Position numbers and translations under genes: made by a program
In this document: positions 1-20,000 of the stretch, in pieces
Layout: each line of letters begins with the position of its first letter
How positions within the stretch are numbered: the first letter of the stretch is position 1
Assembly (NCBI GenBank): GCA_009602735.1
Contig: WELA01001729.1
Span: 106,827-126,826 of the forward strand
Length of the DNA stretch: 20,000 nucleotides
DNA from: Mesotaenium endlicherianum
Taxonomy: Eukaryota
Direction: 5' to 3'
The notes under the pieces: generated by a model
The model's input: the letters and a program-made list of their open reading frames with translations, nothing else
The model's database searches: none
Told to the model about the DNA's origin: nothing

Positions 1-721
1 TGAAATGAATCGACTTATCAAATAGGCAATTAACAATTAATAAAGATCTTTATATCAGCAAGTAATCTTTATGGTATTTTTCGTTAACTGTTTTAACGGC
101 AAAAGGACAACGCACTAGCAGTGAATAATACTCGCCAGTCAAATGAGAGTAAACTAGCATCAATAATGCAAATCAGTAAACTCATACATAAGCAAGGTTA
201 GAAGACAGTGCGTAACAATGGCTTCTCGCCTTGGATTCAGATCTCTCTCAGTAAGCTGTACCAAAGAGTTGGCCTCGTTTCCGAATGCCGAACTCGAGAG
301 CAATGCCTAGCGTATGTACATGGAATGAGTTTACTGTTCAACGGTCAGTGCGATGGCACCGCCTACCCGGGAGTTAACCACGATGGTAGGACCTCGGTTA
401 ACCAAATCCACCGCCATCTCCCATCATCCCGAATAGCCATCCATCATAGGGATGTCATCTGGCCATTCATCTAGCATATCCTACTTAGGTGTATGTCAAG
501 GCAGTTCGCTGCTACCGAGTGCGGAGGTCAGCTGGCTGTCAAAGAATTGGTCAGCAAGCTGACTTATATAAACTTCAGCCTGCTGCTTCCGGCTGAGTCA
601 TTAAACTGATAAATATGTAAAGTCCAGCAGACTAAATATTAACTAAAGTTCAGTAGGCTGAACTTAATTAACTATTATATTTAAACGAATATTATATCTA
701 CTAATATACTGATTCTTTACA
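1..721 (-). repeat. LTR of family-1 chromovirus (solo LTR, or 5' LTR of an element extending left of the window)
   Basis: Starts TGAAATGAATC and ends GATTCTTTACA (TG...CA). Colinear along its full length with 2460-3178 and 10534-11284. Right flank is family-2 pol, with no PPT. Confidence 0.93.
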
Positions 722-2459
722 ATACTCGAGTTGGACTCAGCTGCTCCACCATCAGCAAACTCTGGGTCCTCCTCATAACCTCTCTGAAGCTTCTTCTTGA
801 AGTCCATACTCTCCTTGATGACCGAGACAGCTGCAAGGTCACACCTTCTGGATAAAGCATCTGCAGGGTTGATCTTCCCAGGTGATTACTCAATCTTGTG
901 GTCGAACTGTTGCAGAAACTCCATCCACCTTGCTTGTCTTGGTGTCAACGTTGGTTGCGTCATAAACTTCTCCAAGCTCTTGTGGTCGGTCTTGATGAAC
1001 ACCTTCCGGCCGTCCACATAACATCGCCAAATCCTCAAAGCTTGGATAATAGCCAACATCTCCCGCTCGTGTGCTGCATAGTTTTGCTCAGCAGGACTCA
1101 ACTTCTTGCTCTCATATGCTTCAGGCTGCAATCCTTTGCCCTGGTCTTGGAGAAGAATGGCTGCCACTGCAAAATTTGATGCGTCCGTGATGATGGTGAA
1201 AGGAAGCTCTAAACTTGCAATTGCCAACACGGGTGCCTATGTCAACAGCTTCTTAATCTTCTCGAAGGCTTGCTGCTCCTTGTCACCCCATAGCCACTTC
1301 TCCTGCTTCTTCAACATGTCCATGAGCGGTGCACACACCTTGGCAAATCCTTCAATGAAATGTCGATAATAATTCGCCATGCCGAGGAAACTCCTGAATT
1401 GATGAATATCAGCAGGCACCGGCCAATCTCTGACTGCTTGCATCTTCTTCTGCTCCACCTTGACTCCTTCGGCTTCCACTATATGTCCAAGAAATTCGAC
1501 TTCATTGAGACAGAAGTCGCACTTGCTCATCTTCCCATACAGCTTTTGATCTCTCAAGACCTCCAACATCTTCCTCAGATGCTCCACATGCTCTTCCAAG
1601 GTCTTTGAATAGATCAGGATGTCGTCCAAAAATAGCACCACAAACTGGTCCAAGTAGGGTCTGAAGATACTATTCATGAGTCCCATGAATGTTGCAAATG
1701 CATTAGTCAATCCAAAAGGCATGACCGTGAACTCAAATAAACCATAGCGAGTCCTGAAAGCAGTCTTCTGAACGCCTGCTTCCGCAATCCGTTCCTGGTG
1801 ATAGCCACTCCTCAAATCGATCTTCAAGAAATACTTCGCCCCGACAAGCCTGTCAATTAACTCGTCCACTCGTGGAAATGGGTACCTGTTCTTGATNNNN
1901 NNNNNNNNNNNNNNNNNNNNNNNNNNNNNNNNNNNNNNNNNNNNNNNNNNNNNNNNNNNNNNNNNNNNNNNNNNNNNNNNNNNNNNNNNNNNNNNNNNNN
2001 NNNNNNNNNNNNNNNNNNNNNNNNNNNNNNNNNNNNNNNNNNNNNNNNNNNNNNNNNNNNNNNNNNNNNNNNNNNNNNNNNNNNNNNNNNNNNNNNNNNN
2101 NNNNNNNNNNNNNNNNNNNNNNNNNNNNNNNNNNNNNNNNNNNNNNNNNNNNNNNNNNNNNNNNNNNNNNNNNNNNNNNNNNNNNNNNNNNNNNNNNNNN
2201 NNNNNNNNNNNNNNNNNNNNNNNNNNNNNNNNNNNNNNNNNNNNNNNNNNNNNNNNNNNNNNNNNNNNNNNNNNNNNNNNNNNNNNNNNNNNNNNNNNNN
2301 NNNNNNNNNNNNNCTTCTGAGCAAGGGGATCAGACACCACTACTTGCTCCTTCGGCGATGTACATTCGCCCAGGCTGTTAGGATTCACGCTTGTTCCATC
2401 TGATGACCTGGCCAGGGCCACCGAAACAAGGTACATCTCCTTCACCCGATTCGCCCTGC
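722..2459 (-). pseudogene. pol: Ty3/gypsy family-2 pol fragment (PR-RT linker, RT, RNase H), truncated at both ends by family-1 LTRs
   Basis: Motifs [56 protein letters not shown] and YAAHEREMLAI. In-frame stops at 1237-1239 (TAG) and 886-888 (TAA). Spans the N gap. Confidence 0.9.
1897..2313. other. Assembly gap (417 N)
   Basis: Run of N. Confidence 1.
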
Positions 2460-3178
2460 TGAAATGAATCGCCTTACCAAATAGGCGATTAACAATTAAT
2501 AAAGATCTTTATATCAGCAAGTAATCTTATAGTATTTCCGTTAATTAGTTAAACGGCAAAGGACAATACACTAGCAGGGAATAATACTCGTAAGTCAAAT
2601 GCGAGTAAACTAGCATCAATGATGCAAATCAGTAAACTCATACATAAGCAAGGTTAGAAGACAGTGCGTATCAATGGCTTCTCGCCTTGGATTCAGAGTT
2701 CTCTCAGTAAGCTGTACAAGAGAGTTGGCCTCGTTTCCGAATGCCGAACTCGAGAGCAATGCCTAGCATATGTACATGGAATGAGTTTACTGTTCAACGG
2801 TCAGTGCGATGGCACCGCCTACCCGGGAGTTAACCACGTTGGTAGGACCTCGGTTAATCAAATCCACCGCCCATCTCTTATCATCCCGAATAGCCATCCA
2901 TCATGGGGATGTCATCTGGCCATTCATCTAGCGGGTCGTACTTAGATGCATATCAAGGCAGTTCGCTGCTACCGAGCACGGAAGTCAGCTGGCTGTCAAA
3001 GAATGTGTCAGCAAGCTGACTTAAGTTGACTTCAGCCTGTTGCTTTCGGCCGAGGCATTCAACTGATAATTATGTAAAGTCCAGCAGACTGATTATTAAC
3101 TAAAGTTCAGCAGGCTGAACTGAATTAACTATTAGATTTAAATGAATATTATATCCACTAATATACTGATTCATTACA
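2460..3178 (-). repeat. 3' LTR (719 bp)
   Basis: TGAAATGAATC...GATTCATTACA, an 11-bp terminal inverted repeat with 1 mismatch. Abuts the PPT. Confidence 0.95.
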
Positions 3179-3193
3179 ATCCCTCCAACTTAA
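3179..3193 (-). promoter_or_regulatory. Polypurine tract (plus-strand primer site)
   Basis: Minus strand reads TTAAGTTGGAGGGAT immediately before the TGTAATG start of the 3' LTR. Confidence 0.8.
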
Positions 3194-3291
3194 CATGTTG
3201 TCGCCTCGACAACATTAAACTGCAGAAATTTTAAATAAGGGAGCTGAACCTGACCAGCCTTCCTTACTGACTGCCTCTTCAGCGTGTCACC

Positions 3292-4968
3292 TTAAGGGGT
3301 TGTTCCTGGGGCTTCAGGGTCAGGAGACGGAGAGCTGGACCTAGATCTGGACAGCCCTCTAGGTCTGTCAGCTGGCCTTCTAAAGAACCCTGTTTGCTCT
3401 AAAGTTGGCCCTCGAGGAGAACGGAGGATGGTGGCCTGCTCTTCAACTATTTGGGTGTTGATTCCCACATAGACAGGCATTCCAGTAGGATGCTGAAATA
3501 CATTGGCTAGAGGTACATGCCCCTGAGCGGAGGGGGAGGCTGGCATACTTCTGGCCCACCCGCGTGTCTCTCTTCCGGCACCCCTGTCCTCTGGGGATTT
3601 CTGTCTGTGTCTGCTGCCCAGTACCGTCAGATCAGCTTCTTCCCCTGCTTGGGCAGGTGGGCTGGGGGAGCGAGCGCGGGGTCCAGTTGTCGCCATAACG
3701 GGGATCACATTCCACACACCTGATCGTGGTTCTTTAGGAAGTGCCACTGCCTGTCCCTGGGTATCCTGAGTACCTGCTGCTGATGCTTCTCCTCTGCCTT
3801 GTTCTTCTTCCTCATCCTCCTCATCCTCCTCCTCGGAGAGAGTAGGGGTCTCGTCCACTAAGTCGTCCTGCTCCCTAGTAGACATGGAGTAGTCTACCGA
3901 CCTCCCTTTCTTAGGGCGCGCTGGAGGTTGCTTGGCCTTCAGCCTACTGATATCTATCCGGCCTGCATTCTTTGCCCATTTGACAAAGGCATGCTTTCCC
4001 TTAGAGAAGTACTCTCTTCCCCTCCTCCTATGTTCCTTGGTCTCTGCATTCATATTGCTCAGGCATCCATTCAGCCTGGGGTCCCAAGGGGCAATGTGAG
4101 GTGGTAGGATGAGATAGCCGTCTAGGCCATAGTGGAAGTCATCCGGTTGGGCTCGGTCACACTCCTGCTTCTTATTTGTGACGGTCATCCACCTCCAGTC
4201 TGTTGGCTGCTGGTAGTACTGGGGTCCGTGCTCAGCCTTCCTCAGTTTACACGGGAACCAGTGGGGAGAGAACATCTGCTGTCCTGCTTCCCTGGCCAAG
4301 TACTCCCAGCTCCTTCTCTCAACTTCATTGTAAGCTGGCAGGAGTGTGAGGTAGAATACCGTATCCTTATAGCTATCGGGCCGCAAACTCACCATCCGGA
4401 TGAGTCTCTGATCTCCCACTATTCTCGGTATGGGGACCGGCTTGTCCTCTGAATCATCTGCGAGATACCGGGCCTGCTCTGCTGTATAGCCCACCATCTT
4501 AGCATAATCTTCGTAAAGGACCACGCCGGTGTGTGTCTCGATGTACCTGTCCAGTGCTGTAGCTCCTTCCTTCTGTAGCAGTGTTGTCTGTTCCAGCCTG
4601 TTGATCTCCTGGGCTGCCAGCAATGCTTCCTTCAGGTTATCGAAGTTTTGGCCACCCACCACAGTATACCTGTAAGTGGCCAAGCTCTTCTGCCTGTCCG
4701 CTTCAATCTTTTTTCTTTTCTCCTCGTCTGCCGCTGCCGCTTCTTCTTGCTGTTTCTTCTGTCTCTCCTCCTCAGCCTTCCTGAGGTTTTCCGCTTCCTG
4801 ATTCTTCTTCCTCTGTGCCTCTTCTGCCGCCTCTTGTTGCTTGCGGACCCTTTCTTGTTCTCTCCTGGTGAGGGACGTCGCCGCCAGCTCCTTCTGGTAT
4901 TGCTCCATTGTCCTCCTGGCTTCTTCTGCCTTGCGCTTTCTGTCCTCCTTTTGTGTGGTGGGCGCCAT
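3292..4968 (-). CDS. Extra ORF3 (~558 aa) of unknown function: E/K/R/Q-rich helical N-terminus, ~240-aa aromatic-rich core, acidic tract, low-complexity R/S/P tail
   Basis: Uninterrupted 1.7-kb ORF between pol and the PPT, in the same sense as gag-pol. The ORF-track start at 4992 is TTG. ATG 4968 follows a splice acceptor; an alternative ATG lies at 4977. A homologous decayed copy at 13437-14880 differs mostly at synonymous sites. Confidence 0.85.
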   Translation of the reverse strand: MAPTTQKEDRKRKAEEARRTMEQYQKELAATSLTRREQERVRKQQEAAEEAQRKKNQEAENLRKAEEERQKKQQEEAAAADEEKRKKIEADRQKSLATYRYTVVGGQNFDNLKEALLAAQEINRLEQTTLLQKEGATALDRYIETHTGVVLYEDYAKMVGYTAEQARYLADDSEDKPVPIPRIVGDQRLIRMVSLRPDSYKDTVFYLTLLPAYNEVERRSWEYLAREAGQQMFSPHWFPCKLRKAEHGPQYYQQPTDWRWMTVTNKKQECDRAQPDDFHYGLDGYLILPPHIAPWDPRLNGCLSNMNAETKEHRRRGREYFSKGKHAFVKWAKNAGRIDISRLKAKQPPARPKKGRSVDYSMSTREQDDLVDETPTLSEEEDEEDEEEEQGRGEASAAGTQDTQGQAVALPKEPRSGVWNVIPVMATTGPRARSPSPPAQAGEEADLTVLGSRHRQKSPEDRGAGRETRGWARSMPASPSAQGHVPLANVFQHPTGMPVYVGINTQIVEEQATILRSPRGPTLEQTGFFRRPADRPRGLSRSRSSSPSPDPEAPGTTP

Positions 4969-4999
4969 CCTGCACATGTAACCAGGGCACAAGTTAGTA
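4969..4999 (-). promoter_or_regulatory. Putative branch point and 3' splice acceptor for ORF3 subgenomic mRNA
   Basis: Minus strand: TACTAAC(4999-4993)-TTGTGCCCTGGTTACATG-TGCAG|G-ATG. There is no other AG between the branch point and the acceptor. TACTAAC is kept in the relic copy (13427-13433). Confidence 0.65.
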
Positions 5000-5173
5000 G
5001 GATATGGACCTTTGTCATAGGGATTGCAGGAAGTATGTTAGTATTTAGTATAGTGGCTTCGCTGCTGTTTACCTTACAGGATGATTGCTAAAAGTTGACG
5101 TAGTTGCGATGCGCTACACATAAACGTATGAGTGTGTTTTTATCGCTCTCGCTCACTAACTGTCATATATTTT

Positions 5174-5187
5174 CCCCTCCAACTTAA
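5174..5187 (-). promoter_or_regulatory. Internal duplicate of the PPT just downstream of pol
   Basis: 13 nt (5175-5187) are identical to 3181-3193 (TTAAGTTGGAGGG). Also present in the relic at ~13140-13152. Confidence 0.65.
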
Positions 5188-5235
5188 ATGGAGACAGGAC
5201 CGCCTGTCACCTTCCCGTGTCAACTGAAATGACAG

Positions 5236-8200
5236 TTATGGAGGGACTCCAGCGGCCCGAAGGTGGAACCGTGTCAACGCCCCTTTGGCATTGGTCAAGT
5301 GGTCCTTAAACTCCCAAGTGTCCCCAGAGGCATCGTAACCCTTCCATCGAATGAGGTATTTCATGACATATTTAGACGATCGACGGACCGAGCGAGCGTC
5401 TAAAATCTCATCGACCTCATATTCCTCCGGGTCGCCGTCCCGGACAGCGGGGACCGGTCCCGGTTGGACAGGGAACCGACCTGTGAACAGTGTATCACCT
5501 TTGGTGTACGGTTCCAGGAAGGAGACATTAAAGACCGGGTGCCCATTGTATTCAGTTGACATGTTCAATTTGTAAGCATTCTGACCGACACGACGGACCA
5601 CCAAATATGGACCGACCTTGACAGGGCCAAGCTTTTTCTTGACCACACCAGGGAGGTACAGGTGCTGAGAATGCAGTTTGACTAAATCCCCCTTGGAAAA
5701 TGTCAGTTCCCGACGGTGTTGATTAGCGTATTTTTGTTGGTTTTCTTGGGCCGTGTGCAAGTTTCGTTGGACTTCTGACAGGGTGTCAGCAAACTCCTGA
5801 GTTAACTGGAGGGAGACCGGGTTGTCAATCCCTTCAGGGTGAGTTAAAGATTCCCCTAGCACATCTAGAGGAGACTTAGGGACTCTACCCAGGCTGAGTT
5901 CAAAAGGAGTTTTGCCCGTTGACGCGTGCACCGCACTGTTGACCGCAAACTGAATTTGAGGCAACAGGTCATCCCAATTATCTTGTTTTTGGTTAATATA
6001 TGCTCTCAGCACCTCCTGCAGAACTCGGTTAGTTCTTTCAGTCTGCCCATCAGTCTGAGGGTGGTTTGCTGTGCTGAGCAGCTGTTTGACTCCCATTAAC
6101 CCCATTAAAGCTCTCCAGAACTTAGAGGTGAATTTTGAGTCTCTGTCTGAGATGATATTAGAAGGGAGCCCATGTTGGCATACTACATGGTTGTAAAACT
6201 GTCTCGCTGTTTCGAGTGCAGTCACTTTGACAGTTGTGGGGATAAAAATGACCATTTTTGTCAGTTTATCCACGACTACCAGTATTGAATCATGCCCGTT
6301 GGCAGTTCTTGGTAGTGAGACCACCCAGTCCATGGATATAGTTTCCCAGCGTCCCGCTGGGATGGGTAGCGGTTGCAAGAGACCTCCGGGTGGTGTGTGC
6401 CGAGACTTATTTCTCTGACACTGGTCACAGGACTTGACATATTTCAAGACCTCCCGGGGTAACCCCTCCCAATGATAATGTTTTGCCAGTTTGCCAACAG
6501 TTTTGGCCTGCCCCAAATGTCCACCCAGGAGACTGTCATGAGCTTGACTCAGTAAGAGAGACCTTATTTCCAAGTTATTAGGAATGACCAGCTTCAGCCT
6601 GCCTGAAGTGGTTTCAGTCACCCAGACCCCTCCCTTGAGCTTATACCCGAGTGCAGTAGCACGACACACACCAGTAGTGGGGCTGGGCTCAAATGTTGGG
6701 TCAGAAAGGTAGGCTTTCCTAAGTTGTTCAAGGAAGGACTTTTTCACCTTTAGTGAAGTGAGTGCACACAGGACTTTATCTACAGCATGCTGACTAAAGT
6801 TCCTTTCTTGCAAGTCAGGTCTTCTAGAGAGTGCATCAGCAGGATTCAACTTCCCTGGTTTGTAGTCGATCTGGACTTGGAACTGCTCCAGCATCTGGCT
6901 CCAGCGGTTCTCCCTCCTCGACAGCTTGGACTTCTTCTGAAAGTGGGTCAGAGCTAGATGATCTGTAATCACCTTAAAAGCTTTACCATGTAAGTATGCT
7001 CTCCACTGTTTGAGTACATGAATGATAGCTAGCAGCTCTTTATCATGCACTGAGTAATTAATCTCCGCTGGATTAAATTTCATAGACTCATACAACACAG
7101 GATGCCACTCCTGCCGTACCTTACCATCCTTTGTGGTTTTGTCAGCAGGCTGCAACAAAATAGCACCCATGGCAAAATCAGAGGCATCAGTAACCACCTG
7201 CACCGGTTTGCTGGGGTCATACACGGCTAGCACTGGGGCAGAACAAAGGGCATCTTTAAGGGTCTGGAAGGCAGCCTGCTGCTCTTCCCCCCACACATAC
7301 CCGATGTCTTTCTTAGTAAGGTCAGTCAGTTTACTGGCCTTTGTGGAATAATTCTCAATAAATCTCCTATAGTAGTTAGCCAACCCGAGGAAGGATCTAA
7401 CTTCAGAGACAGACTGTGGTACTGGCCAGTCCCTTATGGTCTGGACTTTCTTAGGATCCACACTGATGCCCTCTTTACTGACAACGTGGCCTAAGAATTC
7501 AATACTTTCCTTAAAGAAATCACACTTGCTCATTTTAGCATACAAGTGATTTTTCCGCAGAGTGTCCAGCACTTTCTTTAAGTGTTCAGTGTGCTGAGCT
7601 TCATCTTTAGAGAAAATTAAAATATCATCCAGGAAAACTTGCACAAACTTATCCAAATAAGGTCTGAAAATGTCATTCATAGCACCCATAAAGGTAGCAG
7701 GAGCATTAGTCAGTCCAAATGGCATCACGTTGAACTCATAGTGTCCATAACGTGTGCGGAAAGCAGTCTTGTGTTCATCCCCCTCAGCAATTCTGATTTG
7801 ATGATAACCACTCTTGAGATCTATCTTACTGAACACCTTAGCGCCAGACAGGGTATCAAGCAAGTCCTCGATTCTGGGTAAAGCATACTTGTTCTTTACT
7901 GTAATTCTGTTCAGGGCTCTGTAATCCACACACATCCGCATACTGCCATCCTTTTTCTTAACAAATAGGATAGGTGCGCCGTACGGTGATTTACTGGGAG
8001 AAATGTAACCATTTTCCTCCAGCTCTGCAATCTGTGTTTTCAACTCCTCGCTCTCCAAATAAGACAAGCCATAAGTGCGTTGCCAGGGTGGCTGGCTACC
8101 AGGTAATAGATCAATCCTATGATCTACTTCCCTTTTAGGGGGTAGTCCTGGAGGCATGTTAAACACATCAGTGTACTGAGCAACAATTTTTGCAGCAGTA

Positions 8201-9045
8201 GGGTGCTCCGGAGGGCTTACCTTTTTCTCAACCACTTCTTCAGGTTGAGGAGGTACCTCTCTTAGCAGCAGACAGAACATTCTGTCTTCCTTCTGGTTCC
8301 AGCTTTTGACGAACTCCATTGCATTCAGCAACTTGCATCCTTCTGGAAGCCTCTTCTTTTCCTTCATTTGCCATCCACACAGGACAAGAGGAAGAGCACT
8401 GGTGGGTGCCAAGTCAGTCTGCCCATCACTGGCTCCTCTCACTTTAACTGTACCTCTGCTCCAACACACTTCAGCTTGATGTCTATTAAGCCAGGACCTG
8501 CCTAGCACGAGATCATAAAAGCCAGTGTTGAGTACCTCAAATGTAAGCGTTTCAGTTAGAACTGCAATGCCAGAACCTAACTGGACCTCAATAGGCTTGG
8601 TTATAACTCCTCCCGGGATACTTGAGGCATCTCCAAGGAATATTTTTCTATTCCCTTGGGTGACAGTAGGCAGCCTTAGCCGCTTAACTAAGTCCTTGTG
8701 GATAAAAGTATGTGACGCCCCTCCGTCAACAAATGCCCTCACCTTCCTACCTGCAATCATGCAATGCAGTAGGATAGGGGGGACTGTCTTTTCCTGACTT
8801 TCGCATTGTTCTCCTGACGTAGCAAAGAAATGTTGGACATCAGGTGGAACAAGAGCATCCAGAGTGTGCACTCTCTGGACGTCTATATTACTGATGGTCT
8901 CCTTTATCTGTTTGTCAGGCATGCATAGTGAATCCAGTTCAGCAGGACCCATAATACCTGCTACGAGGGCAGCTAGTGACGACTCACTATCTCTAGCATC
9001 CTCACAGTCAGTAGACTGGATTACTGACTGTTGCTGTCTTTTAAA
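5236..9045 (-). CDS. pol: Pol polyprotein: aspartic protease, reverse transcriptase, RNase H, integrase, chromodomain (in the -1 frame relative to gag; first ATG at 8952)
   Basis: [11 protein letters not shown]...[68 protein letters not shown]6-H...C-X2-[21 protein letters not shown] motif. The frame is open from 9066. Confidence 0.96.
5260..5427 (-). other. Integrase C-terminal chromodomain (canonical aromatic-cage type)
   Basis: [12 protein letters not shown]...[22 protein letters not shown] retains the Y, W and Y cage positions. Confidence 0.9.
9004..9045 (-). promoter_or_regulatory. Putative -1 programmed ribosomal frameshift signal (gag to pol)
   Basis: Heptamer T TTA AAA (9045-9039) in gag phase, 7-nt spacer, then perfect 10-bp stem ACAGTCAGTA/TACTGACTGT with 8-nt loop (9031-9004). 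Pol is in the -1 frame and overlaps gag here. Confidence 0.85.
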
Positions 9046-10499
9046 GGCTGGTCTTTTCTCTCGACCTTAGGCAGGTGCTTGACCGGACACTGTTCTCTGT
9101 AGTGGCCTTTCTGCTGACAATGGTAGCAAGTAGATTTTGCTGAGGCTGGTCTCGGCTTAGTCCTACCACCACCCCTTCCATAGCCACCTCGAGAGGGACC
9201 ACCTCTACCTCTAGACTGAATAGCATTGTACTCATACTCATATTCATCACCCTGATTATCCTCAGCCTGGTCTCCTTCAACTGCATTGTAGGAACCGTGG
9301 GGCTTTTTGACAATCTTAGACACCAAAGCGTTACTCTGGCGCTTGTGATTGAACTGCTGCTGATCCCAGGCGTCAGCATCCTGGATCAAGTCAGCCAGTT
9401 TCTCATACTTTTTCTCAGCAAAATGACCAGAGACCTCGGATTTCAAGCCATACCTGAAGTATGCTATCCTATACCGTTCTGGCAAATCAGGCTGCTTCAT
9501 CATGTTCTCTTGGAACTTTTGAGCAAACTCAGCAACTGAAGTGGTCTGCTTCAGTGTCAGGGAGATCATCGCATAGATAGCTTTCTCCTGCTGGTTGATG
9601 ACATCAAACTTCTCATGCAACTTCTCGACAAACTCTACCCACGTAGGGTCACCGAGTTGCCGAGCCTTACGCTCTTCCTTCCAGTAAAGCCACCAGTCTG
9701 CGGCACTGCCTTTCAGTAGCGCACCGGTGTGCCTGACCTTCTCGTAATCTTGCAGTTCTGGGTAGTTCTCCAGCCACTGCTCAACATCCGCGAGAAACTT
9801 GATCAGGTAATATTTTCTGTTTCCCTCAGGATCATAGTCCTGGGGAGGTTTCGGCTTGGGCTTACTAGGCCCTCGGCCACCACCACTAGTGGTGTGAGAC
9901 CCCAGTTGGTCTCTGTCCCGGAGTAGGGACATTATGATTCTTTTGTCCTCCTGCTGGGACTGATACATGGTCGCCATTTGCGACTGCATCTGAACGAACA
10001 ATGCTCCCAAGTCTACATTTTGGGGTGGTAGATTAGCAAATGCAGCAGCAGCATTGGCATCTACTCGCTGAGTAGTGTCCTCAACAATCCCTCTTGCTCC
10101 TGCAGCAGCAATTCCTGCCGCATTCAGCCGGTCACGTATTTGACCTAGGGGTACATTGAGTTGTACGGCAGGAGGTGGGTTCAGAACATTGGCCCTTGAT
10201 GCCATAAGTTCTTCAACAGTGCGCTCGTCAGCTGGCTGTCCTTCCCTCCTTTGTATATCTTCAGCGGCCTTTGCTACTTGTTCAGCTTCTAGTCTGGCTA
10301 TCTCCTCCTCAGCTTGCTGAGCTGCGACTGAGGCAATAGCAGCTGCCTCATCTGCAGCCTCCCTAGCTGCAGTATCCGCTACTGCTTCCGAATAGGTACG
10401 GTTTCCCGCTACATGGCTTTCCGCCTGGTTTTCGACATTCTCGTTATCCTGGTTCTCCATGTCTCGGGAGTTGCTAGTTTGAGACCTTGTCCTTACCAT
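9021..10499 (-). CDS. gag: Gag polyprotein (492 aa)
   Basis: Retrotransposon capsid-like region ([36 protein letters not shown]), an RGG-rich segment, and a CCHC knuckle [14 protein letters not shown]. Confidence 0.95.
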
Positions 10500-10520
10500 A
10501 CAAAGAAGACTGTGATAACT

Positions 10521-10532
10521 GCTCCGATACCA
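10521..10532 (-). promoter_or_regulatory. Primer-binding site, tRNA-iMet type
   Basis: Minus strand TGGTATCGGAGC, 1 nt after the CA of the 5' LTR. One difference from the canonical plant TGGTATCAGAGC. Confidence 0.9.
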
Positions 10533-10533
10533 C

Positions 10534-11284
10534 TGAAATGAATCGACTTACCAAATAGGCGATTAACAATTAATAAAGATCTTTATATCAGCAAGTAATC
10601 TTTATGGTAATTTCCGTTAACTGGTTAAACGGCAAAGGACAATACACTAGCAGTGAATAATACTCGTAAGTCAAATGCGAGTAAACTAGCATCAATAATG
10701 CAAATCAGTAAACTCATACATAAGCAAGGTTAGAAGACAGTGCGTATCAATGGCTTCTCGCCTTGGATTCAGATCTCTCTCAGTAAGCTGTACAAGAGAG
10801 TTGGCCTCGTTTCCGAATGCCGAACTCGAGAGCAATGCCTAGCATATGTACATGGAATGAGTTTACTGTTCAACGGTCAGTGCGATGGCACCGCCTACCC
10901 GGGAGTTAACCACGTTGGTAGGACCTCGGTTAACCAAATCCACCGCCATCTCCCATCATCCCGAATAGCCATCCATCATGGGGATGTCATCTGGCCATTC
11001 ATCTAGCAGGTCGTACTTAGATGCATATCAAGGCAGTTCGCTGCTACCGAGCACGGAAGTCAGCTGGCTGTCAAAGAATGTGTCAGCAAGCTGACTTAAG
11101 TTGACTTCAGCCTGTTGCGTTCGGCCGAGTCATTAAACTGATAATTATGTAAAGTCCAGCAGACTGACTATTAACTAAAGTAAAGTCCAGCAGACTGACT
11201 ATTAACTAAAGTTCAGCAGGCTGATCTTAATTAACTATTATATTTAAATGAATATTATATCCACTAATATACTGATTCATTACA
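10534..11284 (-). repeat. 5' LTR (751 bp)
   Basis: TG...CA direct repeat of 2460-3178, adjacent to the PBS. Contains a private 31-bp tandem duplication. Confidence 0.95.
11149..11212. repeat. 31-bp perfect tandem duplication in the U3 part of the 5' LTR
   Basis: TAAAGTCCAGCAGACTGACTATTAACTAAAG x2. Single copy in the other two LTRs. Confidence 0.95.
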
Positions 11285-13090
11285 CCTATGCTTTCTTGTT
11301 CTTGCTGTGTATGACTCCAGTAAACCTGTGCAGGTGGTTACTGACGTTTTTTACTTTGCCATGGGTGCTATTTTGTTACAACCTGCTGACAAACCACAAA
11401 GGATTTTTTATTTAGTGCATGATAAGAAGCTGTTGGCAATTATTAATGTCCTCAAACAGTGGAGAGCACACTTACATGATAAGGCTTTCAAGGTGTCAAC
11501 AGAAATCTGGCTCTGACTCATTTTTTAGTGGAATTCCAAGCTGTCGAGGAGGGAGGATTGCTGGAGCTAGATGCTGGAGCAGAACCAAATCCAGATCGAC
11601 TACAAACCAGGGAAGTTGAATCCTGCTGATGCACTCTCTAAAAGACCTGACCTGCAAGAAAGGAACTCTAATCAGCATGCTGTAGATAAAGTTATTGGTA
11701 ATCACGTCACTTAAGGTGAAAAATCCCTTATCTTGAATAACTTAGAAAAGCCTAGTTTTCTAGCCCAACATTTGAGCCCAGCCAAACAGTTGGTGTGTGT
11801 CCCGCTACTTCACTCGGTTGTAGGCTGAAAAGAGGGGTCTGGGTAATTAAACTTAGGAAGGCTCAAGTAGGTGATTCCTAATAACTTGGAATTAAGGTCT
11901 TTATTCCTTAGTCACGCTCATGACAGTTTACTGGGTGGACATTTGGGGCAGGCCAAAATTGTGGGCATATTGGCAAACTTTACCACTGGGAAGGGTTGCC
12001 TCGAGAGGTCTTTAAATATGTTAGGTCCTGTGATCCTCGTCAAATAATTAAGTCTAGACACACACCATCCGGGGGGCTATTGCAACCACTATCTATCCCA
12101 GCTGGACGATGAGACACCATATCCATGGACTGGGTGATAACACTACCAAGAACTGCCAATGGGCATGATTCTATACTGGTAATAGTGGATAAATTGACAA
12201 AAATGGTCATTTTCATCCTCACAATTGTCAAGGTGACTGCACTCAAAACTGCGAGACAGTTGTATAACCATCTTTGCCAATATGGATTACTCTCCAATAT
12301 CATCTCAGACAGAGACTCAAAGTTTACCTCCAAGTCCTGAAGAGCCTTAATGGGGTTGATGGGAGTCAAACAATTGCTCAGCACAACAAACCACCCTTAC
12401 ACTGCTGTGCAAACTAAAAGAACTAATCAAATTTTGCAGGAGGTGCCGAGAACTTATATTAATACAAGATAATTGGGATGACTTGAAATTGAATTTGCGG
12501 TTAACAATGCGGTGCATGCGTCAACGGGAAAGACTCCTTTTGAACTCCGTCTGGGTAGGGTCCCTAAGTCTCCTTTAGATGTGGTAGAGGAGTCTTTAAC
12601 TCATCCTTAGAAGATTGACAATCCGGTGTTTCTCCAGTCAACTCAGGAATTTGCTGACCCCCTGTTTGAAGTCCAGCAGAACTTGTACAAAGCACAAGAA
12701 ACCCAATTAAAATATGCCAATCAACACCATCGGGAGCTGACATTGTCTAAGGACGATTTGGTCAAACTGCTTTCTCAACACCCGTACCTGCCTGGTGTGG
12801 TCAAGAAAAAGCTGGGGCCAGTCTGGATGGGTCCATACTTGGTGGTACGCCAAGTTGGTCAGAATGCTTACAAACTGCACATGTCAGCGGAATATAAGGG
12901 TCACTCCGTCTTTAATGTCTCTTTTCTAGAACCATACATCAAGGGTGACACAGTGTTCACAGGTCGGTTACCTGTGCAACCAAAACCAGTCCCCGCTATT
13001 GGAGACACTTGGGAATACAAAGACCATTTGGTCAACGCAAAAGGGGCGTTGAAATGTTTCTATGTCTAGGAAGCCGATAGACCACCTTAA
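11285..13090 (+). pseudogene. pol: Decayed family-1 pol (RNase H-integrase; chromodomain core deleted)
   Basis: Fragments [31 protein letters not shown] and KKKLGPVWMGPYLV match the intact pol. Many stops, frameshifts and deletions; PVPAI joins directly to GDTWE. Confidence 0.92.
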
Positions 13091-13436
13091 CTGCCATTTC
13101 AATAGACATGGGAAGGTGACAGGGCGGTTGTTTCTCCATTTAAGTTGGAGGGAAATGTGACAGTTAAGTGTCACCATAGTGACAGATGTGACAACCAGGC
13201 CCACCTTGAGCAAAGTTGGAGGGTGTCCACCACTTGGAAGGAGGGAGGGACCAGTACATGAACAAATCACTCAACTCACCCTGCACACACATACCTTCGT
13301 TTATTCTCATCACGCTACAGCTCAATTAACTCCTAGTACCCACTCTGTAGAATAAGGGAACAACTCTGCTGTAATAATACAAACTTACTCCTCTTTCTGC
13401 ATCTATTGTGACAATGAATGATATCCTACTAACTTG

Positions 13437-14880
13437 CTGCGGAGGAAGAAAGAAAGAAGGAGGAAGCTAAAAGGCAGAAGAGCGTGGCCACTTACAGATA
13501 TACTGTGGTGGATGGCCAAATCTTTGATAATGTGAAGGAGACACTACTGGCAGTCCAGGATATTAATCGAATTGCCAAGCAAACAGTGTTGCGGAAGCAG
13601 GGAGCTGAAGCTCGGGATAGGTATATTGAGACACGCACTGGGGTTGTCCTCTACAAAGATTATGCCAAGATGGTGGGGTATATAGCGGAGCAGGCGCGGT
13701 TCTTTGCTGATAACTTGGAAGATAAGCCAGTACCAGTACCTGGCATAGTGGAGGATCAGTGGCTCATCGAAATGGTGAGCATGCAGCCCGATGGCTTTAA
13801 CGATGTCTTGTTTTCCCAGACGTTGCTGCCAGCCTACAATGAAGTTGAGAGAAGGAGCTGGGAGTACTTGGCCAAGAAAACACGACAGCAGATGTTCTCT
13901 CCCCATGTTCCCTTGTAAGCTGAAAAATGCTAAACATGGGCCACAATACTACCAGCAACCTACAAACTGGAGGTGGATGATCGTCCCTAACAGGAAGCAG
14001 CACTGTGAACGGGCCCACCCGGATGATTTCCACTATGGGCTGGACGGTTAGCTTATCCTGCCACCTCACATTGCTCTTTGGGACTTCAGGCTTAATGGAT
14101 GCCCGAGTAACATGAATGAGAAAACCAAGGAGAACAAGAGGAGAGGACAGGACTACTTCTCTAAGGGGAAGTATGCCTTTGTTAAATGGGCAAAGAATGC
14201 AGGCTGGATAGATATCAGCAAGTTGAAGGCCAAGCAACCCCCAGCTCATCCTAACAAAGGGGGGTCACTAGATTTCTCCATGTCTACCAGGGAGCAGGAT
14301 AACTTGGTAGATGAGACCCCTACCCTCTCTGAGGAGAAGGATGAGGAGGATGAGGAGGATGAGGAAGCGGAACAGGGCAGGGGAGAAGCATAAACCTCTG
14401 GAGCTCAAGAGATCCGGGGACAGGCAGAGGCAGGAACTCCTAGGGGGCCAAGAGCAGGAGGAAGGACTGTGACTCCTACTGTGGAGACAACGGTACCTCG
14501 AGCTCGATCTCCCGGCCCACCTGCCCAAGCAAAGGAAGAGGCAGAGCTGACTGTACTTGGTAGCAGAGAGAGGCAGAAATCCCCAGAGGACAGAGCTCCT
14601 AGAAGTGGAACTCGCGGTGTGGCCAGAGGTATGCTAGCCACCCCCTCCAGTCAGGGATGTGTGCCCCTTGCCAATGTATTTTAGCATCCTACTGGTTTGC
14701 CTGTCTATGTGGGAATCAACATCCAGGAGGTTGAAGAGCAGGCTGCAATCCTCCGTTCCCCTTGTGGCCCCACTTTAGAGCAGACAGGGTTCTTCAGGAG
14801 GCCAGTCGACAGAACTAGAGGGATGTCCAGGTCTAGGTCCAGATCTCAGTCCCCTGATCCTGGAGCCCCAAGAACATCAT
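13437..14880 (+). pseudogene. Decayed copy of ORF3 (N-terminus deleted)
   Basis: ATYRYTVV, LLPAYNEVERRSWEYLA, HGPQYYQQPT, PDDFHYGLDG, AFVKWAKNAG and GPTLEQTGFFRRP match 3292-4968. Frameshift at ~13905 and stops at 14049, 14391 and 14682. Confidence 0.9.
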
Positions 14881-15009
14881 TTGAAACCATCCTCCGGTCA
14901 AGCCTTGCTGGGGGTCTCTCTGTTTGCTCTCCGCAAAGGTAGTGGACTGAGGGTGGAGGTGACAGTTTACTGCCATTAGTGATCCCCATAGTGATCTCCA
15001 TAACAGTGT

Positions 15010-16265
15010 TGAAACTGGCTGACTTGATCCAGGATGCTGATGCCTAGGATCAGCAGCAGTTCAATCACAAGCGCCAGAGTAATGCTTTGGTGTCTAAGAT
15101 TGTCAAAAAGCCATATGGTTCCTACAATGCAATTGAAGGAGATCAGGCTGAGGACGATGAGAGTAATGAGTACAAATATGAATATAATGCTATGCTGTCT
15201 AGAAGGAGAGGTGGACACTCTCGAGGTGGTTATGGAAGAGGTGGTGGCATGACTAAGCCGAGACCAGCCTCAGCAAAACCTATTTGCTACCATTTCCAGA
15301 AGTTTGGCCACTACAGAGAGCAGTGTCCTAGCAAGCACCTTCCAAAGGTCAAGAGAAAAGATCAGTCCTCAAAAGATAGCAACAGTCAGTAATTCAGATT
15401 ATTGACACTGAAAATGCTAGAGATAGTGAGTCGTCACTAGCTTCCCTCGTAGCAGGTATTATGGGTCCTGCTAAATTGGATTTACTATGCATGCTTGGCA
15501 AATAGATAAAGGAGACTTTCAACAATATAGATTCCCAGAGAGTGCAAACTCTGGATGATCTTGTGTTACCTGATGTCCAACATTTCTTTGCTAAGTCAAG
15601 AGAACATTGCGAAAGTCAGGAAAAGTCAGATTCCCTATCCTACTGCATTGTATGATTGCAGGTAGGAAGGTGAGGGCATTTGTTGACGGAGGGGCGTCAT
15701 ATACTTTTATCCATAAGGACTAAGTTAAGCGGCTAAGGCTGCCTACTGTCACCCAAGGGAACAGAAAAATATTCCTTGAACATGCCTCAAGTATCTCAGG
15801 AGGAGTTATAACCAAGCCTATTGGGGTTCGGATAGGTTTTGGCATTGCGGTCTAACTGAAACGCTTACATTTGACGTACTCAACACTGGGTTTTATGATC
15901 TTGTGCTAGGCAAGTTTTGGCTTAACAGACATCAAGTCAAAATGTGTTGGAGCAGAGGTACAGTTGAACTGAGAGGAGCCAGTGATTGGCAGACTAACTT
16001 GGCACCCACCAGTACTCTTCCTCTTGTCCTGTATGGATGGCAAACGAAGGAAAAGGAGAGGCTTCCAGAAGGATGCAAATTGCTGAATGCAATGGAGTTC
16101 ATCGAAAGTTGGAACCAGAAGGAAGACATAATGTTCTGTCTGCTGCTAAAAGAGGTACCTCCTCAACCTGAAGAAGTGGTTGAGAAAAAAGATAAGCCCT
16201 CTAGAGCTCTCTACTGTTGCAAAAATTGTTGCTCAGTGTATGATGTTTTTAATATGCCTCCAGGA
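15010..16265 (+). pseudogene. Decayed family-1 gag C-terminus, protease and linker
   Basis: [17 protein letters not shown], degenerate knuckle CYHFQKFGHYREQC, FVDGGAS and WSRGTV match 9400-8150 of the intact element. Multiple stops. Confidence 0.9.
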
Positions 16266-16278
16266 TTGCTCCAGGATT

Positions 16279-16370
16279 GGCAAAGGTTTTAAGGTAATTA
16301 CAGATTATCTAGCTCTAACTCACGTTAAGAAGAAGTCCAACCTGTTGAGGAGGAAGACTCGCTGGAGCCA
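16279..16370 (+). pseudogene. Family-1 RNase H fragment
   Basis: GKGFKVITDYLALTHVKKKSNLLRRKTRWS versus [30 protein letters not shown] in the intact pol. Confidence 0.85.
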
Positions 16371-16655
16371 TGTAGTGATACAGATAGATAAAATACTTAG
16401 TAAAACAGAATACTTTATCTATTCAAGACAAGGATCTTTGAACACAAGTGGTAGCTTCTTGAAAGAGAGATGGCTTCTTGAAACTTAATATATTTCTGCA
16501 TTTTGGCAAGTACAAGAGTGATTCTCCAATGTCTTTCTATGTTCTTGCTCTTGTTTATTTACTTGCTAAATAAGCAACTTCTAGGAAGGTGTATGTTGAT
16601 GTGTTGGCACCCAACACATCCCAAAACTTGCCACCTCTTTCTAGAATAATGTACA
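16371..16655 (+). repeat. Repeat X copy 1 (TGTAGT-starting, AT-rich; probable LTR end of a third family)
   Basis: Near-identical to 17308-17592. Begins with TG abruptly within RNase H sequence. Confidence 0.75.
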
Positions 16656-16659
16656 ATAA

Positions 16660-17264
16660 TGTGTGATTTCTTCAAGGAAAGTATTGAATTCTTGGAGCAC
16701 GTTGTCAGTAAGGAAGACATCAATGTGGGTCCTAAGAAAGTCCTGACCAAAAGGGACTGGCCAGTGCCACAGTCTGTCTCGAAAAATTAGATCCTTCCTC
16801 GGGTTGGCTAAATTCATTGAGAATTATTTTACAAAGGCCAGTAAACTGACTGACCTTTCTAAGATGGACATAGGGTATGCGTGGGGGGAAGAGCAGCAAG
16901 CTACCTTCCAGATCCTTAAAGATGCTCTTTGTTTTGCCTTAGTCCTAGCCGTGTATGACCCCAGCAAACCTGTGCAGGTGGTTACTAATGCTACTAACTT
17001 TGCTATGGGTGCTATTTTGTTGCAGCTTGTTGACAAAACCACAAAGGATGAAGATAAAGCGGGAGTGACACCTTGTGCTGCACGTGTCTATGCAATTCAA
17101 TCCAGCTAAGATCAATTTTTCTATTCATAATAAAGAGCTGCTGGCTATCATTCATGTTCTCAAACAATGGAGAGCATTCTTACATGACAAAGTTTTTAAC
17201 GTAATTACAGCTTATCTACCTCTAACTCAAGTTAAGAAGAAGTCCAAGCTGTTGAGGAGGAAGC
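16660..17264 (+). pseudogene. Decayed family-1 RT C-terminus to RNase H
   Basis: [40 protein letters not shown] and [17 protein letters not shown]. Contains frameshifts and a deletion. Confidence 0.88.
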
Positions 17265-17307
17265 GACAACGGACGCATCGTGACAAGACCTTTTCGAAAA
17301 GTCCTAG

Positions 17308-17670
17308 TGTAGTGAAACAGATAGATAAAGTACTTAGTAAAACAGAATACTTTATCAATTCAAGACAAGGATCTTTGAACACAAGTGGTAGCTTCTTGAA
17401 AGAGAGATGGCTTCTTGAAAATTAATACATTTCTGGATTTTGGCAAGTACAAGAGTGATTCTCCAATGGCTTTCTATGTTCTAGCTCTTGTTTATATACT
17501 TGCTAAATAAGTAGCTTCTAGGTAGGTGTATGTTGATGTGTTGGCACCCAACACATCCCAAAACTTGCCACCTCTTTCTAGAATAATGTACACATGTCCT
17601 TTTGACCTAAAAATGGCACATCTGACTTTTGCCACATGGAGTTCTTCTAGGTCTTTCCTCTAACTTCGAA
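17308..17670 (+). repeat. Repeat X copy 2
   Basis: Starts TGTAGTGAAACAGATAG. Direct repeat of 16371-16655 and inverted repeat of 17980-18233. Confidence 0.8.
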
Positions 17671-17979
17671 AATGCCTTGGAAGGTTCAAAGGACATGAAC
17701 CAAGTTACTAGAGTACCTATTCACACTTGACTCCACACAATACTACTCCAAATATATTTGAAAACATTAAAATATATGCGAATTAATATATAATAACTCA
17801 AATCACTACAGCCGAACTCGTCAAAGCGGCGTTCCCCATAACAACTCGCACCATTCTCTCCACCTCTGCGCGCATATATATTTTGAAAACATTAAAGTAT
17901 ATGCAAACTCAAATCACTTTAATGCTTGTCTGGACATGCTCTGTGAAGTGACCTCTCGGCTGGCAATGGAAGCAAATCG

Positions 17980-18233
17980 ATTCGAGGGTAGAGGAAGGAC
18001 CTAGAAGAACTCCTAGAAAGTTCCTAGAAGTTACTTATTTAGCAAGTATATAAACAAGAGCTAGTACATAGAAAGACATTGGAGAATCACTCTTGTACTT
18101 GTCAAAATCCAGAAATGTATTAACTTTCAAGAAGCCATCTCTCTTTCAAGAAGCTACCACTTGTGTTCAAAGATCCTTGTCTTGAATAAAGTATTCAATT
18201 TCACTAAGTACTTCGTCTATCTGTTTTACTACA
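17980..18233 (-). repeat. Repeat X copy 3 (inverted)
   Basis: Reverse complement begins TGTAGTAAAACAGATAG and matches 17308-17522, then 17638-17670. Confidence 0.8.
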
Positions 18234-18841
18234 AAAACTGTTGGCAAATTGGCAAAACATTCAGTGGGAAGGATTACTTCGGAAGGTCTTGAAATATGTT
18301 AAGTCCTGTGATCAGTGTCTTAGCCCTAAAAACAAGGCGGGACACAAACCACCCGAAGGGCTATTGCAACCACTACCCATCCCCGCTGGACGATGGGAAC
18401 CAATATCCATAGACTGAATGATGACACTACGAAGAACTGCCAATGGGCATGATTATATCCTAGTAGTAGTGGATAAATTGACAAAAATGGTCATTTTCAT
18501 CCCCACCACTGTCAAAGTGAGTGCACTCGAAACTGCGAGACGTTTCTACAACCATGCAGTATGCAAACTTGGACTACCCTCATATATCATCTCGGACAGA
18601 GACTCAAAATTCACCTTGAAATTATGAAGAGCTTTAATGGGGTTGAGTCAAACAGCAAACAGCTGCTCAGCACAGCAAACCACCCTCAGATTGATGGGCA
18701 GACAGAGAGTACTAACCGAGTTCTGTAAGAAGTATTGAGAGTATATGTTAACCAAAACATAGATAATTGGGATGACCTGTTGCCTCAAATTCAATTCGCG
18801 GTCAACAGCGCGGTGCTTGCGTCAAAGGAAAAGACTCCTTC
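18234..18841 (+). pseudogene. Decayed family-1 integrase zinc-finger/core fragment
   Basis: [44 protein letters not shown] and [10 protein letters not shown], with several stops. Confidence 0.9.
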
Positions 18842-19106
18842 TGTGAAAGGGGCAAAGTGCCCTAGTGGAAGCGTAGTAACTCACGAGGAAAAAAACTAGT
18901 TGCAATCATGTCAAAGAGTGCAGCGGCACATCACTAAGAAAACTTAGGAAAAATACTCAACATTTGAGTAACAAGAAACTGCTCACAAATGTACTAGGAT
19001 GAAAGGCCTTGTCATTACAAACCCGTAGAAATTTACAGAAGTGAAACTTGATAAGAAACAAGGAAGTTATGCCTATTTATAATTTTCTGCCTAAGTGCTC
19101 CTCCCT

Positions 19107-20000
19107 AGAGAAGAATGGCTCCCACTGCAAAATTTGATGCGTCCGTAATGATGGTAAAAGGAAGCTCTGGACTTGCAATTGCCAACACAGGTGCCTGTGT
19201 CAACAGCTCCTTAATCTTCTCAAATGCTTGCTGCTCCTTGTTACCCCATAGCCACTTCTCCTGCTTCTTCAACATGTCCGTCAGCGGTGCACATACCTTG
19301 GCAAATCCTTCAATGAAACGTCGATAATATTTCGCCATGCCGAGGAAACTCCTGAGTTGATGAATTTTAGCAGGTACCGGCCAATCTCTGACTCCTTGCA
19401 CCTTCTTCTGCTCCACCTTGACTCCTTCGGCTCCCACTATGTGCCCAAGAAACTCAACCTCCTTGAGACAGAAGTTGCACTTGCTCATCTTCCCATAAAC
19501 TTCTGATCTCTCAAGACCTCCAACATCTTCCTCAGATGCTCCACATGCTCTTCCAAGGTCTTTGAATAGATCAGGATGTCGTCCAAAAATAGCACCACAA
19601 ACTGGTCCAAGTAGGGTCTGAAGATACTATGTATGAGTCCCATGAATGTTGCAGGTGCATTAGTCAATCCAAAAGGCATGACCGTGAACTCAAATAAACC
19701 ATAGCGAGTCCTGAAAGCAGTCTTCTGAACGTCTGCTTCCGCAATCCGTACCTGGTGATAGCCACTCCTCAAATCGATCTTCAAGAAATACTTCGCCCCG
19801 ACAAGCCTGTCAATTAACTCGTCCACTCGTGGAAGTGGGTACCTGTTCTTGATGGTGACCTTGTTCAGCGCCCGGTAGTTGACACACATCCTCATAGTCC
19901 CATCCTTCTTCTTCACAAATAAGACTGGTGCTGCAAATGGAGACTCGCTGGGTCGGATGAATCCCTTCTCCAACAACTCTGTCAGCTGCTTCTTCAACTC
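19107..20000 (-). pseudogene. pol: Ty3/gypsy family-2 RT to start of RNase H (second copy; runs off the window)
   Basis: [31 protein letters not shown] and TDASNFAVGAILL. 1-nt deletion frameshift near 19500. Highly similar to 1150-1896. Confidence 0.92.

What the first reader, a model, noticed from the sequence alone, without database searches (positions are those of the whole stretch)
3292..4968. Chromovirus carrying an intact third gene in the env position that is not an envelope protein
Seen: a ~558-aa sense ORF fills the space between pol and the PPT. It has no hydrophobic signal peptide or TM segment, a ~95-aa E/K/R/Q-rich helical N-terminus, an aromatic-rich core of ~240 aa that I cannot assign to any family, basic NLS-like patches (RKRK, RPKKGR), an acidic tract, and an RS/SP tail. 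Known: chromoviruses typically encode only gag-pol. 3' extra ORFs are mainly described in errantiviruses (env), Athila and SIRE (env-like) and Tat/Ogre/Retand. Inference: this is a soluble, possibly nuclear accessory protein (for example an anti-silencing, RNA-processing/export or targeting factor) that defines an undescribed three-gene chromovirus lineage.
Basis: partly seen in the sequence, partly recalled or inferred. Interest (0 to 1): 0.9.

Follow-up and report, generated by a model that had tools for sequence, protein, structure and literature searches.

The report
Orphan third gene in a chromovirus
A Gypsy-type jumping gene, likely from a non-seed plant or green alga, carries after gag and pol an intact third gene that selection has kept, with no membrane segment and no detectable relative; it likely makes a nuclear helper protein from a spliced RNA, but neither its expression nor its job has been shown.

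Summary
Observation confirmed. A complete chromovirus lies on the minus strand (LTRs 10534-11284 and 2460-3178; gag; pol with chromodomain) with an open 558-codon sense ORF at 4968-3292. It is a real element gene. Against a decayed second copy dN/dS is 0.22 (integrase 0.23; neutral null 0.79), 11 of 14 listed family polymorphisms are synonymous, and contigs of five organism labels cover it. It is not env: no hydrophobic segment, sequon or furin-type site. No homologue in any library that answered; both folds failed. A TACTAAC branch-like motif (kept in copy 2) and TGCAG|G acceptor precede the ATG, a GTAAGT donor lies in U5, and the PPT is duplicated around the ORF. Three polyA runs gave no read on it. 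Best guess: a spliced, nuclear, CERV/Rev-like RNA factor (0.35); rival VANC-like DNA binder (0.25). The layout is not unprecedented: REXdb lists sense 3' extra ORFs in 18% of Tekay chromoviruses, though none in Chlamyvir, Tcn1, Galadriel, Reina or CRM. This scan noted similar unrelated third genes in other genomes. Verdict: new variant of a known kind.

The parts
10534..11284 (-). 5' LTR (TG...CA), 751 nt
   Evidence: 97.4% identical to the 3' LTR over ungapped columns, plus a 32-nt tandem duplication
10546..10551 (-). candidate splice donor TTG|GTAAGT in U5, upstream of the PBS (predicted, untested)
   Evidence: family reads carry the GTAAGT letter at the equivalent 3' LTR place 2472
10521..10532 (-). 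primer binding site TGGTATCGGAGC, plant initiator tRNA-Met type (assignment recalled)
9021..10499 (-). gag, 492 aa (Ty3 capsid, CCHC knuckle)
9004..9045 (-). predicted -1 frameshift signal: TTTAAAA heptamer and a 10-bp hairpin 7 nt downstream
   Evidence: z -2.47; 3 of 200 shuffles fold as well
5236..8952 (-). pol (PR-RT-RH-INT-SH3-chromodomain), frame open upstream into the gag overlap
5263..5421 (-). chromodomain with Y, W, Y at the aromatic-cage positions (group I type, read by eye)
5175..5185 (-). internal duplicate of the polypurine tract (PPT1)
   Evidence: also in copy 2 at 13142-13152
5161..5276 (.). cluster of five TGACA motifs around PPT1
   Evidence: P 0.036 in this copy, 0.002 in copy 2; motif chosen after seeing it
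4970..5072 (-). candidate 103-nt intron or 3' splice region: local donor AAG|GTAAAC at 5072, TACTAAC at 4999-4993, acceptor TGCAG|G ending at 4970 (predicted, untested)
   Evidence: a 16-nt exact match around TACTAAC is kept in copy 2
3292..4968 (-). ORF3, 558 aa: charged helical N-terminus (1-95), conserved core (96-345), acidic tract, disordered S/P/R tail
3181..3191 (-). LTR-adjacent polypurine tract (PPT2)
2460..3178 (-). 3' LTR, 719 nt
13442..14876 (+). decayed second copy of ORF3 from a diverged subfamily (about 79% DNA identity): first ~80 codons and acceptor missing, one frameshift, three stops
11402..13166 (+). decayed INT-chromodomain and PPT1 of the second copy, directly upstream of its ORF3

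Best explanation
ORF3 is an intact, selection-kept third gene of a chromovirus, without a membrane segment, that is likely translated from a spliced subgenomic RNA into a likely nuclear protein which would help the element's own unspliced RNA leave the nucleus, in the manner of CERV or Rev. Shown: the gene, its place, purifying selection, presence across the family, absence of envelope features. Inferred from sequence: a donor (U5 at 10551, or local at 5072) joins the acceptor at 4970, so that ATG 4968 is the start; the full-length RNA, which must stay unspliced to make Gag and frameshifted Gag-Pol, would then be an intron-retaining RNA in need of an export aid. Inferred by analogy only: the basic patches act as NLS or RNA-binding motifs, the charged helix as spacer or oligomeriser, and the RS/SP tail contacts splicing or export factors under phosphorylation control. 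The wider class 'nuclear trans-acting helper of the element's expression' I put at about 0.6; this specific mechanism at 0.35.
For: Selection: dN/dS 0.217 (95% bootstrap 0.156-0.28, 469 codons), core 0.183, tail 0.257, against INT-CHD 0.228; shifted frames 1.70 and 1.39; neutral null mean 0.79, minimum 0.48 of 1000. Of 26 ORF3 variants listed, those varying among family copies are 11 synonymous and 3 non-synonymous, those private to this copy 3 and 9 (split made by eye), so selection acted on the copies that multiplied. No listed variant is a stop and no indel was listed. Splice signals: TGCAG|G ATG is the first AG after TACTAAC; the longest exact match between the two diverged spacers is the 16-mer holding TACTAAC (local score 35, best of 500 shuffles 30). 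Precedent: CERV is a 517-aa nuclear protein from a spliced Cer1 mRNA, with a basic NLS candidate and coiled-coil, required for genomic RNA export (PMC10309623).
Against: No read covers 3253-5149 in three polyA runs (6-12% of each read) and no joint uses the predicted sites, while 222, 303 and 186 reads fell on LTR, gag and pol, mostly at 90-99% identity. No sequence or fold similarity to CERV, Rev or any RNA-binding family was found; CERV itself was not compared directly. The strong ATG|GTAAGG donor at the gag start would give an out-of-frame product. TACTAAC occurs twice in the spacer, and donor-like sites are common (16 scored 5 of 7 or better between 5072 and 10551). Simple retroviruses export unspliced RNA with cis elements and need no such protein (PMC12786077 passages). 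The acceptor is deleted in copy 2, so only the branch-like motif could be compared.
Confidence: 0.35

Rival explanations
1. ORF3 is a VANC-like or Tas-like sequence-specific DNA binder that protects or activates its own family by binding short motifs in the element's non-coding parts, such as the TGACA cluster around PPT1, perhaps from its own internal promoter with a 103-nt 5' UTR intron.
For: TGACA is the commonest 5-mer in both spacers (5 in 116 nt; 5 in 77 nt), and a third spacer variant in three runs is a tandem of the same motif (loose end at 5174). VANC targets form tandem repeats that differ between related elements (PMC5735166 abstract). Acidic tract and basic patches fit a nuclear activator. 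The best-predicted part of the model is a small hairpin-helix at core residues 7-30 (pLDDT about 50-54), resembling DNA-binding modules by recall only. Grande's accessory gene is nuclear with its own promoter (PMC7264820).
Against: TGACA is enriched over the whole window (77 against 54 expected) and the motif was picked after inspection; it may be a host factor site or LTR-end relic. No hit to VANC, AP2 or NUMOD families even for the isolated fragment. The family looks silent and CpG-depleted (observed/expected 0.40-0.48 in the coding parts).
Confidence: 0.25
2. ORF3 is a particle or integration-complex cofactor (nuclear import, or a tether that works with the chromodomain in target choice), possibly also made as a Gag-ORF3 splice fusion.
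For: Basic patches; an in-frame donor-like site CAG|GTATGG at 9453 would fuse the capsid part of Gag to ORF3. Nested insertions into other retroelements in this window fit targeting.
Against: One in three donors is in frame by chance; no chromatin-reader domain found; the chromodomain is intact and could suffice.
Confidence: 0.15
3. ORF3 is an env substitute or plant movement protein for cell-to-cell spread.
For: Env position and env-like splice layout; non-fusogenic roles at plasmodesmata have been proposed for plant env-like ORFs (PMC7264820).
Against: No hydrophobic segment, sequon or furin-type site; no movement-protein family hit.
Confidence: 0.08
4. ORF3 is a captured host or other-transposon gene carried as a passenger, its low dN/dS inherited from before capture.
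For: The PPT on both sides of the cassette and its higher GC3 (0.575 against 0.50 and 0.49) suggest a discrete acquisition. No host genome could be searched.
Against: Synonymous bias holds between two subfamilies that both carry ORF3 behind the same PPT1 (dS 0.66) and among current family variants. No homologue among 1.84 billion representatives.
Confidence: 0.07

Closest known systems
Sense extra ORFs 3' of pol in plant Ty3/gypsy elements (eORF-3'F, aORF-3S), including Tekay chromoviruses (REXdb, PMC6317226; PMC7264820)
   Same: Sense ORF over 250 codons between pol and 3' LTR, kept in most copies, no known domain. REXdb table: 18% of 782 Tekay elements.
   Different: This pol falls outside the angiosperm group in a small tree and has an aromatic-cage chromodomain; REXdb shows no eORF for Chlamyvir, Tcn1, Galadriel, Reina, CRM or unclassified chromoviruses. 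No TM segment. Direct comparison with REXdb eORF proteins was not possible (files too large).
CERV of C. elegans Cer1 (PMC10309623)
   Same: Similar size (517 aa), non-envelope, basic NLS-like patch, helical module, no recognisable homologue, spliced mRNA (shown there, predicted here).
   Different: CERV shares exons with gag and has a Cys-rich loop and G-protein-like domain; ORF3 is a stand-alone 3' ORF with three Cys in all. No homology shown.
Fungal chromoviruses with 'add. ORF' of unknown function (PMC2864245, figure legend) and Boty antisense aORF (PMC7264820)
   Same: Chromodomain-type gypsy element with an extra ORF of unknown function.
   Different: Position, strand and sequence of the 'add. 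ORF' could not be seen (figure not held); Boty's is antisense.
Errantivirus and retrovirus env; Athila, SIRE and Bagy2 env-like genes
   Same: gag, overlapping pol, third sense ORF before the PPT with an upstream acceptor.
   Different: No signal peptide, TM helix, sequon or furin-type site.
VANC anti-silencing proteins of VANDAL DNA transposons (PMC5735166); Tekay 5' aORF of sunflower (PMC11728184)
   Same: Element-encoded accessory proteins, predicted or shown nuclear, family-specific.
   Different: Different element class or position; no sequence similarity detected.

Membership tests
Ty3/gypsy chromovirus | pol order PR-RT-RH-INT between two LTRs with PBS and PPT | tested here: met
Ty3/gypsy chromovirus | chromodomain at the integrase C-terminus | tested here: met
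   PF00385 E 2e-08, above cut-off
Ty3/gypsy chromovirus | RT/RH/INT phylogeny within the chromovirus lineage (chromodomains also occur in unrelated gypsy lineages) | tested here: inconclusive
   best hits carry PF00385 and include green-algal and angiosperm proteins; tree had no curated references
Tekay clade | seed-plant clade, chromodomain without aromatic cage, mostly single gag-pol ORF | tested here: not met
   Y, W, Y present by eye; gag and pol in overlapping frames; outside the angiosperm cluster (REXdb)
Tcn1 clade | self-priming PBS (83% in REXdb) | tested here: not met
   tRNA-Met-type PBS; overlapping gag/pol and cage residues do fit Tcn1
Chlamyvir clade | algal clade by RT/RH/INT tree; tRNA PBS; gag and pol mostly split by one stop | tested here: inconclusive
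   PBS and cage fit; frameshift layout does not; no support for grouping with the two Haematococcus proteins
env / env-like | signal peptide and TM helix | tested here: not met
   maximum 19-residue hydropathy 0.73; SignalP and DeepTMHMM not available
env / env-like | N-glycosylation sequons and furin-type cleavage site | tested here: not met
   none of either pattern
env / env-like | spliced subgenomic mRNA | tested here: inconclusive
   signals present; no reads on ORF3
eORF-3'F / aORF-3S (positional class) | sense ORF of 250 codons or more between pol and 3' LTR, separate from the polyprotein | tested here: met
Described eORF domain families (ATHILA ORF-1, Transposase_28, PMD, DUF390 and others) | profile match | tested here: not met
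   no such Pfam hit; list
CERV/Rev-like export factor | nuclear location and requirement for genomic RNA export | not testable with these tools
   needs bench work
CERV/Rev-like export factor | sequence or fold homology to CERV | not tested
   CERV was not fetched; general searches gave no hit; models unusable
VANC-like anti-silencing factor | sequence-specific binding to element non-coding motifs with loss of methylation | not testable with these tools
   only a motif cluster was seen

The most novel reading that the evidence does not exclude
This is a 'complex' chromovirus of an early-diverging green plant lineage: like foamy or lentiviruses it has a frameshifted gag-pol, a duplicated polypurine tract and a separately spliced regulatory gene, and that gene encodes a protein of a new fold that exports the element's unspliced RNA or shields it from silencing. 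It would be, in the papers searched here, the first Rev/Tas-like regulator of a plant chromovirus.
Probability: 0.3. Interest if true: 0.8.

Novelty: new variant of a known kind. Interest (0 to 1): 0.5.

Why it matters
Extra ORFs of plant LTR retrotransposons are common and almost all without a known function (PMC6317226, PMC7264820). This one is intact, constrained about as strongly as integrase between two subfamilies, clearly not a membrane protein, and comes with precise predicted splice sites and a candidate DNA motif. That makes it a clean test case for how a plant retroelement gets unspliced RNA out of the nucleus or escapes silencing. It extends three-gene architecture to a deep chromovirus group for which REXdb lists none. 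If it proves a mere passenger, it is one more orphan eORF.

Tried and rejected
Homology, all blank for the ORF3 core: word-indexed search of 5.8 billion proteins, 0 of 3756 candidates at E<=0.001 (near lengths only); HMMER over 1.84 billion representatives, 0; Pfam, PHROGs, NCBIfam only sub-cut-off hits such as Obc1_C (best E 6e-4 on an 88-aa piece, 19 bits against cut-off 27) and DUF6462, rejected; PDB sequence search best E 0.69 (HNF6), rejected; phage tblastn none; metagenome, viral and prokaryote contigs 0 of 68, 0 of 6, 0 of 36 pattern matches confirmed. These collections hold little eukaryotic repeat sequence: the gag search was blank too (0 of 1715), so the blanks are weak evidence of novelty. 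The ESM Atlas gave no answer. AlphaFold2 gave mean pLDDT 33.9 and 34.8; the Foldseek run on the second model had no E<=0.001 match and is meaningless at that confidence. Synteny route: 11 loci with related pol show no tblastn match to ORF3 and no 3' ORF of 250 codons or more; most end near pol. No RNA holder was listed by the run search. Rfam: one chance hit. Stop read-through from pol rejected (other frame, stops in spacer). Splicing from the gag ATG donor rejected as out of frame. An antisense gene rejected (9-23 stops per frame). An ORF3-less form joining PPT1 to the LTR was not among the 15 best-supported joints shown of 40. LTR dating not attempted: flanks are not a target-site duplication. 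Steinbauerova et al. 2011 is not held.

Full report
Anatomy. The window holds a full-length Ty3/gypsy element on the minus strand: 5' LTR 11284-10534, PBS 10532-10521, gag 10499-9021, pol 8952-5236, ORF3 4968-3292, PPT 3191-3181, 3' LTR 3178-2460. Pfam confirms capsid and knuckle in gag and PR, RT, RH, INT, SH3 and Chromo in pol. gag and pol overlap in different frames; a TTTAAAA heptamer with a 10-bp hairpin 7 nt downstream predicts a -1 frameshift. The LTRs are 97.4% identical over ungapped columns, but the flanks are not a target-site duplication, so I give no age. No host genome is held. The PBS is of the plant initiator tRNA-Met type (recalled), the chromodomain has aromatic residues at the three cage positions (by eye), which among plants REXdb finds only outside seed plants, and the best full-length pol matches are unnamed environmental proteins at up to 50% identity, with Closterium and Haematococcus proteins at 43-44%. 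A non-seed plant or green alga is therefore the likely host. This is inference. A 63-sequence RT-RH tree without curated references left the element outside the angiosperm cluster and otherwise unplaced.

Is ORF3 real? Yes. The frame is far longer than chance (581 codons against at most 312 in 2000 resamples). A decayed second copy on the plus strand carries ORF3 at the same place behind INT-chromodomain and PPT1. Between the copies dN/dS is 0.217 (0.156-0.28) over 469 codons, 0.183 in the core and 0.257 in the tail, with dS 0.66. INT-CHD gives 0.228, the gag end 0.242, RT/RH 0.363 and the protease piece 0.686. The neutral null for this estimator averages 0.79, minimum 0.48 of 1000. Since copy 2 has decayed since insertion, these ratios probably overstate the value under selection. 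Public runs: 20 of 24 listed runs, from 7 studies and five organism labels, hold 59-80% of the sampled words (one may be the window's own source). Contigs of four DNA runs cover all 30 bins across the ORF, and a fifth run has one contig spanning 3757-5232. Of the 40 variant rows shown (93 not shown), 26 lie in ORF3: 14 vary among family copies (11 synonymous, 3 not) and 12 are private to this copy (3 synonymous, 9 not); none is a stop (the split was made by eye). That pattern says the copies that multiplied kept the protein, while this copy has begun to drift.

What is the protein? It is not an envelope: no hydrophobic segment, no sequon, no furin-type site. It has a charged helical N-terminus, a 250-residue core with normal globular composition, an acidic tract and a disordered S/P/R tail with one conserved island. 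Every sequence search that answered was blank or below cut-off, and both structure predictions failed. The blank for gag as well shows these libraries sample this lineage poorly, so absence of homologues is weak proof of a new fold.

How would it be expressed? pol stops 267 nt upstream in another frame, so read-through is excluded. The ATG sits one base after TGCAG|G, the first AG after TACTAAC at 4999-4993. The 16 nt around that motif are the longest exact match between the two otherwise diverged spacers. Two donors are plausible: AAG|GTAAAC at 5072 (103-nt intron after an internal promoter) or TTG|GTAAGT at 10551 in U5, upstream of the PBS, which would give an env-style subgenomic RNA without the gag start. 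The donor at the gag ATG gives an out-of-frame product. None of this was seen in RNA: three polyA runs labelled with the same species as the best DNA holder, 6-12% of each read, put 222, 303 and 186 reads on the stretch, only 4, 6 and 5 of them at 99% or better, and none on 3253-5149. So young copies look silent in those samples and ORF3 expression is unshown; low-level sense-type reads on gag without any on ORF3 count slightly against a constitutive ORF3 mRNA.

Mechanism. I commit to a spliced, nuclear, trans-acting helper, most likely an export factor for the unspliced genomic RNA (0.35), by analogy with CERV of Cer1 (PMC10309623: abstract and section 9 read). The lead to CERV came from an earlier scan note. 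The main rival is a VANC-like DNA binder (0.25; PMC5735166, abstract only), prompted by five TGACA motifs around PPT1 in both copies, a post hoc observation. Integration cofactor (0.15), movement protein (0.08) and passenger (0.07) follow; about 0.1 is left for something else.

Known context. REXdb (PMC6317226: passages and supplementary files 4 and 5 read) lists eORF-3'F in 18% of Tekay chromoviruses and none in Chlamyvir, Tcn1, Galadriel, Reina, CRM or unclassified ones. The Athila row of that table disagrees with file 4 on strand, so the exact column is uncertain, but all four Tekay cells are filled. Files 1 and 3, which hold the elements and sequences, were too large to read and could contain a relative. 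A sunflower study describes chromovirus aORFs as 5' (PMC11728184 passages). Novikova 2010 marks an 'add. ORF' in a figure legend (PMC2864245 passages). The review PMC7264820 (parts 1-2 of 3) covers sense and antisense 3' aORFs; PMC12786077 (passages) says aORFs occur in most lineages; PMC5408684 and PMC11963269 (abstracts) show other non-env third genes; PMC3350952 (passages) describes spikemoss chromoviruses without such a gene; PMC12477816 (passages) warns that chromodomains arose in other gypsy lineages too. Seven searches aimed at extra ORFs in chromoviruses or non-seed plants and algae (listings only, apart from the papers named) showed no description of this family; most subscription papers are not covered. 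Earlier scan notes report unrelated third genes in fungal and other gypsy elements, and none on this sequence or genome.

Verdict. The three-gene layout is a known kind, even among chromoviruses, but this protein and this deep clade are undescribed in what I could search. New variant of a known kind; interest 0.5.

Noticed in passing
window 5175-5185 and 3181-3191; 13142-13152 and 13213-13223: The polypurine tract is duplicated on both sides of the ORF3 cassette, and copy 2 has a further copy in its spacer. It may be a second plus-strand primer or the scar of cassette capture; in copy 2 it is followed by TG, like an old LTR start.
   Followed up: partly
window 2452-2459 and 11285-11292: The flanks are not a target-site duplication (ATAGG against GCAGG) and belong to different elements, so this copy may be a recombinant or an assembly join; an N gap lies at about 1897-2333.
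   Followed up: partly
window 1-721: A third LTR of the same family (92-94% identical) inserted in the pol of another gypsy family; its U5 donor-like site is mutated.
   Followed up: partly
window 722-1896, 2334-2459 and 19105-20000: Pieces of a second Ty3/gypsy family; its RT is 69% identical in protein to this pol over 164 residues.
   Followed up: partly
window 9004-9045: Textbook-looking -1 frameshift signal between gag and pol (slippery heptamer plus 10-bp hairpin).
   Followed up: partly
window 11285-17270: The plus-strand relative is scrambled: RH-INT-CHD, ORF3, then gag end, protease and RT/RH pieces; the protease piece has dN/dS 0.69 at low dS, so it may come from a younger copy.
   Followed up: partly
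window 16278-16655, 17185-17592, 18021-18233: A repeat of about 215-400 nt in two direct copies and one inverted part-copy, inserted in pol fragments; possibly another LTR or a MITE.
   Followed up: no
window 3218, 5139, 5174 (loose ends): Several runs hold subfamilies that share pol end or PPT-LTR but differ in the spacer or 3' non-coding part; whether each has ORF3 could not be seen.
   Followed up: partly
window 2460, 3178, 10431, 6989-7149: The RNA reads come mostly from diverged copies running into other sequence; one GT..AG joint of 159 nt on the plus strand (3 reads, one run) points to an antisense host-type transcript spliced within pol.
   Followed up: no
window 3400-3540 (ORF3 residues 481-520): A short hydrophobic, conserved island within the disordered tail, possibly a binding motif; no Pfam hit.
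   Followed up: partly

Follow-up and report, generated by a model that had tools for sequence, protein, structure and literature searches.

A putative splice acceptor in front of the orphan third gene of a chromovirus-type retrotransposon

How a retrotransposon might express a gene that lies behind pol is the question raised by a locus in Mesotaenium endlicherianum. The window, the whole stretch of 20,000 nucleotides analysed here, carries on its minus strand an LTR retrotransposon of 8.8 kb in which intact gag and pol are followed by a spacer of 267 nt and then by a further open reading frame, ORF3. In insect errantiviruses, env is expressed from a spliced RNA, and the initial annotation drew this parallel: it proposed that a branch point and splice acceptor directly before the ORF3 start codon allow ORF3 to be translated from a spliced transcript that has lost gag-pol. 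What the present analysis establishes firmly is that a chromovirus with a doubled polypurine tract (PPT) carries a third gene that is orphan, under selection and not an envelope gene; the route of its expression can be stated with graded confidence.

The element and its third gene

Coordinates refer to the window and, unless a plus sign is given, to its minus strand; a slash within a motif marks a candidate splice boundary. The 5' LTR (10534-11284, TG...CA) shows 19 mismatches over 718 aligned columns to the 3' LTR (2460-3178), and next to it lies a primer-binding site (10521-10532) that presumably resembles the tRNA-iMet type. Pfam matches identify a Ty3 capsid and zinc knuckle in gag (9021-10499) and, in pol (5236-9066), protease, reverse transcriptase, RNase H, integrase, SH3 (SH3_Tf2-1) and chromodomain (Chromo, E 2e-8), in the order PR-RT-RH-IN with the chromodomain C-terminal and with Tyr, Trp and Tyr retained at its presumed cage sites. 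The terminal PPT is found at 3181-3191. With domain order, TG...CA LTRs, primer-binding site and PPT all present, the element is a chromovirus-type Ty3/gypsy retrotransposon. The 5-bp flanking sequences (ATAGG, GCAGG) have two mismatches and form no target-site duplication, which bears on this copy (old, rearranged or assembly-joined) and not on the family.

The nearest relatives overall by reverse transcriptase-RNase H (RT-RH) are unnamed proteins at about 60% identity; among named elements, the nearest come from plants and green algae, at about 45-55%. An RT-RH tree, built from the query and 68 of 120 matches (kept if they had at least 370 aligned residues and were hand-labelled or from P0072 on) and free of REXdb references, places the query with unnamed metagenome and Logan proteins at a support of 0.81, outside the seed-plant clade.

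Several further features of the locus deserve mention. Gag and pol overlap by 46 nt (9021-9066), with pol in the -1 frame; frameshifting between them is likely, because this overlap holds the T-run/A-run CCTTTAAAAG. The U3 of the 5' LTR contains a 31-nt tandem duplication (11148-11211) that is absent from the 3' LTR, and a third LTR copy, 90-92% identical, occupies 1-721. A second gypsy family, which is more distant (RT 69% identical), is represented by pol pieces within 886-2400 and 19105-20000, and an assembly gap of N falls near 1896-2314. Relics of the element's own family, inverted and scrambled, occupy 11268-18843 (+): first a pol end, spacer and ORF3, and after these the C-terminal part of gag and fragments of pol. 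Local duplications occur there at 16371/17308, and 18021-18188 is an inverted piece.

ORF3 (3292-4968) encodes 558 amino acids, arranged as a charged low-complexity N-terminus, a more complex core (about 95-360), an acidic patch and an Arg/Ser/Pro-rich tail. Compared with the relic copy, its dN/dS is 0.22 (0.217; bootstrap 0.16-0.29; 469 codons), next to 0.238 for pol (520 codons) and 0.242 for gag (125 codons) in the same comparison, and the other two frames of ORF3 give 1.69 and 1.42. ORF3 is a real gene that is under purifying selection as gag and pol are.

The product offers little resemblance to known proteins. No homologue was found among proteins of near length, among shorter ones (searched with residues 95-370), in the ESM Atlas, or in metagenome and viral contigs; Pfam, including matches below its cut-offs, and NCBIfam returned no family, and the PDB no homologue, with one coiled-coil-like match at E 0.34. 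A single-sequence fold reached a pLDDT of 35 and was set aside. There is no membrane segment or signal peptide (the top 19-residue hydropathy is 0.73), no furin-type site (R-x-K/R-R) and no N-glycosylation site (N-x-S/T). Because it has no membrane segment and no homologue in these searches, ORF3 is, as judged from its sequence, not an envelope, and the proposed parallel to env fails for the protein, which has neither signal peptide nor membrane anchor. Its basic and Arg/Ser-rich stretches make a soluble accessory protein likely, one that is probably nuclear; a Rev/CERV-like or chromatin-related role would be a guess.

Eukaryotic ribosomes scan from the 5' end, and 267 nt with four ATGs separate ORF3 from the pol stop, so ORF3 likely needs an mRNA of its own. 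One of these ATGs, at 5018, opens an overlapping frame of 128 codons (4632-5018) whose product would begin with 17 hydrophobic, signal-like residues and be very basic in its remainder. This frame has no family match in NCBIfam and is probably a by-product of T-poor sequence; in the relic, too, it contains an ATG, immediately ahead of the 16-mer described below.

A candidate branch point and acceptor

The arrangement reported by the initial annotation was confirmed at 5000-4968. Specifically, the minus strand reads CTACTAAC (5000-4993), an 18-nt stretch free of AG, TGCAG (4974-4970), G (4969) and the ATG (4968). The putative branch A at 4994 lies 24 nt from the acceptor G, and the AG that precedes the AG of the acceptor sits as far back as 5011. 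The branch consensus falls in the range of 18-40 nt before the first YAG, as is expected of a U2-type intron. When the 267-nt spacer was shuffled with its dinucleotides preserved, in a test devised after the motif had been seen, 0 of 5000 shuffles gave this layout with TACTAAC, as compared with 2.3% for the looser CTRAC and 4.3% for YTRAC; the layout was scored as a branch motif, a first AG that is a YAG 10-40 nt downstream, and a distance of at most 30 nt from the ATG.

Four properties of the site had been passed over in the earlier account. An in-frame ATG with poor context stands directly upstream (4975-4977) and would fall inside the intron were the acceptor used, and a second TACTAAC, which the relic has lost, lies at 5037-5043. 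The stretch between branch point and AG contains no clear pyrimidine tract, being 38% T and 29% G where the whole spacer is 26% T; a pyrimidine- or U-rich tract is dispensable in some lineages. Finally, the A of the acceptor AG also occupies position -3 of CAGG ATG GC, where a purine makes for a good start context, and this context could account for the AG without any splicing.

The relic copy offers a comparison of limited reach. It lies inverted at 13085-14876 (+) and retains a diverged spacer with PPT and a broken ORF3 (3 stops among the aligned codons and 3 gaps). A 16-mer that contains the putative branch point (4990-5005) is found once in the element, at 5005-4990, and once in the relic, at 13421-13436 (+). 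Over 235 columns the two spacers are 75% identical, and in the 92 columns just upstream of the 16-mer 65%; the longest exact runs in this alignment are the internal PPT (20) and then the 16-mer. The chance of such an exact run at a named place is about 0.001, which points to constraint on the 16-mer at the level of nucleotides. The earlier claim that the 16-mer is kept exactly while its upstream neighbourhood has diverged therefore holds, but cannot confirm the acceptor: directly past the 16-mer the relic lacks about 250 nt, in which the acceptor, the start codon and roughly 80 N-terminal codons would lie, so that it cannot test the acceptor AG. The idea that this deletion reflects a spliced-out intron was rejected, as its ends, inspected by eye, make a poor donor and no clear AG.

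Donor candidates, identified in the sequence only, exist both far from the acceptor and near it. At the U5 end, G/GTAAGT (10546-10551) varies over the three LTR copies, reading GTAAGT in the 5' LTR, GTAAGG in the 3' LTR and ATAAGT, with its GT lost, in the copy at 1-721. At the start of gag (10491-10501), T/GTATGG (10501) and ATG/GTAAGG (10496) are candidates, and use of the former would take out the gag ATG. A fusion of the gag ATG to ORF3 through donor 10496 was considered and dropped, the gag ATG being one base out of frame. A local donor, AAG/GTAAAC (5067-5072), would define an intron of 103 nt and is lost in the relic.

The spacer itself has a history that bears on ORF3. An internal PPT (5175-5185), an 11-mer identical to the terminal one (3191-3181), is followed by what resembles a decayed LTR start, and the relic has two copies of the tract (13142, 13213). 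Contigs X1 and X4 as well as RNA reads (7 in X16, 5 in X17 and 8 in X18) depart from the element at 5174, where the internal PPT has just ended, and continue into an LTR-like sequence that opens with TG and of which 30 letters are seen; the relic spacer opens likewise at 13156, and the element's own spacer resembles a decayed form of it. We infer that the sister sequence is an LTR. On the simplest reading, a sister family would have pol directly followed by tract and LTR, and the ORF3 family would have extended past this junction and taken in ORF3, so the sister sequence may reveal how the gene was added. An Rfam scan gave nothing above chance, and a metagenome scan with the PPT motif gave 4 loci, all of them chance matches without pol or ORF3.

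RNA evidence and rival routes to ORF3

The initial annotation had named split reads at 4969 among its checks, and RNA from a related organism (organism C) allowed a small version of it. Of 19 runs listed, nine are raw RNA from organism C; five of these (X10, X13, X16, X17 and X18) were used, 6-24% of each, together with two contig sets (X1 and X4). About half of the sampled words are common to the element and the organism's other runs. None of the indexed data sets that contain the stretch is recorded as RNA, which counts neither for nor against splicing. Across 3195-11290, which includes all candidate donors, four joints are listed in X10, X13 and X16, none of them at 4969, and across 4820-5250 in X16, X17 and X18 neither a joint nor a loose end is listed at 4969, the threshold for listing being 3 reads from 2 starts. 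Depth at the site is 0-5: X10 and X13 have zero depth over 4815-5084, and reads with the first mate on the plus strand reach a depth of 1-5 over 4820-4954 in X16 (about 395 read-bases) and X17 (about 355), with none in X18. In 4955-4969 their depth falls to 0.33 (X16) and 0 (X17), meaning that they end 10-15 nt before the acceptor. Reads of the opposite orientation, with the first mate on the minus strand, cross 4969/4970 unspliced (about 1 in X16 and 2 in X18). The former are sense if the libraries are of the dUTP type; if the reverse applies, the unspliced reads are sense. For the dUTP case, a simple simulation with many assumptions puts at about 0.03 the probability of seeing no plus read at the acceptor given a joint at 4969.

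No spliced read is present under either library direction. This is mild evidence against splicing and not a refutation, because depth is tiny and near background, the RNA carries a different organism label and other copies may have given rise to the reads. Contigs X1 (3757-5232) and X4 (4820-5140) span the site unbroken at more than 99% identity. They are uninformative on splicing because X1 looks like DNA, with flat depth and records of up to 28 kb, and uninformative on conservation of the site because they are nearly identical to the element here. In organism C, LTR-derived RNA far exceeds internal RNA (10431-11290) and switches strand near 10755. Loose ends at 10431, 10534 and 11284-11285 lead into several host flanks; this excess and these ends indicate that solo or truncated LTRs are transcribed.

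The acceptor is used at all, by whatever route, with a probability that we place modestly above one half. Its use by an RNA that starts in the LTR, with ORF3 made from a spliced subgenomic RNA, is tentatively favoured at a little short of an even chance. In such a scheme, transcription would start in the LTR and the likeliest donors would be 10551, within U5, or 10501, immediately ahead of the ATG of gag. U2 would bind TACTAAC with the branch A at 4994, and the first AG would be used, giving a joint at 4970/4969. Splicing would then remove gag-pol (about 5.5 kb) together with the four spacer ATGs, leaving ATG 4968 as the first start past the joint. Splicing from the LTR is favoured because a consensus branch, the 24-nt spacing, the AG-free gap and an ATG at +2 coincide; because the 16-mer and the PPT are the longest exact runs kept in a spacer that is 65-75% identical; because consensus donors are at hand at 10551, 10501 and 10496; because ORF3 is selected and preceded by four ATGs after the pol stop; and because the RNAs of Athila ORF2 and of the Bagy-2 env-like gene are spliced. 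It is weakened by the missing joint, the missing pyrimidine tract, the loss of the AG in the relic and a U5 donor that is not strictly kept. The initial proposal thus retains its gene, its site, its donors and its precedents, and is held back by RNA in which no joint at 4969 is listed, a relic that is uninformative and a spacer that looks like an LTR.

This last point is also why an internal promoter, which the initial annotation itself named as the case against it, remains a serious rival: a promoter could reside in an old LTR start. An unspliced ORF3 RNA made from such a remnant of the sister family's LTR is somewhat unlikely on present evidence. In that case the 16-mer, 22-37 nt before the ATG, would act as an element of the core promoter or of the start site, and the AG would belong to the start-codon context. 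The departures at 5174 into TG-opening sequence and the similar relic spacer at 13156 fit this view, as does the read pattern, in which one strand tapers to zero at 4954-4959 and the other begins near 4940-4957, as at a divergent promoter if the libraries are dUTP. This pattern, however, comes from about 10-12 reads in total that carry another organism label, are mostly 90-99% identical, sit mainly on the 5' part of ORF3 in X16 and are absent from X18, and the sister sequence, at 30 letters, may be diverged spacer instead of LTR. A perfect branch point with a well-spaced first CAG would, moreover, be a coincidence. Precedents are an internal promoter proposed for Sirevirus ENV (PMC2829016) and one demonstrated for the antisense gene that the maize element Grande carries (PMC7264820).

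Between these two lies a mixed route that we regard as improbable, in which a promoter near the PPT is combined with a short 5' UTR intron (5072-4970) that uses the same branch point and acceptor and leaves gag-pol in place. The local AAG/GTAAAC is a good donor, 103 nt is an ordinary intron length, and removal of this intron would eliminate the ATGs at 5018 and 4977; against it, the relic does not retain this donor and no joint 5073-4969 is listed in X16, X17 or X18. It is also distinctly unlikely, if slightly less so than the short intron, that the motif is due to chance or serves another use, for instance an N-terminal extension from ATG 4977 or the overlapping frame from ATG 5018, with ORF3 reached by re-initiation, internal ribosome entry or 3'-end fragments. 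TACTAAC does occur 5 times in the window against 1.85 expected, exact runs of at least 15 between ORF3 and the relic number 9 in 1423 coding columns, and looser branch motifs attain the layout in 2-4% of shuffles. Yet the motif sits right at the ATG, the overlapping frame is without a family match, and the spacer folds no better than its shuffles (z 0.13), which lends no support to an IRES-like structure. Taken together, splicing from an LTR-started RNA is the best single reading, still slightly under an even chance, and the small RNA test leans against it.

Relation to known elements

Sense ORFs after pol are known from plant elements, and their expression and function in plant-type LTR elements are, by the account of PMC7264820, mostly untested although such ORFs are common. 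Athila, Calypso and Bagy-2, plant Ty3/gypsy elements that are not chromoviruses, likewise place a sense ORF between pol and the 3' LTR. A spliced subgenomic RNA is reported to encode Athila ORF2 (PMC7197481), and the Bagy-2 RNA is spliced as well (PMC7264820), so that an acceptor before the ORF goes with reported spliced RNA there, whereas here the acceptor is putative. Athila4 and Calypso carry one extra PPT in the linker (PMC2829016), as does this element. Unlike Athila, whose primer-binding site is mostly of the tRNA-Asp type (PMC6317226), the element has a chromodomain and a primer-binding site that we take to be of the Met type, and its ORF3 lacks a transmembrane segment and does not match Athila ORF-1 in Pfam.

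With the chromoviruses Chlamyvir, Tcn1, Galadriel and Tekay, the element has the order PR-RT-RH-IN-chromodomain in common, and the aromatic cage of the chromodomain is kept in elements of non-seed plants, according to PMC6317226. It differs in its 3' sense ORF, which REXdb, in the same paper, lists for 18% of Tekay and for none of Reina, Galadriel, CRM, Chlamyvir and Tcn1. The parts of PMC2864245 and PMC1142308 that were available contain nothing on splicing of such ORFs in chromoviruses, and a literature search largely confined to papers outside subscription turned up no chromovirus for which splicing of a third ORF is described.

Further afield, retroviral and errantiviral env is a third ORF after pol that is expressed from a spliced RNA (PMC7264820). 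The layout is alike here, and ORF3 differs in having no signal peptide, membrane anchor, furin site or N-glycosylation sites. Closer to the expected nature of the product is CERV of the Cer1 element in C. elegans, an accessory protein that is likewise an orphan and is translated from a spliced mRNA of its LTR element (PMC10309623); it serves as a model for a soluble role of ORF3, though element and host differ. For an internal promoter, the models are the ENV-like ORF of Sirevirus and gene23 of Grande, both extra ORFs in the linker between pol and LTR with extra PPTs; Sirevirus is a Ty1/copia element and the Grande ORF is antisense, unlike the sense ORF of this Ty3/gypsy element.

These comparisons suggest a broader scenario that is speculative and on balance unlikely: a chromovirus outside the seed-plant clades may have gained an orphan non-envelope gene past the ancestral PPT/LTR junction and come to express it in retroviral style, by splicing at a yeast-type branch point. 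This would be an independent arrival at the layout of complex retroviruses, with a soluble regulator of the element's own RNA export or silencing. As such, splicing of a third ORF is known from Athila, Bagy-2 and errantiviruses, and the layout, known from Athila, Calypso and Bagy-2, is unusual in this chromovirus group. REXdb lists no such ORF for the group, in which the element now adds an orphan gene under selection equal to that on gag and pol.

Follow-up and report, generated by a model that had tools for sequence, protein, structure and literature searches.

Extra open reading frames between pol and the 3′ LTR

Sense-oriented extra open reading frames (ORFs) situated between pol and the 3′ LTR of retrotransposons were termed aORF-3S by Vicient and Casacuberta (2020, PMC7264820) and eORF-3′F by Neumann et al. 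(2019, PMC6317226). The survey of Neumann et al. reports a CDD match for just 21.4% of eORF proteins and raises the question of whether such ORFs function. Its REXdb summary table gives eORF-3′F among the chromoviruses for Tekay alone (18%); Tcn1, Chlamyvir and Galadriel are marked by dashes, behind which rare cases could hide (PMC6317226). An accessory protein has been described in Cer1 of C. elegans, where CERV, once mistaken for env, is made from a spliced mRNA and is needed for nuclear export of Cer1 genomic RNA (PMC10309623).

The window considered here is a stretch of 20,000 nucleotides from Mesotaenium endlicherianum (assembly GCA_009602735.1, contig WELA01001729.1, positions 106,827 to 126,826), within which a Ty3/gypsy chromovirus carries a sense extra ORF, denoted ORF3, between pol and its 3′ LTR. 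As described for aORF-3S and eORF-3′F, ORF3 lies in this place and orientation, is separate from pol with no tandem array evident, exceeds 250 codons (558 codons, where at least 250 are required), is present across copies and has no database match; unlike the env-like aORF-3S examples in those accounts, it has no transmembrane stretch (PMC7264820, PMC6317226). ORF3 is a new orphan member of an extra-ORF class, and the surprise is limited because that class is already known. A search of the literature available without subscription found no published listing tied to this ORF3 family, which is a weak negative. What the locus adds is one extra ORF whose constraint, measured alongside a neutral control from the same window, is as tight as that of pol, in a type of chromovirus for which the summary table of Neumann et al. 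lists none (PMC6317226).

The element and its decayed relative

The element is near-intact, 8.8 kb long and on the minus strand, in the order 5′ LTR, gag, pol, ORF3, 3′ LTR. Its features are as follows.

10534..11284, minus strand: 5′ LTR (TG...CA), with a GTAAGT donor-like site inside at 10551
10521..10532, minus strand: PBS-like motif, resembling the tRNA-Met type
9021..10499, minus strand: gag, with Ty3 capsid and zinc knuckle (Pfam); its end overlaps the pol frame
5236..9066, minus strand: pol, with protease, RT, RNase H, integrase and chromodomain (Pfam)
4969..5235, minus strand: pol–ORF3 spacer, with a polypurine-tract-like motif at 5185 and TACTAAC at 5043 and 4999
3292..4968, minus strand: intact ORF3, 558 codons, ATG at 4968, frame open from 5037
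2460..3178, minus strand: 3′ LTR, with the terminal polypurine tract just upstream, at about 3191–3180

The two LTRs are identical at 699 of 718 columns, with one further 31-nt indel, so this copy is young. Where a 5-bp target site duplication would be expected, the bases flanking the element, read by eye, agree at three of five positions; the copy may be rearranged. Paired TG...CA LTRs with adjacent PBS-like and PPT-like motifs, gag followed by PR-RT-RH-IN, and a C-terminal chromodomain identify a chromovirus. The chromodomain at the end of integrase matches PF00385 above the cut-off (E 2e-8) and has the Y-W-Y aromatic residues, and the best named matches of pol are algal proteins from Closterium and Haematococcus (43–49%). 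Likened by these residues and by gene order, the element resembles Tcn1, Chlamyvir, Galadriel and their non-plant relatives; it differs from those clades, which average 6.4–6.7 kb, in its 8.8 kb length and its extra ORF, and the aromatic-cage clades are the ones dashed for eORF-3′F in the REXdb summary table, whereas this element has both the cage residues and ORF3 (PMC6317226).

Pol is in the −1 frame relative to gag. Within the overlap, at about 9045–9035 on the minus strand, is a T TTA AAA heptamer, a candidate frameshift site.

A decayed relative of the element occupies 11298–14882 on the plus strand, extending from RNase H through ORF3 at 79–83% identity, with more relics beyond.

11298..13090, plus strand: relic pol, RNase H to the integrase end, used as comparator; 83% identity, 9 stops in 591 codons
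13090..13441, plus strand: relic pol–ORF3 spacer, with polypurine-tract-like motifs at 13142 and 13213 and TACTAAC kept at 13427
13442..14882, plus strand: relic ORF3, residues 82–558; 79% DNA identity over 1437 nt
13616..13699, plus strand: 28 codons of the relic ORF3 that were noticed first, paired with 4551–4468 (minus strand) of the intact ORF3

The relic ORF3 is without residues 1–81 and without the ATG. It is damaged by premature stops at residues 285, 396 and 492 and by one 2-nt frameshift near residue 237, and it has two in-frame insertions of 9 and 3 nt.

Although the initial annotation described the spacers of the two copies as largely unalignable, they are homologous and rich in indels, with 183 of 236 aligned columns identical. 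The 3′ part has 98 of 140 positions identical and scores 80, compared to a mean of 17.7 for shuffled sequences (sd 8.2, max 43, n=500).

An 11-base polypurine-tract-like motif occurs on the minus strand both after pol (5185) and before the 3′ LTR (3191), and the relic has the same 11 bases twice after pol, at 13142 and 13213 on the plus strand. The additional motif after pol could be a scar of capture or a second plus-strand primer.

Purifying selection on ORF3

The initial annotation based its claim of protein-level purifying selection on the 28 codons, and its count is reproduced: 14 of the 28 differ, by a single change each, 11 synonymous and three non-synonymous, where neutrality would make 0.27 of the changes synonymous (kappa 3; P = 8e-5). 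This stretch is, however, a flattering one, as three or fewer amino-acid changes occur in just 5% of the 420 gap-free 28-codon windows, for which the median is seven.

The claim holds over the ORF as a whole. The pairwise codon model GY94 with F3x4 was applied to intact ORF3 and the relic projected onto its frame, dropping gapped and stop codons, which keeps 472 of 475 aligned codons; residues 1–81, missing in the relic, lie outside. Between the two copies dN is 0.156 and dS 0.598, giving a dN/dS of 0.26 (95% CI 0.20–0.34), significantly below 1 (LRT 93, p 4e-22), and the differences at codon positions 1, 2 and 3 number 73, 60 and 160. The ratio is 0.28 when the 28 codons are removed and likewise 0.28 when codons touching CpG are removed, and transversions alone affect 36 of 191 four-fold sites compared to 38 of 877 zero-fold sites (p 3e-10). 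Each region has a ratio below 1, namely 0.18 for residues 82–345, 0.09 for 346–400 and 0.48 for 401–558. For the relic pol the value is 0.31 (582 codons), and a common value for pol and ORF3 is not rejected (p 0.36).

As a negative control, the 5′ part of pol compared with another relic in the same window gives a dN/dS of 1.00 (CI 0.62–1.67), and the method therefore does not return low ratios by default. The intact frame has no stop in 475 codons, while the other five frames have 9–29, and in simulations of decay without selection, with 0.3 changes per site, the frame stayed open in 0 of 2000 trials. The stops of the relic imply that it gathered 0.05–0.13 changes per site neutrally after it died, and because of these, 0.26 overstates the ratio in the living lineages. 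ORF3 is, with near certainty, a real selected gene that is constrained as strongly as pol.

Variation among living copies

At least half of the ORF3 words are found in 20 DNA runs from seven studies and under five organism labels. Contigs of four runs, which carry the organism labels A, C, D and E and were chosen through matches to the ORF3 stretch itself, cover 30 of 30 bins of 3000–5450. ORF3 is covered in all four of the runs examined, and its dN/dS against the relic is like that of pol, as expected for an aORF-3S present across its family. The family is highly repeated, with 12,772 contigs of run X1 aligned to the region, though contig depth is not taken here as copy number. Among the 15 of 77 joints listed, none of high depth skips ORF3.

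Variants were taken from the best-supported 40 of 130 rows, a small sample of which 27 lie in ORF3. Within these 40, the 17 ORF3 variants shared among copies comprise 12 synonymous and five non-synonymous changes (P 2e-4 versus neutral), two of the five being in the same codon but each entering the count, whereas the 10 private ones comprise two synonymous and eight non-synonymous, as under neutrality (Fisher p 0.018 for the shared versus private synonymous share). Private here means that at least 90% of the depth of run X1 differs from the copy in the window, so that these are either private changes or errors in that copy. Residues 1–81 are covered by only four variant rows. As the shared variants are mostly synonymous, selection acts in the replicating lineage, which argues against selection solely before capture. 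With the open frame and the whole-ORF dN/dS, this bears out the earlier suggestion that ORF3 is a real coding gene in the active lineage and not captured junk.

A loose end at 5174 in runs X4, X8 and X9 resembles, by eye, the start of the relic's spacer, which suggests that the sister subfamily of the relic also occurs in organisms C, D and E.

The ORF3 protein

The predicted protein has a charged helix at about residues 5–95, an aromatic-rich core at about 95–345, a basic patch at 349–356, an acidic run at about 365–392 and a Pro/Ser/Arg-rich C-terminal tail with a conserved block near 482–535. Residues 5–95 are confidently predicted as helix and are highly charged. A coiled coil is doubtful for this segment, in which just six of 91 residues are L, I, V, M or F; given so few hydrophobic residues and 25 opposite-charge pairs at i,i+4, a charged single helix fits better. 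No transmembrane stretch was found in ORF3, where the maximum 19-residue hydropathy is 0.73 and the N-terminus is charged and without a signal peptide. NLS-like patterns occur at 10, 71–87 and 349, and NES-like patterns are present too, both kinds being common in basic proteins. AlphaFold2 run without an alignment gave pLDDT values of 42 and 35, with low confidence outside the N-terminal helix and no confident fold for the core.

Homologues of ORF3 were found neither by word-indexed searches with the full protein (7989 candidates) or with the core against longer proteins (900 candidates), nor by phmmer on 1.84 billion representatives, nor in the protein atlas, in metagenome and viral contigs or alongside the 120 homologues of pol. 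Pfam gave nothing at cut-off, and the best match among PDB sequences had E 0.7. Judged by its sequence, the ORF3 product, an orphan, is likely to be a soluble accessory protein.

A second, arginine-rich frame of 151 codons with a hydrophobic start overlaps at 4632–5087 on the minus strand, and is probably a shifted reading of the charged helix of ORF3.

Candidate splice signals and expression

The ORF3 ATG is 267 nt downstream of the pol stop, and because a downstream ORF would be unreachable by scanning on the gag-pol message, ORF3 should need an expression route of its own. TACTAAC, the branch-point consensus, occurs just twice on the minus strand of the window, at 5043 and 4999, and both occurrences are in the pol–ORF3 spacer (composition-based P 3e-4 for the pair over 232 nt, the motif having been picked after it was seen). 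The first AG follows 28 nt after the motif at 5043 and 24 nt after that at 4999, and a single base separates the latter AG from the ORF3 ATG (context G-ATG-G). The second TACTAAC is kept in the relic within a 16-nt exact match, which alone is not significant (P 0.12). The element has 11 donor-like matches, including one in the 5′ LTR (10551) and two in gag (10496 and 9670). The motifs before the ATG may point to a spliced ORF3 mRNA, to which we give an even chance.

In three polyA runs, of which 6–12% each was read, no RNA read lay over 3250–5139 and no ORF3 splice joint was found. This is a weak test, since just 4, 6 and 4 reads of these runs matched the element at ≥99% identity and the young family is seemingly silent there. 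PolyA reads of diverged copies lie over 5140–5950 and the LTR; at the end of pol the first mate of most pairs maps to the minus strand, which in most stranded libraries would mean antisense transcripts.

The spacer was also considered as a decayed LTR supplying a promoter, for which comparison with the present LTR gives no support (P 0.85 and 0.25). The post-pol and post-ORF3 sequences of the relic are weakly alike (P 0.01–0.02 among six tests), a likeness that is not relied on here.

Possible roles of ORF3

The reading that we prefer, tentatively and at somewhat less than even odds, is of a soluble accessory protein, made from a spliced message, whose site of action would be the nucleus and whose target would be the RNA of the element itself. 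It starts from the intact frame, the low dN/dS and the constant position of ORF3, after pol and before the 3′ LTR, in two diverged lineages. A spliced subgenomic message, with donors in the 5′ LTR or gag and acceptor AGs just before the ATG, would be translated into ORF3; the protein could then enter the nucleus by means of its basic clusters, where, by analogy with CERV and Rev, it might let the unspliced genome exit or escape host control. Such an export or escape factor is proposed because an element that splices needs help for its unspliced genome. The nuclear RNA-handling role, an argument from analogy, is if anything slightly more tentative. CERV shares exons with gag and was demonstrated experimentally, while ORF3 is known from its sequence, so the likeness is a functional analogy (PMC10309623), and no sequence or structural link of ORF3 to CERV or Rev emerged, with both structure models of low confidence outside the N-terminal helix. 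In its fullest form, ORF3 would be a new protein family and a Rev/CERV-like regulator from a spliced message that exports or protects unspliced RNA, an independent retrovirus-style invention in a chromovirus, which we consider unlikely. An intact gene in a recently active family, with defined candidate splice sites, makes expression, localisation and RNA binding directly testable.

ORF3 might instead partner the virus-like particle, structurally or in the cytoplasm, and could be made as a Gag–ORF3 fusion created by splicing; to this we assign a low probability. The donor-like site at 9670 in gag follows 276 codons and is in phase 1, as is the first acceptor at 5010/5009, across which the ORF3 frame is open, and the long charged helix could serve as a spacer. 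The phase match has, however, a one-in-three chance of arising, the reads examined from the three polyA runs show no such junction, and a fusion of this kind would interrupt the match to capsid (248–391 in Pfam-search numbering).

Transposon anti-silencing proteins provide the model for another nuclear function, in which ORF3 would counter host silencing at the level of chromatin. The basic patch, the NLS-like motifs and the conserved acidic run (dN/dS 0.09 across residues 346–400) are consistent with this, as is the abundance of the family in run X1. ORF3 has no domain match, though, and is conserved like pol instead of fast-changing, as is often expected in host conflict, and this analogy too is improbable.

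Capture of a host gene whose synonymous excess predates its arrival, and which has been a passenger since, is very unlikely and largely refuted by the current copies, whose shared variants are still mostly synonymous. Such an event could have left the second polypurine-tract-like motif, just behind pol, as its scar, and ORF3 has a GC3 of 0.58 compared to 0.48–0.50 in pol and gag and a dS of 0.60 compared to 0.44 in pol; against this, its CpG depletion is like that of pol (0.42 versus 0.41), it has the same place and a homologous spacer in both lineages, and no cellular homologue was found by the word-indexed and phmmer searches. An env-like membrane protein would share the place, orientation and possibly the spliced expression reported for barley Bagy2 (PMC7264820), but the absence of any hydrophobic segment and an N-terminus that is highly charged and lacks a signal peptide make this harder still to entertain. 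An origin of the third-position excess in an antisense gene, in CpG decay or in the alignment has the slightest chance of all and is refuted, as the antisense frame sharing third positions, with a dN/dS of 0.41, has 17 stops in the intact copy, and the signal holds without CpG codons, with transversions alone and beside the control of 1.00.

Surroundings of the element

Retrotransposons are nested throughout the window, which is interrupted near 1900–2310 by about 430 bases of N. The element is flanked, at 1–723, 886–2508 and 19105–20000 (minus strand), by one more LTR, the third, with 92% identity to the 3′ LTR, and by fragments from a second gypsy family whose RT shows 69% DNA identity. A second relic at 15009–16265 on the plus strand has a dN/dS of 0.29 and dS of 0.34 in the end of gag, compared to 1.00 and 0.11 in the adjoining start of pol, and is possibly a recombinant, or its gag end has a faster turnover.
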